Virus record (IMG/VR): IMGVR_UViG_3300042896_000657
Coordinates: 49,981 to 113,980 of that record
DNA length: 64,000 bases
Reading direction: 5' to 3' (one strand)
Source: a virus
The translations under genes were made by a program, and so were the position numbers. Positions within the stretch are counted from its first letter, which is position 1. The number at the start of each line of letters is the position of its first letter. Below are positions 1-64,000 of this stretch, piece by piece. Below the pieces are notes generated by a model that had not been told where the DNA came from, did no database searches, and saw nothing but the letters and a program-made list of their open reading frames with translations.

Positions 1-240
1 GAAACCAAAAAAGGTATCAAAGTACAATTTATATTACCTAATACTGTTAGTGGTGATGAAAAAGCCCAATTAACACAAAAGTTACAAAGTAAATTAAATA
101 CTGGATTAGCACCGTATAAATTAACAGCAAATACTGATACTGATGTTCCTTATGATAATATTATTGGATTTTTAATTAGCATCCAAGACATCAGATTATT
201 AATAAAGAATGCTTTATCAGGTGATACTTCTGAAAAATAG
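1..240 (+). CDS. 3' end of hypothetical protein (partial)
   Basis: Open frame 1 from window start to TAG at 238-240. Confidence 0.7.
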   Translation, partial: ETKKGIKVQFILPNTVSGDEKAQLTQKLQSKLNTGLAPYKLTANTDTDVPYDNIIGFLISIQDIRLLIKNALSGDTSEK

Positions 241-256
241 TATAAATAATTAATTT

Positions 257-556
257 ATGTCAAGACAAGTCCCAATTTTTAGAATAACATTGGATAATAC
301 TGCTACATATCAAGATGTAGAAAAAAATCCATATATTAGGGAAATAGTAATGAATGAATTAATATGTGCTGTAAAAGATGGCCTAAAAAAGAAAAAAAGA
401 GATATATCATTATTTATAATAAATGATAGTGAATATATGGTTAGTTTAGATAAAAAACAATGGAAACCATCTTTAGAATCAGCTTTAACACATTATGAAA
501 ATTTAGAAGAATACCATAAATGTTTTGAAATAAAAAATATAATAGATTCGTTATGA
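257..556 (+). CDS. hypothetical protein, C-terminal UVR-like motif
   Basis: ALTHYENLEEYHKCFEIKNII resembles the UvrB/UvrC helical hairpin. Confidence 0.6.
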   Translation: MSRQVPIFRITLDNTATYQDVEKNPYIREIVMNELICAVKDGLKKKKRDISLFIINDSEYMVSLDKKQWKPSLESALTHYENLEEYHKCFEIKNIIDSL

Positions 557-981
557 AACCAACAAATAAACTACCAGAAGATGTAGAGGGTATTAAACAA
601 TCTTTAGAAAATATTCTTAACGCAGATTTTAAAATTAAAAGAAAAAAAAGAACCGAATTAGATATTCAACGAGATTTATTTTTTAAAATAGTACTAAGTT
701 TAGAAAAACTAAATATGCGTTCAAATGTATTGAATGTTGATTTAGATATAGATTTAAATAAATATGACGAAGTATTTTATAATACAATTGATGATTTGTT
801 ATTATTACATTTTGGAAAAAATATTGCTGAAATAATATTCTTTTATGTTTATGATAGAATAGATCAAGATGGAAATGTTATATATTTAAATGATTCAAAT
901 GGGAATCCTGTAATTTTAGATAATGTAAATGATTTATGGAGTTTAATTCAGAATATAAATAAAATATATAAAAATAAATAA
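553..981 (+). CDS. hypothetical protein
   Basis: ORF coupled to upstream gene (ATGA overlap). Confidence 0.75.
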   Translation: MKPTNKLPEDVEGIKQSLENILNADFKIKRKKRTELDIQRDLFFKIVLSLEKLNMRSNVLNVDLDIDLNKYDEVFYNTIDDLLLLHFGKNIAEIIFFYVYDRIDQDGNVIYLNDSNGNPVILDNVNDLWSLIQNINKIYKNK

Positions 982-986
982 GTTAT

Positions 987-1577
987 ATGCCTGCTAAAAA
1001 AGAATTATTTAAAGAAGATATTCTTAGAGCAATACGTCACACCAAAAGTAATAGAGCTGCTGCTCGATACCTAGGATGTTCATATCAGCATTATAAACCA
1101 TACGCTAAGTTATTTAATGATGAAGAAACAGGACAAAATCTGTTTGATCTACATAAAAATCAGTGTGGTAAAGGTATTCCTAAATTTCTTCCTAATAGAC
1201 GAAGAGAACCAAATGTTAAATTAATATTTGAAGAAGGTGTAGGTTATGAATCATTTACTACAACAAAAATCAAAACCAGAGGCATTGCTGAAGGATTTTT
1301 AAGAGATGAATGTTATATATGTGGGTGTAATGAACGTAGAGTAACAGATTATAAAACACCAACATTATTAAATTTTAAAGATGGTAGTAAATCTAATTAT
1401 GTATTGGATAATTTAGAAATATTATGCTATAATTGTTATTTTCTATATGTTGCTGATCCTTTAACAAATGATGAAGTTCGTCATATCGAAACAAATCAAA
1501 CACCTAAAGCAAAACCATTTGAATGGGATTTAGATGATGAAGCTTTGTCTAATATGAAAGCATTAGGATTATTATAA
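987..1577 (+). CDS. HTH + degenerate HNH zinc-finger protein
   Basis: SNRAAARYLGCSY HTH; CYIC...LNFKDG...N...DNLEILCYNC HNH-like. Confidence 0.65.
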   Translation: MPAKKELFKEDILRAIRHTKSNRAAARYLGCSYQHYKPYAKLFNDEETGQNLFDLHKNQCGKGIPKFLPNRRREPNVKLIFEEGVGYESFTTTKIKTRGIAEGFLRDECYICGCNERRVTDYKTPTLLNFKDGSKSNYVLDNLEILCYNCYFLYVADPLTNDEVRHIETNQTPKAKPFEWDLDDEALSNMKALGLL

Positions 1578-1598
1578 TATATCCCTTAAAAATTATTT

Positions 1599-1620
1599 AA
1601 GCTCCATTTTTGGGGCTTTT
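1599..1620 (+). terminator. intrinsic terminator
   Basis: AAGCTCCA-tttt-TGGGGCTT followed by T run. Confidence 0.6.
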
Positions 1621-1703
1621 ATTGTCTATTGATATTTATCAATAAGAAATAATATATTAGTTTTATTAATTAAGGTTGTCAAACACTAACTAATATTATT
1701 AAT

Positions 1704-2198
1704 ATGAAGTACACTGTTGCAATATTATTATTGATTACCATTATTCTGGCTGGTGCAACACCAACAAATCCCCCATCAATTTACATTTTACCTATTAAAA
1801 ATAGTATTAAAGTAGGTACTCTTTCTGGAAATATTAATCTTACTTTAGGTGTTAAAAATATTTTAGAAGAAGCATTAATGGATAAAGAATATAATTTATC
1901 TAATAATCAAGAATCATCAGATTATACTCTTCAAACTGAATTAATTTATTTTGATATTATGCAGACTAATAAAAATATATCTGTATTTCATAAAAATGAA
2001 AATGAAACAATTATAAGAATAAAAGGAATATTATATAATAAAAATAAAAAAATAAAGGAAATTATTGTTGAAGAATCATCATCAGAGATATCTTCATCAA
2101 CATTAGCTATTAGTTATGATGGTTCGTTTAATCAACAAACAGCAAGAAATGCTGTAAAAAAAGCATGTATTAAATTAATAGAAGGGATAATTAAATGA
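1704..2198 (+). CDS. secreted protein, CsgG/LptE-like fold (tentative)
   Basis: Signal peptide; alpha/beta pattern similar to the 10265 product. Confidence 0.5.
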   Translation: MKYTVAILLLITIILAGATPTNPPSIYILPIKNSIKVGTLSGNINLTLGVKNILEEALMDKEYNLSNNQESSDYTLQTELIYFDIMQTNKNISVFHKNENETIIRIKGILYNKNKKIKEIIVEESSSEISSSTLAISYDGSFNQQTARNAVKKACIKLIEGIIK

Positions 2199-4324
2199 AA
2201 TTAAAATTATTAATAATATTATTATTTGTAGCATTACAATCGTATAGCCAAAATCCAATTAAATTTAAATTAAGACAGTCTCCTATCATTACTAATATAA
2301 ATGGAAATACTATTAGTAGGGGTGATGAATTTGAATTGTGGATTGATGCTAATGGAAATGGAAACACTTCCACTAGACAATTACTATTTGATTTACAATA
2401 TGATTATGTAAATTTTGATTTAATATCTATAAATCATACAGGTACTGGAGGAAATGGTGGAGTACTACCAGCAGGATCTAATATACAACTAACTCATCAA
2501 ACATATCCAGGATATAATTTTGCTAGTAATCAACAAAATACAACATCAAATGGTACTACAAATTATCAATTTGCTAATTATCAATATTCACAAAATAATA
2601 CACAATCAATTATTAGAGCAACATTAACATGGGCTACTCCAAACGGAATGCCTTATGGGGGATATGATAGATTATTAATATTAAAATTTAGATTAAAACA
2701 ATCATCAACATCTTCATCATTTAATCCTATTAAATTAAATTTTGTAGCTGGTTGGAATGCAAATGGAGGTGGTGATGCAACATTTCAAGAAAATCCACTA
2801 TCATCAACAGTTTTAATAGATCAAAATGCTAGTAAACTAGTAACTGCTAAAGTAGATATTAATTCAAATTTACTAGCATTATCTAATGTTAAAGTATCAT
2901 TTAGAGATACTATATCAAATATAGGACAATTATTTAATGTTCTATCTGATGGTACTGTAGATATTAATCAATCATTATTATCTGAAAATAAAGTATATCA
3001 AGTAAGTGTAATGCATGAAATGGATAAAATGTATCAAACATATAATGGTGCAATTACTATTTCAGATTTTACAACAGCACAAAGTGAATTTACTACTATG
3101 GGATTAGATGGTTCTAATGGTCAAATTTTAAAAACAGGACAATCATTATATGCTGCTGATATAAATAGAAATAAAGTAATTGATGGTGGGGATTTACCTC
3201 AGTTATTAGCTCAAGTTGTAGGTTTAGATACATTATTTGCTTTACCTAATGGATATAATATTGGACAAGGTGGGTGGATGAGTTTACCAACTTGGAGAGC
3301 AACAAATGCAACATCAATATCTGGTCAAGTAGAATGGGCATATATAACTCCAAATATGTACTCTCAAGGAGTAAGTAGATTAATGATTGATGTTAGAGAA
3401 TTTAATGGAACTAATATTAATCCTAATCAATTAAAAAGTATTCAAATATTTGACATATATTCAGGACCTGTAGAATTTATTAGTTCAGATGGAACATGGG
3501 CTGAATATAAAATCCCATCATCATTAATTAAAGCAACAGATGGAACATCTTTATATCTACCATTTATTAGAAATAATAGTGGAAGTACCGATTATTCATT
3601 AAAATCAGAATGGGAATTTAATGTTTCGCCTTTATCATCTTGGAGTTCTATAAGTACATCAAATTGGAATACTATTACATATCCTAAAACATATGTTAAA
3701 ACAGGATTAATGGGAAGTAATACAGTATTAGAATTAAAATATTTGCTTTGGGGTGATGTAAATCGTTCACATTCATCACAAGTAGTAAATATAGATAATA
3801 GTGGAGGTAGTTACGTTCAAACAAACGCTATTAATAGTTTAAATAGTAATAAAGCATTTAAATTAATGTCATTAAATCCTTCATCATTTATTAATACTCC
3901 TAACGATATTTCTTCAATAAATGTTAATTTATCAAATTTAACAGTATTATCTAACAACATAGAAATCCCAGTAAGTATAGATACTAAAGGTAATAATGTT
4001 GGAGGATTACAATTTGAATTTACTTTTGATCCTAATAAAATCAAATTTGAAGAATTATTATCTAGTATTCCTAATACGTGGTATGTATTCGCAAATTCAA
4101 AATCTGGAAAAATTAAATTTGGAGCATTAGATCAAAGTAAAAATCCAATAAATGGAAATAATATACCCTTTAAACTTAAATTCTCTACTATAGGAAATGG
4201 AATAGACATATTAACATCAATAAAAGTTTCATCAACAATGGATGCAAGTGACTCTGAAGGAAAACAATTAGGGATCAATTTAAACACAACTCAAATTAAG
4301 TTAACGGGATATAAAAACTTTTAA
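2195..4324 (+). CDS. large secreted protein with dockerin-like and cohesin-like domains
   Basis: Signal peptide; AADINRNKVIDGGD EF-hand/dockerin motif; C-terminal IEIPVSID...GGLQFEFTFDP cohesin-like. Confidence 0.7.
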   Translation: MKLKLLIILLFVALQSYSQNPIKFKLRQSPIITNINGNTISRGDEFELWIDANGNGNTSTRQLLFDLQYDYVNFDLISINHTGTGGNGGVLPAGSNIQLTHQTYPGYNFASNQQNTTSNGTTNYQFANYQYSQNNTQSIIRATLTWATPNGMPYGGYDRLLILKFRLKQSSTSSSFNPIKLNFVAGWNANGGGDATFQENPLSSTVLIDQNASKLVTAKVDINSNLLALSNVKVSFRDTISNIGQLFNVLSDGTVDINQSLLSENKVYQVSVMHEMDKMYQTYNGAITISDFTTAQSEFTTMGLDGSNGQILKTGQSLYAADINRNKVIDGGDLPQLLAQVVGLDTLFALPNGYNIGQGGWMSLPTWRATNATSISGQVEWAYITPNMYSQGVSRLMIDVREFNGTNINPNQLKSIQIFDIYSGPVEFISSDGTWAEYKIPSSLIKATDGTSLYLPFIRNNSGSTDYSLKSEWEFNVSPLSSWSSISTSNWNTITYPKTYVKTGLMGSNTVLELKYLLWGDVNRSHSSQVVNIDNSGGSYVQTNAINSLNSNKAFKLMSLNPSSFINTPNDISSINVNLSNLTVLSNNIEIPVSIDTKGNNVGGLQFEFTFDPNKIKFEELLSSIPNTWYVFANSKSGKIKFGALDQSKNPINGNNIPFKLKFSTIGNGIDILTSIKVSSTMDASDSEGKQLGINLNTTQIKLTGYKNF

Positions 4325-4325
4325 A

Positions 4326-4694
4326 ATGAATAAAAAATTAATAACAATATTAATAATATTAGGGTTTGTAGTTGGATGTAAAAAATATGAAGAAACATAT
4401 CCTGAAACCTTACAAATTAATTTAGGTAAAACATCTGAATTAACTGCTATTAAATTAGTAAAGCAGGAAAATAATATTGTAACAGCTGTATTTTCAACTA
4501 CACCTGGAGCAAAATATTCAATTCAAATAATACCATTTGGTAGTGAAACACCAATATTAAAAGAAGGATTTACAGCAAATAATACTGAAGCATCTAGAAT
4601 ATTTGATTTATCTGATCTACCTAAAAAAGATTATGATTTAATATTTATAGATATAAGTGGTAAAGAAGTTAAATATCCAATCATAATTAAATAA
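4326..4694 (+). CDS. lipoprotein
   Basis: Lipobox VVGC after hydrophobic signal. Confidence 0.7.
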   Translation: MNKKLITILIILGFVVGCKKYEETYPETLQINLGKTSELTAIKLVKQENNIVTAVFSTTPGAKYSIQIIPFGSETPILKEGFTANNTEASRIFDLSDLPKKDYDLIFIDISGKEVKYPIIIK

Positions 4695-4701
4695 TAATAA
4701 T

Positions 4702-5025
4702 ATGTCAGAAGAACAAGAACAAGAAGGAACATGGTCTAGTGTAAAAAAAACCGTGTTAGGTACCTTAGCTACAGTCATCACAGCAGGTGGTGCATGGTTA
4801 GGATCAACATTATTTGGTGGTGGAAACGAGGAAACAACACAACAACCAGCACAATCCGCTCCAGTAATTAATATTACAAATTCAAATCAACAACAACAAT
4901 CTAATAATAGTGGTACTACTATTATTAAGGAAAGAGTAATTGAAAAACAAGCTCCATCAACAAAAAAAGAAGTAGTTAAGAAAAAAGAAGGTGATGAGTT
5001 TAAAGAAGAAGCACCAAAATGGTAA
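4702..5025 (+). CDS. single-TM membrane protein
   Basis: One hydrophobic segment, Q/N-rich linker. Confidence 0.7.
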   Translation: MSEEQEQEGTWSSVKKTVLGTLATVITAGGAWLGSTLFGGGNEETTQQPAQSAPVINITNSNQQQQSNNSGTTIIKERVIEKQAPSTKKEVVKKKEGDEFKEEAPKW

Positions 5026-5056
5026 GGAATAATTAAAAACAATTAAAATTAAAATT

Positions 5057-5305
5057 ATGAAATTCTCAGACATTTTTAAAGACAGTAATGATATCAACGA
5101 AAAATCAGTAGTTGGATTTATTGCCTTTTCAATAATGGTTATATTTGCTCTTACAGATTTAGTAACTGGATACTTTGGTAAGCATTTAGTTATTAGTGAT
5201 ACCATTTATAATTCATTCCAATTATTAGTATTAGGATGTTTTGGAATTTCTGGAGTTGAAAAGATATTTGGAAGTAAGAAAAAAGAAGAAGAAGAAATAA
5301 ATTAA
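5057..5305 (+). CDS. putative holin
   Basis: Two TM segments, charged C-terminus, directly upstream of endolysin. Confidence 0.6.
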   Translation: MKFSDIFKDSNDINEKSVVGFIAFSIMVIFALTDLVTGYFGKHLVISDTIYNSFQLLVLGCFGISGVEKIFGSKKKEEEEIN

Positions 5306-5309
5306 AGAC

Positions 5310-5909
5310 ATGGTATTAGATAAATTAAAAGGACACATACCTGATTCAGTTCTATCACAAATCCCTGATACAGCAGCTAAATTTGAATTAAATACTCCAT
5401 TGCGATTAGCTCATTTCCTAGCTCAAGCAGGTCATGAATCAGGAGGATTTAAAGCAGTAAATGAAAATTTAAATTATGGTGCTAAAGGATTATTAGGAAT
5501 ATTTAAAAAATATTTCCCTACAGAACAAAAAGCACTATTATATGAACGCAAACCTGAAAAAATAGCCAATCTAGTATATGGTGGTAGAATGGGAAATGGA
5601 CCTGAAGTATCTGGTGAAGGTTTTAAATTCCGTGGACGTGGATATATTCAATTAACAGGTAAAGATAACTATAAAGCATTTGATGCTGTAGTAACTGAAA
5701 ATATTATTGAAACCCCAGATCTAGTTGCAACTAAATATCCACTAATGTCTGCAGCATGGTTTTTCCATAAAAATGGATTACATAAGATTGCTGATGAAGG
5801 TGCTACTGATGAAGTAGTAACTAAAGTAACAAAAAGAGTAAACGGTGGAACAATTGGATTACCTGATAGAATTAAACATTTTAAAGAATATTACAACTTA
5901 TTAAAATAA
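5310..5909 (+). CDS. glycoside hydrolase family 19 endolysin
   Basis: AHFLAQAGHESGG, ENLNY, FRGRGYIQLTGKDNY, TKRVNGG motifs. Confidence 0.92.
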   Translation: MVLDKLKGHIPDSVLSQIPDTAAKFELNTPLRLAHFLAQAGHESGGFKAVNENLNYGAKGLLGIFKKYFPTEQKALLYERKPEKIANLVYGGRMGNGPEVSGEGFKFRGRGYIQLTGKDNYKAFDAVVTENIIETPDLVATKYPLMSAAWFFHKNGLHKIADEGATDEVVTKVTKRVNGGTIGLPDRIKHFKEYYNLLK

Positions 5910-6502
5910 TGGCAAAATATACTAAAGATCAAATTGAAAAAGCAATTAAAGCTAAAGGTTATGTTTGGTTTGAAGGAATTAGAAACTTTGATCTAAACAT
6001 TGTAGGAGTACGTAATTCATCAACAGGTAATGTAGTAACAAATGCATTTGATGATGTTATTACAGTATCTTTTAAAGAGGATGGTAATTGGGTATATAAA
6101 GAATGGGCTAATACAACAGATCCAGGAACTAAAGGCGTTAAAGAATTTCACAATGCTGCTGGTGTTGCTAGATTAGTAGAAGGTCAATATAGAGGGTCTC
6201 ATACTATAGGTCTACACCAGGGTAAATATGAAGCATTAAAGCAACAAAAACCTGTTAAAGTATATCGTGATGCCAATAAAGATATGACTTATGATGAATC
6301 TAAGATCCAAGAAGGAATATTTGGTATTAATATTCATAAAGCAGGTGTTGATTCAACATATGTAGAGAATTGGTCTGAGGGATGCCAAGTATTTAAACGT
6401 GCTGCAGATTTTGAGGAATTTATGACAATATGTAGAAAATCAGCAAAAATACATGGTGCTTCATTTACTTATACATTAATTGAATCTAAAGATATAGTAT
6501 AA
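5909..6502 (+). CDS. L,D-transpeptidase-like (YkuD-related) protein
   Basis: GINIHKAG...WSEGCQV His/Cys motif. Confidence 0.7.
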   Translation: MAKYTKDQIEKAIKAKGYVWFEGIRNFDLNIVGVRNSSTGNVVTNAFDDVITVSFKEDGNWVYKEWANTTDPGTKGVKEFHNAAGVARLVEGQYRGSHTIGLHQGKYEALKQQKPVKVYRDANKDMTYDESKIQEGIFGINIHKAGVDSTYVENWSEGCQVFKRAADFEEFMTICRKSAKIHGASFTYTLIESKDIV

Positions 6503-6540
6503 TAAAAAAGTTAAAGTAACGTAATATAAACATAATATGG

Positions 6541-6567
6541 AATCCTTACATTAATTGTAAGGATTTT
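6541..6567 (+). terminator. intrinsic terminator-like hairpin
   Basis: AATCCTTACA-ttaat-TGTAAGGATT then TT. Confidence 0.55.
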
Positions 6568-6590
6568 CTATTTATATTAAAATCATATTC

Positions 6591-8849
6591 ATGAAGTTAC
6601 TTTTATTATTACTGTTATGTGTTCCTATATTATCATTTTCCCAAGATACGATAACTTTTAAAGAACAAAATTTAACAGAATTTATTATTAAATCTGTCCC
6701 TAAAAAAATATCTGAAGTATCAATTATTAATACAATTAGAAAATCATCAGTAATATCTGATGGTATATCTATTGATTTTATTAAAAAAACACCAGACAGA
6801 ACTGTTGGAGATGCACTTAAAAGAGTAAGTGGTATTACAATTCAAAATGATAAATTTGTATTAGTAAGAGGATTAGCAGATAGATATAATTCTGCTATAT
6901 TAAATAAAACCTTATTACCATCAACTGAACCTGATAGGAGAGCATTTTCATTTGATATGATCCCAACAATATTAATTGATAACATTATAGTTTCTAAATC
7001 ATCATCAGCAAACCAACCAGGAGACTGGAGTGGGGGATTAGTACAAATTACAACAAAAGAAGTATCCGATAATTTTTTCAATATCTCATTAGGAAGTGGT
7101 TGGGGTTCGGTTTCAACTTTAAAGAATTTTAAGTCAATTCAATCTACTGCCTTCCCTTCAACATTCCCCTCTACTTACAATTATCGTATTAGTGGAAATG
7201 GTGATAAAAGATTATTCACAAAACAATTTAATAATCTAATAGTAGAAGAATTTAAAACAATACCAAATTTAAATGGAGGATTATCATTTGGTTATGTAAA
7301 TGGTAAATTTAATTCATTATTTAGTTCATCAATTAGAAATACATTTACTTTAAATAATATTGAAAGAAAAGATTATCAATCATCAACTGAATTAGCATAT
7401 GATTATAAGGATATATTATATACAAAAAGATCTTCATCAAATGGTTTATTTAATTTAACTTATTTAGGTAAAAATACATATAGCTTAAAAACATTATTAA
7501 ATTATCAAAAAGATAATACATACATGGATAGAAATGGTAAAAATTATGATAATATCCAAGATGTTAATAGTAATTTATCTAATCATATTAATAATTTCAT
7601 CATTAATTCCCAATTTGATGGTAAGATTAATACCTGGGATTTTAATGTAGGGTATAATTTAATGTTAAGAGAGCAACCTGATTATAGAGTTAATCCAATT
7701 ACAAAATCATTAGGAATAAACGAACCATATTCAACAGCATGGAGAGATACATATCGTTTTTGGAGTGTAATGGATGAAAATTCTTTTAATGGTAACATTA
7801 ATAAATCATTTGGTAATATCAAGATTGGTGGTGGTTACTTAAAAAAGATTAGAGGATTTGACGCAAGAATATTCAGATATCTTTCAACTGATATGTTAGA
7901 TGAAATAACAAATAATACGGATAGATATACTGCTGATTTTGATTTGGGTAGTGGATATGTAATGTGGGATAAAGAATTAGGTTTATGGAAGTTAAATACT
8001 GGTGTAAGAACTGAATATAATTTATTTAATGTTAATACTGCCGACTTCAGTGGGCAAAAAATAAATGTAAATAGAGAATATTTAGATATATTACCATCAT
8101 TAAATCTTTCATATAATTTAGATAAAGTAAAGTATAGATTCTCATTAAGTAAAACGTTAGCAAGACCTGAGTTTAGAGAAGTAGCTAATTTTGCTTATTA
8201 TGATTTTGTTCGTAACGCACAATTATTAGGTAATCCTAACTTAGAAAAATCTGATATATATAATTTAGATTTAAAATGGGAGGTATATCCAAAAGCTGGG
8301 GAGAATATTTCAGTATCTATATTTGGTAAGAATTTTATAAAACCAATTGAGCAAGTAGTAGCAGATGGTTCAGTTCCATCTAATTTATTATTAACTTATT
8401 CAAATCCTGATAAAGCATATCTTTATGGTATTGAATTAGAGTTTCGTAAAAAAATAACTAATTGGTTTGATGTTTATACAAACGCTTCGGTGATGAATTC
8501 TGAAGTAAATGTTAATGGAATAAAAAGACAATTACAGGGACAATCAAATTATATATTAAATGGTGGTATTAATTTTAAAAAGAAAAACAATATATTTAAT
8601 ATATCATATAATAAAGTAGGAAGTAGAATATCAGCAGTAGGATTCCAAGGCTATCCAGATATATTTGAAAATAGTAGAGATATATTAGATGTAACTATTT
8701 TACATAAAATAAAAAATGGAGAAATTAAGTTAGCATTTGGAGATGTGTTTGGTCAATCATCAAAATACTATCAAAATTCACGAAATACAAATCTTATAAA
8801 AATAAATAACGAACAAACAATTTCACTAACATTAAATTTAAATCTATGA
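6591..8849 (+). CDS. TonB-dependent outer membrane receptor
   Basis: Plug motifs DALKRVSGI, VRGLADRYN, PGDWSGGLV; ARPEFRE, GNPNL barrel motifs. Confidence 0.92.
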   Translation: MKLLLLLLLCVPILSFSQDTITFKEQNLTEFIIKSVPKKISEVSIINTIRKSSVISDGISIDFIKKTPDRTVGDALKRVSGITIQNDKFVLVRGLADRYNSAILNKTLLPSTEPDRRAFSFDMIPTILIDNIIVSKSSSANQPGDWSGGLVQITTKEVSDNFFNISLGSGWGSVSTLKNFKSIQSTAFPSTFPSTYNYRISGNGDKRLFTKQFNNLIVEEFKTIPNLNGGLSFGYVNGKFNSLFSSSIRNTFTLNNIERKDYQSSTELAYDYKDILYTKRSSSNGLFNLTYLGKNTYSLKTLLNYQKDNTYMDRNGKNYDNIQDVNSNLSNHINNFIINSQFDGKINTWDFNVGYNLMLREQPDYRVNPITKSLGINEPYSTAWRDTYRFWSVMDENSFNGNINKSFGNIKIGGGYLKKIRGFDARIFRYLSTDMLDEITNNTDRYTADFDLGSGYVMWDKELGLWKLNTGVRTEYNLFNVNTADFSGQKINVNREYLDILPSLNLSYNLDKVKYRFSLSKTLARPEFREVANFAYYDFVRNAQLLGNPNLEKSDIYNLDLKWEVYPKAGENISVSIFGKNFIKPIEQVVADGSVPSNLLLTYSNPDKAYLYGIELEFRKKITNWFDVYTNASVMNSEVNVNGIKRQLQGQSNYILNGGINFKKKNNIFNISYNKVGSRISAVGFQGYPDIFENSRDILDVTILHKIKNGEIKLAFGDVFGQSSKYYQNSRNTNLIKINNEQTISLTLNLNL

Positions 8850-10048
8850 AAAAATTATTAAGTATCTTTCTAATCGTAGGATTATTCAGCTGTAAAAAAG
8901 AATTAGGCAGTGATGTAACTCCTATTAATATTCCCTCATCTACCACACTTAATGGGAATATAAACATTACAACAACTTTAACATCAGATAAAGTGTGGAC
9001 ATTAAAAGGTTATGTATATGTAACTGATGGTGCAAAACTTATCATTCAACCAGGAACAACAATTGTTTCTGACATCGCAGAAAAAGGTGCATTGATTATT
9101 GAAAGAGGTGCACAAATAATTGCAGAAGGAACCGCTACAAAACCTATTGTATTTACATCAGGTAAAACAGTTGGTGATAAAGCCCCTGGTGATTGGGGAG
9201 GTGTAGTAATATTAGGTAAAGCAACTACTAATAGAACTTCTGAACCAATAATAGAAGGAGGTGTTAATAGATCTTATGGTGGAACTAATGATTTAGATAA
9301 TAGTGGTATTCTAAAATATGTAAGAATTGAATACGCTGGTATAGCAGCAATGCCAAACTCAGAAATAAATGCATTAACATTAGGTGGTGTTGGTTCTGGT
9401 ACTACAATTGAATACATTCAAACTGTATATGCTAACGATGATGCATTTGAGTTTTTTGGTGGTACTGTAAGTGCTAAAAACTTATACGCTTTTGCAACAG
9501 CGGATGATGATTTTGATTTTGATTTTGGATATAGAGGTTCAGTATCTTATTCAATTTCAAAAAGAGATCCACAATTCGTAGATAGTGGTGATGCTGGAAA
9601 TGGTGTAGAGTGTGATAATGATGGGAGTGGTACATTAGCACAACCATTTACACATCCTAAATTAGATAATATGATTTTAGTTGGGCCATTTGATGTGGCT
9701 TCATTAGCAAATCATAATTTGGGTTTAAGATGGAGAAGAGCAACCCAATTCACAATGACTAACTCAAAAATCATCGGATATCAAAAAGGTGCATTCTCAA
9801 TGGAAAGTAACGAAACTGCACAAGCATATAAAGATGGTGTAAGTAAATTCCAAAATAATGAGATTCAGTCTTATGACCCATTATTAAACTTTAGATCAAC
9901 ATCAACAGTAATTACCGCTGCTAATATGAAGATAAAGGCTTTATCAGAAGGTAATAAAGAGGTATCTTATACAAAAGCTGAAATGGAAAAATTATCCAAA
10001 CCAATATGGATTAATGGATGGACTAGATTTCCAAATAAAGGTAATTAA
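8846..10048 (+). CDS. beta-helix lipoprotein partner of the TonB receptor
   Basis: Lipobox LFSC; GALIIERG, PGDWGGVVILG, DDAFEFFGG, DDDFDFDFGY. Confidence 0.85.
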   Translation: MKKLLSIFLIVGLFSCKKELGSDVTPINIPSSTTLNGNINITTTLTSDKVWTLKGYVYVTDGAKLIIQPGTTIVSDIAEKGALIIERGAQIIAEGTATKPIVFTSGKTVGDKAPGDWGGVVILGKATTNRTSEPIIEGGVNRSYGGTNDLDNSGILKYVRIEYAGIAAMPNSEINALTLGGVGSGTTIEYIQTVYANDDAFEFFGGTVSAKNLYAFATADDDFDFDFGYRGSVSYSISKRDPQFVDSGDAGNGVECDNDGSGTLAQPFTHPKLDNMILVGPFDVASLANHNLGLRWRRATQFTMTNSKIIGYQKGAFSMESNETAQAYKDGVSKFQNNEIQSYDPLLNFRSTSTVITAANMKIKALSEGNKEVSYTKAEMEKLSKPIWINGWTRFPNKGN

Positions 10049-10085
10049 TAGTTTAATAACATATATTTATACTAAAATATAATAT

Positions 10086-10277
10086 ATGGAAAAGTTAAAA
10101 CAATTCTACTTAAAAAATGAACAAACACTACTATTTAGTAGTGTAATCATTTATCTATTTAGTTTATTATTTATACTTAATAATTCAGAATGGAAAGAAA
10201 TACTATGGGTATTACAATTCGTGGGATTAGGATTTTTATTAGTTTTTAAAGGTAAACAAAAAGGATGGAAATGGTAG
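10086..10277 (+). CDS. small membrane protein
   Basis: Two hydrophobic segments. Confidence 0.6.
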   Translation: MEKLKQFYLKNEQTLLFSSVIIYLFSLLFILNNSEWKEILWVLQFVGLGFLLVFKGKQKGWKW

Positions 10278-11002
10278 TAAATATAAAAAAATTCATATTA
10301 TTATTTATTATTTGTTTAGTTGGGAATTTATCTATGGCCCAAACCATAGGTAAAACCCAAACTGAACAATATAAAGCATCTTTTGAGACTTCTATTGATA
10401 TTGAAAAATATATGGATTATGATGGTCCTCAAATTCCAATTCAAATTCTTAAGGCAGGTATATCTGATGAGATGTATGAAATGTATCCTGAATTAAAGGA
10501 AAAACGCGTAGGGTTAGGTGTTGCTAATATATCAATGGAATATCTTGAAAATCTTAATCGCTTCAAATTTACCGAAGATAAAACGGAAATTAAGAATAGA
10601 ATGGTTAAACAATTCCAAGCATCTCAAGCTGGAATTAGTGAAAATAAATTAGATGGCCGTGGCAAAATTAATTTAGCAGAATATTTCGTTACCATTGAAT
10701 GTTATGATTACTCAGTATCTGAAGATGAGACTATTAATCTAAAAGATGGAGTTAAGAATATGATGATTACTCGATTAGGTTTACAAGTAAGATTCACAAA
10801 TGCAGAAACTGGTGTTGTATTTGGAGCATCAGGATTGGGTGAAGCAAAAACAACTAGAGAATTAACATTTCTATCAGATGCTGCTGTGGATGAAATGAAG
10901 TTTAATCAATCAACAATATCAATAGCTACTAAAAAAGCATTAGATATAGCCTGTGCTCGTATATTGGATAGAATGATTAAAAAAGGAATATTTACAAAAT
11001 AA
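10265..11002 (+). CDS. CsgG/HfaB-like secreted protein
   Basis: Signal peptide; NRFKFTE, AEYFVTIE, LGLQVRFTNAETG, KKALD pattern of CsgG family. Confidence 0.65.
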   Translation: MEMVVNIKKFILLFIICLVGNLSMAQTIGKTQTEQYKASFETSIDIEKYMDYDGPQIPIQILKAGISDEMYEMYPELKEKRVGLGVANISMEYLENLNRFKFTEDKTEIKNRMVKQFQASQAGISENKLDGRGKINLAEYFVTIECYDYSVSEDETINLKDGVKNMMITRLGLQVRFTNAETGVVFGASGLGEAKTTRELTFLSDAAVDEMKFNQSTISIATKKALDIACARILDRMIKKGIFTK

Positions 11003-11091
11003 AATATTACAAACCATATTTAATATTCTATAATATAGAATATATTAATATCAGAAGGTTATGATTCAAAATTAACATTTGAATTATCATA

Positions 11092-12345
11092 ATGAAAAAA
11101 TGGATTGGGATATTATTAATTATATTATCATATAGTTTAGACACTAAATCACAGGTATTAACACAAACATACTTAGATCCTTGTGATAGTAAAATGTATG
11201 TAGTATCATTTCCATTACCAATATCTGTTATTACAGTTGCTATTAGAAATAAAGCAAAATCATTTACATACATAGATGCTCAAAATGGAACAATGTCTCA
11301 ATGGATTGTTGGGATATTATCAACTCCATGTCCTGTACCTGTAGCCGCAGTAGTAACACAAACACAAGTAGCTACTTCTGTAGCAAGATCAGCAGCAACT
11401 GTTGCTGCTACAGCAGCAGCAGCACCACCTCCTGTAGTAGTACCAACAGCAGCACCTGCTCCTGCAGCAGCACCTTCCTCAGCTCCTGCTGCTTCTTCAT
11501 CAAGTACATCCTCATCATCTTCAAGTAGTAGCTCTGAATCATCTTCAAGTAGTAGTAGTTCGTCTGAATCAAAATCTGAATCAAGTAGTTCTGAGGAATC
11601 TAAAACTGAAGAATCGTCTTCCGAAGAATCATCTTCCGAAGAATCTAAATCTGAAGAAAAAGAAGAAGAAAAGAAAGAATCAAAAAACAAAGGTGCTAAA
11701 CAACAAAAAATTAATCCATTATTAATAGCATCAGATTTAACAACTGCTCAAAATCCAGACAATACATTCTCAGCAATAATGAATGTTGGGGTATCTAAAA
11801 ATTCAATGGCTGGGGATGTATCATATGGTGTAACTGGAATGGTATGGTCTAATCTAAATCAATTTGCTGTATCAAGTAGATATACTAAAATAACATTTAA
11901 TGATGCCATGGCAACAACAGTAGCTAATACTAGTTTAACCACAGCATATGCAATGGGTAGCGTATTTGTATTTTTAGGGTATAGTGAAGTAATTAGTAAA
12001 CCAAAACTTGGTGTTTTAGGATATAATGTAAATTTAGGAGCAATGTTCTTAACGGGGGGTATTCAAAGTTACTTATCGTCATTAACAATGTTCTATATGA
12101 AACCCGTAGTATTAACTAAAAGAATAATTATTACACCTTCTATGTTTGCTAGCGGGACTCCTTTATTATATTCCCAAAGTCAAACATCAGTAGATACTAA
12201 TTTAGCGTTAATGGCTGGTTCAACATTTGATTATGCTATTACTAAAAAATTTAAATTTGGTTTTGATTATAAAATTAGTTTTGGAACAGCACCTAATATT
12301 CCAATATTGAATATGGTTATGGTTGGATCTAAAATTCAACTATAA
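11092..12345 (+). CDS. secreted protein with Ala/Ser/Glu-rich linker and C-terminal beta-barrel-like domain
   Basis: Signal peptide, low-complexity middle, alternating amphipathic strands at C-terminus. Confidence 0.7.
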   Translation: MKKWIGILLIILSYSLDTKSQVLTQTYLDPCDSKMYVVSFPLPISVITVAIRNKAKSFTYIDAQNGTMSQWIVGILSTPCPVPVAAVVTQTQVATSVARSAATVAATAAAAPPPVVVPTAAPAPAAAPSSAPAASSSSTSSSSSSSSSESSSSSSSSSESKSESSSSEESKTEESSSEESSSEESKSEEKEEEKKESKNKGAKQQKINPLLIASDLTTAQNPDNTFSAIMNVGVSKNSMAGDVSYGVTGMVWSNLNQFAVSSRYTKITFNDAMATTVANTSLTTAYAMGSVFVFLGYSEVISKPKLGVLGYNVNLGAMFLTGGIQSYLSSLTMFYMKPVVLTKRIIITPSMFASGTPLLYSQSQTSVDTNLALMAGSTFDYAITKKFKFGFDYKISFGTAPNIPILNMVMVGSKIQL

Positions 12346-12402
12346 ATTTGGAGATGTCAGGGTAAGGCATTACATTGAATACATAAACATAAATAAATAA
12401 AA

Positions 12403-12684
12403 ATGAGTTACGATTTAGCAAACAAGTATGCGGAATTTGAAATTCCTAAAGAACTTAAACAAGTAGCACTCTCCAAACAATTATCATTAAGCGCTACTAA
12501 AATGGTATTATTTTCAGACCATGTTCAATTAAGTAATGATGATGTAGATTACTACATGGCTTTAAAACCTGAAAGAATGGAGGATGAAAGTTTTGAAGAT
12601 TACAAAAACAGACGTGTATTTACAAAACAATTATTTAAACATAGAACATTAATATTTGATTATTCAATTTACGAAACAATTTAA
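12403..12684 (+). CDS. hypothetical protein
   Basis: ORF after promoter motif. Confidence 0.7.
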   Translation: MSYDLANKYAEFEIPKELKQVALSKQLSLSATKMVLFSDHVQLSNDDVDYYMALKPERMEDESFEDYKNRRVFTKQLFKHRTLIFDYSIYETI

Positions 12685-12705
12685 AAACAATTTAAAAACA
12701 AAGTT

Positions 12706-12987
12706 ATGAGAAATTACGACGATAATGAACCAGTACAAGAAATGAGCACACCATCCCAATTAACCAGAAATAGTGGAGAAAAAGAATTTATCCGTCCAAG
12801 AATAGATTATTTAAGAGATCATGAAATAAGTATTAGATTTTTAAGTTTAGGATGTATAGTTAGAGTTGGATGTAAAGAAATAGCATTCACTTCAATTGAC
12901 GAAGCAATGAAAGAAGTTAATGCTTACGTTACTAATCCAGAAGCATCAACAGATAAATACAATAAATTATTTAACGAACAGAAATAA
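12706..12987 (+). CDS. hypothetical protein
   Basis: ORF with A-rich leader. Confidence 0.7.
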   Translation: MRNYDDNEPVQEMSTPSQLTRNSGEKEFIRPRIDYLRDHEISIRFLSLGCIVRVGCKEIAFTSIDEAMKEVNAYVTNPEASTDKYNKLFNEQK

Positions 12988-12992
12988 AAATT

Positions 12993-13196
12993 ATGAGATA
13001 TTATCAGGTAAAAGTTGAGTTTAAAACAGAAGACGATAAAGGTAAAATTAAACGCCAAAGTTATTTATATTTAGTAGATGCTCAATCAGTAACTGAGGCG
13101 GAAGCTAGAACAGTTAAATATCTAAGAGAGCAATCAGAGGAAGATTTTGAAATTAAATCTGCAGGAGCTTCTAAAATTCTAGAAGTTTTACAATAA
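12993..13196 (+). CDS. DUF4494 family protein
   Basis: YLVDAQSVTEAEAR matches the Bacteroidota DUF4494 motif. Confidence 0.75.
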   Translation: MRYYQVKVEFKTEDDKGKIKRQSYLYLVDAQSVTEAEARTVKYLREQSEEDFEIKSAGASKILEVLQ

Positions 13197-13241
13197 TTTA
13201 CATTTTTTAAAATTTACATATATTTATATCAAATAATAATA

Positions 13242-13364
13242 ATGAAACGATTTAGCTTACATATTCAACTTTCGATACCCGCGATTAAAACGCAAGGGGA
13301 AGGCATGGTTTGTAATTGGGATTATAATACCACAACAGGGTTAAAAGATACAGTATTGATATAA
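13242..13364 (+). CDS. putative attenuator leader peptide (40 aa, all 20 amino acids)
   Basis: MKRFSLHIQLSIPAIKTQGEGMVCNWDYNTTTGLKDTVLI*; directly upstream of terminator and tRNA array. Confidence 0.8.
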   Translation: MKRFSLHIQLSIPAIKTQGEGMVCNWDYNTTTGLKDTVLI

Positions 13365-13388
13365 ATAAGTAACTAAAATACATAATCG

Positions 13389-13424
13389 AAAGCCCTGATC
13401 CAAAAAGTCAGGGCTTTTTGTTTT
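13389..13424 (+). terminator. intrinsic terminator of putative attenuator
   Basis: AAAGCCCTGA-tccaaaaag-TCAGGGCTTT-TTGTTTT; CAGGGTT (13336-42) can sequester its 5' arm. Confidence 0.85.
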
Positions 13425-13450
13425 GTCACAATAAAAATTGTACATTTAAA
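13422..13450 (+). promoter_or_regulatory. early-type promoter motif upstream of tRNA array
   Basis: TTTGTCACAAT...TGTACATTTAA, same motif as the 39-44.5 kb promoters. Confidence 0.6.
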
Positions 13451-13456
13451 TATAAT

Positions 13457-13527
13457 GGTTAGGTTGATCAAGGTGGTCGGTAAGTCTGCAAAACTTACTA
13501 TAGTAGGTTCGATACCTATCCTAACCT
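13457..13527 (+). tRNA. tRNA-Cys(GCA)
   Basis: GGTTAGG/CCTAACC acceptor, loop CTGCAAA, U73. Confidence 0.9.
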
Positions 13528-13574
13528 CAGGTGGGTTTAATATTGTTCCCCGTGCGAAAAAAACAATATAAATT

Positions 13575-13647
13575 GGTACTTAAGCTAACTAGGTAGAAGC
13601 GATAGGTTGAAGACCTATAGGATAAGGTTCGATACCTTAAAGTACCA
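13575..13647 (+). tRNA. tRNA-Phe(GAA)
   Basis: Cloverleaf, loop TTGAAGA. Confidence 0.9.
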
Positions 13648-13694
13648 CATGAAAAAACAATTTGAGATGCTTTAGGTTAATTAACCTAATCATC

Positions 13695-13871
13695 ATGAAA
13701 AAGCTAAAAAGAGCAGAAACAAACAAAGAATACAATCATGCATTAAAAAATTATAAATGTTATTGTATGATATGTAATAAAAGGGCAGGAATATATAATG
13801 CATATTGTGGTCCAAAGAGTGAAAAGAAAAATAAAAACTGGAAACAGTATAGAAAAACAAAATGGAAATGA
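13695..13871 (+). CDS. small basic Cys-rich protein within tRNA array
   Basis: CYCMIC...C and NWKQYRKTKWK tail. Confidence 0.55.
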   Translation: MKKLKRAETNKEYNHALKNYKCYCMICNKRAGIYNAYCGPKSEKKNKNWKQYRKTKWK

Positions 13872-13918
13872 AAAAGTATAAACAGTAATACCCTCTAAGT
13901 AAACGAGGGAAATAAAAC

Positions 13919-13991
13919 GCCTTCGTAGCTTAATTGGTAGAGCAATATGCTTTTAACATATGTGGTGACAGTTCGATTCTGTCCGGGGGTA
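13919..13991 (+). tRNA. tRNA-Lys(TTT)
   Basis: Cloverleaf, loop CTTTTAA. Confidence 0.92.
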
Positions 13992-13996
13992 CAAAA

Positions 13997-14069
13997 GTAA
14001 GTGTAGCACAATTGGTAGTGCAGTAGTCTCCAAAACTAAAGGCTATAGGTTCGAGTCCTGTCACTTGCG
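13997..14069 (+). tRNA. tRNA-Trp(CCA)
   Basis: Cloverleaf, loop CTCCAAA, G73. Confidence 0.9.
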
Positions 14070-14093
14070 CAAAAGATTAGTTCTTTGATTTAT

Positions 14094-14582
14094 GGGGCAG
14101 TCAGGAATTGACTGGGCAAAAAAAGTATAAAACAACAAGCAGTGCGATGAATGGTATAGCACTATAAAATGTACGTTCGAACAATAAATGACAACAAGTC
14201 AACTTTCTCTTTCGAAGATGCAATGTCTTTCGTAGGAGCAGATTTCGCAGTAGCTGCTTAATCTATTCAGGTGGTAACCAACCTAGGAACAGAATGATTA
14301 CAAACAGAGCCACGTTCAGAATGCTGCTCTAATACAAGTGAATTCGTCACAGTTGCTGGTAACAATGTTAAAATAGGAACCTGATGGTGGATTAGACCGC
14401 TATAAACGGTCGGCCCTTACTGATCAATATAAGTTAGTAGAATAACGCTGCTGCTAGTATTCTTTAAATTACGTGGGAAGATGCAGCTCTCCCAATGTAG
14501 CTAACCATTATAGATCTAAGCTTGTAATAAATTGTTTTATGGCTGCTGCAACAGGACAAGGGTTCGAATCCCTTCTGCTCCA
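14094..14582 (+). ncRNA. ssrA: tmRNA
   Basis: GGGGCAG/CTGCTCC acceptor with G3-U70, T arm; tag ORF 14190-14261 ending FAVAA* after ATAAAT resume context. Confidence 0.92.
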
Positions 14583-14586
14583 CTAT

Positions 14587-14658
14587 AGTTCCTTAGTTCA
14601 ATGGATAGAACACTTGACTACGAATCATGAAATACAAGTTCGAGTCTTGTAGGAACTA
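14587..14658 (+). tRNA. tRNA-Arg(ACG)
   Basis: Cloverleaf, loop CTACGAA. Confidence 0.88.
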
Positions 14659-14663
14659 CAAAA

Positions 14664-14734
14664 TGCCGTGGGTTGAGGTTTAACAACATTCTCTCATAAG
14701 GAATGTCAATTCGGTTCGATACCGAAACACGGTA
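14664..14734 (+). tRNA. tRNA with CAT anticodon (Met or Ile2), atypical D arm
   Basis: ATTCT-CTCATAA-GGAAT arm, TTCGG/CCGAA T arm. Confidence 0.75.
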
Positions 14735-14787
14735 CTATAAAATTGGATTATCGCGATAATAATCGTATATTGAATTATAATAAGAAA

Positions 14788-14860
14788 CGGGATGTGACAA
14801 AATTGGATACGCGCTCGCTTTGGAAGCGAGAGAATGCAGGTTCGACCCCTGCCATCCCGA
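14788..14860 (+). tRNA. tRNA-Pro(TGG)
   Basis: CGGGATG/CATCCCG, loop TTTGGAA. Confidence 0.9.
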
Positions 14861-14912
14861 CAAAAGTATTGTGAAGTACTATAAATTGATCTTTGACATC
14901 TAGGCTAAATTT

Positions 14913-14984
14913 ACCTCCATAGTTTAATTGGAAGAATAAGGCCCTTCTAAGGCTTTGGTAGTGGTTCAAATCCACTTGGAGGTT
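14913..14984 (+). tRNA. tRNA-Arg(TCT)
   Basis: Cloverleaf, loop CTTCTAA. Confidence 0.88.
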
Positions 14985-14992
14985 CATAAAAT

Positions 14993-15065
14993 GGGCTGTT
15001 GGTATAGATGGCTAACACGGTAGATTTGCATTCTACAGTCCCCGGTTCGAAGCCGGGACGGTCCA
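14993..15065 (+). tRNA. tRNA-Ala(TGC)
   Basis: G3-U70, loop TTTGCAT. Confidence 0.9.
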
Positions 15066-15071
15066 CAATAT

Positions 15072-15143
15072 AGTTCCTTAGCTCAATGGAAGAGCAATGT
15101 CTTTACATGGCAAAGGTTACAAGTTCGAATCTTGTAGGAACTA
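15072..15143 (+). tRNA. tRNA-Val(TAC)
   Basis: Cloverleaf, loop TTTACAT. Confidence 0.88.
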
Positions 15144-15198
15144 CCCACAGGAGGTATTTTCTCTACTTTGTCCTGCGTCCCAATCAAAGTAGTAATTT

Positions 15199-15270
15199 GC
15201 AGGTATAGCACAACGGTTAGTGCTCTGGTCTTCCAAACCGGAGATCTCGGTTCGAATCCGAGTATCTGCT
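15199..15270 (+). tRNA. tRNA-Gly(TCC)
   Basis: Cloverleaf, loop CTTCCAA, U73. Confidence 0.92.
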
Positions 15271-15279
15271 CAATAATAT

Positions 15280-15351
15280 TGACCTATGGTGTAATGGTTA
15301 GCACAACTGGTTTTGAGCCAGTTTGTTTAGGTTCGAATCCTAATAGGTCAT
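15280..15351 (+). tRNA. tRNA-Gln(TTG)
   Basis: U1-A72, loop TTTTGAG. Confidence 0.92.
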
Positions 15352-15435
15352 CAAAGATGAATAGATTACACAAGGTGTTAGTAGCTAGCTAAAGAGTCTC
15401 ATTAGGTACACAAGTCCTAAATTCATCTTTAAATT

Positions 15436-15523
15436 GGAAGATCCCAGTTGACTGAGGTACACGCTCTTGAAAAGCGCTAGGGGTCTGTGAGGGCCTGTAA
15501 GAGTTGGACTCTCTTATCTTCCG
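15436..15523 (+). tRNA. tRNA-Ser(TGA), atypical D and T loops
   Basis: GGAAGAT/ATCTTCC G73, long V arm, loop CTTGAAA, T loop TTGGACT. Confidence 0.78.
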
Positions 15524-15560
15524 CATTCGATGTGTTTGCCGAGCTAGATCGGCTTTATAT

Positions 15561-15635
15561 GGTGTTTATAGTGTTAATGGTTAAGCACGTCAGTTTGTGA
15601 TTCTGATAGTTTGAGTTCGAATCTCAATAAACACC
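15561..15635 (+). tRNA. tRNA-His(GTG)
   Basis: G-1:C73 8-bp acceptor, loop TTGTGAT. Confidence 0.92.
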
Positions 15636-15691
15636 CTCCTCCAATCCTGTGTCGGCTCGAGCAGGTGAAAGTTGAGGTATCGGGCCCTATT

Positions 15692-15777
15692 GGAAAGTAA
15701 AGCAGCCAGGGTTGCTGTCACCGCCTGCTAAGCGAGTGGTACTTTAACGGTATGAATTTCGAGTATTCTACTTTCCG
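15692..15777 (+). tRNA. tRNA-Ser(GCT)
   Basis: GGAAAGT/ACTTTCC G73, long V arm, loop CTGCTAA. Confidence 0.85.
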
Positions 15778-15787
15778 CTGTATAATA

Positions 15788-15869
15788 TATTGGAGTACCA
15801 GTGGAATCTTATACATTCTATATCTGTAGTGGTATGTTGAAAACATGGGTTCGAATCCCATCTCCAATA
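15788..15869 (+). tRNA. non-canonical D-arm-less tRNA-like gene, anticodon TAT (Ile)
   Basis: TATTGGAG/CTCCAATA stem, GGAAT-CTTATAC-ATTCT arm, perfect T arm. Confidence 0.6.
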
Positions 15870-15874
15870 CTATA

Positions 15875-15953
15875 TTGTGACGTATCCACCCTGTCCGATA
15901 CACAGGAGTAAGGTAATTGGTTGAAAATATCGGTTCAAGTCCGATCGTCACAA
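15875..15953 (+). tRNA. non-canonical D-arm-less tRNA-like gene, anticodon GAT (Ile)
   Basis: TTGTGACG/CGTCACAA stem, CCTGT-CCGATAC-ACAGG arm, ATCGG/CCGAT T arm. Confidence 0.6.
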
Positions 15954-15963
15954 CTTTAAAAAT

Positions 15964-16035
15964 GGTCTATTGGTGAAGTGGCTATCATATTACCTTGTCA
16001 CGGTAGAGTAGACGGATCGTAACCGTCATAGACCG
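15964..16035 (+). tRNA. tRNA-Asp(GTC)
   Basis: Cloverleaf, loop TTGTCAC, G73. Confidence 0.88.
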
Positions 16036-16045
16036 CTTAAAATAA

Positions 16046-16117
16046 GTTGAGGTAGCTCAGAGGCAGAGCAGGGTCCTGTTAAGACTCATGTCGAGATATC
16101 GTAATTCTCTCTCAACG
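16046..16117 (+). tRNA. tRNA-Asn(GTT)
   Basis: Cloverleaf, loop CTGTTAA, G73. Confidence 0.88.
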
Positions 16118-16167
16118 CAAATTAAATGTGTATGTCACAGCTAGTGTTCGTACATTGATAATAAGAT

Positions 16168-16301
16168 AGTCAGGTGGCGGAATTGGTAAACGCAAAAGCC
16201 AACTCGTAGTTGGAAGCGAGTTTAAATAAGACAGTCCGAAGTTCGTGGGTGGCATTAGCCTCTGGCACTTTGGCTTACAGGTTCGAATCCTGTCCTGACT
16301 A
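16168..16301 (+). ncRNA. tRNA-Leu-scaffold RNA with variable cargo, copy 1
   Basis: AGTCAGGTGGCGGAATTGGTAAACGC...ACAGGTTCGAATCCTGTCCTGACTA; cargo closed by AAGCCAA/TTGGCTT. Confidence 0.8.
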
Positions 16302-16327
16302 CAAAAAATAAATAAAAATTTAAGATT

Positions 16328-16510
16328 ATGGATTGGATAGAAATTAAAAATCAAAAACCAAAAGATGATAGTTGGGTTTTGATAAAATCTTCTCTAAAGA
16401 ACGTACCGAAATATGAGGTTTGTCATTATGGAAATAATGAGTGGTATATGCCTTGTTATGATGATGCATGTCAAGAGAAGGATATTATTAAATGGTCGTA
16501 CATTGAATAA
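16328..16510 (+). CDS. DUF551-like small phage protein
   Basis: MDWIEIKNQKP...IIKWSYI pattern. Confidence 0.65.
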   Translation: MDWIEIKNQKPKDDSWVLIKSSLKNVPKYEVCHYGNNEWYMPCYDDACQEKDIIKWSYIE

Positions 16511-16516
16511 TAATAC

Positions 16517-16665
16517 AGTCAGGTGGCGGAATGAAGGCACAAAGAGTAATAGTATGTGCTGGATATGGTAGACGCTAAGAAAGAAATTAACTTCGTATCT
16601 AAGTGGAAACACATGGTGGTACACTAAAGCATAATTTCATGCGGGTTCGATTCCTGTCCTGACTA
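16517..16665 (+). ncRNA. tRNA-Leu-scaffold RNA, copy 2 (extra D-loop insertion)
   Basis: Same termini; hairpin GCACA/TGTGC inserted in D loop; cargo closed by GAAATTA/TAATTTC. Confidence 0.75.
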
Positions 16666-16678
16666 CAAGATAATATAT

Positions 16679-16750
16679 TGCGGGGTAGAGCAGAGGTAGC
16701 TCGGAAGGCTCATAACCTTTAGGTCACAGGTTCGAATCCTGTCCCTGCTA
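16679..16750 (+). tRNA. initiator-type tRNA-Met(CAT)
   Basis: 1-72 mismatch, GCGGGGTAGAGCAG body, loop CTCATAA. Confidence 0.85.
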
Positions 16751-16799
16751 CAAATCATAGGATTAATTACCCTATGACTGTCAGGTTCGAAACTGACGA

Positions 16800-16902
16800 T
16801 TGATTATGGTGTATAGGTGCACAGGATGATAAAGTAACAACTGGTAAGTAAGCCGGAAGAGAAATTGACACCAGGAATATGGTTCGAATCCATTTAAATC
16901 AA
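16800..16902 (+). ncRNA. tRNA-like RNA with enlarged central region
   Basis: TTGATT/AATCAA acceptor-like, D-like GGTGTATAGGTGCAC, T arm ATGG-TTCGAAT-CCAT, no clean anticodon arm. Confidence 0.5.
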
Positions 16903-17011
16903 CAAAAGTAGAAGTAAGTATTGAGCAGGCACGCCGTAAAATAGATTCACAACTATCAGAGCTGTTTACTTTCAATATGTGAAAATGTGGGCATATTGAC
17001 TACTTTTAATT

Positions 17012-17095
17012 GGGAGTATCGCACAGCTGGAAAAGGCGCAGCACTGTAAATGCTGTAAGTCGCATGACTTGGAGGTTCGAGTCCTTTTGCTCCCA
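17012..17095 (+). tRNA. tRNA-Tyr(GTA)
   Basis: Long V arm, loop CTGTAAA. Confidence 0.88.
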
Positions 17096-17105
17096 CTAAT
17101 ATAAT

Positions 17106-17177
17106 GCTCCTGTCGTCTAATGGTTAGGATATCTCACTTTCTATGAGATGATTTCGGTTCGAATCCGTGCGGGAGTA
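17106..17177 (+). tRNA. tRNA-Glu(TTC), U at 37
   Basis: Glu-type D arm TCGTCTAATGGTTAGGA; TCTCA-CTTTCTA-TGAGA. Confidence 0.82.
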
Positions 17178-17184
17178 CAAAAGT

Positions 17185-17263
17185 AATTAGGTGGGCGTAA
17201 TGAGGAACGGTTTCCAAGTCCAATAGAATGGTTGCTTATCCTGTTCGAGTCAGGCCCTAATTA
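17185..17263 (+). ncRNA. aberrant tRNA-like RNA (CCA-containing loop)
   Basis: AATTAGG/CCTAATT acceptor, CCTG-TTCGAGT-CAGG T arm, poor D and anticodon arms. Confidence 0.5.
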
Positions 17264-17270
17264 CTTACTT

Positions 17271-17342
17271 GCTCTCAAAGCATTGCAGGCGATGCACCTG
17301 ACTTGTAATCAGGATAAATCGGTTCGATTCCGGTTGAGAGCT
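17271..17342 (+). tRNA. tRNA-Thr(TGT)
   Basis: Cloverleaf, loop CTTGTAA. Confidence 0.9.
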
Positions 17343-17424
17343 CAAAAAAGGTAAAAGAAATTTGGCCTAGCAAAACAACGTTTGTATATTGATAATATAG
17401 AAACAAATACGTTCTTTGAAAATA

Positions 17425-18305
17425 TTGTTATCCATTTAAGTTACATTCGACGCGAAACAGTCCGGCTGCCGATAAGATTGTAGGTTGATAAATAACACTC
17501 GGCGGCCTATAGTCGTTAAATAAACCGTGAAAGCGGTATAAAGTGAATTAGTTTGACTGAACTAGTTTGCGCATCGTGAGATGTTAAGTAGGCAAGCAGG
17601 ATATCATTTATCCTTTAGTACCGAGGGTGACACTGTAGGGAAAGTGGATAGATGATTAGGCGATGTGGGTCGTCTGATTGAGCTCGGAAGAGCAATAAGA
17701 ATAACCTGTAGAATATATGCAAGAAATATACCTCCAAGTATGTAATTGCGTTATTCAATATAAGAGAAATCTTAAAATCGAAAGGTAAGATGATGTACAG
17801 GTGGTGCTGTTATTGTCCTCAAAATTAATCTACCAAGGTTTTTATTGAGAAGATTTCTTAAAGTATGGAGGTAGGGATACTTCAGAGAGTAGTCGAGTAT
17901 TTTGTTGTTCAAAAGATAACAAAGCTTAGGGTAAGCCACTACTTTCATAATCCATAAGTCTAAACTAAATTTGCTACTATGATGCAATATCTAAAATCAA
18001 ATTAAGCTTAAGCGCTTACCAGCTACGGACGAAAGATGCTTACATAGTACTGGGTTGTCCAGTGCCATTTAAGACCGCAAGTCAAGAATGATTCTTTTGA
18101 AAGACTTATAGTACCGCAAGTACGAATCAGGCTCGCAAGCTTGAATAGGGGTGAGTAGGAGGAGAGTAGTCCAATACAAGTAGCTCTAAGAGTGGTTCAC
18201 TTAAATAACCAGCATTGTCAGAGTAGGGATCAAAAGTTCCTGGATAAGAGAAGAATAAATAATGTCTCAAAAGCTTTGACGTCAAGACTGTAATCTCAGG
18301 TCTTT
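17425..18305 (+). ncRNA. large structured ncRNA, GOLLD-like
   Basis: About 880 nt without a credible ORF, GC-richer, many GNRA hairpins (GTGA, GAAA, GCAA), 3' end GACTGTAATCTCAGGTC, embedded in a phage tRNA array. Confidence 0.7.
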
Positions 18306-18309
18306 TTAT

Positions 18310-18389
18310 GCCTCGGTGGTGGAATTGGTAGTCACGCTGGCTTTAAGCGTCAGTCCGAAAGGGTGAGGGTTCGAGTCCCTCCTGGGGTA
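18310..18389 (+). tRNA. tRNA-Leu(TAA)
   Basis: Class II cloverleaf, loop TTTAAGC, A73. Confidence 0.88.
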
Positions 18390-18396
18390 CTAATAT

Positions 18397-18541
18397 TGTA
18401 GTGTGATGAAACTGGCAGACATTGCCCTCCTGTCTCGGGGGTGAGGATCAACTGATAAACGTAGGATAGATGGGTTGACCACAAGCTAGCAATGTCCTAC
18501 AGCTAAAGTCCTCGTGAGTGGTTCGAATCCCTCCACTACAG
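18397..18541 (+). ncRNA. tRNA-like RNA, GTC-centred loop, about 73-nt pseudoknotted variable arm
   Basis: TGTAGTG/CACTACA G73; GCCCTC-CTGTCTC-GGGGGT; V arm closed by GAGGA/TCCTC. Confidence 0.7.
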
Positions 18542-18549
18542 CAAAATAT

Positions 18550-18652
18550 AGTCAGGTGGCGTAATGGTAACGTGTCACCCTCCAGGTTGAGATAACAGCT
18601 AATGGCACTCTGTATGATAAAGAAGATACAGGTTCGAATCCTGTCCTGACTA
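18550..18652 (+). ncRNA. tRNA-Leu-scaffold RNA, copy 3
   Basis: Same conserved termini, unrelated cargo. Confidence 0.75.
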
Positions 18653-18673
18653 CAATTGATTAATGGAAACTTT

Positions 18674-18747
18674 ACCTGGGTGGCGGAACTGGCAGACGCA
18701 GCGGCCTTAGAAGTCGTAAGGTGAGGGTTCGAATCCCTCTCTGGGTA
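18674..18747 (+). tRNA. tRNA-Leu(TAG) with short variable region
   Basis: Leu D arm, loop CTTAGAA, only AAGGT between anticodon and T arms. Confidence 0.82.
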
Positions 18748-18766
18748 CTATATTAAATTTAATGTT

Positions 18767-19273
18767 ATGGAATTTAAAATTTTATCTTCTGGAAAACCTG
18801 TTATAGATATAATCTCATACATTAAAGATTATATTAAACAATTTGAAAATACTCACTTCATCGAAGTAATTATTGGTTCAGATTCACAAAACAGAAAGCG
18901 TAAAACACAATACGCTACGGTTATATTACTACATAAAACTGATTATGATTCAGGTATTGGAAAAGGTGGACATGTTCTATATAAAACAGAATCATCAGAT
19001 AGACCATACACCATCACAGAATCTGAGCGTAAAGACCACAGATCAAAACGTTTACTAAATGAAGCCTGGAAGTCAATCGAGGTAGCTGAAATGCTACGTA
19101 CTAATGGAATAAACGTTGATGTTATTGATTTAGATATGAATCCTGATCCTAAATATAGATCAAATGATGTACTTGCTCAAGCTACTGGTTGGGCAGAAGG
19201 AATGGGATATAGAGTAAGATGTAAACCTGATGCTATGTCTGCTTCATATGCTGCTGATTCATTAGTTAAATAA
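18767..19273 (+). CDS. RNase H-like YkuK (DUF458) family protein
   Basis: IIGSDSQ, RLLNEAWKS, DLDMN, KPDAMSASYAAD motifs. Confidence 0.82.
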   Translation: MEFKILSSGKPVIDIISYIKDYIKQFENTHFIEVIIGSDSQNRKRKTQYATVILLHKTDYDSGIGKGGHVLYKTESSDRPYTITESERKDHRSKRLLNEAWKSIEVAEMLRTNGINVDVIDLDMNPDPKYRSNDVLAQATGWAEGMGYRVRCKPDAMSASYAADSLVK

Positions 19274-19311
19274 AATATTTTAGTCAGGATTATTTTATTA
19301 TATTTCTATAT

Positions 19312-19515
19312 ATGAAAAGAAATAAAATACCATTTATTCATCCTAACCAATATGCTGCATTCGATCAAAATATGAAAGTATTTGCAGGATATAAGGATGG
19401 TTATCCATTATGGTCTAATAATGCAAATGATTTTAAGTATATAAATGATACATCCCATCCTAAAGCACTTAGAGATTGGTTTCCTGAAAAACAAATTGAA
19501 TTAATTAAAATATAA
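19312..19515 (+). CDS. hypothetical protein
   Basis: ORF after promoter motif. Confidence 0.65.
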   Translation: MKRNKIPFIHPNQYAAFDQNMKVFAGYKDGYPLWSNNANDFKYINDTSHPKALRDWFPEKQIELIKI

Positions 19516-19518
19516 ATT

Positions 19519-19707
19519 ATGGCTGCAAAAAGCAAAAATAAATACGATGTATTTAATTGGATTAAAGATAAAGTTATTCCATCATGTAAAACACTCCAAC
19601 AAAGTGTGGTTTGTGAAAAATTAATTCACAATTTTCAAGAAGTATATAATGACTACGAATTAACTAGACTATTAATGTTAGACTGTGTATATTATGAAAA
19701 TGTTTAA
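19519..19707 (+). CDS. hypothetical protein
   Basis: Tightly packed ORF. Confidence 0.65.
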   Translation: MAAKSKNKYDVFNWIKDKVIPSCKTLQQSVVCEKLIHNFQEVYNDYELTRLLMLDCVYYENV

Positions 19708-19960
19708 ATTATTTAAGAGAGTGGATCCAATATTCGTTGTTGGGTTCCCTATGACTATAAAAGGAGATCAAGTAGATTCATTTCATGAACAATTAATGAA
19801 AGAATTGAAAGGATATCATGTTCTAGCATATAGAGATAATACAATAAAAGCTATTAAATTTGAATGCTTTAATTGTGAAATTAACGAAATTGAATTTAAT
19901 GAATTGAAAGAAAAATTATATAAAACCGTTATCAATAATGAAAGCAATATTAGAGTTTAA
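19694..19960 (+). CDS. hypothetical protein
   Basis: Tightly packed ORF; first ATG used. Confidence 0.6.
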   Translation: MKMFKLFKRVDPIFVVGFPMTIKGDQVDSFHEQLMKELKGYHVLAYRDNTIKAIKFECFNCEINEIEFNELKEKLYKTVINNESNIRV

Positions 19961-20162
19961 TCTACCAGAAGATAATATAGAATATGAATTAGTAAATAAT
20001 GCTGGAAAAATGCATTCAGTTTTATGGGATATGGATCAATGGTTAAGAGCACAATACAAATATATGCCAGATGAAGAATATAATGAAGTTGCATATAATA
20101 CATATTTAAAATGTAGAGAACAACTACGTGAATTATTAAATGAAAAAAATATAGATTTATAA
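19938..20162 (+). CDS. conserved phage hypothetical (MKAILEFNLPED type)
   Basis: Recognisable small phage family N-terminus. Confidence 0.75.
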   Translation: MKAILEFNLPEDNIEYELVNNAGKMHSVLWDMDQWLRAQYKYMPDEEYNEVAYNTYLKCREQLRELLNEKNIDL

Positions 20163-20174
20163 ATAATATAAATT

Positions 20175-20390
20175 ATGAAACTAAGCAATAAACGTAAATT
20201 TTTATTCTGTTATAATCATTTTACAGAAATGATTACTATTACTTATAAAGATTCTACATTTGATAAACAAAGATTAAGACATAAAGATTGGATGCCTAGG
20301 GTGTTTGAATGTAATAGTAGTGAAGTAATGGATAATATTAGATATTATAGAAAGAAAAATCCTAATGTTTTTATATCTAAAATAACTTAA
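20175..20390 (+). CDS. hypothetical protein
   Basis: ORF. Confidence 0.6.
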   Translation: MKLSNKRKFLFCYNHFTEMITITYKDSTFDKQRLRHKDWMPRVFECNSSEVMDNIRYYRKKNPNVFISKIT

Positions 20391-20427
20391 ACCAATATAA
20401 ATAATTTAGATAAAACAATAGAAAGTT

Positions 20428-20613
20428 ATGAATAAAGAAGATACATATTCAATACCTATTTACGAAAATGGGGTGAAGACAAAATGGACAGTTGATGGTA
20501 TAATTGGTGATGAGAGATATTTTAAATTATTAGAGTTGGGTAATGGAAAAGATTTACCCGATATGATTCACACGACAACGAATGGTATGATACTGAAAAA
20601 TCAAAAACAATAA
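20428..20613 (+). CDS. hypothetical protein
   Basis: ORF. Confidence 0.6.
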   Translation: MNKEDTYSIPIYENGVKTKWTVDGIIGDERYFKLLELGNGKDLPDMIHTTTNGMILKNQKQ

Positions 20614-20619
20614 ATAAAT

Positions 20620-21177
20620 ATGAACAACCTAGATAACCAATCCACAGATTTAATTGGTGATTGCTATAAAAAGTATTATACTGAATGGAGTAAAAGCGTT
20701 CCAGGTGATGGTACATTTAGTTCTAATGAATATTCGTCACCTTCAAAATATGAAGCATGTAATTTTACAAAAGAAGAATTCATCAACAAAATTAAAACAG
20801 ATGATGAGTTTGCTAAGAAGTGGGGAGTTAAAGTTGAAGTAAGAGAGTTGACAATTTACGAAAGAGCAAACCTATACGTGAAAAAAATAGTAAAAGAATA
20901 TAAAGATGCTACTCCAAAAGAAATATGGGAGGGAGTTAGAGATAATTTTATATTTGGATTTTTAGGAGCAATGCTTGTAGTATTCATTGCCACCAGAACA
21001 GATCTGGCAGTTCTAGTAGGATATATTACATATTATTTATATATGGGTAGAATTGTAAATAGACCTAAATATATTACTGATTTAGGAAGATTAATAGTAT
21101 TCCCAATTCCATCATCAGTAGGTGCATTTGTAGGATATAAATTAAGTTATTTAGTACATCAATATTTATTGGTATGA
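20620..21177 (+). CDS. membrane protein (soluble N-half, multi-TM C-half)
   Basis: Hydrophobic segments in C-terminal half. Confidence 0.7.
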   Translation: MNNLDNQSTDLIGDCYKKYYTEWSKSVPGDGTFSSNEYSSPSKYEACNFTKEEFINKIKTDDEFAKKWGVKVEVRELTIYERANLYVKKIVKEYKDATPKEIWEGVRDNFIFGFLGAMLVVFIATRTDLAVLVGYITYYLYMGRIVNRPKYITDLGRLIVFPIPSSVGAFVGYKLSYLVHQYLLV

Positions 21178-21809
21178 AAATAATATTATTATCCTTATTA
21201 TTAGTTGTTAGTTTTACAATTAATGCTCAAACAGTAGTATTAAAACATAAAACATATACATCAACATATGATACTATAAAAAACTATCCAATAATGGTAG
21301 AATATTGGTTAACTAAAGCAATGTTGGTATGTCATGTTAGAATACCTAGAGGAACAAAATTTATGCCTGATCCACTATTAAAAAAAGAAACAGATCTACA
21401 ATCGAGTTATGATAAGTCTGGTTACGATAGAGGGCACAATATGAATGCTGAGGATAACAGATGTGATCAAATAGGAATGAATGAATCATTCTACTTCAGT
21501 AACATGACTCCACAAGATCCAAGATTAAATAGAGGTGTTTGGAAGTCACTTGAAACTAAAGTAAGAGAGACGGCAGCACTAGATGACAGTATTAAAGTAT
21601 GGATGGGTTCAGTTGGTGAAATTAAAAAAATAGGTAAATTATCAATTCCTACTCATTGTTGGAAAGTAATTTATGATAATAAAACTAAACAATATCAAGC
21701 TTGGATATTCCCAAACATATCTCCAAAAATTATGGAAGTAGATAATTATAAATCAACGGTTGAAGATGTTGAGAAATTATCTAAATTAAAATTTGTAATA
21801 TCAAAATAA
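21174..21809 (+). CDS. secreted DNA/RNA non-specific endonuclease
   Basis: Signal peptide; YDRGH, SFYFSNMTPQ, LNRGVWKSLE. Confidence 0.92.
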   Translation: MKIILLSLLLVVSFTINAQTVVLKHKTYTSTYDTIKNYPIMVEYWLTKAMLVCHVRIPRGTKFMPDPLLKKETDLQSSYDKSGYDRGHNMNAEDNRCDQIGMNESFYFSNMTPQDPRLNRGVWKSLETKVRETAALDDSIKVWMGSVGEIKKIGKLSIPTHCWKVIYDNKTKQYQAWIFPNISPKIMEVDNYKSTVEDVEKLSKLKFVISK

Positions 21810-21827
21810 AATTAGTATATTAAGGTT

Positions 21828-22505
21828 ATGAAAATAATATTAATAAGTGACACACACAACAGACACAGAGAAGTAACAGTACCTAATGGTGATATTCTAA
21901 TACATTCAGGAGACTTTTCAGGTAGAGGAAATCCTTATGAAGTTGAAGATTTCTTAGAATGGTTCACATCCCATCCCCACACTAATAAAATATTCATAGC
22001 AGGTAATCATGATGTGTCTTTTGAAGATAAACCAGAATGGTTAAAAGATATGTTAGATAAATTACCTCCTAATATATTTTATTTAGAAGATAGCTCAGTG
22101 ATTATTGATGAAATTAAATTTTATGGATCACCATGGCAACCAGAATTTCATAATTGGGCATTTAATCTAGTAAGAGGTCCTGAATTAGCTGAAAAATGGG
22201 CTAAAATTCCATTAGATACAAATGTATTAATTACTCATGGGCCTGCTTATGGATATTTAGATTATACAATATTCGGTCATCAAAATGTAGGATGCCATGA
22301 TTTGCTTGAAAGAATACAAGAAGTAAAACCCCAAATACATACTTGTGGTCATATTCATCATTCACACGGAAGTAAATACGATGAATATACAATGTATTTT
22401 AATGCTTCTATATGTGATGAAAGATATCAACCAACAAATAAACCATGGATTGTTGATTTAGATCTTGATACTAAAAAGATAATCGACTACTTCCAAGCAG
22501 ATTAG
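21828..22505 (+). CDS. calcineurin-like metallophosphoesterase
   Basis: SDTH, HSGD, AGNHD, THGP, CGHIH. Confidence 0.92.
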   Translation: MKIILISDTHNRHREVTVPNGDILIHSGDFSGRGNPYEVEDFLEWFTSHPHTNKIFIAGNHDVSFEDKPEWLKDMLDKLPPNIFYLEDSSVIIDEIKFYGSPWQPEFHNWAFNLVRGPELAEKWAKIPLDTNVLITHGPAYGYLDYTIFGHQNVGCHDLLERIQEVKPQIHTCGHIHHSHGSKYDEYTMYFNASICDERYQPTNKPWIVDLDLDTKKIIDYFQAD

Positions 22506-22556
22506 AGTGGGAATATCACAATAAATTAGTTATATTGAATTTAAATAAATAGTTAT

Positions 22557-22796
22557 ATGGATGTAATAGAAAATATTATAATAGAATTTCACCAAGACGA
22601 TAATGTCGTTTATGTTACTCGAGAAGATTATTTAGATAAAAATTTTAAATTAAAAACTAAGTATCTCTTTAGCTATGGTACTTTATCAGGTAATAGGAAA
22701 ACACGTATAAATACCTATTATAAATCAATAGCTGGTGTAATGAAACAATTCAATAAAGCAGTTGATGCAATTAAAAACGGAACTAAAATAAAATAA
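22557..22796 (+). CDS. hypothetical protein
   Basis: ORF after promoter motif. Confidence 0.65.
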   Translation: MDVIENIIIEFHQDDNVVYVTREDYLDKNFKLKTKYLFSYGTLSGNRKTRINTYYKSIAGVMKQFNKAVDAIKNGTKIK

Positions 22797-22798
22797 AT

Positions 22799-23044
22799 AT
22801 GGCTGATTATAGTAAACAATGGTGCGAATTAAATGATTCAGATAGGTCTTTTGATTTTGATATTTTTAAAGAATTTGAAAAATTATCTAAAAATCATTAT
22901 ATTTCAATGATATGTGAGGGATTTGGATTTATAGCAATAATGAGAGATCATGAAGATAGATGCTTATTAGCATTTGATGATGATGGTGAAATTATATGGG
23001 AAGAATATGATCAATTTATAAATAGAACTATAGAATTAAAATAA
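22799..23044 (+). CDS. hypothetical protein
   Basis: ORF. Confidence 0.7.
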   Translation: MADYSKQWCELNDSDRSFDFDIFKEFEKLSKNHYISMICEGFGFIAIMRDHEDRCLLAFDDDGEIIWEEYDQFINRTIELK

Positions 23045-23058
23045 TAAAATAAAACAAT

Positions 23059-23955
23059 ATGAGCAAAATAAGTCCAGATAAATTAATGATTAGTAGCGAC
23101 TTCTACTCAGTACAGGGTGAAGGTCGATCAACAGGAGTACCATCATATTTCATTCGCTTAGGCCTATGTAATTTAACTTGTGGTTTTTCACGAACATTTG
23201 GAAATCAATTATTAAAAGATAAATCATTAGAGGATGGAGAAATCTTCAAAGGTGATTTAGAATTAGAAGGTAAAGCTAGCTGGACTTGTGATAGTACAAG
23301 TCAGTGGTTATGGAGAGGTGTTGATAAAGACTTTCAATACCTAATTGATCAATGGAAAGAACAAGGTATTTATCAAGATATTTTAGATGGAGTAATTCAT
23401 TTGATTTGGACAGGTGGAGAACCAACAATTAAAGGTCATCAAGTATCTATTGTTAATTTTCATAAATACTGGAGTGAATTAGAGAAAGATAATATACAGA
23501 CGAAAGTAGAATTATATGATGGTTTAACTGGTAAGATATGGACGTATTATAAACCAATAAATGTATTTAATGAAATTGAAACTAATGGTACTATATATAT
23601 TGAAGATGATTTATTTTATCAATTAGACCAAATCAATTGCTCCCCAAAATTAACAAATTCAGGTATGGCTGAAAAACAACGTATTGTCCCTGCAGCTATT
23701 AAACGTATAATGGAACATGGAAATTACCAATTTAAATTTGTTATATCAACCGAAGATGATGTTAAGGAATTATTCCGTGACTTTGTAGAACCATTTAATA
23801 TACCATTGAAAAACGTAATTTGTATGCCTGGATTAGATGATCAAGCAGATTTTCATGAGCGCACTCAATTCTGTTTAGAAATGGGAAAAAAATACAAATT
23901 TACAGCCTTAACACGCTTACATATCTCAGCATGGAATAAAACGCTTAATGTATAA
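23059..23955 (+). CDS. queE: 7-carboxy-7-deazaguanine synthase-like radical SAM protein
   Basis: FYSVQGEG, RLGLCNLTC...CDS, TGGEP, ETNG, SPK, RLH. Confidence 0.85.
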   Translation: MSKISPDKLMISSDFYSVQGEGRSTGVPSYFIRLGLCNLTCGFSRTFGNQLLKDKSLEDGEIFKGDLELEGKASWTCDSTSQWLWRGVDKDFQYLIDQWKEQGIYQDILDGVIHLIWTGGEPTIKGHQVSIVNFHKYWSELEKDNIQTKVELYDGLTGKIWTYYKPINVFNEIETNGTIYIEDDLFYQLDQINCSPKLTNSGMAEKQRIVPAAIKRIMEHGNYQFKFVISTEDDVKELFRDFVEPFNIPLKNVICMPGLDDQADFHERTQFCLEMGKKYKFTALTRLHISAWNKTLNV

Positions 23956-23957
23956 TT

Positions 23958-24113
23958 ATGGCTACAGAAAAAATTAATCATGAAATACTAAATACAATAC
24001 TTCAATTAATTGAAATATTACATGAAATTGAGGATGTTGATACTTTAGGAAATACTATTAGTATTAAAGCAAAAATAGTAAATAAAATTGATCACTTATT
24101 AGATGATTTATAA
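23958..24113 (+). CDS. small hypothetical protein (51 aa)
   Basis: Fills gap between queE and PRTase, TAATG coupling. Confidence 0.6.
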   Translation: MATEKINHEILNTILQLIEILHEIEDVDTLGNTISIKAKIVNKIDHLLDDL

Positions 24114-24523
24114 TGAATAAAATTTATTTATCTTGGGATGATGTTAATCATTTAGTTGATAAATTAGCTATTGAAATTAATAGCTACCCAACACAACCAA
24201 CATATGTAACAGGATTAGCCAGAGGAGGATTAATTCCTGCAGTTATGTTATCTCATAAAACAAATTTAAAATATATATCTAGTGATAAATTAAATACAGT
24301 TCCATATATTGATGTATTAATTGTTGATGATATTGCTGATTCAGGAGAAACATTAAGCCAATATACATCTTGGAATACTGCTGTATTACATTATAAATTA
24401 CAATCAGAACATATTCCAACATATTATGCAGAAATAGTACCTGATAATATATGGATGAGTTACCCATGGGAAAAAGACGATGCTAGACCAATTCAGGATT
24501 ATTTAAAAAATGATAAAAAATGA
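24113..24523 (+). CDS. purine phosphoribosyltransferase (Gpt-like)
   Basis: GLARGGLIPA, LIVDDIADSGET, YPWE. Confidence 0.9.
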   Translation: MNKIYLSWDDVNHLVDKLAIEINSYPTQPTYVTGLARGGLIPAVMLSHKTNLKYISSDKLNTVPYIDVLIVDDIADSGETLSQYTSWNTAVLHYKLQSEHIPTYYAEIVPDNIWMSYPWEKDDARPIQDYLKNDKK

Positions 24524-24764
24524 AGAATATACAGATGGATTTGAAAATTATGATCAGCGTATAGCTAATCTACTATTATTTATTAAACAACAAAATGCAC
24601 AAGCGCTTCGAGAAGAAGCATTTATAAATTGTCACAATAAAAATATTACATTTAAAACGAAAAAGAAACACAAATCAAAAGCTCAAGTAAGGAGAGAGCA
24701 ATTACAAAAATTACAAAAACAAGTGCCCAAAATGGGTAACGTTTCAAAATTTTTTAACTTTTAA
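24510..24764 (+). CDS. hypothetical protein
   Basis: ORF. Confidence 0.6.
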   Translation: MIKNEEYTDGFENYDQRIANLLLFIKQQNAQALREEAFINCHNKNITFKTKKKHKSKAQVRREQLQKLQKQVPKMGNVSKFFNF

Positions 24765-24777
24765 ACTTAAAACAGTT

Positions 24778-25326
24778 ATGATTTACAAGTACAGTAAAAA
24801 AGAATTATTATTTAAAAACGTATTTTTAAAATACGTGTCAACAACATTATTATCATTTTTATTATTAATTACAGTTACGGCATTATTATCATTTCATTAT
24901 GGGAAAGAAAAAGGTGTTAGTTCATTATCAAATGAAGAAAAAACAGTTATAATTGAAAAAATAGATCCATTTAAAGTAGTGGAATTAAAAGAATATTTAG
25001 TTGATCTAAATGTTAAATTTCCTGATGTTGTTTATGCTCAAGCAAGATTAGAAACTAATGGTTTTAAATCTAAAATATTTAAAGAAAATAACAATTTATT
25101 TGGGATGAAGACAGCAACTAAACGCTCTTCAACTAATAAAGGAGAACAACATGGTCATGCTTATTATGATAATTGGAGAGAATCAGTATTGGACTTTGCA
25201 TTATGGCAATGTAGATATTTGTCTACTATTAATACTAGAGAAGAATATTTAAGATATTTAAAAGCAAATTATGCTGAGGATCCTAATTATATAAATAAAC
25301 TAAATAAATTATTAAATGAAGAATGA
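24778..25326 (+). CDS. membrane-anchored GH73-like glucosaminidase
   Basis: AQARLET, NNLFGMK, YAEDPNY; N-terminal TM. Confidence 0.85.
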   Translation: MIYKYSKKELLFKNVFLKYVSTTLLSFLLLITVTALLSFHYGKEKGVSSLSNEEKTVIIEKIDPFKVVELKEYLVDLNVKFPDVVYAQARLETNGFKSKIFKENNNLFGMKTATKRSSTNKGEQHGHAYYDNWRESVLDFALWQCRYLSTINTREEYLRYLKANYAEDPNYINKLNKLLNEE

Positions 25327-25519
25327 TATTTCCCAAAGTATAGTCTCAGAATCTATGATTCAAGAATTAAGAATTGAATTATCTAATGATAAAAGATATA
25401 AATTAGCATTTCATGAATTAGAAAAGGAAATACAATCTTTACCATTCAGAACAACTGAAGATTTAATTAATATATCTAAATTAACATCTAAAATTAAAAA
25501 TGATTTTAATATTATTTAA
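25316..25519 (+). CDS. hypothetical protein
   Basis: ORF. Confidence 0.6.
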   Translation: MKNDISQSIVSESMIQELRIELSNDKRYKLAFHELEKEIQSLPFRTTEDLINISKLTSKIKNDFNII

Positions 25520-25556
25520 TATTGGATTGTCATAGTTTGTTTCGTATCTTGATGGT

Positions 25557-25736
25557 ATGAAAAAAGCAATAAAAATACAAGCTGAACAAATTGGAGATAA
25601 ATGGTATGTAGTTGGAGATGGTTTAAAAATGCCTGTCCCTTCTCAAGAACATGCTATTGTTATATCTAATTATTTGATGACTGCTGAAGTGCCTGATCCT
25701 AATTTTAATCCTGGTAGAAGGAAAAAATCAGTGTAG
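25557..25736 (+). CDS. small hypothetical protein, probably leaderless
   Basis: ATG immediately after promoter motif. Confidence 0.6.
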   Translation: MKKAIKIQAEQIGDKWYVVGDGLKMPVPSQEHAIVISNYLMTAEVPDPNFNPGRRKKSV

Positions 25737-25798
25737 TGTCACAATCCACCTCGTATATTAACGTATTAGATAATTAAAACAAATAAAACAAAAAGGTT

Positions 25799-26584
25799 AT
25801 GAAAAATCAAACATTAACATTAGATCAAGTTAAAGAAAAATGTCCAACTGCATTTACAATGCAAGCTTCACCTGCAACCACTACTGAACGTTACACTCAC
25901 ATTCCAACATCAGTAGTAATTGAGGATTTAATGAAATTAGGTTGGCAACCAACCGAGGCTAAACAAGTTAAGGCTCGTAAGAATATAGGTTATCAAAAAC
26001 ACTTAATCACATTTACTAATCCTAATATTATGATTAAAGGTGAAGGTGGTGATGATGTTCAACCAACAGTATTACTAACTAATTCACATGATGGAAAAAA
26101 TGCATTCCATTTTCAAGTTGGATTAATTAGATTCGTTTGTGAGAATGGATTAGTAATTAGTGATCAAGATTTCGCTAAAGTTTCAATTCGTCACACTGGT
26201 TATTCATTTGAGGAATTACAGGTAAAGATTGCTGGTGTAATTGAGAAATTACCAAATTTAGTAGAAAAAATTAATATATTTAAAACTACTGAATTAAGTG
26301 ATGAACAAGTAATTGAATTTGCAACTAAAGCATCACAACTTCGTTTCAATAACGATAAATCAGAAACTGTAGTTGATATTAATGGATTATTAGTAGTTGA
26401 ACGTGTTGAGGATGAAGGTAATGATTTATGGTCTGTTTTCAATCGTGTTCAGGAAAAATTGATTAATGGTAATTTTAGCTATGGAAGAAAAAACCGTAAA
26501 GCTAGGTCAATTAAAAATTTCACTCAAGATTTAAATATTAATAAAGATCTTTGGGAAGTTGCTAATGACTATGTATTAGTATAA
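25799..26584 (+). CDS. DUF932/DUF945 family protein
   Basis: LTNSHDG, RFVCENGLV, LWSVFNRVQE. Confidence 0.85.
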   Translation: MKNQTLTLDQVKEKCPTAFTMQASPATTTERYTHIPTSVVIEDLMKLGWQPTEAKQVKARKNIGYQKHLITFTNPNIMIKGEGGDDVQPTVLLTNSHDGKNAFHFQVGLIRFVCENGLVISDQDFAKVSIRHTGYSFEELQVKIAGVIEKLPNLVEKINIFKTTELSDEQVIEFATKASQLRFNNDKSETVVDINGLLVVERVEDEGNDLWSVFNRVQEKLINGNFSYGRKNRKARSIKNFTQDLNINKDLWEVANDYVLV

Positions 26585-26642
26585 CATCATAGGAGGCTCG
26601 TCAGGGCCTCCTCATTATATTAATGTATGAGATAAAAAAGAT

Positions 26643-26762
26643 ATGAAAAATAAAATTATGAATCAACAAGAGATTAAAGAATGGATTGATAGATGGTCAA
26701 AATTAAAACCATCCTCTAAAAGGGATATGGTTATTAAGATTTGGTCAAGATTATTAAAATAA
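26643..26762 (+). CDS. small hypothetical protein (39 aa)
   Basis: GATATG start after promoter motif. Confidence 0.5.
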   Translation: MKNKIMNQQEIKEWIDRWSKLKPSSKRDMVIKIWSRLLK

Positions 26763-26765
26763 TAT

Positions 26766-26872
26766 AGTCAGGTGGCGGAATGGTAGACGCTAGAAGTGAA
26801 TAGATAAGTAAGTGTATTGTCGCTTAAACAACTTTGCTACTTATCATACAGGTTCGAATCCTGTCCTGACCA
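26766..26872 (+). ncRNA. tRNA-Leu-scaffold RNA, copy 4
   Basis: Conserved termini; cargo stem GATAAGTA/TACTTATC. Confidence 0.8.
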
Positions 26873-26881
26873 CACAAAAAA

Positions 26882-26981
26882 TGTGTTGTTCCCTTGAGAA
26901 AGGAAATATAAAGATTAGTGACATTACTTGAATTATGGAAAACATAATCGTACACTACAACACAGAGGACTTCTCATCCTC
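26882..26981 (+). ncRNA. structured spacer RNA with potential kissing loops
   Basis: TGTGTTGT/ACAACACA; loops TGAGAA and TTCTCA are complementary. Confidence 0.5.
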
Positions 26982-26986
26982 AACAT

Positions 26987-27109
26987 AGTCAGGTGGCGGA
27001 ATGGTAGACGCTAATGAATTGTCCTGAGATGAGACGATGCCTAACACCAGCAGAGACTTAATGGTGTCCGAGAAGATTAGGTGTACAGGTTCGAATCCTG
27101 TCCTGACTA
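26987..27109 (+). ncRNA. tRNA-Leu-scaffold RNA, copy 5
   Basis: Conserved termini; cargo stems ATGCCTAA/TTAGGTGT, ACACCA/TGGTGT. Confidence 0.8.
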
Positions 27110-27122
27110 CAAAAAATAAATT

Positions 27123-27236
27123 ATGAAAATTAGATTACGGACACAAAAAGAAAAGTTTTTTATAGGAAGTGTTATCATATTAGTAATTGCTGGTTTGAGT
27201 GTAGTAGTAACAATATTCTATTCTATATTAAAATAA
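27123..27236 (+). CDS. small single-TM protein (37 aa) between scaffold RNAs
   Basis: MKIRLRTQKEKFFIGSVIILVIAGLSVVVTIFYSILK*. Confidence 0.55.
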   Translation: MKIRLRTQKEKFFIGSVIILVIAGLSVVVTIFYSILK

Positions 27237-27242
27237 AAAAAT

Positions 27243-27400
27243 AGTCAGGTGGCGAAATTGGTAGACGCCTAATAAACTAACAAGTGAGGTAATTAGCACT
27301 TGGTTACGATGGGGAAAAATTCAAAGTAATGTTTTTTAGAAAAGTGAAAAGTAAGAAGTACAATGAAAATCATTTACAGGTTCGAATCCTGTTCTGACTA
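27243..27400 (+). ncRNA. tRNA-Leu-scaffold RNA, copy 6
   Basis: Conserved termini, longest cargo (about 107 nt). Confidence 0.78.
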
Positions 27401-27460
27401 CAATTTAAGGTTGGTTAATCACAATCCTTTTCATATATTAATATATAAGATAAAAAGGTT

Positions 27461-27739
27461 ATGAAATATACAGTCACATCAATTATTCCCCCACGTTTAT
27501 ATTCAGGATTGGATAATAAAACGTATGTTGTTCCTCAATGGATTGAGGTACCATCAAATACTAAACTTGAAGATATTAATTGGATTAAATTTATACCTAA
27601 ACCAAAACCAGTTATTATTGATAATGGTTATAACACTCGTTATGATGCTGTATCTAAAAAATATATATGTGGATGTCAAGGATATTGGAGAGCGAAAGGA
27701 TTATGTAAGCATGTTAAAGAATTAATGTCAAAACGATGA
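27461..27739 (+). CDS. SWIM zinc-finger protein
   Basis: CGCQGY...CKHV. Confidence 0.8.
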   Translation: MKYTVTSIIPPRLYSGLDNKTYVVPQWIEVPSNTKLEDINWIKFIPKPKPVIIDNGYNTRYDAVSKKYICGCQGYWRAKGLCKHVKELMSKR

Positions 27740-28008
27740 AAGAAACACTTAATCTTCAACCTATATCAATAGGTAAACAGCATCTTAATACAATATACCA
27801 ATCCGTTGAGACATCGTTGAATATAACGTTATCTAGCGCAGGTAAGCGTACAATACGTCGTGATATTGATAGATATCTTTTACTTTATGATAATAAAATA
27901 GATAGAGTATTAGAATACTTTTCTAATTATAGAGATAATATTAAAAAACTATATTTGGGATATAATGAAGAGGCTTTAAATGGTATTATTAAATATTTAG
28001 CAAAATGA
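27736..28008 (+). CDS. hypothetical protein
   Basis: ATGA-coupled ORF. Confidence 0.65.
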   Translation: MKETLNLQPISIGKQHLNTIYQSVETSLNITLSSAGKRTIRRDIDRYLLLYDNKIDRVLEYFSNYRDNIKKLYLGYNEEALNGIIKYLAK

Positions 28009-28174
28009 TTATAATAATGCAAAATACATTAGAGTATATGATACAATTATCAAAGACTCCAAACAATGATCCAGCAAATATTAGTAATAACATTGCTGAA
28101 TTATGGCATTATATTAAACCAGATAATGTAAGAGAAACAGCAGATGGAATTAGATACGTAAAATTAGAATTATA

Positions 28175-28414
28175 ATGGAAACACCAAAACCAACATTAGA
28201 AAGAGCTACATTTGAATTTAGTCAAGATGCTAATTGTCTTTCAGATCAAGATGATTTTGAAACTCTAATTATTGAAGCTCAAAGTTCATTAGGTATTGAT
28301 AGAGATGAGGATTGTTTCTTCATTTTAAAAACTGAAAAATGGTCCATTGATAGTGTTGAGGACTTGAAATTATTATTTGATAGAATTGAAAAAGTAATTA
28401 TAAATAAAAAATGA
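28175..28414 (+). CDS. hypothetical protein
   Basis: ORF. Confidence 0.7.
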   Translation: METPKPTLERATFEFSQDANCLSDQDDFETLIIEAQSSLGIDRDEDCFFILKTEKWSIDSVEDLKLLFDRIEKVIINKK

Positions 28415-28650
28415 TAACGCTAACACCAAAAGAAAAAGCAAAGGAATTAGTAAATACATTTTTAAGAACTTATAAGGTTAGTCTTTATCCTCCATTTACT
28501 AAAGCATCTGATGAAGCTAAAGAATGTGCATTAATAGCAGTTGATGAGATAATAAAAGAATTTGAAAATATTTTTTCAATATTTACCGATAAAAATTCTC
28601 CAAGATTAATTTATTGGCAACAAGTTAAACAAGAAATAGAAAAGTTATGA
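28411..28650 (+). CDS. conserved phage hypothetical (TPKEKAKEL...YWQQVKQEIEKL)
   Basis: Recognisable small phage family. Confidence 0.75.
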   Translation: MITLTPKEKAKELVNTFLRTYKVSLYPPFTKASDEAKECALIAVDEIIKEFENIFSIFTDKNSPRLIYWQQVKQEIEKL

Positions 28651-28943
28651 AAAACATTTTAGGAAAAACAGAGAATTTAACATTATTTGACAAGGATGGT
28701 AGATTATTGTATAATTTTTACAAAGGTTCAGATGGATATAGTTATGAAAGAACCTACGATTCAAATGGTAATGTGTTGACATTCAAAGATTCAACTGGAT
28801 ATAGTTCTGAGTACACTTATGATTCAGATGGTAAAGAATTAACATATAAAAATTCAACTGGATTTACACGAGGTTTTGACATTCCCGAATACACAATGGA
28901 GGAACTTGTAGAGAGATTAGGCAACTTTAAAATTAAGAAATAG
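28647..28943 (+). CDS. YD-like repeat protein
   Basis: Repeats of YDSxGxxLTxKxSTG. Confidence 0.75.
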   Translation: MKNILGKTENLTLFDKDGRLLYNFYKGSDGYSYERTYDSNGNVLTFKDSTGYSSEYTYDSDGKELTYKNSTGFTRGFDIPEYTMEELVERLGNFKIKK

Positions 28944-28950
28944 AAAAGTT

Positions 28951-29292
28951 ATGAGTAAATTAATACTAGGAATATTATTAGGATCATTAGCTCAAATAAT
29001 AACGTTCTTTCAATTTCAGGGACAATTCAAGATAGAATGGATGAAGAATAATCCATTCATTGTATCATTTTTAGGAATACCAATCGCTTATATATTCTTA
29101 CTATCAGTAAAACATATGGTATCATATTACGATGGACAATTATGGCCCAGTAGATTAATTGGATTTGGCATTGGAATGGTAATATTCATTGTAATGTCTA
29201 AATTATGGTTTAATGAAGATCTATCAGCTAAAACATTAGTATGTTTAGCATTATCTGTAGTAATTATATTAATTCAAATATTTTGGAAATAA
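28951..29292 (+). CDS. 4-TM membrane protein
   Basis: Four hydrophobic segments. Confidence 0.75.
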   Translation: MSKLILGILLGSLAQIITFFQFQGQFKIEWMKNNPFIVSFLGIPIAYIFLLSVKHMVSYYDGQLWPSRLIGFGIGMVIFIVMSKLWFNEDLSAKTLVCLALSVVIILIQIFWK

Positions 29293-29405
29293 TAAGTTGT
29301 AAGTATTACATTAATATGATATTTTACTTAATATTTTTAATATGTATCTGTATCACCAATAAAATCCTATTTGCTATTTAATATTAAATTTAGCGTTAGG
29401 TGTAT

Positions 29406-29921
29406 ATGATGATTAATAAATGTATAATAATCTTATTTATTCTGCTTCCTAGTCTAGGACTAGCACAGAACTCAACCCAGACTAATCAGTCAAAAGAACA
29501 ACAAACCAAAATTGAATATTTTAATCAAATAGTAGGAGTAGCATTAGATTATACTCCATCATCATTAAGACTACATGATTTTATATTTGACTGGATCGGT
29601 AAACCTTATCGATTTGGAGGAGAATCAAAAAAAGGTATTGATTGTTCAGCCTTAGTTAGAGAACTATATAGTAAAGTATTTGAAATATCTTTACCTAGAA
29701 GTTCAAAACAACAATTTAAATATACTGAATTAATTAATAAAAATGAATTACAAATAGGAGACTTAGTATTCTTTAAAATTAAAACCAAACAAATCAGTCA
29801 TGTGGGGGTGTATTTGGGAGAAGATAAATTCTTTCAAGCAAGTAATAGTGGAGTAACTATTTCATCACTACAACACCCGTATTGGAAAAAATACTACTAT
29901 AAAGGTGGTAGAGTAAATTAA
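29406..29921 (+). CDS. NlpC/P60 peptidoglycan endopeptidase
   Basis: GKPYRFGG, GIDCSA, GDLVFF, SHVGVY; signal peptide. Confidence 0.92.
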   Translation: MMINKCIIILFILLPSLGLAQNSTQTNQSKEQQTKIEYFNQIVGVALDYTPSSLRLHDFIFDWIGKPYRFGGESKKGIDCSALVRELYSKVFEISLPRSSKQQFKYTELINKNELQIGDLVFFKIKTKQISHVGVYLGEDKFFQASNSGVTISSLQHPYWKKYYYKGGRVN

Positions 29922-30089
29922 AATAATATGGAAGATTTAAAAAATAAAAACGATAAATTAGTTGACGAAGTACTTCACTTAGTAGATATAATTGAAGAAA
30001 GAGATAAAAAAATAGAAGAACTTGAGAATGAATTAAATAAAATAATTATCCCTAGTGGATCATCAGGATAAAATTAATATATTAATATT

Positions 30090-30722
30090 ATGAAATTAAA
30101 ATACGAAGATTCAGTACTTGAAAAGATTGTGGATTTTTTCTGGTACGATTGTAAACTATGGAAAATTAAAGATGTCTTAACTATAGGCATACCTAACTTC
30201 TTTAAAAACATTTGGCGTTTTCGTAAAGAACTATATCAACACCAATGGTGGGATTATCATTTCACATTACAAATGATGTATCGTTCCTTAAGTATTATGG
30301 TTGTTAAATTAGAGAAGGATGGCATTGAAATAGATTCACATCGCTTAAAAAAAGTTAATGCAATTAAAAGAGCATTAACAATACTTAAATCTAAAATTGA
30401 TGGAGATTATATTGAACGTGCTGAATTAAAATATGGAGAAATACATTTAAGACCATTTCAATTTGAACCTATAGAAAATAGTAATTTATATAGAATGGTT
30501 GATGATGATACTCCAGCAGAAAAGAAACATAATTCAAAGGTATATTCATATGCTAATAAATTAGAAGAAGATGAATGGAAAGAACTTTGGAAAATCTTTG
30601 AAGGTCAAGATATTAAACAATATTCTAAATTATTAAAATCAAAAACAAAAGAAGAACAACGAAATAATGATGTTTGGGGAGAATGGTTTGACGGATCAGG
30701 TATGAGAAGCTGGTGGGATTAA
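30090..30722 (+). CDS. conserved phage hypothetical
   Basis: WWD motifs, ORF after promoter motif. Confidence 0.75.
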   Translation: MKLKYEDSVLEKIVDFFWYDCKLWKIKDVLTIGIPNFFKNIWRFRKELYQHQWWDYHFTLQMMYRSLSIMVVKLEKDGIEIDSHRLKKVNAIKRALTILKSKIDGDYIERAELKYGEIHLRPFQFEPIENSNLYRMVDDDTPAEKKHNSKVYSYANKLEEDEWKELWKIFEGQDIKQYSKLLKSKTKEEQRNNDVWGEWFDGSGMRSWWD

Positions 30723-30845
30723 TCAGAATCCAAATCGTATATTAATGTATTAAATAAGAATAATATGAAAGATAAAAAAGATGAACTAATTGCATTAGTA
30801 TTATTTATTATTACTATGTTAATAGTAATTTGGATATTATAAGTA

Positions 30846-31318
30846 AAATAAAGGTTATGAAAATTACATTAAATAGAGGTCAGAAATTATGGTAGAATTT
30901 AAAGATTTATTAGGCAAAACACTTACAAAAATAGATATAGATCATGGTAAGGATACAATTACATTCCATTGTAATGATGAGACTGTATATCAACTATTTC
31001 ATCAACATGATTGTTGCGAATTAGTAACAATTGATGATATTGTTGGTGATTTAGAGGATTTACTTGAAAATCCAATTTTATTAGCTGAAGAAGTCTCAAA
31101 CTACGAACCAACTTCTGAAGAAGATATTAAAAGAACCAAAGAAATAAATGTATGGGGTTCATGTACTTGGACATTCTATAAATTAGCAACTGTAAAAGGA
31201 TATGTCGATATTAAATGGTTTGGTGAATCGAATGGATACTATAGTGAATCTGTAGATTTTAAACAATTGTAAATAAAGGTTATGAAAATTACATTAAATA
31301 GAGGTCAAAAATTATGGT
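30846..31318 (+). repeat. 48-bp direct repeat (30846-30893, 31271-31318) flanking one gene
   Basis: AAATAAAGGTTATGAAAATTACATTAAATAGAGGTCARAAATTATGGT, one mismatch. Confidence 0.9.
30889..31272 (+). CDS. conserved phage hypothetical (HxxDCCE...SNGYYS)
   Basis: Recognisable phage family motifs. Confidence 0.8.
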   Translation: MVEFKDLLGKTLTKIDIDHGKDTITFHCNDETVYQLFHQHDCCELVTIDDIVGDLEDLLENPILLAEEVSNYEPTSEEDIKRTKEINVWGSCTWTFYKLATVKGYVDIKWFGESNGYYSESVDFKQL

Positions 31319-31920
31319 TCACTAGTGATACACACTACAACCATTCAAACATCTGTTCATCCACTACTCAATGGACTGATCCTGTAACTTGTAGAGAATT
31401 TAAATCATTAGAATATATGAACACTACATTGGTAAATAATATCAATGAAGTAGTAGGTCAAGATGATATTTTATTCCATTTAGGTGATTGGTCATTTGGT
31501 GGCTTTGAATTCATCCAATTATTCAGAGATCAAATAGTATGTCGTAATGTTCATATCATCACTGGTAATCATGATCATCACATCGAGAGAAACAGAGATA
31601 ATATTAAATCAATATTCAGTTCAGTAAACAAATATTTGGATTTAGATGTAAAGTGGGATGCTGGTAAGCAGAGATTCGCTTTAATGCACTTTCCAATCGC
31701 AAGTTGGGATAATATGGCTAGAGGTGCTATTCATTTACATGGTCATGTTCACTTTGAAGCTAATGCAAGAATTGGAGTTGGTAAGATGATGGATGTGGGA
31801 TGTGATGGAAACGGATTATACCCAATTGAAATGAATGAAGTATTAAGATTAATGAATAAACAACCAATCAAAAGTATGTTTAAATTTGATCATCATGAGA
31901 TTGTTGAAAATTATAAATAA
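31282..31920 (+). CDS. calcineurin-like phosphoesterase
   Basis: SDTH, HLGD, GNHD, HLHGHVH. Confidence 0.9.
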   Translation: MKITLNRGQKLWFTSDTHYNHSNICSSTTQWTDPVTCREFKSLEYMNTTLVNNINEVVGQDDILFHLGDWSFGGFEFIQLFRDQIVCRNVHIITGNHDHHIERNRDNIKSIFSSVNKYLDLDVKWDAGKQRFALMHFPIASWDNMARGAIHLHGHVHFEANARIGVGKMMDVGCDGNGLYPIEMNEVLRLMNKQPIKSMFKFDHHEIVENYK

Positions 31921-31921
31921 T

Positions 31922-32332
31922 ATGAATACAATTATATTTCTTCGTGGACTTCCAGGCTCTGGAAAGTCAACATTCGCTAATTATATGTTTTCAAATAATA
32001 TATTTGAAGCAGATCAATACTTCTATGATGAGGATCGAAATTATAATTTTGATGCTTCTAAATTATATGAAGCTCATAAATGGTGTCAACTTAGAGTTGA
32101 ACATGCTATGGAAGATAACTTAGAATCTAATGGTATGTATTTTTCAGAAATTGTAGTATCTAATACATCAACAACAGAGAAAGAATTAGAACCATATTTG
32201 AAATTAGCTAAAAAATATGATTATCAAGTTGTATCATTAATAGTGGAGAATAGACATGGTAACAAATCAGTTCATAATGTGCCTGAAGAAACATTATTAA
32301 GAATGAAGAATAGATTTTCAATAAAGTTGTAG
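31922..32332 (+). CDS. AAA_33/polynucleotide-kinase-like P-loop protein
   Basis: LRGLPGSGKST, EADQYF, VSNT, HNVPEE. Confidence 0.88.
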   Translation: MNTIIFLRGLPGSGKSTFANYMFSNNIFEADQYFYDEDRNYNFDASKLYEAHKWCQLRVEHAMEDNLESNGMYFSEIVVSNTSTTEKELEPYLKLAKKYDYQVVSLIVENRHGNKSVHNVPEETLLRMKNRFSIKL

Positions 32333-32381
32333 TATCATAATTTATTCCGTATATTAAGGTATAATAATTAAAATAAAGGTT

Positions 32382-32738
32382 ATGAAATATAATAAACAAG
32401 ACATTATTCAGTTAATTGAAGATAGAATATTATCAGAATATAAAAAACATTCAGCATCATTACCTAATGAGTGGGCTAAAATAGCAGCTTATAAAATTTA
32501 TAAATCAATTTCAGATAAAGAGGAAATTGGGTTACTACAAATAGAGCTTAACCACACTAAAACACTTTTGCAAAGTTGTGAAAAAGCATTAGAAGAAAGG
32601 GATAATCAAGATGAAAGAATGTATAGTGATGAAGAAGTAATGAATGCTTTACATAGTGTAGAGTTAAAGTACAACAAAGACTTTACTAAAATCTATGAGG
32701 GTATGAAAGAATGGTTTGAACAATTTAAAAAGAAATAA
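32382..32738 (+). CDS. modular hypothetical protein
   Basis: Shares C-terminal module with 34916..35227. Confidence 0.7.
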   Translation: MKYNKQDIIQLIEDRILSEYKKHSASLPNEWAKIAAYKIYKSISDKEEIGLLQIELNHTKTLLQSCEKALEERDNQDERMYSDEEVMNALHSVELKYNKDFTKIYEGMKEWFEQFKKK

Positions 32739-32741
32739 GAT

Positions 32742-33350
32742 ATGATAGATAATTTAGAATTAATAAAACCATTACTCAACTTCGATAACGAAGATGATTT
32801 CTATATGTTATATATTTTTAAACGCAAGAAGGATCAAACTGAAGGCGAGAGAGATAATCATCAATCAGTAAGAACTATACGTTCATATTGTATTTCTAGT
32901 ATTGAACAACTAGAGAAACGATATGATGAGATTATCCAATTATGTGAAATGTTTAAAGCAAGAGCATATATTCATATCCAAAAACAAAATCATAAAGATG
33001 TATCTTTAGATATGATGGTTGATCTTGCTCAACGAATTAAAAGCGGACAACATCAACAACAAAATCTATTTGATTCAGTAGTTGGTCAAATGAAAACATA
33101 TGAGAAAAGATGGATTGTTGATATTGATACTAAAGATGAAGATATTATTTTAAATATAAGATATACTATCAATACAATCCGACCTGAAGGTTTAAAAATA
33201 CATCGTACTATTCCAACTAAAAATGGAGTTCATCTTATTACTGATAGATTTGATATTCAGGAATTTAAAAAAATATATCCAGAAATCGATATCCAAAAGA
33301 AAAATCCAACTCTATTATATTATCCTGATTCGTTGGATATTCAGGATTAA
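32742..33350 (+). CDS. conserved phage protein, AEP/primpol-like motifs (tentative)
   Basis: WIVDID and TKNGVHLI motifs. Confidence 0.55.
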   Translation: MIDNLELIKPLLNFDNEDDFYMLYIFKRKKDQTEGERDNHQSVRTIRSYCISSIEQLEKRYDEIIQLCEMFKARAYIHIQKQNHKDVSLDMMVDLAQRIKSGQHQQQNLFDSVVGQMKTYEKRWIVDIDTKDEDIILNIRYTINTIRPEGLKIHRTIPTKNGVHLITDRFDIQEFKKIYPEIDIQKKNPTLLYYPDSLDIQD

Positions 33351-33385
33351 TTACTTATATTTAAGTATAATAAGAAATAAAGGTT

Positions 33386-33586
33386 ATGAGTAAAGAAATC
33401 GAACAACTCCAACAAGAAATTATAGATAATTTAAAAGAACAACTTGATATTAATCAAAATATAATATTAAATCAAGATAAATTGATTTCAAAATATGAAA
33501 AACAATTACAACTATGTTATGCTCATATTGATAATCAAAAAGAAATTATAAGTCAATTTACTGAAATTATAAGTCAATTTTACTAA
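33386..33586 (+). CDS. coiled-coil hypothetical protein
   Basis: ORF after promoter motif; 21-bp tandem duplication at 3' end. Confidence 0.6.
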   Translation: MSKEIEQLQQEIIDNLKEQLDINQNIILNQDKLISKYEKQLQLCYAHIDNQKEIISQFTEIISQFY

Positions 33587-33750
33587 TGAGAAAAAAAGCG
33601 AGAAAAAAAGCACCGAATAAAACAGTTCAAAGACTATTAGATGAAATAGATAAAGATCCATGGTATATAAAACTAAAACGATGGTTTAGATTACAAATAT
33701 GGGTTTGGAAATGCTTAACTAGAAAATATAATATATTTAAAAAGAAATAA
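33586..33750 (+). CDS. small basic hypothetical protein
   Basis: TAATG-coupled 54-aa ORF. Confidence 0.5.
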   Translation: MRKKARKKAPNKTVQRLLDEIDKDPWYIKLKRWFRLQIWVWKCLTRKYNIFKKK

Positions 33751-33753
33751 AAT

Positions 33754-34872
33754 ATGGAAAATAATAATTCAGTTTGCTACGTTGCAAAAATAAATGAAAT
33801 TAAATCTATTGAGGGTGCTGATAATATTGAATTAGCAGTAATTGGAGGATGGAATTGTATTACTAAAAAAGGAGAATACAAAGTAGATGATTTAGTAATT
33901 ATAGCTACTACTGATGCTATTATCCCTCAAAATCTATCAGACGCAATGAATGTAACTAATTACTTACGTAAAGGTGGACGTGTACGTACTGTTAAATTAA
34001 AAGGAGTATATAGTGAATGTTTAATCATCCCTAATAAATTTATATTTACAGAATATTACAAAGAAGGAAGCGATATGATGGATAAATTAAGTATCCATAA
34101 ATACGAACCACCGGTTAAACAAATTCAATTAGCATCAGGCCGTAAGATTAAATATAAGGATAATCCTAACTTCCATGTATATTATAAGTTCCCTAATTTA
34201 AAGAATGTTGATGGAATGTTTACTGTAAATGATATGGTAGAAATCACCCGTAAGATTCATGGTACTAATGCTCGTTATGGTATTGTAAAGAAAACTAAAT
34301 TATCATTATTAGATAAAATTAAAAAATTCTTTGGAAATAAATGGATTGAATATGAATTTATTGTTGGATCCCATAATGTTGAAAAAGGATCTGAATCACA
34401 AGGATTTTATGATACTAACGTTTGGTATGATATTGAAAAGAAATATAATATTAAATCTAAATTATGGAATTGGGTTAGAAGACATAACCCTATAGATATA
34501 GGTGAAGGTATAGTATTATATGGAGAAATATATGGTCCAGGTATCCAAAAAAATTATGATTATGGATTAGATGAGATTAAATTTGCTGGGTTTGATATAA
34601 AGATGAATGGAGAATATCTAAATGTAATCAGAGCTAATTTTATAATTACTCAACCCTTATCACTACCATATGTTGAAATATTACATAGAGGTGTATGGTC
34701 TCAAGAGATACAAGATAAATTCACATTCAATAACTTCATTCCAGGAACTAAAGTACCTGAAGAAGGAATTGTAATTAAACATGTGTCTGGTGAACGCCAA
34801 AGAATAGCTAAAGTCATTAATCCAGACTATAGTATATATAGTGAAAAACATAATGTTGGGGATAGCCACTAA
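33754..34872 (+). CDS. RNA ligase, DRB0094/Rnl2-like family
   Basis: N-terminal IEGADNIE OB domain; KIHGTN, GEIYG, FDI, EGIVIK, K motifs. Confidence 0.9.
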   Translation: MENNNSVCYVAKINEIKSIEGADNIELAVIGGWNCITKKGEYKVDDLVIIATTDAIIPQNLSDAMNVTNYLRKGGRVRTVKLKGVYSECLIIPNKFIFTEYYKEGSDMMDKLSIHKYEPPVKQIQLASGRKIKYKDNPNFHVYYKFPNLKNVDGMFTVNDMVEITRKIHGTNARYGIVKKTKLSLLDKIKKFFGNKWIEYEFIVGSHNVEKGSESQGFYDTNVWYDIEKKYNIKSKLWNWVRRHNPIDIGEGIVLYGEIYGPGIQKNYDYGLDEIKFAGFDIKMNGEYLNVIRANFIITQPLSLPYVEILHRGVWSQEIQDKFTFNNFIPGTKVPEEGIVIKHVSGERQRIAKVINPDYSIYSEKHNVGDSH

Positions 34873-34915
34873 TGTGAGCTACCCCAATTAATATCGTATA
34901 TTAGTGATATAGATA

Positions 34916-35227
34916 ATGAAAAATAAACTAATGGAAAAAGAACAACAAAAACAACATCTTATTGATATGATGAGGGATGATGAGAATCTAGGATTGTATG
35001 AAAATTGGGTTGAAGATGCTGAAAAAGAATCCAACCTATCAGATTTAAACGATAAAGCCAATATTTTTTGGAGTGGATTTAGAGTGGGTGTTAAATCTAA
35101 AGAAAGAATGTATAGTGATAAAGAAGTAATGAATGCTTTACATAGTGTAGAGTTAAAGTACAACAAAGACTTTACTAAAATCTATGAGGGTATGAAAGAA
35201 TGGTTTGAACAATATAAAAATAAATAA
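34916..35227 (+). CDS. modular hypothetical protein
   Basis: Shares C-terminal module with 32382..32738. Confidence 0.7.
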   Translation: MKNKLMEKEQQKQHLIDMMRDDENLGLYENWVEDAEKESNLSDLNDKANIFWSGFRVGVKSKERMYSDKEVMNALHSVELKYNKDFTKIYEGMKEWFEQYKNK

Positions 35228-35228
35228 T

Positions 35229-35402
35229 ATGAAAAAATACTATATAGAAGTAATAGGAGCAAGTAAAGAATTATATACTGTAAAAGCAGACAACATGTTA
35301 ACCAAATCAGATGGCTGTTATGTATTTTATGATGAATATGGATCTATAATAGCATCATATCCAATTGATAAAAGTATAATTAAATCTATTGAAACAAAAT
35401 AA
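35229..35402 (+). CDS. hypothetical protein
   Basis: ORF; second ATG chosen. Confidence 0.6.
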   Translation: MKKYYIEVIGASKELYTVKADNMLTKSDGCYVFYDEYGSIIASYPIDKSIIKSIETK

Positions 35403-35464
35403 TAGTTGCTATGTCATAATTAATATCGTATATTAAGGTATAATAATTAAAATAAATAAAGGTT

Positions 35465-36316
35465 ATGAAAAACATACACTTAATATCAACGGACAAACCA
35501 AGTAGGTTGTGGACTAATAATCTAAAGAGAAGATTAGTATTAGATGAATTTCCCTCTCAACATCCAACCAATATTGCAAAAAACATCTACATCACATCTG
35601 ATGAAGAAATTAAAGAAGGAGATTGGTGCTTAGATATTTTTTTACAAGCTATATTTCAAGCAAATAGTTTTATGGGTATAAAAACTAAAAACACAGCAAG
35701 AAAAATCATTCTAACAACAGACCAAGACTTAATCAAAGATGGTGTTCAAGATATTAATGATGAATTTTTAGAATGGTTTGTTAGGAATCCAAGTTGTGAA
35801 AGTGTTGAGGTTATTAAAGATTTATTTCAAGTAAATCAAAACAATCCTGTATTAAAAGGAAGTACAGCATTAGTAAAACAACATAAAATCATCATTCCAC
35901 AAGAAGAACCTAAACAAGATTTAGAAAAAGAAATGTTTGAGTTAGAACAGGAACTTGATATACCATCATCTATGAGATGGCACAATTCTAAACCTAAACA
36001 AGAAATCAAATTAGAAGATATTTTTAATGATGAAAAGAAACAAGGTGTAAAAGATTTGATTGATGCACATAAACAAGAAACACTTGAAGAAGTAGCTAAA
36101 TCAGAAGCATTTGAATTTAGTGTTGATTATAAACCATGGGAAACAGATTTAGATTATAGAGAATATGCTGAATATGGCTTTGAGAAGGGTTTTATAGAAG
36201 GTGCTAAATACCAAGCTAAAGGAATGTATAGTGAGAAAGAAGTATTAGCAATGTTATTAATTAAGCACAATGGTTTAACTCCACAATATGTTTTAGAACA
36301 ATTTAAAAAGAAATAA
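35465..36316 (+). CDS. modular hypothetical protein (KQE repeats, MYSE module)
   Basis: KIILTTDQDL, KQETLEE, MYSEKEV...EQFKKK. Confidence 0.75.
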   Translation: MKNIHLISTDKPSRLWTNNLKRRLVLDEFPSQHPTNIAKNIYITSDEEIKEGDWCLDIFLQAIFQANSFMGIKTKNTARKIILTTDQDLIKDGVQDINDEFLEWFVRNPSCESVEVIKDLFQVNQNNPVLKGSTALVKQHKIIIPQEEPKQDLEKEMFELEQELDIPSSMRWHNSKPKQEIKLEDIFNDEKKQGVKDLIDAHKQETLEEVAKSEAFEFSVDYKPWETDLDYREYAEYGFEKGFIEGAKYQAKGMYSEKEVLAMLLIKHNGLTPQYVLEQFKKK

Positions 36317-36317
36317 T

Positions 36318-36524
36318 ATGAGTACAAATTCAATAAACAGAACTAATGACGAGGAAATAATCGACATTATGAACAGTATTTTATCAAATGGTAATATGCA
36401 AGTAGAAACAATTAACGAAGCCATTTTGGTTAAATTAATGGAACTACGAGGCACTCCAATAAAATACAGTAAAACATTAAGAAATATTGACGAGGATTAT
36501 GAGCGTTGGCAAAATGGCTTATAA
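36318..36524 (+). CDS. hypothetical protein
   Basis: ORF. Confidence 0.6.
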   Translation: MSTNSINRTNDEEIIDIMNSILSNGNMQVETINEAILVKLMELRGTPIKYSKTLRNIDEDYERWQNGL

Positions 36525-36583
36525 CTCATTGCAAACCGAACCTTTATATCGCATAGCCACTCACTAACCAAACTTAAAAAAAA

Positions 36584-36742
36584 ATGGAAAAGCAAATTGA
36601 AAATGTGTTTGTCGAAATAGATGGTAATCTCATACCTATAAGAGAACTATCAAAGAGTCAATATGAGACATTCTTAGAAATTATACACCGAATAAGATTA
36701 GCTTATATAACAACAATTGATAAACCCACTAACCAAACTTAA
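36584..36742 (+). CDS. small hypothetical protein (52 aa)
   Basis: Follows CACTAACCAAAC leader repeat. Confidence 0.5.
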   Translation: MEKQIENVFVEIDGNLIPIRELSKSQYETFLEIIHRIRLAYITTIDKPTNQT

Positions 36743-36744
36743 AA

Positions 36745-36939
36745 ATGAAAACAATAAAATTTATCTTATTTATCGAGTTCGTAGCACTATTCGTTTGTGG
36801 TGCTTGTCATTTAGTAGCATTTTTTACCAAAACGGGATTTCCAATATCAATGTATTGGATTATACCATCAATTGTATTAATATGCTGTTTATTGGCAATT
36901 TTCATTATAGCACCTATTGGGGAGTGGTTTCTTTATTAA
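36745..36939 (+). CDS. small 2-TM membrane protein
   Basis: Follows CACTAACCAAAC leader repeat. Confidence 0.6.
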   Translation: MKTIKFILFIEFVALFVCGACHLVAFFTKTGFPISMYWIIPSIVLICCLLAIFIIAPIGEWFLY

Positions 36940-36984
36940 ATTCACCATAACCCAATCACTAATCAAACATAAAAACCAAAAATA

Positions 36985-37326
36985 ATGATAAGAATAAATG
37001 AACTAAAACTAAATAATCTAATAACATACTCAGGAACTAATACGGTGAGAGTGATGAATATTAGTAATACACATCTGGGGGTAGAGAATAATAAAATCCA
37101 GAAATATAAAAAAATAAAGAAATTTAATCCAATACCATTAACGGATGAATGGTTGATGAAATTAGGATTTAAACGAATAGTGAATGATTGGTATTATAGA
37201 GGTGTGTTTGTGCATACTAGGAAACGAGGGTATGTGGTGAGGAGGTCGATGCCACAAGTGGAGTATGTACATCAATTACAAAATGTATTTTTTGTATTGA
37301 AAGGTAAGGAATTGGATGTAGTATAA
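36985..37326 (+). CDS. conserved phage hypothetical (PIPLTDEWL...YVHQLQN)
   Basis: Recognisable Bacteroidota phage family motifs. Confidence 0.75.
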   Translation: MIRINELKLNNLITYSGTNTVRVMNISNTHLGVENNKIQKYKKIKKFNPIPLTDEWLMKLGFKRIVNDWYYRGVFVHTRKRGYVVRRSMPQVEYVHQLQNVFFVLKGKELDVV

Positions 37327-37329
37327 TTA

Positions 37330-37735
37330 AATTCGTTAGAGTAATGGTAAAATAAACGTTAATTCAACGAGTGTTAATGAAATACATAGTAGTGTGCGAG
37401 AAGTGATAAGAGTTTTGTAAAAGTTAGCACTTTTGTGTGAAATTGCTACATAACGTATTATATGTGATGTGTGACAAACAGTGTTTTGTGTAACGAAACA
37501 AGAGTTTCGGGCGCCCGAAACGATAGTTTAGGGTAATGAGAATGCGTATGGTATGTGGAATGTTGTTAGTGTGTGGTATTGTGCGTAAAAATATATACCC
37601 GAACTTTCCCCCGCCACTCCCCCAACTCCTCGTCGACAAAGTATATACTTCACCGCATAATCGTTGGTTTTATTGACGTCCCTACGCGATTTTGTATAAA
37701 CTTGTGTTGTAAATAAGCACTAATGTGATTATTGC
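37330..37735. other. non-coding island with strong compositional skew
   Basis: TG-rich then C-rich, no credible ORF, GTATATAC palindrome. Confidence 0.6.
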
Positions 37736-37765
37736 TTGTCGCAATTAATTTTGTACATTAATGGT

Positions 37766-37942
37766 ATGGAAACAAACGAATTTTTTGCATTATTATTTTT
37801 ATTATTCAATTTATTTTGTTATTTATTTAAAGATAAATACATTTTGTGTAATAAAGCGTGGTTTGTGCTAAAAGCATTCTGGATTGCATTAGCTGTTGTA
37901 CTTGCAATTGGTTTTGTTAAGGATCAATTTAAAAATAAGTAA
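37766..37942 (+). CDS. small membrane protein, probably leaderless
   Basis: ATG right after promoter motif. Confidence 0.6.
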   Translation: METNEFFALLFLLFNLFCYLFKDKYILCNKAWFVLKAFWIALAVVLAIGFVKDQFKNK

Positions 37943-37944
37943 TT

Positions 37945-38270
37945 TTTTACACAACATATTGCGCTTTCACCCGCGTCCCTAGCAATAGGTGTGTAATTTT
38001 GTGTAGGATTTTGTACAAGTGGTTTTGTATAATAATGGTTTTGTACACCAAATATGTAATATATTGCGTTTATGCGCGTTTATATAAATAAGTTTTGTGT
38101 AGAGTTTTGTATAAAGGACCCCACCGCAAAATAAATCGCGGTTTAAATGCGATTTTGTACGCGTAAATAGTTTTTTACAAAGAAAATAAAGGACCCCACC
38201 GCATTATTTTATAAGTTTTGTATAAAGAATTTTGTATAAATGGGTTTTGTCCAAATTAGTTTTGTACATT
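37945..38270. repeat. TTTTGT(A) multimer and 18-bp direct repeat
   Basis: About 10 TTTTGT copies; ATAAAGGACCCCACCGCA at 38111 and 38186. Confidence 0.75.
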
Positions 38271-38276
38271 AATGAT

Positions 38277-38732
38277 ATGAGAGTAATAGAAAAAGATACT
38301 AGATTTGGTCCACGTAAAGCATACACAAACGTAGAACCATTATATAAAATGTTTACCAAAGGTATACGTGTATTACCAGCACCATATTTTGAGGATCGTA
38401 AAATTATGTTTACTTTTGTTGCACAACACGATCCAGGAACACCTGGTTGGTTAGAAGGTGGATATGAAGTGGCTGGTCCAACAGGTGATTTTAGAGCATA
38501 TTATTTAGACCAGTTAATATTACATCCAGAAATAATTAAACGTCGTCACAAAACAGATATTGAGACGAACAAGTCCGGCTTGAAGCGCGGGCGCAAAGGT
38601 GGGGAACCAAAATTCCCTAAAGTAGGTGGAACAGGAAAACGTGGTAGGCCATCAGTTGATCCAGCATTACGTAAGAATAAACCTTATGTCGCAAATGGTC
38701 TACCACGGGGAAGGCGTAAGAAAGTAGAATAA
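38277..38732 (+). CDS. AT-hook-containing DNA-binding protein
   Basis: KRGRK, KRGRP, PRGRRK at C-terminus. Confidence 0.7.
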   Translation: MRVIEKDTRFGPRKAYTNVEPLYKMFTKGIRVLPAPYFEDRKIMFTFVAQHDPGTPGWLEGGYEVAGPTGDFRAYYLDQLILHPEIIKRRHKTDIETNKSGLKRGRKGGEPKFPKVGGTGKRGRPSVDPALRKNKPYVANGLPRGRRKKVE

Positions 38733-38777
38733 GTTTTGTCCAAATCAATTTTATATATTAATGGTATGGAAAAAGAT

Positions 38778-38990
38778 ATGAAAACAAAAATCGAAGAATT
38801 AAGAGAATCAATTGGTAAAATAATGTCACACAACTACAGCCCAATACTTAGAGCAAAGTTAGTTAAAGTGAATAAAGTAACTTGTGTACTTGAAGTAACT
38901 AAAGGTGAATATGTTAAAGATAAAGATTATACTATAGGTATGAGATTTAAAGATAATGTAAGCCATACTTGGAATGCTTTATATTATTAG
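38778..38990 (+). CDS. early hypothetical protein
   Basis: GATATG start after promoter motif (alternative start 38766). Confidence 0.6.
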   Translation: MKTKIEELRESIGKIMSHNYSPILRAKLVKVNKVTCVLEVTKGEYVKDKDYTIGMRFKDNVSHTWNALYY

Positions 38991-39040
38991 TCAGAATCCC
39001 TTTAGTACATTAATGATATAGATAATTAAAACAAAACGAT

Positions 39041-39244
39041 ATGACAAACGAACAAAGCCAAATTTTAAGTAAATTAATTGATGCTAAATGGGATTCAGAC
39101 CACCTAGAATCTTATCACGAACGTGATATTGCACGTCAGAATTATTATAATTTAAAACGTGAATTAGTTGAATCAATGGGATTAGATGAATTTATAGAAT
39201 TTATGAATATGGGAGCAAAAATGTTCGCTCCGGCACAATCCTAA
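39041..39244 (+). CDS. early hypothetical protein
   Basis: Own promoter cassette. Confidence 0.75.
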   Translation: MTNEQSQILSKLIDAKWDSDHLESYHERDIARQNYYNLKRELVESMGLDEFIEFMNMGAKMFAPAQS

Positions 39245-39273
39245 TTGTATATTAACGTATAAGATAAAACGAT

Positions 39274-39438
39274 ATGAAAACAAATAGAGTAAAAGCATTT
39301 GATTTAAGAGAAGAATTAGAAAATAATCATGGAGTAACTCCAGAAAGTTTATTAAACTATTTAATGGATTGTTGGATGTCAGGGGATGATTCATTACAAG
39401 CAGTAGAGGATTTTAAGAATGATGTTATAAATAATTGA
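39274..39438 (+). CDS. early hypothetical protein (54 aa)
   Basis: Own promoter cassette; below ORF-track cutoff. Confidence 0.7.
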   Translation: MKTNRVKAFDLREELENNHGVTPESLLNYLMDCWMSGDDSLQAVEDFKNDVINN

Positions 39439-39492
39439 TTAATCAGAATCCTAATCGTATATTAACGTATTAGATAATTAAAAAACAAAGAT

Positions 39493-39732
39493 ATGAAATT
39501 TATTAGATTAACAAGCCTTAAAGATTCAAAACCAGTATTTATTAATCCAGACTTTATAGGACATATGTTTAGAGTTCCTGAAAAAATGAGTTATGGAAGT
39601 GTTGATGAAGTAGAACATACAACTGTGGGTGTCACAACTCATAATAATGGAGGATTTAAAGTTATAGAAGATGTAAAGCAAATTCTAAAACTGATTGAAT
39701 TGTCAGAATCTCACTCGTACATTAACGTATAA
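39493..39732 (+). CDS. early hypothetical protein, FlbD-like pattern
   Basis: FIRLT...VFINPDFI...VIEDVKQI. Confidence 0.7.
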   Translation: MKFIRLTSLKDSKPVFINPDFIGHMFRVPEKMSYGSVDEVEHTTVGVTTHNNGGFKVIEDVKQILKLIELSESHSYINV

Positions 39733-39753
39733 GATAATTAAAACAAAAACGAT

Positions 39754-39936
39754 ATGAAAAAATTAGATTACGACACATTAGTAATGATTGAAGGTTTAAT
39801 AGATTTAAGAGATTTAGATTTATTTAAAAACGCTTTAGAAAATATTACAAACGATTTAGAAATGGAAGGTTTTGAATTAAGTGATGTCAAAGCATATTTT
39901 CAATTAATATTAAATGAAATATTAGGAGATCAATAG
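39754..39936 (+). CDS. early hypothetical protein
   Basis: Own promoter cassette. Confidence 0.72.
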   Translation: MKKLDYDTLVMIEGLIDLRDLDLFKNALENITNDLEMEGFELSDVKAYFQLILNEILGDQ

Positions 39937-39987
39937 TCAGAATCCACCTCGTATATTAATGGTATAGATAATTAAAAAAAAAACGAT

Positions 39988-40218
39988 ATGAAAAAATTTA
40001 ACGGTTTCGAAAGTTACAATCTAGTAACAGGTTTAGAATTATTAAGAGAATCTTATTTAGCTGATATTAAAGCAGCTACTGATAAAGGCAAACATCACAT
40101 ATTTAGTGAAAGATTTGCAAATGGTACTATTGATGATTTAATTAAGATTGTTAAAGATAATACTAAAAAGGATAAATACGTATTTAGTCATGAATGTACT
40201 CAATATAAAGAAGTTTGA
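39988..40218 (+). CDS. early hypothetical protein
   Basis: Own promoter cassette. Confidence 0.72.
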   Translation: MKKFNGFESYNLVTGLELLRESYLADIKAATDKGKHHIFSERFANGTIDDLIKIVKDNTKKDKYVFSHECTQYKEV

Positions 40219-40234
40219 TAAAAAACAATAGATT

Positions 40235-40389
40235 ATGTGGGGATTAAATTGTAAATATTATACTAAAACATTTAATTCATTAGATGAATTAATTGAGGAT
40301 ATTATGAGTTAGGAATGGATCCAAATTATGAAATAGTCAGAAATGGAAAAATAACCAGCGAAATGGCTATTGATTTTATTGTATTTTAA
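40235..40389 (+). pseudogene. probable frameshifted small gene
   Basis: MWGLNCKYYTKTFNSLDELIEDIMS* continues in a shifted frame as GMDPNYEIVRNGK...IVF*. Confidence 0.45.
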
Positions 40390-40444
40390 TAGTCAAAATC
40401 CAACTCGTATATTAACGTATAAATAAATAATTAAAAATAAAGAT

Positions 40445-40804
40445 ATGACAAAAGAAGAAACATTACACACATTAAGAACCATGAATTTAGTTGGTTCAGT
40501 TTCATTAGGACTTGATAGTGTTATAGCATTGGTTGAGAGTTTAGATTTAATTGAAGTAACTACAGTTAGTGATGAATCTAAAAGTTTAGTAATTAATCAA
40601 TTAATTGAAGAGTTAGATAATGATAACATAGGAGATTTTATGTTAATGCCATCTTCTAATCAAATAATGGATTGTATTGATGATTTTGAAGTTAATATAT
40701 ATGATAAAAGAATTGAACTTGAAGAAATTTATATTGATGAATATAAATTAGCAGAGTTAATTCAAGATGGTGTGAAAAAATGGTTGAATGATAGATTGTC
40801 CTAA
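40445..40804 (+). CDS. early acidic hypothetical protein
   Basis: Own promoter cassette. Confidence 0.75.
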   Translation: MTKEETLHTLRTMNLVGSVSLGLDSVIALVESLDLIEVTTVSDESKSLVINQLIEELDNDNIGDFMLMPSSNQIMDCIDDFEVNIYDKRIELEEIYIDEYKLAELIQDGVKKWLNDRLS

Positions 40805-40961
40805 ATGCGAAGGCTCAGGCTTTCGCTCTGTAGAATCATCCAGCACATATAATGATATAGAATACAATAAACCTAATATACAGGTACCATGTATTGCCTG
40901 TAAAGGTGCTCGTCAAGTTACTAAATTGAAGGCATTTCATATTAATAAGAAATACAAATAG
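40788..40961 (+). CDS. DnaJ-type zinc-finger mini-protein (57 aa)
   Basis: CPKCEGSG...CIACKG. Confidence 0.65.
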   Translation: MIDCPKCEGSGFRSVESSSTYNDIEYNKPNIQVPCIACKGARQVTKLKAFHINKKYK

Positions 40962-41010
40962 TCACAATCCTAATCATACATTGACGGTATAGATAATTAA
41001 AACAAACGAT

Positions 41011-41295
41011 ATGAACAGAGAACTATTTTTAGAAAGTACATTAAGCCAAATTTCACAAGTTTATTCAGGCAAAAATCATAATTGTAGATGTGGTTGTGCA
41101 GGATCTTATACTGCAACTTCATTTATGGATGAACCTAGAGATGATATTAATGATAAGTTAGTAGAAAGAAGATTAAAGAAAGCGAAAGCATTAATTTTAA
41201 ATGGTGCTAATGTTGATTATGCTGAAACTTATGTTAATGTTGAAACTGGAGATAATAGAGCTTTGACATTCTATTTTGATGAAGTAAGAGCTTAG
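41011..41295 (+). CDS. early hypothetical protein (YSG..CRCGCAG)
   Basis: Own promoter cassette. Confidence 0.75.
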   Translation: MNRELFLESTLSQISQVYSGKNHNCRCGCAGSYTATSFMDEPRDDINDKLVERRLKKAKALILNGANVDYAETYVNVETGDNRALTFYFDEVRA

Positions 41296-41337
41296 TCACA
41301 ATCTCTCTCGTATATTAATGGTATAATAAGAAACGAT

Positions 41338-41637
41338 ATGAAAAAAACAAATAAATCAGCAGACGGAACATCATTCCACAACACAATGATTAAAACCACA
41401 ATTGGTGAATTAGTAAGAGTATTAGGTGAACCAACTTATCAACAAAATACAGGTAAAGATAAAGTGAATGTAGAATGGGTTTGTGAAACTATTGATGGTA
41501 ATGTAGTGACAATCTATGATTGGAAAGAATATATTACACTAAGTGAAAATGAAGAAATATTATTTCATTTGGGTGGTCACAGTTTAATCCATACATTGGA
41601 TGGTAAGGATGAATTATTAAGATTATTAGAAAAATAG
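41338..41637 (+). CDS. early conserved phage protein (TIYDWK motif)
   Basis: Own promoter cassette; DKVNVEW, TIYDWK. Confidence 0.78.
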   Translation: MKKTNKSADGTSFHNTMIKTTIGELVRVLGEPTYQQNTGKDKVNVEWVCETIDGNVVTIYDWKEYITLSENEEILFHLGGHSLIHTLDGKDELLRLLEK

Positions 41638-41710
41638 GGTTATGTGTTGTTGTTCAGGATACATAAATGCAAAAGTGAACATGGCGACTCGGAAAGACGA
41701 GTAACAATAT

Positions 41711-41851
41711 AGTCAGGTGGTGAAATTGGTAGACACGCTAATGTAGGCATCTTTAAGATGGACGATTGTACTCCGCAGGTTCACGTTAGTTTATTCTAAA
41801 GAGATATGAGTACACTTAATAGAATTACAGGTTCGAATCCTGTCCTGACTA
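41711..41851 (+). ncRNA. tRNA-Leu-scaffold RNA, copy 7
   Basis: Conserved termini; cargo with crossing TGTACTC/GAGTACA helix. Confidence 0.8.
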
Positions 41852-41946
41852 CAGCAAATTAGAAGTGTCGCAATACGCGTTTCAATCTAATTGATAGACG
41901 TATCAATGAAATATGTTCGGAGGTGAAAATCCTTAGCTTCTAAAAT

Positions 41947-42057
41947 AGTCAGGTGGCGCAATTGGTAGCCAAAAAGGGATGTTGAAGGTAGTAGTAATAC
42001 TCCGCCTCGAACAAGTGTAGGCGACTTTTACAGGTTCGAGTCCTGTCCTGACTACCA
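41947..42057 (+). ncRNA. tRNA-Leu-scaffold RNA, copy 8 (encoded CCA)
   Basis: Conserved termini, ends ACCA. Confidence 0.8.
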
Positions 42058-42102
42058 GGTCGGTTGTAAGTGACATCCCAGAAGTTATGGAACTTTCAAA
42101 TT

Positions 42103-42208
42103 AGTCAGGTGGCGGAATGGTAGACGCTATCTAAAAGATCATATGAAAGGGTGATATAAGACTGAAACGAATAAACCCAATCTACAGGTTCGAGTCCTGT
42201 CCTGACTA
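42103..42208 (+). ncRNA. tRNA-Leu-scaffold RNA, copy 9
   Basis: Conserved termini; cargo complementary to downstream sRNA. Confidence 0.8.
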
Positions 42209-42363
42209 CAACGCGTTTCATATCCGCGTTACAAACGACGAAAGGTCTTCATATCACCTTAGTCACGATGACTTAGTACATGCACCGTTTCATATCCGGT
42301 TTGAGGTTGGAAAAGTCATTTATTTTAATTATCTAAAGCACCTAAGCCGCTCTCGCGGCTTTT
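42209..42363 (+). ncRNA. putative multivalent antisense sRNA against early-gene start regions
   Basis: Three hairpins with loop YTTCATATC; GTCATTTATTTTAATTATCTA; ends in terminator. Confidence 0.75.
42344..42363 (+). terminator. intrinsic terminator
   Basis: AAGCCGC-tctc-GCGGCTT-TT. Confidence 0.7.
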
Positions 42364-42460
42364 GGTGTTGGATTTAACGCATAACACCGTTTATTCAATG
42401 GTGTTCTGTCATAATCACCATCGTACATTGACGGTATAGATAATTAAAACAAACAAAGAT

Positions 42461-42637
42461 ATGAAACTATTAACATTCCCAATCGCGCAATCAAAAAAAT
42501 CAATTTCAATAATTGTAAATTCAAACAAATTAAAATCTGAAGTAAAGATACTATATCCAAACAAAATAATTGTTGATTTAGTTGATTTATTAGTTATTGA
42601 AAAAATGTTGGATCGTAATTACTTAAACTATAGATAA
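42461..42637 (+). CDS. early hypothetical protein (58 aa)
   Basis: Own promoter cassette. Confidence 0.6.
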   Translation: MKLLTFPIAQSKKSISIIVNSNKLKSEVKILYPNKIIVDLVDLLVIEKMLDRNYLNYR

Positions 42638-42670
42638 TCACAATCCACCTCGTACATTAACGTATAAGAT

Positions 42671-42787
42671 ATGAATGATATGAAAACAATACAAATTACA
42701 CAAGATGAAATCCGAATGGCTACAAGGCCTAATGTTTATAGAAGTAAAAAACATTATACACGTAAATCTAAACATAAAACATTATAA
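42671..42787 (+). CDS. small basic protein with ArfA-like C-terminal motif
   Basis: RPNVYRSKKHYTRKSKHK; own promoter cassette. Confidence 0.55.
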   Translation: MNDMKTIQITQDEIRMATRPNVYRSKKHYTRKSKHKTL

Positions 42788-42795
42788 ATAAAGAT

Positions 42796-42999
42796 ATGGA
42801 ATTAACAGAACAACAAAAACAAACAGTATTAGATATTTTATCATTTGCTGATGGTGAGGATATGGAGGAAATAATTGATAGATCTACATTTAAAGATTAT
42901 TTAACAAGATCATTAATTATGGATTGTATAGATGATATAGATTTAAAATATTACTTATCTGAACGTGATGAATTAATTAAAATCTTAAAAAATAGATAA
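42796..42999 (+). CDS. early hypothetical protein
   Basis: GATATG start. Confidence 0.7.
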   Translation: MELTEQQKQTVLDILSFADGEDMEEIIDRSTFKDYLTRSLIMDCIDDIDLKYYLSERDELIKILKNR

Positions 43000-43001
43000 A
43001 T

Positions 43002-43187
43002 ATGTTTGAAGAACAAGTATTTTGGAAAGATGGAGTTGATGGTGAATTTAAGGGTGGAATATTCATTAGAGCATTTGATTTAGTAAAGTTTCTAGAGAAA
43101 GTCGAAGCTGATAGTGAAGGTGGTGAAGTTGTTGGATTAAAGTTTGATGGCAATAATCTAGAGATAATCGTTAAGTCAGAATCCTAA
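43002..43187 (+). CDS. early hypothetical protein
   Basis: ORF. Confidence 0.7.
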   Translation: MFEEQVFWKDGVDGEFKGGIFIRAFDLVKFLEKVEADSEGGEVVGLKFDGNNLEIIVKSES

Positions 43188-43216
43188 TCGTACATTGACG
43201 GTATAGATAAAAAGAT

Positions 43217-43384
43217 ATGAACATAGAAAAAGTAAAGCAAGCCGTAGAATTACAAAAACAAATGAATACTGATATTGATGTATTTGGATGTACTAGTGAG
43301 TATAATTGTAAAATGGTAGAGCGCTTAGTTGATAATATGAGCGATGAAGAAGGCGATTTATTTATAGAATTAATGAATGGATAA
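43217..43384 (+). CDS. early hypothetical protein (55 aa)
   Basis: Own promoter cassette. Confidence 0.65.
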   Translation: MNIEKVKQAVELQKQMNTDIDVFGCTSEYNCKMVERLVDNMSDEEGDLFIELMNG

Positions 43385-43425
43385 TCACAATCCCCCTCGT
43401 ACATTGACAGTATAGATAAAAAGAT

Positions 43426-43662
43426 ATGAATATGACCCAAGAAGAAATTTACCAAGCACAACAAGATCACAAGGAATACCAGAGGTTGATCAACACGGTT
43501 GAAATATTAACTCAAGCAGAATATGAATTCTGTAAGGCATGGGATGATGAGGAAACTTGGAAATACCTATTCGATTTAACTGGTGGTAGATGGTTAAACA
43601 CTAACGTGTATAGTGAGGCTGAGCATCACGATCATATCTATAGAATGGAATGTGGCTTGTAA
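43426..43662 (+). CDS. early hypothetical protein
   Basis: Own promoter cassette. Confidence 0.72.
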   Translation: MNMTQEEIYQAQQDHKEYQRLINTVEILTQAEYEFCKAWDDEETWKYLFDLTGGRWLNTNVYSEAEHHDHIYRMECGL

Positions 43663-43710
43663 TGTCACAATCCATTCAGTATATTAACGTATTAGATAAT
43701 TAGATAAGAT

Positions 43711-43905
43711 ATGAAACAAAATCCAATTAATGTAAGTGAATTAAATGAAGATAGATATGAAATTATTAATAATTTAGTTAATATTGAATTAGTTAAAAAA
43801 TTTATTAATGATGTCGAAGCGTTAGAAATTGATTTAATGAAATCAAATATCCAAGCAAAAGAAATATATCAATATTTGTTAACAATAATGGTTAATCAAT
43901 GTTAG
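43711..43905 (+). CDS. early hypothetical protein
   Basis: Own promoter cassette. Confidence 0.7.
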   Translation: MKQNPINVSELNEDRYEIINNLVNIELVKKFINDVEALEIDLMKSNIQAKEIYQYLLTIMVNQC

Positions 43906-43961
43906 AATAGTCAGAATCACCATCGTACATTAACGTATTAGATAATTAAAACAAAAACGAT

Positions 43962-44192
43962 ATGATCACAAAAACACAATTAAAAGCCGGATTACAATTC
44001 AGGTACAAAACAATGAAATACACACTTAAAGGTGAAGAAGATCAATATTATATTATTGGAGGTGGTTTAATGGGTTATGTAGGTAATGTAGAATCAATAG
44101 GAACCAAGTCATTTACATTATATACCTATGTAATGGGTAAAGCAGTTAAGGTAAAGGTTAATTATAGTGATTGTGAGTTGGTGGTTGAATAA
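43962..44192 (+). CDS. early hypothetical protein
   Basis: Own promoter cassette. Confidence 0.72.
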   Translation: MITKTQLKAGLQFRYKTMKYTLKGEEDQYYIIGGGLMGYVGNVESIGTKSFTLYTYVMGKAVKVKVNYSDCELVVE

Positions 44193-44237
44193 CCCCAATT
44201 CACCTCGTACATTAACGGTATAGATAATTAAAACGAT

Positions 44238-44483
44238 ATGAAAAACGAAATCAATAATATTAGTATTTGTGAATTAATGGATATCATCTTTCCTGGTTAT
44301 TGGGACAAGCAACTATACACTCAGATGTCTTATGATGATGAATGTAAAGCAGTGGGTGAATGGTGTAGGATTAATAATTATGTTCTTTATGAAAAATGTA
44401 ATGAAGATTACTTTGAGTGGGAAGCATTCCAACTAGCCACTACTGGTAGATATGATGGGGTGGTATTAAGTAACTTAAGTTAA
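44238..44483 (+). CDS. early hypothetical protein
   Basis: Own promoter cassette. Confidence 0.72.
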   Translation: MKNEINNISICELMDIIFPGYWDKQLYTQMSYDDECKAVGEWCRINNYVLYEKCNEDYFEWEAFQLATTGRYDGVVLSNLS

Positions 44484-44546
44484 ATGAGTTGCCTGTCAGA
44501 ATCATAATCGTACATTGACGGTATAGATAATTAAAACAAATAAGAT

Positions 44547-44717
44547 ATGAACAAGCAAACACTTTCAAAATTAATCGAAATCACATTAGCAGACACTAAT
44601 GAGTTATTTAAAAACAAAACCGAATCAGAGGCTTATATAATTGGATACCTCCAAGGTACACTAAAAACGATTCAAAAAGAATTAAATGAAGGTTTATTTT
44701 ACGGTATAGAAAAATAA
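44547..44717 (+). CDS. early hypothetical protein (56 aa)
   Basis: Own promoter cassette. Confidence 0.65.
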   Translation: MNKQTLSKLIEITLADTNELFKNKTESEAYIIGYLQGTLKTIQKELNEGLFYGIEK

Positions 44718-44720
44718 GAT

Positions 44721-45008
44721 ATGACAAAGACAGAACGCAACAAAACAATCAACAAATTAGTCTACAAATATGCTGAATCATTAGGCTATGAGGTGGATAT
44801 GAGTGAGATAGATGTTAATTTCATCCCCGAATCAGGTAATATGGATGATTGTATTGAATATAGAAGATCATCACACTCAGTGGCTGCCTATAATTGGGCA
44901 TGTGCAAAAACATTGAATGATGAAAAGTTGATTGAGGATTATATTGATGATGTGAGTGTGTTAAGTGATGATGAATTAGCTGATCAAATGCGTGCTGTAC
45001 AAAAATAG
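44721..45008 (+). CDS. early hypothetical protein
   Basis: GATATG start. Confidence 0.72.
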   Translation: MTKTERNKTINKLVYKYAESLGYEVDMSEIDVNFIPESGNMDDCIEYRRSSHSVAAYNWACAKTLNDEKLIEDYIDDVSVLSDDELADQMRAVQK

Positions 45009-45009
45009 G

Positions 45010-45310
45010 CGCATCGTACAAAAAAGGTGCGATTTGTAAAAAAGGAGTCATCGCTAGCGGCCCGCTAATGGGTCGCGTGCGTTCCTCTCCCATGGCAATT
45101 GCGGTCCATCGATGGTGCGCGTGTTTGTAAAAAACACCAGGTGTATTCTCAACGCAACAACAACCTCCAACCATCGACAGTATATACGCATATACCTCCA
45201 TAAATCAAATCCAAATTTCAAAATAACCCCTTTTGGACCACTTTGCGCAATCCGCAATTCAAACTCTTGAACGATTTTTTTGTCTAAAAACAAGTATATA
45301 CGAAAAATGT
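45010..45310. other. GC-richer non-coding island
   Basis: No credible ORF; two GTATATAC palindromes. Confidence 0.6.
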
Positions 45311-45385
45311 GGCTTGGTCAAGATTTCTCTCGTATTTTTTATTAAAATTAAAATAATTTAAACATTTACAAACACATTTACAACT

Positions 45386-45601
45386 ATGAACAATCACAAA
45401 GAACACTACAAATTGAAACAAGATTATTATGGTAATGAGGATTACAGAAAACGAGCATTTTGGATATTAAATTCAGATAACAAATATTCATGTAATTTTG
45501 TGTTTTTTCAAGACCTTAAAGAATGGGTTGAATGGAAAAGAGATGAAGGACACACCGTAGAAATTAAATATGCAGAAGGACATAAAAATATAATAACTTA
45601 A
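45386..45601 (+). CDS. hypothetical protein
   Basis: ORF. Confidence 0.65.
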   Translation: MNNHKEHYKLKQDYYGNEDYRKRAFWILNSDNKYSCNFVFFQDLKEWVEWKRDEGHTVEIKYAEGHKNIIT

Positions 45602-45612
45602 AAAATAAAAAT

Positions 45613-45876
45613 ATGAAAGCATTTAAAGATTTAGAATTCAAAAAATTACCCGACTTAAGTGGAATATATTGTCGCATTATATTTGAAAATGGATTTGGTG
45701 CAAGCATTGTAAAACACAAATTTTCATATGGTGGCGATAAAGGATTATATGAAATCGCAGTATTAGATGATATTAACGGTTCACCAATCTATTATACGTC
45801 AGTTACTGATGATGTGTTAGGACATCTTTCTGAAGATGAGGTTATGTTCCATTTAAATGAAATTGAAAATCTATAA
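45613..45876 (+). CDS. conserved phage protein (FENGFGAS...SYGG..GLYEIAVL)
   Basis: Recognisable phage family. Confidence 0.8.
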   Translation: MKAFKDLEFKKLPDLSGIYCRIIFENGFGASIVKHKFSYGGDKGLYEIAVLDDINGSPIYYTSVTDDVLGHLSEDEVMFHLNEIENL

Positions 45877-45881
45877 TAAAA

Positions 45882-46352
45882 ATGACAAAGCGAATATCTT
45901 TGGATGAGGCAAAACAAAACTTTTTGCCTAAACCCTCAAACATGCCATTAAATAAAGATACATTTTTTACATTAACTCCAGACCCACTAGATTCTGTTAC
46001 TAATATTATTAATTATTGGATTGAAAAATTCAGATTTGATGCTCACCTATCATTTAATGAGGGGTATATTTATATTTTAGAAAATAAAGGTATTCCTGGT
46101 GTATTAAAAATAGGATACACGGATAGATCTGTTCAAGATAGAGTAAAAGAAATTAATAGAGGAACAGGTGTTATTACTACGTGGTATATTGTTTCTTCTT
46201 TTCCCTGTAAATCTCCAAAACATATTGAGACAATTATTCATCAAAAATTAAAATCATTTAATATTAATAAAGAGGGATTTGGTATAAAACTACACGAAGC
46301 CGAGCATATTATTGAGCAAATAATAATTGAAAACAACGCTCAAATTAAATAG
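45882..46352 (+). CDS. T5orf172/GIY-YIG domain protein
   Basis: GYIYIL...LKIGYT...RVKEIN..TGV...E..IH. Confidence 0.82.
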   Translation: MTKRISLDEAKQNFLPKPSNMPLNKDTFFTLTPDPLDSVTNIINYWIEKFRFDAHLSFNEGYIYILENKGIPGVLKIGYTDRSVQDRVKEINRGTGVITTWYIVSSFPCKSPKHIETIIHQKLKSFNINKEGFGIKLHEAEHIIEQIIIENNAQIK

Positions 46353-46482
46353 CGCGTAATTATGTTGTGGACTTAAATTTAGTTGATTAAAACGTTGTAT
46401 GTACGTATATACGTATTGAAGTATGAGGGGTGTGGTAAATGGCAAATTGCATATATTTATTATTAACTAAAAACATAAAAAA

Positions 46483-46749
46483 ATGGATTTACCAAAAACA
46501 TATAACATTAAATTAGAGGATAAGGCTGCTTTTGTCAATAAGGCAGAGAAAATGGGAATGACAATTGATTCGTTTGATATTAAAGATAATAAAATAAACG
46601 ATACGTTTTCTATTACATTAAATACACCTCAAGATGTTGAGATTGTTAAAGCTGTGTTGAAGTCTTCACCTAAAATTAATGATGTTAATATTAGTGAAAT
46701 AATTAGTAAAGAAATTAAACAACAAATTCAAGAATATTTGGAGAAGTAG
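46483..46749 (+). CDS. hypothetical protein
   Basis: ORF after ATATTTAT motif. Confidence 0.7.
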   Translation: MDLPKTYNIKLEDKAAFVNKAEKMGMTIDSFDIKDNKINDTFSITLNTPQDVEIVKAVLKSSPKINDVNISEIISKEIKQQIQEYLEK

Positions 46750-46792
46750 GATATTTTTCGTAGCTTCTACCTAAATATAAAATAAATAATTT

Positions 46793-46996
46793 ATGAGGTA
46801 CAAAAATAACGTTTTAGATCAACTTGTTAGAGCAGAAGGAATATTAATGAGAATTAACTTAGAAGTAAGTAGAGGGATGTCTCAAAATACAACACTTAAG
46901 ACAATTGAGGATTTGAAAGAACAATTAGAATCAATTAGAGGGATGATCCAAATAGAACCCGATGATTTTGAACAACAATTCTCTCCAAACAGATAA
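46793..46996 (+). CDS. hypothetical protein
   Basis: ORF. Confidence 0.7.
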   Translation: MRYKNNVLDQLVRAEGILMRINLEVSRGMSQNTTLKTIEDLKEQLESIRGMIQIEPDDFEQQFSPNR

Positions 46997-47001
46997 TTAA
47001 T

Positions 47002-47265
47002 ATGGAAACGACATTATGGGTGTTATTAATTCATTTAATTGAGTTAGTGGCTTTAGGTGTGTTCTTTATTATTCGTAAAAATAATAAATTAGAACAAGCA
47101 GTTAATCAACAAAGACAATATATTGATACATTAAATATATTATTTGGGAATTTAACTGATTCTATGGGTAAAATTGATGAGAAAATTTGGGTTGAGGGGG
47201 ATGAAGAATTAAGTGAAGTATTTGAAAATATAAAACGCATCAATCAAACAATTAATTCATTATAA
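47002..47265 (+). CDS. TM + coiled-coil protein
   Basis: N-terminal TM. Confidence 0.7.
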   Translation: METTLWVLLIHLIELVALGVFFIIRKNNKLEQAVNQQRQYIDTLNILFGNLTDSMGKIDEKIWVEGDEELSEVFENIKRINQTINSL

Positions 47266-48233
47266 TGAGTATTTATTACGATGAGTTTGATCTGGATAGA
47301 TTTCTAGATGAAGAATTAGGTAAAGTACCTTTAACCAAAAAAGGTCAATTACGTAAACGTAAACCTAAAGAACCAAGAATATATTTTACTCAAGATACTG
47401 AGGATGCTATTATTAAGTATTTAATTACTGAAGATGATGTATTACGTAATCGCATATATAATGATCATATTAAATATGCGTTTTATAAATTATCTGAAAA
47501 CATAATACATACATTTAAATTCTACTATACTGATTCAGATACAATTGAGGAATTGAAACATGAAGTTATTACATTTTTATTAGAAAAATTACATTTATAT
47601 CATCATAGTAAAAATATAAATGATAAATTGAGAAAAATAATTATTGGAATATATAATGAAAAATATACCCTTGATTCATTCTTAGCATATACAGATAATT
47701 CTCCTGTAGTTTCTCAATCCCAAATTAATGATTTTATTAATATGTTAGATATTAGTGATAAGTGTAAAAGTGAATTATTAACCATCACTCCTCCAAAAGC
47801 ATATTCATATTTTGGTACTATTGCTAAACGCTATTTAATTATATATAATCAGAAAAATTATGATAAATTAAAGGAAAAAACAGGAATTGAGGAAATTGAT
47901 GAAGATCCAGTTATATTAAATGATATTATACGTAATGCGAAAGATGAGATTAATTCTTCGGATTTTATGGTATTATATGTTAAATATATAGATAAATATT
48001 TGTATACATTATTTACTAAAAAACAAGACTTAAAAACAGCAGATGCAATAATGGAATTATTTCGTAAACGTGAGTCATTAGAAATATTTAATAAAAAAGC
48101 ATTATACATTTATATTCGTGAAATCACGGATGCTTCAACTCCTCAAATTACTAAAGTTACTAAAAAACTTAAAACATTATATGTTAAATTATATAATGAA
48201 TACTATAAAAACGGATATATTTCGGGAATTTAA
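47265..48233 (+). CDS. late sigma factor, T4 gp55-like
   Basis: FYKLSENII..FKFYY and AYSYFGTIAKRYL resemble gp55 region 2. Confidence 0.65.
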   Translation: MSIYYDEFDLDRFLDEELGKVPLTKKGQLRKRKPKEPRIYFTQDTEDAIIKYLITEDDVLRNRIYNDHIKYAFYKLSENIIHTFKFYYTDSDTIEELKHEVITFLLEKLHLYHHSKNINDKLRKIIIGIYNEKYTLDSFLAYTDNSPVVSQSQINDFINMLDISDKCKSELLTITPPKAYSYFGTIAKRYLIIYNQKNYDKLKEKTGIEEIDEDPVILNDIIRNAKDEINSSDFMVLYVKYIDKYLYTLFTKKQDLKTADAIMELFRKRESLEIFNKKALYIYIREITDASTPQITKVTKKLKTLYVKLYNEYYKNGYISGI

Positions 48234-48256
48234 TATTTATGGTAAATATATAATTT

Positions 48257-48652
48257 ATGGCTACTAAATTTGATGATATAACTCTATTTGGCACTAAATC
48301 TCTAGCAGATTTATTTAAACAAATACATAAAAATAATAAAGATACAGATACCCAAATTAATGAATTAATTGAGGTTATAAAACCTATGATTACTAATGCT
48401 GGGTCTGTTGTTATGATTATGCCTACTGTTAAAGATTTAATTGATGTTAATGTTAGAAATAATGATCAATTAATAAAAATGGCAGGTATTGCCCAACGTG
48501 CTGCTTCTGTAAATATTGCTAATAGTGATAGTAGTTTTCTTCCTGATTTAGATGAAATTCAACATTTATTAGATGAACAAAATATTATTAAAGAAGAAAG
48601 TAATAAATTATTAGCTGAAACTAATAATATTCAGAAACAAATAGGGGAATAA
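48257..48652 (+). CDS. conserved helical protein
   Basis: ORF after ATATTTAT motif. Confidence 0.7.
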   Translation: MATKFDDITLFGTKSLADLFKQIHKNNKDTDTQINELIEVIKPMITNAGSVVMIMPTVKDLIDVNVRNNDQLIKMAGIAQRAASVNIANSDSSFLPDLDEIQHLLDEQNIIKEESNKLLAETNNIQKQIGE

Positions 48653-49821
48653 TGAAAATTAAAGAAAATCTTTCTTCTTATAATGCTGCTTTAGGAAGAA
48701 ATATTTCTATTCCTTTACAGACTCCTCAAATTGGGAAAGTATTTGCTGTAATTACTACAGAGAATACTCCTACAAAAGAATTATATGAACGTGAAGGAAA
48801 ATCAAATGGTATAGGAACTATATTTTATTTAGATTATATTGGATCTAAAGATACAGTTCTTAATGAAGTAAACCTATCATCTTGTTCTATAGCAAAACCA
48901 TATTATCCACATTTACAAGATTATCCATTAGTAGGAGAATTAGTTACTTTAGTTGATGCTCCAGCACCTGCCTCTCAAGAAGCACCAAATATTACTCAAA
49001 AATATTATACTGGTATTATTAATGTGTGGAATAATAATCAGCAAAATTCATTAAGTAATGATAGTTTAGGAGCTACATTTAATGAAAATGGGGAAATAAG
49101 AAAATTACTTGCTTTTGAAGGTGATAGAATATATCAAGGTAGAAAAGGTAATGGTATAAGATTTGGTAGTACTGTTAAAATGACTCCTATGTTAAATGAA
49201 TGGAGTAATACAGGAAACAATGGTGATCCTATTACTATATTAGTTAATGGTTATATAACAACCGATCAAAAACAAATTACACCTAATATAGAGGAAATAA
49301 ATAAGGAATTATCCTCAATTTATTTAACATCAACTCAACGTATACCCTTAATTCCTGATAGAAATGTTAATTTAAATCCTATAACTAATCCTAAAATAGT
49401 ATCTAGTTATTTTGGAGGATCTCAATTATTATTTAATTCAGATAGATTAGTATTAAATTCTAAAAAGGATGAAGTAATGATATTTGCTAAAACAAATGTT
49501 GAAATCAATACTAATAATACAATTAATTTAAATGCTGGTGAGAGAAACCATTTAAATTCTCCTAGAAATTTTATAGGAACTAAATCAGATGGAACACTTC
49601 CAGATGAACCTTTATTATTAGGAACTCAAACTATAAATTTATTAACTGATATTTTAGAAGCAGTTTCTAATTTTGGTAGTGAAGTATCATCTGTTATATC
49701 TGCTCCAGCTGGATCACCATTAATGGATTTAAACGCATCTGGGAATAAACTTTCAAATACTATTAATAATTTAATGGGAAAATTGAATAAAATAATTTCT
49801 AAACAAAATTATACATCATAA
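48652..49821 (+). CDS. baseplate hub/spike (gp5-like) protein
   Basis: YPLVGELV OB-fold, FEGD..QGR.GN.IRFGS, beta-repeat region. Confidence 0.65.
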   Translation: MKIKENLSSYNAALGRNISIPLQTPQIGKVFAVITTENTPTKELYEREGKSNGIGTIFYLDYIGSKDTVLNEVNLSSCSIAKPYYPHLQDYPLVGELVTLVDAPAPASQEAPNITQKYYTGIINVWNNNQQNSLSNDSLGATFNENGEIRKLLAFEGDRIYQGRKGNGIRFGSTVKMTPMLNEWSNTGNNGDPITILVNGYITTDQKQITPNIEEINKELSSIYLTSTQRIPLIPDRNVNLNPITNPKIVSSYFGGSQLLFNSDRLVLNSKKDEVMIFAKTNVEINTNNTINLNAGERNHLNSPRNFIGTKSDGTLPDEPLLLGTQTINLLTDILEAVSNFGSEVSSVISAPAGSPLMDLNASGNKLSNTINNLMGKLNKIISKQNYTS

Positions 49822-51104
49822 TGGCGGATAATAGAAACATATCATCATTAGTTAATACTAATACTTTAAATACATTATCTAGTGTAAATGCACCTAAATC
49901 ATTTGGTGATCAAATATCTAATAATAGTGAAAAAATAATAAATTCTTCTTTAGGTAAAAAACAACAATTACAATTTGATTTTGATAAATTAGTATCTGAT
50001 GAAATTGAAGAAAACGTAAAATATGCAAAAACATTAAATGATTTATTTAATCAATTTCAACCACCACCACCAACAAAAGCTACATTAACATTTGAACAAT
50101 ACGAACTAAAGAAAAAAGAAGCTGAAGTATTATATACTAAGAGAATTAATGAAATCAAACTTCAAAAAAATGAAATAGATAAACAAATTAAGGATATATC
50201 AAATGATCCATATAAAAATATAAAAAATAGTACTAAAAGAAGAGAAATAAGAAATAATAGAAAAATACAAAGAGCTAAAAATAAAGAAAATAAAGAAAAA
50301 AAAATATTATCTAAAAAAGTATTACAAAATTTATCTAAAACAATTGCTTCTTTAGTTTCATTACAAGCAACTAAACTTTTATTTAGTATAGTATTTAATA
50401 ATAAAAAACTTCAAGAGTTAATAGATGATACAAATAATATAATAGATAGTGCTACTACACAAGAGGCTATTAATAATGCTAGAGTAATTAGAAATTCTAC
50501 ATTAGCTATAATAATTAATAATGAAAGAAAATTAGATTCATTAAATAAAATAGTAGATAATGCTAATAGAGTTGTAACTATATTAAATATATCATTAACA
50601 GCTATAATATTATTATTTACAATTCCTAAACCTTTTGGATTAGGTCCTACAATGCCTACTCCTATAGCTAATAAAGTTAAAAAATTTCAAGATTTAGTAG
50701 TTGCTTTAAATATATTAATATCAATAATTAGAGGTATATTAGATAGTAAACTAAATGAACTAAATGATTTAAAATCTCAATTAAATCAACTAAATAATAT
50801 ATTAGATAATACATTAATAAATAATTTATCTAATGAACAATTACAATCATTTATTAATGAACAAAGAAATTTACAAAGTAAATTTGCAGAATATAAAGGA
50901 TTTAAATTAGAAATAAGAGAAGAAGAAACATTAGGAGCTCAACAAGCAGTAGTAGTAAGAAATAATATAAAACGTAAATATGCTGTAGCTTTAGATAAAG
51001 ATGGTGTACCAGTTTTAAAGAGTGATTTTTCTTTTACTTTAGATCCAGTAGATTTAATAGAACAATTAAAATTAATAATAGATAATAATAATTTACAAGC
51101 TTAA
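49821..51104 (+). CDS. coiled-coil virion-associated protein
   Basis: Long helical ORF in baseplate cluster. Confidence 0.65.
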   Translation: MADNRNISSLVNTNTLNTLSSVNAPKSFGDQISNNSEKIINSSLGKKQQLQFDFDKLVSDEIEENVKYAKTLNDLFNQFQPPPPTKATLTFEQYELKKKEAEVLYTKRINEIKLQKNEIDKQIKDISNDPYKNIKNSTKRREIRNNRKIQRAKNKENKEKKILSKKVLQNLSKTIASLVSLQATKLLFSIVFNNKKLQELIDDTNNIIDSATTQEAINNARVIRNSTLAIIINNERKLDSLNKIVDNANRVVTILNISLTAIILLFTIPKPFGLGPTMPTPIANKVKKFQDLVVALNILISIIRGILDSKLNELNDLKSQLNQLNNILDNTLINNLSNEQLQSFINEQRNLQSKFAEYKGFKLEIREEETLGAQQAVVVRNNIKRKYAVALDKDGVPVLKSDFSFTLDPVDLIEQLKLIIDNNNLQA

Positions 51105-51117
51105 AATATTTATATGT

Positions 51118-51450
51118 ATGAAAGTAGACTTATTTAAAAAATTAATTAAAGAAGCAGTTGCAGAAGCAGTTAGAGAAGAATTAACTCATATTTTTGAGCA
51201 ACAATCATCTCCTAAAATAAATCAAATTAAAGAAAATAAAACATTAAACTTTACGAGCAATGACGTAATGTCTGTTCGTACTAATTTAAGAGAAAAAATG
51301 GGTAGTATGTTTGGATTTGAAGAATCTCAACCTCAATCATCTACATTAAAAGTAGATGTTAATTCTGAAAATCCATATTTATCTTTTATTGCTGATGCTG
51401 CTAATAATATGACCCCTCAAGAAAGAGCAGGTCTAAAAAACTTAGGATAA
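51118..51450 (+). CDS. hypothetical protein (LIKEAVxE motif)
   Basis: ORF after ATATTTAT motif. Confidence 0.7.
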   Translation: MKVDLFKKLIKEAVAEAVREELTHIFEQQSSPKINQIKENKTLNFTSNDVMSVRTNLREKMGSMFGFEESQPQSSTLKVDVNSENPYLSFIADAANNMTPQERAGLKNLG

Positions 51451-51451
51451 G

Positions 51452-51871
51452 ATGCCAATACCTCAAGTAACACGTGTTAACCCACTAGATTTACAAAAAA
51501 ATATTGCAATTGGGATTTCACTACCTTTTGGTAGATTAGGTACTAATCAATTATTTAATAAAACATATAATACAAAAGATCAAATAAAATCAAACTTTAT
51601 TAATTTATTATTAACTAATAAAGGAGAAAGAATATTAAATCCTGAATTTGGATCTAGTTTAAAACAATTATTATTTGAAAATATCACCCCAATAACTGAA
51701 GAAAATATAAAAGATGCAATAATTTCATCTGCTAATATTTATCTACCAGAAATACAAGTTGTTAATATTATTTTAAATAATGAATATGATAGTAATACTA
51801 TTAATATTACTATTGATTATATATTAAGGATATCAGGAACAGCTGAACAAATAACAATATCATTCCAATAA
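51452..51871 (+). CDS. baseplate wedge subunit, gp25-like
   Basis: NLLLTNKGERILNPEFGS...LLFE. Confidence 0.9.
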   Translation: MPIPQVTRVNPLDLQKNIAIGISLPFGRLGTNQLFNKTYNTKDQIKSNFINLLLTNKGERILNPEFGSSLKQLLFENITPITEENIKDAIISSANIYLPEIQVVNIILNNEYDSNTINITIDYILRISGTAEQITISFQ

Positions 51872-51879
51872 TATAAAAG

Positions 51880-53706
51880 ATGTCAGATAATAATAATGTA
51901 TCATATTTAAATAAAACATTTAGTGATTTCAAGTCTAATCTTGTAAATTATGCTAAAACTTATTTTCCTACTACTTATAATGACTTTTCTGAAGCATCTC
52001 CTGGGAATATGTTTATTGAAATGGCATCATATGTTGGAGATGTAATGTCTTTTTATCTGGATACTCAAACACAAGAAAATTTTTTAATATACGCTAAAGA
52101 AAAAGAAAATTTATATGCATTATCATATGCTTTTGGATATAGACCTAAAGCATCATATGCATCATCAACAAATATAGATATATATCAATTAGTTCCTTCT
52201 ATAATTAGTGGTAGTAATACTAGTCCTGATTTTAATACTTATGGGTTAATTATTCCTATTAATACTTCATTAACTTCTAATAGTACTGGTACTAAATTTA
52301 TAACTACTGAAAAACTTGATTTTACAGATACTGGTTCTACAGAAATAACATTTATAGATGAAAATTTTTATCTATTTAAAAAATCAGTTCCTGCAATTTC
52401 TGCTGAAATAAAAACTACTAGTTTTACATTTACTTCACCTCAAAAATATCAAAATATATCAATTACTGATGATAATATATTACAAATATTAGATGTTTCT
52501 GGAAGTGATAGTAATAAATGGTATGAAGTACCATATTTAGCTCAATCTTCTATTTTTAATCCAGTTACTAATCCTTCATATAATACAGATCAAGTTCCGT
52601 ATTTATTAACTCTTCAACAAGTTCCAAGAAGATTTGTATCTAGAATAATATCTGATAATACTTTACAATTAGAATTTGGAGCAGGAATGACAAATTATGC
52701 AGATAATGTTATTATACCTACTCCAGATAATATTCAATTAGGATTAGTTCCTGGAATATCTGATTTAAGTGATAATTATAATAAAGCCTCAGTATTTTTT
52801 ACAAGACAATATGGTTTAGCACCTTCTAATACAACATTACAAGTTAGATATTTAGTTGGTGGTGGTATTACATCAAATGTTCCTTCTAATGATATTACTA
52901 TAATAGATACTTCAGGAATTTACTTTAAAAATCCATCAGGTCCTTTATCTGGATCAGTATTAAATAGTGTTGTTTCAACAAACCCAAATCCTTCTTCAGG
53001 AGGTAGAGGAGGAGATGAAATTGAAGAGATTAGAAATAATGCTTTATATTCGTATTCAACACAAAATAGAGCTGTAACTAAAGATGATTATATTGTAAGA
53101 GCACTATCATTACCATCAGATTATGGTAGTATATCAAAGGTTTATATTACTCAAGATTTTGAACGTTCTAATGTTTTAGAAACAGTTAGTTCAACTAAGA
53201 ATCCATTAGCTTTAGATTTATATATATTAGCATATAATTCAAATAAACAATTAGTTACATCAAGCGATACTTTAAAAAATAATTTAATAACATATCTAAA
53301 TCAATATAGAATGATTACAGATGCTATTAATATTAAAGATGCTTTTTATATTAATATAGGAATTAATTTTGATATAACTATACTATCAGGATATAATAAT
53401 CAAGATATTATAACAAATTGTATAACTTCTTTACAAAATTATTTTAATATTGAAAAATGGCAAATTAATCAACCTATTGTTATATCTGAAATATATTCTA
53501 CTTTACTAACTGTTAAAGGAGTACAATCTGTAATTAAGGTAGAAATAATAAATAAACAAGATAATACAGGAAATACTTATTCTCCATATGGATATGATAT
53601 TCCAGGTGCAACACGAAATAATAATATATATCCTTCTTTAGATCCATCAATTTTTGAAATAAGATATCCAAATACTGATATTCAAGGAAGAGTAGTAACA
53701 TATTAA
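51880..53706 (+). CDS. baseplate wedge subunit, gp6-like
   Basis: DFSEASPG.MFIEMASYVGD, SGGRGGDEIEEIR, QNRAVT.DDY. Confidence 0.9.
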   Translation: MSDNNNVSYLNKTFSDFKSNLVNYAKTYFPTTYNDFSEASPGNMFIEMASYVGDVMSFYLDTQTQENFLIYAKEKENLYALSYAFGYRPKASYASSTNIDIYQLVPSIISGSNTSPDFNTYGLIIPINTSLTSNSTGTKFITTEKLDFTDTGSTEITFIDENFYLFKKSVPAISAEIKTTSFTFTSPQKYQNISITDDNILQILDVSGSDSNKWYEVPYLAQSSIFNPVTNPSYNTDQVPYLLTLQQVPRRFVSRIISDNTLQLEFGAGMTNYADNVIIPTPDNIQLGLVPGISDLSDNYNKASVFFTRQYGLAPSNTTLQVRYLVGGGITSNVPSNDITIIDTSGIYFKNPSGPLSGSVLNSVVSTNPNPSSGGRGGDEIEEIRNNALYSYSTQNRAVTKDDYIVRALSLPSDYGSISKVYITQDFERSNVLETVSSTKNPLALDLYILAYNSNKQLVTSSDTLKNNLITYLNQYRMITDAINIKDAFYINIGINFDITILSGYNNQDIITNCITSLQNYFNIEKWQINQPIVISEIYSTLLTVKGVQSVIKVEIINKQDNTGNTYSPYGYDIPGATRNNNIYPSLDPSIFEIRYPNTDIQGRVVTY

Positions 53707-53728
53707 TTTTAATTTAAATAATATTTAG

Positions 53729-53757
53729 GAGCTTCAATTATAAAGATTGAAGCTTTC
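53729..53757 (+). terminator. terminator-like hairpin
   Basis: GAGCTTCAAT-tataaag-ATTGAAGCTT-TCT. Confidence 0.5.
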
Positions 53758-53788
53758 TATATTTATAATCATATATAAAATATAATAA

Positions 53789-54883
53789 ATGGCTGTATAT
53801 AAAATTTTTCCTGAAAAGAGTACTACATTATATTCATTTACTCCTATAAAAAATACAGGATTAGATGAAATATTAGAACTTAGTACTTTTTTATCTATAA
53901 ATAATACTAACGAAGTATCTAGAATATTAATTAAATTTCCATCTGACCAAATCACCGATATAATAACTAATCTTGTTAGTGGTTCAAACTACGACGCATA
54001 TATTAAGTTATATTTAGCTAACGCTTCATCTATACCAGTAAATTATACTATATATAGTCACCCCATATCTGGAAGTTGGGAAAAAGGAACAGGAAGATTA
54101 GGAAATGTTCCTGAAACAACAGATGGAGCTAGTTGGGATTTTAGAAATTATGATAGTGGTTCTCCTTGGTTTGGTGTTTCATTTCCAGCAAATACTACTG
54201 GTTCGTATAGTGGAAATAATACTGGAGGTGGATTATGGTATACTGCTTCTTCTTATGAATCAACTCAATCTTTTACTCCTGCATTAACTAAAGATATTGA
54301 ATTAAAAGTAAGTAATACTGTAAAAGCTTGGTTTACTTCTTCAATAAATAATGAAGGATTCATTATAAAACATTCTCCCTCATTAGAATTTACATCTCAA
54401 TCATATTTTGAAACTAAATATTTTTCAAATAATACTCATACTATATATCCTCCATGTTTAGAAATAAAATGGAATGACTATAATTTTTCATCTTCATTAA
54501 GTATAGCTAGTAATGATAAAATTGTAGCTACATTAGATAATAATAAAAACGAATATCAACAAGATTCAGTACAAAAATTTAGAATTAATGTAAGAGACCA
54601 ATATCCTACTAGGTCTTTCAGTACTTCTTCCGTATATTTAATTAATAAATTACTACCAGTACAATCATATTATTCAATAGTAGATTTAGATACTAAAGAA
54701 ATTATTATAGATTATGATACAATTTATACAAAAATAAGTGCTGATTCTATAGGTAATTATTTTAAAATTTATGTAAATGGATTAGAACCTGAAAGATATT
54801 ATCAAATATTAATAAAATCTATATTTACAAATGGAGAAACAATAATATTAGATAATAATTATTATTTTAAAGTTATAAGATAA
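53789..54883 (+). CDS. virion structural protein (DNRLRE-like domain)
   Basis: SRILIKF, W..GTG, GASW, P.LEI.W. Confidence 0.7.
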   Translation: MAVYKIFPEKSTTLYSFTPIKNTGLDEILELSTFLSINNTNEVSRILIKFPSDQITDIITNLVSGSNYDAYIKLYLANASSIPVNYTIYSHPISGSWEKGTGRLGNVPETTDGASWDFRNYDSGSPWFGVSFPANTTGSYSGNNTGGGLWYTASSYESTQSFTPALTKDIELKVSNTVKAWFTSSINNEGFIIKHSPSLEFTSQSYFETKYFSNNTHTIYPPCLEIKWNDYNFSSSLSIASNDKIVATLDNNKNEYQQDSVQKFRINVRDQYPTRSFSTSSVYLINKLLPVQSYYSIVDLDTKEIIIDYDTIYTKISADSIGNYFKIYVNGLEPERYYQILIKSIFTNGETIILDNNYYFKVIR

Positions 54884-55231
54884 ATGTCACAAATTCCTAT
54901 TCAAAGAACAGTATTTAATAAAAATAATTTTACTAAAGTAGTTGATACCCAATTTAGTCAATTAATTAATAATCAATCAGTAGAAGAAACACCATCCTTT
55001 ACTTTAAATGATTTTTTTCAATTATATGAAGATTTATTTGATCAAATTCCTAAAGAAGGGGATATTAATTCGCATCAATATATTTTACAAAAAGAAGCAG
55101 ATTATTTAGGTGTACAAATTGATAAAGATGATGTTCAATCATTATTAGATGAAATTACTTCATTAAGACAAGAAGTATTAGATTCACAAACAATTATAAA
55201 TGAATTAACAACTACTACTAATGGCCAATAA
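54884..55231 (+). CDS. virion-associated hypothetical protein
   Basis: ORF in structural cluster. Confidence 0.7.
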   Translation: MSQIPIQRTVFNKNNFTKVVDTQFSQLINNQSVEETPSFTLNDFFQLYEDLFDQIPKEGDINSHQYILQKEADYLGVQIDKDDVQSLLDEITSLRQEVLDSQTIINELTTTTNGQ

Positions 55232-58200
55232 TATTCAAATAGTAGGTAATATATTAAATAGTTCAACTATTTCTCGTTATTCTAATCAAGATACTAATCT
55301 TCTTACATCATTTCAGGTGCAAGAAAATTTTGGAGATACTAACGACTATATAGAATATTATGTATATGATGCTGGTAGAAATTTATTAAATATAAATTAT
55401 AATTATCAAGATTATAAACTTCCACCTTCATCAGGATTAACACCTGGAGTTTCAACCCCTCCAAATACTAATAACTCTATACCATCATCTGATGTTGGTA
55501 TGGTTTCAAATACTAATACTCAAACAGGTTCTTTATATCCAATAATTGAAATAGATCCTATTAAAGATTTAGAAAATTATGGTTATACTTCTGGGGAGTT
55601 TGTTGTTCAATATAATTTTTTTAATAATAAAATTTCATCTCCTGCAGCAGAATTATTTATTAAAGAAATATCTTCTAACAGAACTGAAATAAGTGTAATA
55701 TCTACTACATTAACTAATAATGAAATAGAAGAAGGATTTAATTCTTTAATATCAGAAATTAGTGGTTCTGTATATTTTGTAGATTATTTATTAAATTTTG
55801 GTAATAATCAACAAGTATTATCTGTTAATGTTGCTTTAAATAAGTTAGATACTGGATACGAAATATTATTTAAATTATATGAACCACTTTCTAATGAAAT
55901 TACTGAAAAAACTCAATTGTGGGTTGTTGATGAAAAAGTAGATCCCTATGTTTTTAATATTAATTTAGATACTTTAATTACACCTCCAACAGGTTCACAA
56001 TTAAGAGGACCTAATTTTAATATTACTTTAAATCAACAAGGAACAATATCAACAACATATCAAAATCAAGATCAATTATTAAATAATTTAAAATCAATAC
56101 AAAGTTCTTCATATAGTAAGATATTAAACTTATTAAATACTCAAAGTATTGATATTAATGTGGATTATACTAACTTTTCAGATTTTTCATTCTTTGGTTC
56201 TGTAAAACAAAGATTACAAAATTTTTATACTAAAGCAAAACAAATAGAAGATTATAATACTATTATATCATCGTATACTCCATATGTTACTACTACTAGT
56301 AGTTTATCTTTAGAAATTACATCATCTGTTAATAATATAAACAGTATAATTTCTCAATTTGATGGTTTTGAATATTATTTGTATTTTGAATCTAGTTCAT
56401 ATACATGGCCTAAAACAACATCTACATTACCATATATTTTAGCAACTACTTCATCATCTGCTACATGGTATAATAATTATATTAATGTAGCAACAACATA
56501 TGATGAAAATAATGTAAATAATTTACAAAATTCTGTACCATCTTTCATTATTGATGATCATGATAATAATGAATATTTGATCTTCTTAAATATGATAGGT
56601 CAATATTTTGATAATATTTGGATTTTTTTAAAAGCAGTTACAGACATTAATTTAGCTAATAATAATTTAGAACAAGGTGTATCTAAAGACTTAGTATATT
56701 ATGTTTTAAAATCATATGGTGTTAAATTATATAATTCTCAAGGTGGAGAAGATTTAAATCAATTTTTAATAGGATATGATTCAGGATCTGCAAATTTTGA
56801 TAATAATTTTTCACCAACAGGAAGTTATTTAAATAATATTCCTCGTAAAGATTTATTATCTGAAATATATAAAAGAATTTACCATAATTTACCATATTTA
56901 GTAAAAAATAAAGGTACTATTAAGGGTGTTGAAGGATTAATTAATGTATTTGGTATTACTGGTAGCATATTAAATTCTAAAGAATATGGTGGGGGTACAA
57001 AATCCCAATTACTTAAAGGATATAATAATGATAAAGTAAGAGTAATAGATAATGGAATAACAGGGAGTGTATTATCACCTTTTATATCATTACAAACATT
57101 CCCTACTTCATCTACACAATTTATAGATGATGATTTGCATTATTTAGATGTATCTTTTTCACCTCAATCACAAATAGATACTTATGTATCTACTTCAATA
57201 TCAATTGCAAACCCAACATTTGTTTTAGATGATTATATTGGAGATCCTAGACAACAATATGATACAACATATCCTGATTTAATAAAACAACGTAATATAT
57301 ATTTTGCTCCATTTACTGGTTCATATATGGATTATAATGGTTTTATTAGATTAATTCAATTTTTTGATAATGCTTTATTTAAAATGATGGAGGATTTTAT
57401 TCCTGCTCGAACTAGCTTATCAACAGGTATAACAATAGATTCACCAGTTTTAGAACGTAATAAAATATCGTATGCCAAACCTATTTTTGCAAACCAAGAA
57501 GTATATACAGCTGAATACCAATCTTCATCCATTAGTGCTCAATATGGAACTTTATATAATAATCTCCCTGGGGATAAGGCAGCTTATTACAATGGTGAAT
57601 TAAGTGGTAGTCAAATAGATATATATAATTCTTATTTTATCCCTGCTAATTTTAATCCATACTTAGGAGATACAAGTTCATATAATTCTCAAAATACAAT
57701 AGAAGATCATATAAGCTTAAATAGATTTAATCATTCTGAATATAATGTATTATTAAATAATGTATCTTCTAGTTTAATATCTGACTACAGAAAATTATAT
57801 GAACCAATATATGGTACTACATCATCTATATTATCTCCTGTTCAACTTCAAGATTCATATTTATCTTTAAAATCATATCAAACATCAAGACATGAAGGTT
57901 CTAAATTAATTAGTTTAAAATATAATACATATACTAGTTCTTCATATACTAGTTCTGATGATTTTACTTCAATATATGGAGATAAATCATATGGAAAAAC
58001 AGCTGTTATTGATCATTATGTTAGAAAAATTGGTTTATTTACTCAAATAGAAAGTAGTTCTTATTTACCTCTAAGAAATAATATATCAATAAAATATTTG
58101 GTTGATGAGAATGGTAATTTAACTGAATTAAACCAACAAAATAAACATTGGGAAGAAATTCAAAATACCTTTAAATCTTATAATACTTTAGATGTTTCAT

Positions 58201-58973
58201 TATTTGATAATAAAAAATTTAGTAATCAAAAATTAACTGAAGGGAATAAACCAATATTTGATAGTGGATATTCATATTCTCCTATTTTTTATGGTACTGG
58301 ATCTTGTAATATAAATAATGTTTCATATTTTGAAAATATAGATAATCCATCAGCTTATTTAGCTACAGCTAATAATACTTTTTCTCCTTTTTTCATCAGT
58401 GGAAGTAATACAAATCAATATCCATTAAAACCATCTGGATCCGTATATATTGTTTCTAACTTATTTAATAATGTTATACAAGGAGGAGCATATTTTTCTC
58501 CAGGTGGAGCTACAATTAACAATTTTCCATCATATTCTATACAAGAAAAAGGAATACATAATATACAATCATCTTTTAATTTTGATATAACATTAAATTC
58601 AGATACAACAAATTCAACTACATTTGCTTTACAAGCCTGGGCAAGTGGTTCAACTAGAAATACATTAATAACTTCAATTCAAAAAACTTTTAGTACAATT
58701 GATTCTGTATATTCAATGACATTAGCATATATTAGTGGTGGTTCTCCTCTAAATGTTTGTGATACTATGACAGGCGCAACTATAGCAGGTTTATTTTTAT
58801 CAACACCTACATTACAACCTAATATAACTATTGTTTATACAGATACAATAGGAACTTTATTAACAGGCGCAAGTTATGTAGTTGCTAACCCAACAGGTGG
58901 TAATATAATATATGAAATAAATTCAGTTGATGGAAAATTAGGAAATCCAACAGGATTATCATGTCCTATTTAA
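55221..58973 (+). CDS. large baseplate/tail structural protein
   Basis: MIGQYFDNIW, KRIYHNLPYL.K.KGT (gp7/tail-I-like) motifs. Confidence 0.75.
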   Translation: MANNIQIVGNILNSSTISRYSNQDTNLLTSFQVQENFGDTNDYIEYYVYDAGRNLLNINYNYQDYKLPPSSGLTPGVSTPPNTNNSIPSSDVGMVSNTNTQTGSLYPIIEIDPIKDLENYGYTSGEFVVQYNFFNNKISSPAAELFIKEISSNRTEISVISTTLTNNEIEEGFNSLISEISGSVYFVDYLLNFGNNQQVLSVNVALNKLDTGYEILFKLYEPLSNEITEKTQLWVVDEKVDPYVFNINLDTLITPPTGSQLRGPNFNITLNQQGTISTTYQNQDQLLNNLKSIQSSSYSKILNLLNTQSIDINVDYTNFSDFSFFGSVKQRLQNFYTKAKQIEDYNTIISSYTPYVTTTSSLSLEITSSVNNINSIISQFDGFEYYLYFESSSYTWPKTTSTLPYILATTSSSATWYNNYINVATTYDENNVNNLQNSVPSFIIDDHDNNEYLIFLNMIGQYFDNIWIFLKAVTDINLANNNLEQGVSKDLVYYVLKSYGVKLYNSQGGEDLNQFLIGYDSGSANFDNNFSPTGSYLNNIPRKDLLSEIYKRIYHNLPYLVKNKGTIKGVEGLINVFGITGSILNSKEYGGGTKSQLLKGYNNDKVRVIDNGITGSVLSPFISLQTFPTSSTQFIDDDLHYLDVSFSPQSQIDTYVSTSISIANPTFVLDDYIGDPRQQYDTTYPDLIKQRNIYFAPFTGSYMDYNGFIRLIQFFDNALFKMMEDFIPARTSLSTGITIDSPVLERNKISYAKPIFANQEVYTAEYQSSSISAQYGTLYNNLPGDKAAYYNGELSGSQIDIYNSYFIPANFNPYLGDTSSYNSQNTIEDHISLNRFNHSEYNVLLNNVSSSLISDYRKLYEPIYGTTSSILSPVQLQDSYLSLKSYQTSRHEGSKLISLKYNTYTSSSYTSSDDFTSIYGDKSYGKTAVIDHYVRKIGLFTQIESSSYLPLRNNISIKYLVDENGNLTELNQQNKHWEEIQNTFKSYNTLDVSLFDNKKFSNQKLTEGNKPIFDSGYSYSPIFYGTGSCNINNVSYFENIDNPSAYLATANNTFSPFFISGSNTNQYPLKPSGSVYIVSNLFNNVIQGGAYFSPGGATINNFPSYSIQEKGIHNIQSSFNFDITLNSDTTNSTTFALQAWASGSTRNTLITSIQKTFSTIDSVYSMTLAYISGGSPLNVCDTMTGATIAGLFLSTPTLQPNITIVYTDTIGTLLTGASYVVANPTGGNIIYEINSVDGKLGNPTGLSCPI

Positions 58974-58984
58974 AAATATAAATA

Positions 58985-59716
58985 ATGGCTTATAAAACAT
59001 TTACAGACTCTTTTACATTATCTACAACATTTGATTTAAATGCTGGTGAAAAGATTGTATTTAAATTAGTACAATTAAATTCTACTACTAATGATTTTAC
59101 TGCATCTATATCTACTGGTAATTTAACAGTATCATCTTTAACTCCTTCAATAGGATATGTTTCTACAACTTGCCCTTATTTAGCAACATCATCTTTAATA
59201 AATAATGAATTAAAACTAACTTCAGGTTCAACTGATTTACATGATAATGGTTATATATTTACCCCAAACCCATTAGGTTTACCTCAAAATCCATTGTATC
59301 CAATATATGGAGATGTAGATTATCCATTCACAATTAAACCATTTGATATAATATTATTATATTTAAATGATGGTACTTATGTAGAATATAGAGTATTAAG
59401 TTTACGTGTTGAAAGTGGTGAGTTAATAATGACTTTAGATTCATCATTATCAGAAACAACAAAAACAAGTATAGCTAATAATACATTAAATAAATTTTTA
59501 ATATTAACAAGAATTAAAGATGAAACTAATGCTTCTATAATATATAAAAAAAGATCAGGTAAAACATCTTATGGATTTATAATACCAGATAATTTGTCTC
59601 CTGAAGTTTTAGCTAAAATAGATACAATTACAAGAGAAGTAAAACAAAAATTAATAAATGAACAACAAACAGTAGAAGTAAATAGTATTAACACTATAGA
59701 TGGTGGAGAAATTTAA
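58985..59716 (+). CDS. virion structural protein
   Basis: ORF in structural cluster. Confidence 0.7.
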   Translation: MAYKTFTDSFTLSTTFDLNAGEKIVFKLVQLNSTTNDFTASISTGNLTVSSLTPSIGYVSTTCPYLATSSLINNELKLTSGSTDLHDNGYIFTPNPLGLPQNPLYPIYGDVDYPFTIKPFDIILLYLNDGTYVEYRVLSLRVESGELIMTLDSSLSETTKTSIANNTLNKFLILTRIKDETNASIIYKKRSGKTSYGFIIPDNLSPEVLAKIDTITREVKQKLINEQQTVEVNSINTIDGGEI

Positions 59717-59750
59717 TTCTAATATATTTATATCATATACATAAAATAAT

Positions 59751-60416
59751 ATGGCAATATTAAACCCAAGCACAGTAACAGTAGACGCTATCCTTACTAC
59801 AAAAGGACGTGAATTATTAGCACGTAATGATGGATCTTTCCAAATAACACAATTTTCATTAGCAGATGATGAAATAGATTATACATTATATAATCCAAAC
59901 CAACCATCTGGATCTGCATTTTATGGTGAAGCTATCGAAGCTATGCCAATAATTGAAGCATTTCCTAATGAATCTCAAATAATGAGATATAAATTAGTAA
60001 CTTTACCACGTGGTACTAGTAGATTACCTGTTATCAATGTAGGATATAGTAGTATTATTTTAAAACAAGGTGCTTCATTAACTATCACTCCTCAAACTCT
60101 AAATTATTTAGGTGCTACAAGTACTTTTGAAGCAAATGGATATATTGTAACAGTAGCAGATAGTAGATTATTATCATCTTTCCAAGGTACAGGTATTAAT
60201 ACCACTACTTTAGGTACTACCGATTTAAATACCACTACTGGCACCGTATTATCGTTAAGTCAAATAGGTACATCGTTTACTTTAACCGGTACAACAATTA
60301 ATACTTTATTTGGAACAACGTTGACTACATTAACTACTACAATAACATTTATTGGTAGAGATAGCGGAGCCAGAATAACTATTCCATTAAATATACAAAA
60401 AGTATCAACAACATAA
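59751..60416 (+). CDS. virion structural protein (DAILTxKGR family)
   Basis: VDAILTTKGRELLA, FSLADDEIDY. Confidence 0.75.
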   Translation: MAILNPSTVTVDAILTTKGRELLARNDGSFQITQFSLADDEIDYTLYNPNQPSGSAFYGEAIEAMPIIEAFPNESQIMRYKLVTLPRGTSRLPVINVGYSSIILKQGASLTITPQTLNYLGATSTFEANGYIVTVADSRLLSSFQGTGINTTTLGTTDLNTTTGTVLSLSQIGTSFTLTGTTINTLFGTTLTTLTTTITFIGRDSGARITIPLNIQKVSTT

Positions 60417-60429
60417 TTAAAAATAAAAT

Positions 60430-61410
60430 ATGTCATTTGTAAGATATAACACTGATGATTCAGTAATAAGTGCCGAAACCGTAGTTAGAGGTTTATGGAG
60501 TGGAGATAATAATTCTTTATCTTCTTTCTTTACATCTAGTAACTATACCGAATATTATTTAGATGTATACCAAAACACCCCAACTACTACTGGTTCAAGT
60601 GTTCAATTTGATATTCAATATGGTAATATCAATGGTTCAGGTTCAGCTCCAATTAACCCCACAGTAAATGGATATTCACCATCACGAATTGTTTATGGTC
60701 AATATAGAAATTTAGTTTATGGTACCGAAACAACTAATTTTAGTTTTGATGGAGGTATTACAACAGCTAGAGATATATATGTTGTAAATATTTCTAGAGC
60801 AAGATATAAAGAATCATTACAACCTGGATCCTTAAATTTAGTTTTAGCTAGTGGTAGTAGTTATATAAGATTAACAGATGATAGTAATACTACTAATTTA
60901 ACTCGTTTTATCGGAGAAAATAGAATATTTAATATTATTAGTGGAAGTAATGGTAATGCTTTTACATCAAGTGCTGCTACCACATATTATGGTATGGTAT
61001 TACCTGATTTAGGTGTTATAATTTTAAATGCTAGTGGAACATTAAGTCCTTATATTGCTACCCCAACCCAAACTACATCTTCAGTTAATAATCATTTAAA
61101 ATTATTTACATCAATAGTTTCTGGTTCAGCATCTGGTAGTTTTACATTACAATCTTCAGAAACTGTATCATCTCGTTATTTTTTTACAAGAGTAAAAAAT
61201 AGTGATTTTAATTATACTACTAATCCTTCAATTATAGATGACAATGGTAATATATTATATACAACTTTAATTAATAATCCACAAACATTTATCACTACAG
61301 TAGGTATGTATAATGATTCTAATGAATTATTAGCAGTAGCCAAATTATCAAAACCATTAGTAAAGGATTTTACTAAAGAAGCACTTATTCGCGTTAAGTT
61401 AGATTATTAA
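60430..61410 (+). CDS. virion structural protein
   Basis: C-terminal ITTVGMYND.NELLAVAKLSKP motif. Confidence 0.75.
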   Translation: MSFVRYNTDDSVISAETVVRGLWSGDNNSLSSFFTSSNYTEYYLDVYQNTPTTTGSSVQFDIQYGNINGSGSAPINPTVNGYSPSRIVYGQYRNLVYGTETTNFSFDGGITTARDIYVVNISRARYKESLQPGSLNLVLASGSSYIRLTDDSNTTNLTRFIGENRIFNIISGSNGNAFTSSAATTYYGMVLPDLGVIILNASGTLSPYIATPTQTTSSVNNHLKLFTSIVSGSASGSFTLQSSETVSSRYFFTRVKNSDFNYTTNPSIIDDNGNILYTTLINNPQTFITTVGMYNDSNELLAVAKLSKPLVKDFTKEALIRVKLDY

Positions 61411-61415
61411 TATGT

Positions 61416-63104
61416 ATGTCTTCATTCAAAAAATTAAAATCATCTGATGTTACGTTATCACCGTATATTGCTAATAAACAGTGGTCTGTAAACCAGTGTT
61501 ATCCTTCAAGTGGTTCTTATTTTACTATATATAAAGGGACTAATTTAACAAGTAGTTTTAATTCATTTACAGATCCCGTAACTGAAGAACAATATGAAAG
61601 ATTAGTATATGATTCAATAAATCATTTATTTTATCAATCATATAATGGAGATACATTAAATACCCAATCTCTATCTGTTTCATTATTTTATGAATCATCT
61701 TCTGAACAAAGACCTACAAATTCATATTTTGTATATAATGAAAATCCTGCTTTTATAACAAATTATCCTTCAGGTGCTAATGCTGGTATTCGTGTATTAG
61801 CTATAAATCAAGATATATATGGTTCTCAAATATTACCCTATAATTTTAAACTATCTTCATCAGCATATTATATTAAAGACGATGGTAATGGAAATTTATA
61901 TGACATAGCATCTGGATCAGTTCACATAGGAAATATTTTTTACCCACAAGGTATATCAGTAATTACAAATCCTGATTATCAGTTAATGTTCCCTTTACCT
62001 CCATTAGCTGTTAATGATTATTATATTTATAAATTAAGTGATATTAATAAACTGATTACCCCATTATCTAATGATATAGCTAGAAGTGGTAATTTAATTA
62101 CCTCCTCAATAATATTATCAGGTAGTCAAGCATCAGGTACTACAAATATATTGGGTTTTAATCCTCCATTCAAATCTTCATATTTTAATATAAATTTAAA
62201 TGGAACAGGTAGTGTAACAGCTAGTGCTGTTGGTACTTATGAAGTATATTATACTGTTGAAGCTAATTTAAATAATGGATGTGATAATTTAATTAGTAAT
62301 AAAGCAAAAATAGTAGTTGATATTACAGATCCTGATTGTAATTTTGCATTTACTGCCGTATTTGTACCAACAACAACCACCACAAGTACTACTACCTCAA
62401 CAACTACTACAACATCAACTACTACAACATCAACTACAAGTACTACAACAACAACTACCGCTGCACCTACTACAACATCAACTACAAGTACTACAACAAC
62501 AACTACCGCTGCACCTACTACCACAACAACAACTGCTACACCAACAACTACAACCACAACTGCTGCACCAACTACAACAACAACTACCGCTGCACCAATT
62601 ATAACAACAACCACCACTACAGAAGCACCTACAACTACAACCACAACTGCTACACCAACTACAACTACAACTACAGAGGCACCTACAACTACAACTACAA
62701 CTACAGAGGCACCTACAACTACAACTACAACTACAGAGGCACCTACAACTACAACTACAACTACAACTGCTGCACCTCCACCTGAACAAAATTGTGAATT
62801 ATACACTTTATTTATTTCACAAGATGATTTAGATCTGGCAAAAGAAGATGAGAAAGTTATATATGTAAATTATTATAATTGTGCTGATCCTACTGTATTG
62901 ACTACTATTAGTTATACTATTGCTGGAACATATCCTGATGCATTTTGTTGGTGTGTTTTAACACCTAGTCCATTCCTATATTACTATGACCAATCAGAAC
63001 CACCAGATATAACAGTTGCTATGAATTCAACAGCAGGTTCATATAGTACTGGAGTAGATTGTGGAATATGTGGTGGATATAGTGGAGGTGGTGGAGGATT
63101 ATAA
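61416..63104 (+). CDS. virion protein with mucin-like Thr-rich repeat
   Basis: About 135-aa (T)nAAP/EAP tract encoded at 62368-62775; Cys-rich C-terminus. Confidence 0.75.
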   Translation: MSSFKKLKSSDVTLSPYIANKQWSVNQCYPSSGSYFTIYKGTNLTSSFNSFTDPVTEEQYERLVYDSINHLFYQSYNGDTLNTQSLSVSLFYESSSEQRPTNSYFVYNENPAFITNYPSGANAGIRVLAINQDIYGSQILPYNFKLSSSAYYIKDDGNGNLYDIASGSVHIGNIFYPQGISVITNPDYQLMFPLPPLAVNDYYIYKLSDINKLITPLSNDIARSGNLITSSIILSGSQASGTTNILGFNPPFKSSYFNINLNGTGSVTASAVGTYEVYYTVEANLNNGCDNLISNKAKIVVDITDPDCNFAFTAVFVPTTTTTSTTTSTTTTTSTTTTSTTSTTTTTTAAPTTTSTTSTTTTTTAAPTTTTTTATPTTTTTTAAPTTTTTTAAPIITTTTTTEAPTTTTTTATPTTTTTTEAPTTTTTTTEAPTTTTTTTEAPTTTTTTTTAAPPPEQNCELYTLFISQDDLDLAKEDEKVIYVNYYNCADPTVLTTISYTIAGTYPDAFCWCVLTPSPFLYYYDQSEPPDITVAMNSTAGSYSTGVDCGICGGYSGGGGGL

Positions 63105-63151
63105 ATAACTTAATAAAATAAAAATACTATAATTATATACAAATAAAAGTT

Positions 63152-64000
63152 ATGAAACAATTAAGATTTATATGTGCTCAACCTTCTACTCTATATTATG
63201 CGTGGCAGGTTGAAGTAATGTTAAACAATTTTATAGAAATGGGTATAAACCCAAACTACATAGATATTGTTTGCTACAAACAAAATAACATAATCCCTGA
63301 TGAGTGGAATAAACTAGCTAATAATTATGCTGCTCGTTTCTTCTTCTATGACGATATACGAGAAACTCGTCATTATATTAGCTCAATCCGACCAAATATC
63401 CTAAAACAACATTGGTTAAAATATCCTGAGTTAGAAAATGATACAATATTATATTTCGATTCAGATATTATTTTTAGCAAACCAACCTCAGAATGGATTA
63501 CAGATGAAATGATTAATGATAATATATGGTATGGTAGTGATACTCGTTGGTATATTGCTCATTCTTATATTAAATCAAAAGGAGATGATATAATAAATAA
63601 GATGTGTGAGATAATGGAAATAGATGAAAACATTATTGAAGCAAATGAATTAAATTGTATTGGAGCACAATATCTAATGAAGGGATTAACTTATGAATTT
63701 TGGAATAGAGTAGAAAGTGATTCTGAAAGATTATTCAAAGAAATAACTGATTTAAATAATGAAAAAATTCAATTAGATAGACATACAATGTCTGAGGAAG
63801 AATCAAGAAAACCTTATCACCCATTACAAATATGGTGTGCTGATATGTGGGCAGTATTATGGGGCGGATGGAGATTAGGATATAAGACTTGTACTCATTC
63901 CAACTTTAATTTTAGTTGGGCTACATCATCTCAAGAAGATTATCATAAAATGAATATAATGCATAATGCTGGAGTTACATCCCCAGATAGTGGATTATTT
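63152..64000 (+). CDS. glycosyltransferase, HPAT/serine-galactosyltransferase-like (partial)
   Basis: YYAWQVEVM, SSIRP, DSD (DxD) motif, WCADMWAV; open to window end. Confidence 0.7.
   Translation, partial: MKQLRFICAQPSTLYYAWQVEVMLNNFIEMGINPNYIDIVCYKQNNIIPDEWNKLANNYAARFFFYDDIRETRHYISSIRPNILKQHWLKYPELENDTILYFDSDIIFSKPTSEWITDEMINDNIWYGSDTRWYIAHSYIKSKGDDIINKMCEIMEIDENIIEANELNCIGAQYLMKGLTYEFWNRVESDSERLFKEITDLNNEKIQLDRHTMSEEESRKPYHPLQIWCADMWAVLWGGWRLGYKTCTHSNFNFSWATSSQEDYHKMNIMHNAGVTSPDSGLF

Follow-up and report, generated by a model that had tools for sequence, protein, structure and literature searches.

A candidate leader-peptide attenuator with array-matched composition at the head of a phage tRNA, tmRNA and GOLLD RNA array

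The locus described here raises the question of how a phage might adjust the output of its own tRNA genes, the timing and dosing of which are, to our knowledge, essentially unknown. Why phages carry such genes is itself debated, with codon compensation and escape from tRNA-targeting defences as the explanations put forward (PMC10264068, PMC11464382). The stretch of DNA that was analysed, hereafter the window, comprises the final 64 kb of a 113,980-bp IMG/VR virus record that was judged 67% complete; lake-water metagenomes are the main source of related DNA. On the plus strand of the window, a gene for a DUF4494 protein ends at position 13196, a short open reading frame (ORF) follows at 13242–13364, and a long array of RNA genes starts at 13457. 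The initial annotation had interpreted the ORF as a leader peptide containing all 20 amino acids, which would sense the whole tRNA pool and control the array by transcription attenuation.

The unit that is proposed to be regulated extends from 13457 to 18748 on the plus strand and consists of 20 tRNAs called by ARAGORN, additional unusual tRNAs, a tmRNA and a GOLLD RNA. The first tRNA is tRNA-Cys, with its start at 13457, shortly past the terminator described below, as annotated. The tmRNA gene (14094–14585, plus strand; Rfam, 64.5 bits) was not called by ARAGORN in the window. An open frame within it (14169–14261) ends in ADFAVAA, resembling the tag peptides read by ARAGORN in the related loci L005–L008. 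The GOLLD RNA (17885–18302, plus strand; Rfam RF02032, 262 bits) is full-length and is located between tRNA-Thr and tRNA-Leu. A Ser/Ile/Ile block at 15637–15953 was not called by ARAGORN, and the same place in the close relative L004 is occupied by normal Ser-GCU, Ile-GAU and Ile-UAU genes; two more tRNA-like genes with long insertions lie at 18397–18652 (Rfam, 49 bits at 18550–18652). We also observed a recurring structured element that adjoins tRNAs, starts with GTCAGGTGG(T/C)G and ends in a tRNA-like T arm; copies lie at about 16160, 16515 and 18550 in the window, and at L005:6560–6900, L010:6420–6640 and L011:6480–6716 in relatives. Further leaders were looked for inside the tRNA array of the window, and none was found. 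Matches in a cultured phage collection were to tRNAs only, and no cultured relative was found there. Contigs from three metatranscriptome runs cover the tmRNA region and parts of the upstream genes, none of them covers the leader, and they are uninformative either way.

The ORF has 40 codons and a stop codon, and its translation places all 20 amino acids within codons 1–28, in agreement with the initial annotation. The isoacceptor codon pairs AGC+TCG, TTA+CTT, ATT+ATA and GGG+GGC that had been noted, and an internal ATG, are all present. The shortest stretch of the leader with all 20 amino acids is 26 residues long, which is the minimum over the six frames of the 64-kb window; the runner-up has 32. 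Among second-order Markov copies of the window, 6 of 150 runs reached 26 or fewer, equivalent to a p value of about 0.04 per 64 kb with the position unspecified. The all-20 stretch is unremarkable as an anonymous oddity in a window and very rare at one pre-specified place. The leader is also rich in rare codons, as had been proposed from their appearance: for 12 of its 39 codons, the share within the synonymous family is below 10%; the codon score has z = −3.55, and a score as low as that of codons 2–28 is reached by only 0.17% of 27-codon gene windows. Codons 2–28 form the proposed sensing zone (13245–13325, plus strand), which holds all 20 amino acids and nine very rare codons; CGA, AGC, CTT, TCG, CCC, GCG, ACG, GGG and GGC all occur at leader codons 3 to 21. 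Rare codons are enriched in every lineage (z = −3.55, −3.8, −4.3 and −2.6), placing the codon usage of the leader in the worst 0.2–0.5% of the genome in each case. This could stem from the absence of codon selection and not from selection for slowness. That the rare codons build hairpins within the ORF was considered and rejected: the candidate 1:2 or pause hairpins at 13269–13304 and 13306–13332 are not significant (z −0.6 to −1.7) and are not conserved. A 9-mer common to the leader and to tRNA T-loops, TTCGATACC, was dismissed as chance-expected by estimate. The leader contains no tandem regulatory codons, each amino acid occurring one to three times and never in runs, and the peptide matches no Pfam or PHROG family.

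Through the neighbouring DUF4494 protein we collected 19 related phage loci, and four DNA copies of the leader were obtained in total (window, L004, L012 and L134). L004, with a neighbour protein 96% identical to that of the window, carries the same leader with three amino-acid changes. In L012, where the neighbour protein is 57% identical, the corresponding place holds a 40-codon ORF, and promoter motif and terminator are the same as well. The version in L134, an ENA contig, has 43 codons, is set apart from that of the window by three indels of 3 nt each, and fits all 20 amino acids into 30 codons; the L134 locus stops 17 nt past the stop codon, and the terminator was compared among the window, L004 and L012. 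The ORF starts with ATGAAA in all four DNA copies and is the sole frame that is open in all of them. Protein and profile searches yielded 28 distinct natural peptides of 40–43 residues, belonging to five or six sub-clades. Not every homologous locus carries such a leader: in the more distant relatives L005–L011, tRNA arrays are located behind the same DUF4494 gene with other small genes between, and the leader is absent, against the expectation of the earlier proposal. Small lipoprotein-like ORFs precede the tRNAs at L010:6260–6420 and L009:7548–7700; they have signal peptides, are not homologous to the leader and were rejected as leaders. In the L010 ORF, Thr codons form a run of eight, and a tRNA-Thr, about 230 nt away, is the first tRNA to be called downstream; this ORF is probably unrelated to attenuation. 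Additional searches extended this collection little. A peptide-alignment scan of viral contigs returned only the contig of L004, and the same scan of metagenome contigs returned no match; a DNA pattern for GMVCNWDY matched L134 and one chance sequence. Scans of genome contigs for the leader gave no match, viral scans for leaders of the P0007/P0009 type and the L012 type gave nothing new, and the 15-mer ACAGGGYTAAAAGAT and a gapped pattern gave chance matches only. The in-frame 3-nt indels and the sole conserved open frame suggest that the leader ORF is genuinely coding and would be translated. It has no Shine-Dalgarno sequence, which would not be expected in the Bacteroidota-type hosts suggested by the DUF4494 protein and the promoter boxes.

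The ORF is followed by a strong intrinsic terminator (13388–13427, plus strand), as the initial annotation had claimed. It consists of a stem of 12 bp with a 7-nt loop (13388–13418; −17.5 kcal/mol, z = −5.1) and a U-tract. The proposed antiterminator was recovered as well, as a hairpin across the stop codon (13336–13397, plus strand). In this hairpin, 13336–13342 pairs with 13391–13397, one base from the originally proposed 13392, and encloses the helices GAU/AUC (13347–13349 with 13385–13387) and GUAUU/AAUAC (13353–13357 with 13377–13381). Folded with the 3' arm of the terminator omitted, it reaches −13.2 kcal/mol (z = −3.3) and is weaker than the terminator (−13.2 versus −17.5 kcal/mol); the energies of the 2:3 and 3:4 hairpins of trp are of similar order. 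Comparable upstream pairing was found at about 2 of 24 other terminators (about 8%) in related DNA. The equivalent antiterminator of L012 (−14.7 kcal/mol, z = −3.3) has the same outer helix, and its inner helices are formed from different sequence. The pairing of both hairpins is thus conserved in a divergent relative despite a diverged ORF, as the attenuator proposal had predicted.

To model the effect of translation, we hid 30 nt around the A site of a ribosome and refolded the RNA that had emerged before the 3' arm of the terminator. The antiterminator stayed intact with the A site at codons 2–27, was partly lost at codon 28 and was abolished at codons 29–38/39, which agrees with the stalling positions originally envisaged. 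The zone in which the antiterminator remains free (codons 2–27) is identical in the window and L012. A ribosome at the stop codon hides only the inner helices; the outer 7 bp can still pair in the model, although their closing around such a ribosome would be sterically unlikely. With no ribosome on the leader the antiterminator forms in the folding, so the default would be read-through, and efficient translation would lead to termination.

Transcription of the leader would start from a promoter-like motif, P1 (13207–13228, plus strand), with a −7 box of the TAnnTTTA type at 13219–13226 and the ATG 13 nt downstream. The existence of an upstream promoter motif had been noted before, and all 22 nt are invariant in the window, L004, L012 and L134. 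Similar boxes precede other genes of the same genome, and the 16-mer TTTACATATATTTATA of P1 recurs 4–30 nt ahead of the start codon in numerous unrelated genes of AT-rich viral contigs (L151–L181). This 16-mer is likely a widespread promoter consensus of Bacteroidota-type phages, and we infer that P1 is a promoter. The 16-mer often follows directly after the U-tract of a terminator.

A second promoter-like or operator-like motif, P2 (13423–13453, plus strand), is found in the window and L004 only, placed after the terminator and ahead of tRNA-Cys. It is about 25 nt long (TTGTCACAATAAAAAT..TACATTT), contains an imperfect inverted repeat as judged by eye, and occurs in three copies in the genome (13423–13447, window 24629–24653, and C1:22858, 8 nt before an ATG). 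P2 is probably a promoter, and a candidate for a phage-specific promoter or operator. The caveat that a second promoter follows the terminator therefore applies to the window and L004, where the attenuator would govern only part of the transcription of the array, and does not apply to L012, which has no P2. The first tRNA of L012 (Rfam, 42 bits) starts 2 nt past the U-tract, leaving no room for a promoter, so it would be expressed only by read-through of the terminator, and some antitermination device would be called for.

The comparison of the window with L012 also indicates what has been kept at this locus. Over codons 1–28, 28 of 84 nt are identical, which is random-like, and the differences are distributed evenly over the three codon positions; the length of the ORF is 40 codons in both. 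Identity amounts to 22 of 22 nt in P1, 15 of 16 nt in the 5' strand of the antiterminator and 28 of 32 nt in the terminator, compared with 72% for the DUF4494 gene. The 5' strand of the antiterminator is located within the C-terminal part of the ORF, and the remainder of the ORF has diverged in L012. The codon before GGG is ACA, ACA and TCA in the three readable lineages, and the residue in the variant P0003 is Pro, which fits a constraint on nucleotides over one on residues. The last four residues are hypervariable across the variants. From these comparisons, what appears to be kept is that the ORF is translated and over what length, together with the RNA elements, and not the peptide; such a pattern is more in keeping with a regulatory upstream ORF than with a protein gene.

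This pattern bears on the alternative that survives best, although we regard it as rather unlikely: the ORF could be an ordinary small phage gene for a trans-acting protein of 40 amino acids with its own promoter, in which case the hairpin would simply terminate this gene together with the operon upstream, P2 and leaky read-through would supply the transcripts of the array, and the composition and the pairing would be coincidental. Within the close clade the N-terminal 28 residues are indeed well conserved, and include an NWDY motif shared with the P0009 clade, as would be expected of a protein gene, whereas between clades the peptide has diverged and the promoter, antiterminator strand and terminator have been kept. 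The existence of P2 would provide such a gene arrangement with a promoter for the array, and the lack of promoter room ahead of the first tRNA in L012 argues against it. A coincidental pairing is made plausible by the roughly 8% of other terminators with comparable upstream pairing, and a coincidental composition by the loss of all-20 coverage in many variants; the occurrence of unrelated small genes at the same position in other relatives is likewise what this explanation predicts. It is opposed by the extreme codon usage in all lineages, by a peptide that lacks any family match, and by a match to the composition of the array in two clades with sequence-unrelated leaders.

The composition of the leader requires a distinction between covering all 20 amino acids and matching the array. 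Coverage of all 20, which the initial annotation had treated as the essential and maintained property, is not maintained: 13 of the 28 natural variants lack one to three amino acids, and selection for it was rejected on these grounds. Single-residue variants of the window peptide lose an amino acid through E20Q (in at least three backgrounds), C24Y or R3Q. The leader of the P0009 clade lacks Ala and Cys, with P0009 itself also lacking Gly, and that of the L012 clade lacks Glu, with 2/3 of its variants also lacking Tyr. The match with the tRNAs of the array is closer. In 27 codons, the zone of the window samples 22 of the 23 tRNA species that the array encodes, including both Leu and both Ile isoacceptors; the unusual genes at 15637–15953, with normal homologues in L004, contribute Ser-GCU and both Ile tRNAs to the count of 23. 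Arg-UCU is the only species of the array that is missed, and TCG is the only codon of the zone for which the array lacks a decoder. Gene windows sample on average 13.6 species (sd 1.9, maximum 20, n = 8,641), and all six-frame windows in the 114-kb genome with at least 21 species are the leader itself.

The L012 array is visible as ten tRNAs up to the end of the contig, and the leader zone samples all 10 of their isotypes. Of its 27 residues, 23 belong to these isotypes, and Leu, Thr, Gly, Asp, Glu and Pro are absent. A match as good was found in 0 of 16,600 protein windows and in 5 of 31,665 six-frame windows. The 12-residue tail that forms the antiterminator carries Leu, Thr, Gly, Asp and Pro, all absent from the zone. 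By synteny, the L012 array lacks tRNAs for Pro, Gly, Asp, Met, Arg and Ala at the places where they occur in the window; the first four agree with the leader, and Arg and Ala (and Cys) nonetheless occur in it. Genes for Glu, Thr and Leu tRNAs could follow past the end of the contig according to the synteny, which would weaken the match. Taken with these limits, with tests that were framed after the data had been seen and an L012 array that is incomplete, the evidence that the composition of the leader tracks the tRNA array is suggestive. The all-20 coverage in the window would then be a consequence of an array that serves all 20 amino acids and not a strictly kept property.

The composition also bears on a second alternative, which we consider improbable, namely a generic attenuator responding to translation stress, which would report only on whether ribosomes keep up, like the leader ORFs that respond to antibiotics, with a composition that is not matched to the array and an all-20 stretch that arose by accident in a fast-evolving, unselected ORF. 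Such an attenuator would have the same hairpin geometry and the same free zone as an array-matched one, and would explain the lack of codon runs and the loss of singleton residues in natural variants; there is a precedent in PA5471.1-armZ, in which any stalling relieves termination (PMC13041342). Against it, the roster statistics of two unrelated leader sequences are hard to obtain by accident, and six common amino acids are wholly absent from the zone of L012. A non-coding 5' leader or small RNA that ends at the terminator, with a frame open by chance, is a very remote prospect: the codon usage that looks non-coding, the local G+C content of 38% compared with 29% for the window, and the missing Shine-Dalgarno sequence (not expected in the hosts proposed above) are outweighed by a frame that is open for 40–43 codons in all lineages despite saturated divergence, an estimated chance of about 0.04 for 39 stop-free codons at such composition, indels that are all of 3 nt, the shared ATGAAA start, the lack of significant and conserved hairpins within the ORF, and the lack of an Rfam family above threshold.

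We therefore favour, with a probability of about 0.55, the reading that a ribosome-mediated leader-peptide transcription attenuator with an array-matched leader heads the tRNA/tmRNA/GOLLD array, and that the all-20 coverage follows from this match. According to the sequence comparisons and folding models, P1 would start a transcript with a very short 5' leader, of which a ribosome would translate the 40-codon ORF. On reaching codons 29–40 or the stop codon, the ribosome would cover the 5' strand and the inner helices of the antiterminator, the terminator would form, and transcription would end ahead of the first tRNA. A ribosome held up at codons 2–27/28, or one that was never loaded, would allow the antiterminator (13336–13397) to form first, and RNA polymerase would read into the array. 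The rare-codon zone, by sampling nearly all species of the array, could then act as a feedback gauge in which slow decoding leads to more phage tRNAs and tmRNA.

The element would thus probably raise the output of tRNAs upon slowing of the ribosome. The stall-sensing interpretation of the initial annotation is retained as far as the free antiterminator at codons 2–27/28 is concerned; its other part, that the loss of any single charged tRNA would suffice, is doubtful, because each amino acid is sampled once or twice and without runs. The wider proposal, that phage arrays are placed under roster-like leader peptides that poll nearly every tRNA species supplied and so act as sensors of the whole tRNA pool, is put forward tentatively. 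We are similarly cautious about its corollary, that a shortage caused by codon-usage mismatch, host shut-off or tRNA-cleaving nucleases would open the terminator and so increase the supply of replacement tRNAs and of tmRNA. A link to anti-phage defence by anticodon nucleases is speculation.

If true, the regulatory logic would be simple, in which a leader ORF surveys the available tRNAs and controls the way into the array. Leader-peptide attenuation would no longer be limited to single amino acids but would reach the entire decoding set, and there would be a class of attenuators that regulates the decoding machinery and not metabolism. For annotation, the corresponding signature would be a promoter, an ORF of about 40 rare-codon-rich codons, an antiterminator and terminator, and then the first tRNA.

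The architecture is that of known leader-peptide attenuators, and its application to a tRNA array was not found described; in the literature searched we found no account of leader-peptide control of tRNA genes. The leaders of amino-acid operons (thr, with Thr and Ile; ilvGMEDA, with Ile, Leu and Val; trpL, hisL and pheL) share the short ORF with its own promoter and the terminator before the regulated genes. Their antiterminators likewise extend over the end of the ORF, are less stable than the terminator and are masked once a ribosome has reached the stop codon, as the present one would be. In contrast to those operons, the genes under the proposed control are phage RNA genes (tRNAs, tmRNA and GOLLD) and not biosynthetic enzymes, and the leader samples some 22 tRNA species, each once or twice, without tandem codons or a convincing 1:2 pause hairpin. 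The Rfam model Thr_leader (RF00506) scores 27.7 bits in the window and 23.6 bits in L012 against a cut-off of 55, with the match confined to the terminator end. T-boxes bind one uncharged tRNA directly and without translation, and control genes for synthetases or amino-acid metabolism. They resemble the present element in coupling a read-out of tRNA status to the choice between terminator and antiterminator; Rfam detected no T-box in the window or L012.

In Anabaena, a long tRNA array, the trn L-array, is kept in reserve and induced upon impaired translation (PMC8421152). It resembles the behaviour proposed for the phage array and differs in its control, which is exerted at the promoter by the RHH repressor TrcR through tandem 9-nt direct repeats that span the −10 box and the start site (PMC8421152, PMC10272220); the words leader, attenuat- and terminator are all absent from the text of PMC8421152. 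PA5471.1-armZ of Pseudomonas aeruginosa is similar in that it senses translation in general and not one amino acid: full translation of its leader results in the terminator, and any stall, including one due to a defect in the addition of CCA to tRNAs, results in read-through (PMC13041342). Its leader has 13 codons and no roster-like composition, and its output is a regulator of drug efflux, whereas the output of the phage element would be translation machinery, which would close a feedback loop.

Follow-up and report, generated by a model that had tools for sequence, protein, structure and literature searches.

The c4 RNA of phages P1 and P7 acts in trans: it is an antisense RNA whose exposed loops pair with sites overlapping a translation start in mRNA of the phage itself. 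It is cut from a longer transcript by RNase P and controls one operon, icd/ant, in a temperate phage. Early genes can also be shut off by a protein: RegA of T4, itself an early product, binds the AU-rich start regions of many early mRNAs and shuts off their translation as infection proceeds (compare the RegB nuclease). In Staphylococcus aureus, RNAIII and RsaE present the same C-rich seed in several hairpin loops and direct it against the ribosome-binding regions of many mRNAs. Other small RNAs are freed from spacers and trailers by tRNA maturation, among them 3'ETS-leuZ of E. coli, which is a sponge for other sRNAs, and the stable RNAs C and D encoded within the tRNA cluster of T4, for which we know of no target. 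The PeSL cassettes of T4-type phages make up a hyperplastic early region, in which many small genes lie behind a near-identical promoter and leader. They have been proposed to be recombination modules, and we know of no report of an antisense RNA aimed at their leaders.

We analyzed 64 kb, hereafter the window, that form the right-hand part of a virus record of 113,980 bp with 28.7% G+C. At 42209-42366 on the plus strand it contains a predicted small RNA, which we read as a trans-acting antisense RNA, made from a tRNA-like precursor, that would mask the start codons of a class of early genes; we put the probability of this reading at about 0.6. The closest known system is c4 (immI; Rfam C4, RF01695), together with the related CI RNA of P4, the likeness being one of mechanism and not of homology. 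Like those of c4, the loops of the window RNA are complementary to phage mRNA sites that overlap the translation start, here at 13 early starts. Unlike c4, the window RNA has no RF01695 match in a covariance-model scan of 36000-47000 at E <= 1, and it is therefore not a member of the c4 family; the Rfam matches in this 36-47 kb region at that threshold are to tRNA only (three). The target differs as well, being the start codon of about 19 separately promoted early genes in a large, apparently lytic phage, and so do the layout, in which the loop can occur as many as three times, and the signal for processing, which is a separate tRNA-like element. The logic would be that of T4 RegA with RNA instead of protein as the recognizing agent, and since recognition would be by Watson-Crick pairing, loop and leader co-vary. 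The repeated loop is laid out as in RNAIII and RsaE, but those are host RNAs acting on the Shine-Dalgarno (SD) sequence, whereas here phage loops face the AUG and its flanks. The tRNA-linked position is shared with 3'ETS-leuZ and T4 RNAs C and D, except that the upstream elements here lack an anticodon arm and thus are not real tRNAs. On its target side, the window resembles the PeSL cassettes. An own terminator, no coding frame, an accessible conserved seed, and joint change of seed and target are what one sees in trans-acting base-pairing sRNAs generally, and also here. We found such an RNA nowhere described in literature searches; a 2025 review on phage-derived sRNAs contains neither tRNA-linked nor early-gene-directed RNAs, and the stretch 41600-42700 matched nothing at the nucleotide level in the GenBank phage collection.

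The predicted RNA is roughly 155 nt long and extends from a tRNA-like element (copy 9) to a terminator. The initial annotation had described three hairpins with unrelated stems and one loop, and every element that it listed is in place. Hairpin 1 (42210-42230) has a 6-bp stem, AACGCG/CGCGTT, and a 9-nt loop, TTTCATATC, at 42216-42224; hairpin 2 (42242-42260) has a 5-bp stem, AAGGT/ACCTT, and the loop CTTCATATC at 42247-42255; and hairpin 3 (42284-42300) has a 4-bp stem, ACCG/CGGT, and again the loop TTTCATATC, at 42288-42296. All three loops read YTTCATATC, the reverse complement of GATATGAAR. Stem pairs have probabilities of 0.82 to 1.0 in hairpin 1, 0.83 to 0.98 in hairpin 2, and 0.44 to 0.49 in hairpin 3, and the mean probability of the loop being unpaired is 0.96, 0.97, and 0.67, respectively. 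Hairpin 3 is enclosed in domain 3 (42267-42320) by an outer 8-bp stem, 42267-74/42313-20, with pair probabilities of 0.53 to 0.64. At 42323-42335 there follows a 13-nt leader mirror, TTTTAATTATCTA, which is predicted to be single-stranded (mean P(unpaired), 0.72). In line with the earlier description, it is the exact complement of TAGATAATTAAAA, and it is the sole exact reverse-strand copy of that 13-mer. The closing terminator was also seen correctly: an intrinsic terminator occupies 42344-42366, with a 7-bp stem containing 5 G-C pairs (pair probabilities, 0.9 to 1.0) and a 4-nt loop in the hairpin at 42344-42361, followed by the T-rich tail TTTTGGTGTT. No plus-strand ORF of at least 30 aa lies within 42209-42366. 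One element has to be reinterpreted. GTCAT at 42315-42319 had been taken for a further pairing seed. In the predicted fold its partner is ATGAC at 42268-42272 in the RNA itself, the two belonging to the 8-bp stem (P about 0.6), and so GTCAT is probably structural and no fourth seed. The loop motif TTCATATC has seven plus-strand copies in the whole 113,980-bp genome, three of them inside the 80 nt of the three hairpins, and both strands of the window together have 25 copies, compared to 6.5 +/- 2.5 in shuffles.

The predicted targets, at 38277-44730 on the plus strand, are small ORFs, 19 in number, with the start GAT-ATG; in 13 the start reads GATATGAA, and most have their own promoter/leader module. 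Both counts are for starts between 38,277 and 44,721; the earlier ones, for 38.3-44.7 kb, had been about 20 and 14. The small RNA is on the same strand as all early genes. The early module, which precedes about 20 small ORFs at 39.0-44.6 kb, consists of GTCAGAATCC, four or five bases, TCGTAYATTAAYGGTATAGATAATTAAAACAAA(C)GAT, and the ATG. GATATGAA has 19 copies in the genome, all of which are in the window and 17 of which lie at 38,461-44,544, all on the plus strand; this distribution excludes chance. TAGATAATTAAAA has nine exact plus-strand copies, eight of them in early leaders. The proposed antisense relation of the RNA to the leader and start codon that the early genes share is supported, and at 13 early starts GATATGAAR is exactly complementary to the loops. 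The exact start context is present in only about half of the promoter-proximal genes. In three ORFs (37766, 38277, and 38766), the ATG comes merely 6 nt after the TAYATT core (GTACATTAATGGT-ATG), and their mRNAs would be leaderless. From this spacing, TAYATT would be the -10/-7 element and the start of transcription would be near GGTATAG, which would put TAGATAATTAAAA at the extreme 5' end of the early mRNAs.

The phage itself points to the type of host. Its nearest cultured relative is Flavobacterium phage vB_FspM_immuto, with a baseplate protein 44% identical to that of the window phage. An SD-like motif precedes only 3.3% of the genes, compared to a background of 8.7%, and the sequence upstream of starts is A-rich, which fits a Bacteroidota host. 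In Flavobacterium johnsoniae, initiation is favored by an adenine at -3 (PMC6847099). The G(-3) conserved in the early genes is therefore not the host optimum, and it pairs with the last C of the loop.

We ranked all start regions of the genome by the energy of their duplex with the RNA, and the top eight are all early genes. On early starts, the median energy of the loop duplex lies between -7.5 and -7.75 kcal/mol, compared to about -4 kcal/mol elsewhere in the genome, and GAUAUGAA starts reach about -7.6 to -8.7 kcal/mol. With the leader mirror, eight early leaders form duplexes of -13.7 to -17.4 kcal/mol. Loops and target sites are both predicted to be accessible, and opening of the target site costs a mean of 0.8 kcal/mol, which leaves a net value of about -7.3 kcal/mol per loop at 37 C. 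A 9-nt hairpin loop cannot easily form the full 9 pairs. Because binding by a single loop is weak, control would need high RNA levels, several loops, leader pairing, low temperature, or a helper protein.

Relatives of the element were collected by screening the trailers of the tRNA-like 3' half, followed by targeted scans of IMG/VR and of metagenomes. The trailers contain hairpins with the loop CTTCATAAC, and strong terminators follow them. An automated count returned 83 loci with the hairpin, on more than 25 different stems and directly before terminators; one of them (L311) is a chance match without promoters, which leaves 82 confirmed loci, from searches anchored on TTCAT or on the tRNA-like end and with loop variants lacking TTCAT beyond their reach. 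The closest relative, the metagenome contig L516, shares hairpin 3, the leader mirror, and the terminator with the window. Domain 3, with its predicted outer stem, and the leader mirror are identical in sequence there. L516 has two hairpins only: hairpin 2 is absent, and the first hairpin carries an unchanged loop on the stem AAATGGA/TCCATTT. A second informative contig, L250, is among the 25 IMG/VR loci with a relative of the 99-aa ORF found upstream of the RNA in the window (41338-41637). In L250, the homologous gene is followed by a mini tRNA-like element and the hairpin TACAGGA-CTTCATATC-TCCTGTA, and then by a second TTTCATATC fused to a partial leader mirror, a stem-loop, and the next early promoter. 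In both contigs, then, the loop is retained and the stem replaced. The loop is present three times in the window, twice in L516, and once in most relatives; judged from these contigs, multivalency is peculiar to the lineage of the window. The closest relative by promoter motif, G001, is a contig that stops at about window position 40927, short of the RNA region. A scan of IMG/VR for three TTCATATC copies within 40 nt of each other found no homolog, most of what it picked up being tandem repeats inside coding regions, and a scan for a tRNA-like end followed by TTCATATC gave the L250 contig only. Further loop classes, mirroring other common start contexts (AAA, ACA, AAT, and so on), yielded nothing convincing.

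Are these hairpins maintained as RNA? We aligned 29 distinct hairpins, 3 from the window and 26 from relatives. The loop core TTCATA-C is invariant, at 7 of the 9 loop positions, and compensatory changes are found in all 6 stem pairs. The number of alignment cells changed on both sides is 49, compared to 15 +/- 4 in shuffles, none of which reaches 49 in 500 trials, and 82% of cells are paired, compared to 28 to 46% when the partners are slid. Eleven of the cells are G-U pairs, which would be A-C mismatches if read on the other strand; being valid on the plus strand only, they point to a plus-strand RNA. Compensatory stem changes around an invariant loop core show that the hairpins are genuine RNA structures kept by selection. 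On this comparative evidence, the element is a plus-strand RNA hairpin in which sequence selection acts on the loop and not on the stem.

The loop does vary at one base, and this base faces mRNA position -2. Failure of loop and leader to covary in relatives had been named beforehand as grounds for giving up the antisense interpretation, and we find that they do covary over the 82 confirmed loci: AAC goes with GTT-ATG and ATC with GAT-ATG. At each locus, we noted which three bases precede the first ATG that lies no more than 70 nt past a GTAYATT core and opens a frame of at least 30 codons. In the 76 loci with the loop ..CATAAC, 324 of the 640 promoter-proximal genes have GTT-ATG and 22 have GAT-ATG. 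In the 6 confirmed loci with the loop ..CATATC (the window, L516, L250, and the L250 variants L490, L541, and L533; an automated listing of 7 had included L311), GAT-ATG precedes 36 of 51 such genes and GTT-ATG precedes 4. Among loci with at least five such genes, GTT exceeds GAT in 51 of 52 of the first kind, and GAT exceeds GTT in 4 of 4 of the second; none is contrary. Fisher's test on gene counts in an earlier, smaller set gave p = 3e-23, a value to be read with the caveat that gene counts are not independent events. The ..CATATC loci fall into two sub-lineages that have their leader type in common. Large as they are, the gene counts therefore cannot be taken as independent observations, and the covariation amounts to one nucleotide position and probably one evolutionary switch. 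The ACCG/CGGT stem carries the loop CTTCATAAC in ten loci, and hairpin 3 of the window is its ortholog with the loop TTTCATATC. Since one stem occurs with either loop, the difference between the loops goes back to a point substitution in an old hairpin and not to a fresh copy of the leader.

The 5' side of the RNA is set off by the tRNA-like elements. Three of them lie upstream on the plus strand: copy 7 (41711-41851; 40.9 bits with the Rfam tRNA model), in which acceptor, D, and T arms are present and a 79-nt insert replaces the anticodon arm; copy 8 (41947-42054; 28.6 bits, just below the gathering score); and copy 9 (42103-42208; 37.4 bits), with the discriminator A at 42208. The 3' end of copy 9 is thus 1 nt upstream of hairpin 1, and in at least 24 relatives a hairpin begins 1 to 5 nt past the same ...GTCCTGACTA end. 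It is this 3' end that would set where the small RNA begins, and from position only, we infer that the RNA is released by tRNA-maturing enzymes. The window contains nine such elements in all, with a common acceptor stem, a Leu-type D arm, a T arm, and unrelated inserts of 50 to 100 nt at the place of the anticodon arm; the other six are at 16168-16301, 16517-16665, 18550-18652, 26766-26872, 26987-27109, and 27243-27400. Their common 3' half, GGTTCGARTCCTGTCCTGACTA, is found at no fewer than 120 IMG/VR loci, often several times per contig. The insert of copy 9 (42129-42181) contains near-copies of the target motif (ATATGAAAG and GGTGATATAAGAC). We considered a "latch" in which this insert pairs with hairpins 1 and 2, as it does in the minimum-energy fold of 42103-42366 (z = -1.9). 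In L516, an unrelated insert stands before the same RNA, so this pairing is not a conserved part of the system, and we rejected it.

An early-type promoter/leader module, GTCACAATC...TCGTATATTAATGGTATAATAAGAAACGAT, is located at 41295-41337 on the plus strand and matches the module of the approximately 20 small ORFs. The first gene of the predicted transcript is the 99-aa ORF at 41338-41637, which has no PHROG match. Its start context reads GATATGAAA, making it a predicted target itself. Between the promoter at 41295 and position 42344 there is no terminator-like site, and the earlier placement of the small RNA downstream of this promoter is retained.

The features of the locus suggest the following mechanism, in which we infer transcription from 41295, release by tRNA enzymes, a block of 30S binding, and a role as a timer. 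A precursor made from the promoter at 41295 would contain the ORF, three tRNA-like elements, and the small RNA at its 3' end. Host nucleases of the RNase P/RNase Z type would recognize the tRNA-like elements and free the RNA, leaving hairpin 1 at the 5' end and the terminator hairpin at the 3' end of the mature molecule. The three 9-nt loops would then pair with G(-3)AUAUGAAR(+6) of early mRNAs, and in about nine of these mRNAs the 13-nt single-stranded segment would pair with the very 5' end of the leader (UAGAUAAUUAAAA). Ribosomes of the host type initiate without SD pairing and need an unstructured, A-rich start, and a duplex over the AUG should therefore block 30S binding. Coming from an early promoter, the RNA would accumulate and progressively shut off translation of the early class. 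As to origin, the element reads in reverse as a leader and start, in some relatives with the promoter core too, which suggests an inverted duplication of the target module. The RNA probably arose as such an inverted copy of promoter, leader, and start, whose flanks later became stems. Of the initial sRNA interpretation, the antisense match, the predicted covariation, and the position are supported, and the GTCAT seed and the anticodon mimicry discussed below are not. What the sequence comparisons support is complementarity, specificity for the early class, selected hairpins, co-evolution of loop and leader, and a position between a tRNA-like element and a terminator.

The same complementarity and the same covariation would be expected if the pairing served another purpose, namely silencing of the early genes of a superinfecting relative in the manner of c4 of P1, for immunity or exclusion, or cleavage or stabilization of the mRNA instead of a ribosome block. 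The leader/start module is common to many related phages, and the RNA would thus recognize competitors of the same leader type, with the two leader/loop types acting like immunity groups. The RNA comes from the promoter class that it targets, inside the early block, and this makes self-regulation the simplest explanation, although the sequence does not separate self from non-self. We regard another purpose as unlikely, at odds of perhaps one in seven.

A still less probable account dispenses with mRNA pairing: the loops would be protein sites or mimics of a Met-type anticodon loop, and would act as a decoy that draws a host anticodon nuclease or would soak up an RNA-binding protein in the manner of a sponge. 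Protein sponges of the CsrB and RsmZ kind do present several identical loops, each on a stem unrelated to the others, but the GGA motif of that type is absent from the repeated loops, which read YUUCAUAUC. The central 7 nt, UUCAUAU or UUCAUAA, resemble the loop CUCAUAA of the phage's own tRNA-Met (16679-16751), and the initial annotation had proposed that the loops mimic an initiator anticodon. These 7 nt fit the pattern U33-CAU-purine 37 only if the end nucleotides of the loop are ignored; the loops are 9 nt long, not 7. The hallmark of initiator tRNA, three consecutive G-C pairs, is absent from AACGCG, AAGGT, ACCG, and the more than 25 other stem variants. Against the proposal speaks the variable A/U loop position, the equivalent of nucleotide 38, which tracks position -2 of the local leaders while the phage tRNA-Met keeps CUCAUAA: it follows the phage's own leader and not a tRNA, and mimicry gives no reason for it to change together with -2 of dozens of leaders. 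The adjacent 13-nt leader mirror, too, is explained by pairing alone. A conflict over tRNA cleavage is suggested by an Rnl1-type RNA ligase gene at 33754-34872 (PHROG 968, E = 3e-56), which together with the 20 tRNA genes of the phage hints at tRNA repair against host anticodon nucleases.

Least probable of all, at less than one chance in ten, is that there is no RNA function and the element is a decaying inverted promoter-leader-start module, or that its motif copies are bound as double-stranded DNA by a regulator whose other sites are GATATGAA at each early gene: the element's tail does resemble leader plus start on the reverse strand (TAGATAATTAAAATAAATGAC), the reverse strand of some relatives has a near-consensus promoter core, GTATATT, and a DNA site reads alike in both orientations, so that a shared DNA-binding protein would also produce covariation with the leader, but neither decay nor a DNA site leads one to expect compensatory stems around an invariant loop, more than 25 stem variants, G-U pairs valid on the plus strand only, or retention directly before terminators in the 83 loci of the automated count (L311 being the chance match). 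A gene or promoter on the reverse strand of the window was rejected as well, because no promoter core lies upstream of the motif and the ATG opens a frame of 9 codons only.

If the antisense reading is correct, one small RNA is aimed at the start-codon context itself, with the GAUAUGAAA leader as the form of its target, and at least one of the puzzling tRNA-like elements of these phages gains a role as a processing handle. This bears on the timing of early genes in large lytic Bacteroidota phages and on class-wide translation control without SD. GAU/AUC and GUU/AAC form a natural compensatory pair of the kind that an experimenter would design, and the RNA may lend itself to a simple RNA tool with which groups of flavobacterial genes could be knocked down. 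We give roughly even odds to a broader proposal, in which the window RNA would represent an undescribed and widespread class of regulators: in phages of hosts that do not use SD pairing, short hairpins that are processed from tRNA-like precursors and carry a mirror of the start codon and its flanks in an anticodon-like loop would switch off a whole early regulon by direct pairing with the AUG region, and loop and leaders would co-evolve as a matched pair that may define immunity-like groups.

The survey also brought up elements of other kinds. A candidate loop class, TTCATCA after tRNA-like ends, was rejected because it is the first hairpin of a different and larger conserved RNA. This RNA is more than 120 nt long, begins CACGGTTCGGTTCATCACCGAATAGTATG... 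directly past tRNA-like 3' ends in many freshwater phage contigs (L486, L487, L502, L113, L494, L534, and others), and has no Rfam match at E <= 0.1. In a subtype of the hairpin (L593, L595, L596, L601, L620, and L624), ACCG-CTTCATAAC-CGGT is directly 3' of an ORF, with no tRNA-like element between, and the stop codon TAA of the ORF appears inside the loop. The tail that follows the hairpin in this subtype mirrors the promoter core as well as the leader (GTATATTTAAGATAA on the opposite strand). Another hairpin, with the constant loop GAAAGA on varying stems (for example, ACTCG-GAAAGA-CGAGT), occurs shortly upstream of tRNA-like elements, in the window at 41687-41702. It is found in many related phages, L010, L020, L036, L064, L107, and L250 among them, and is possibly another processing or protein-binding signal.
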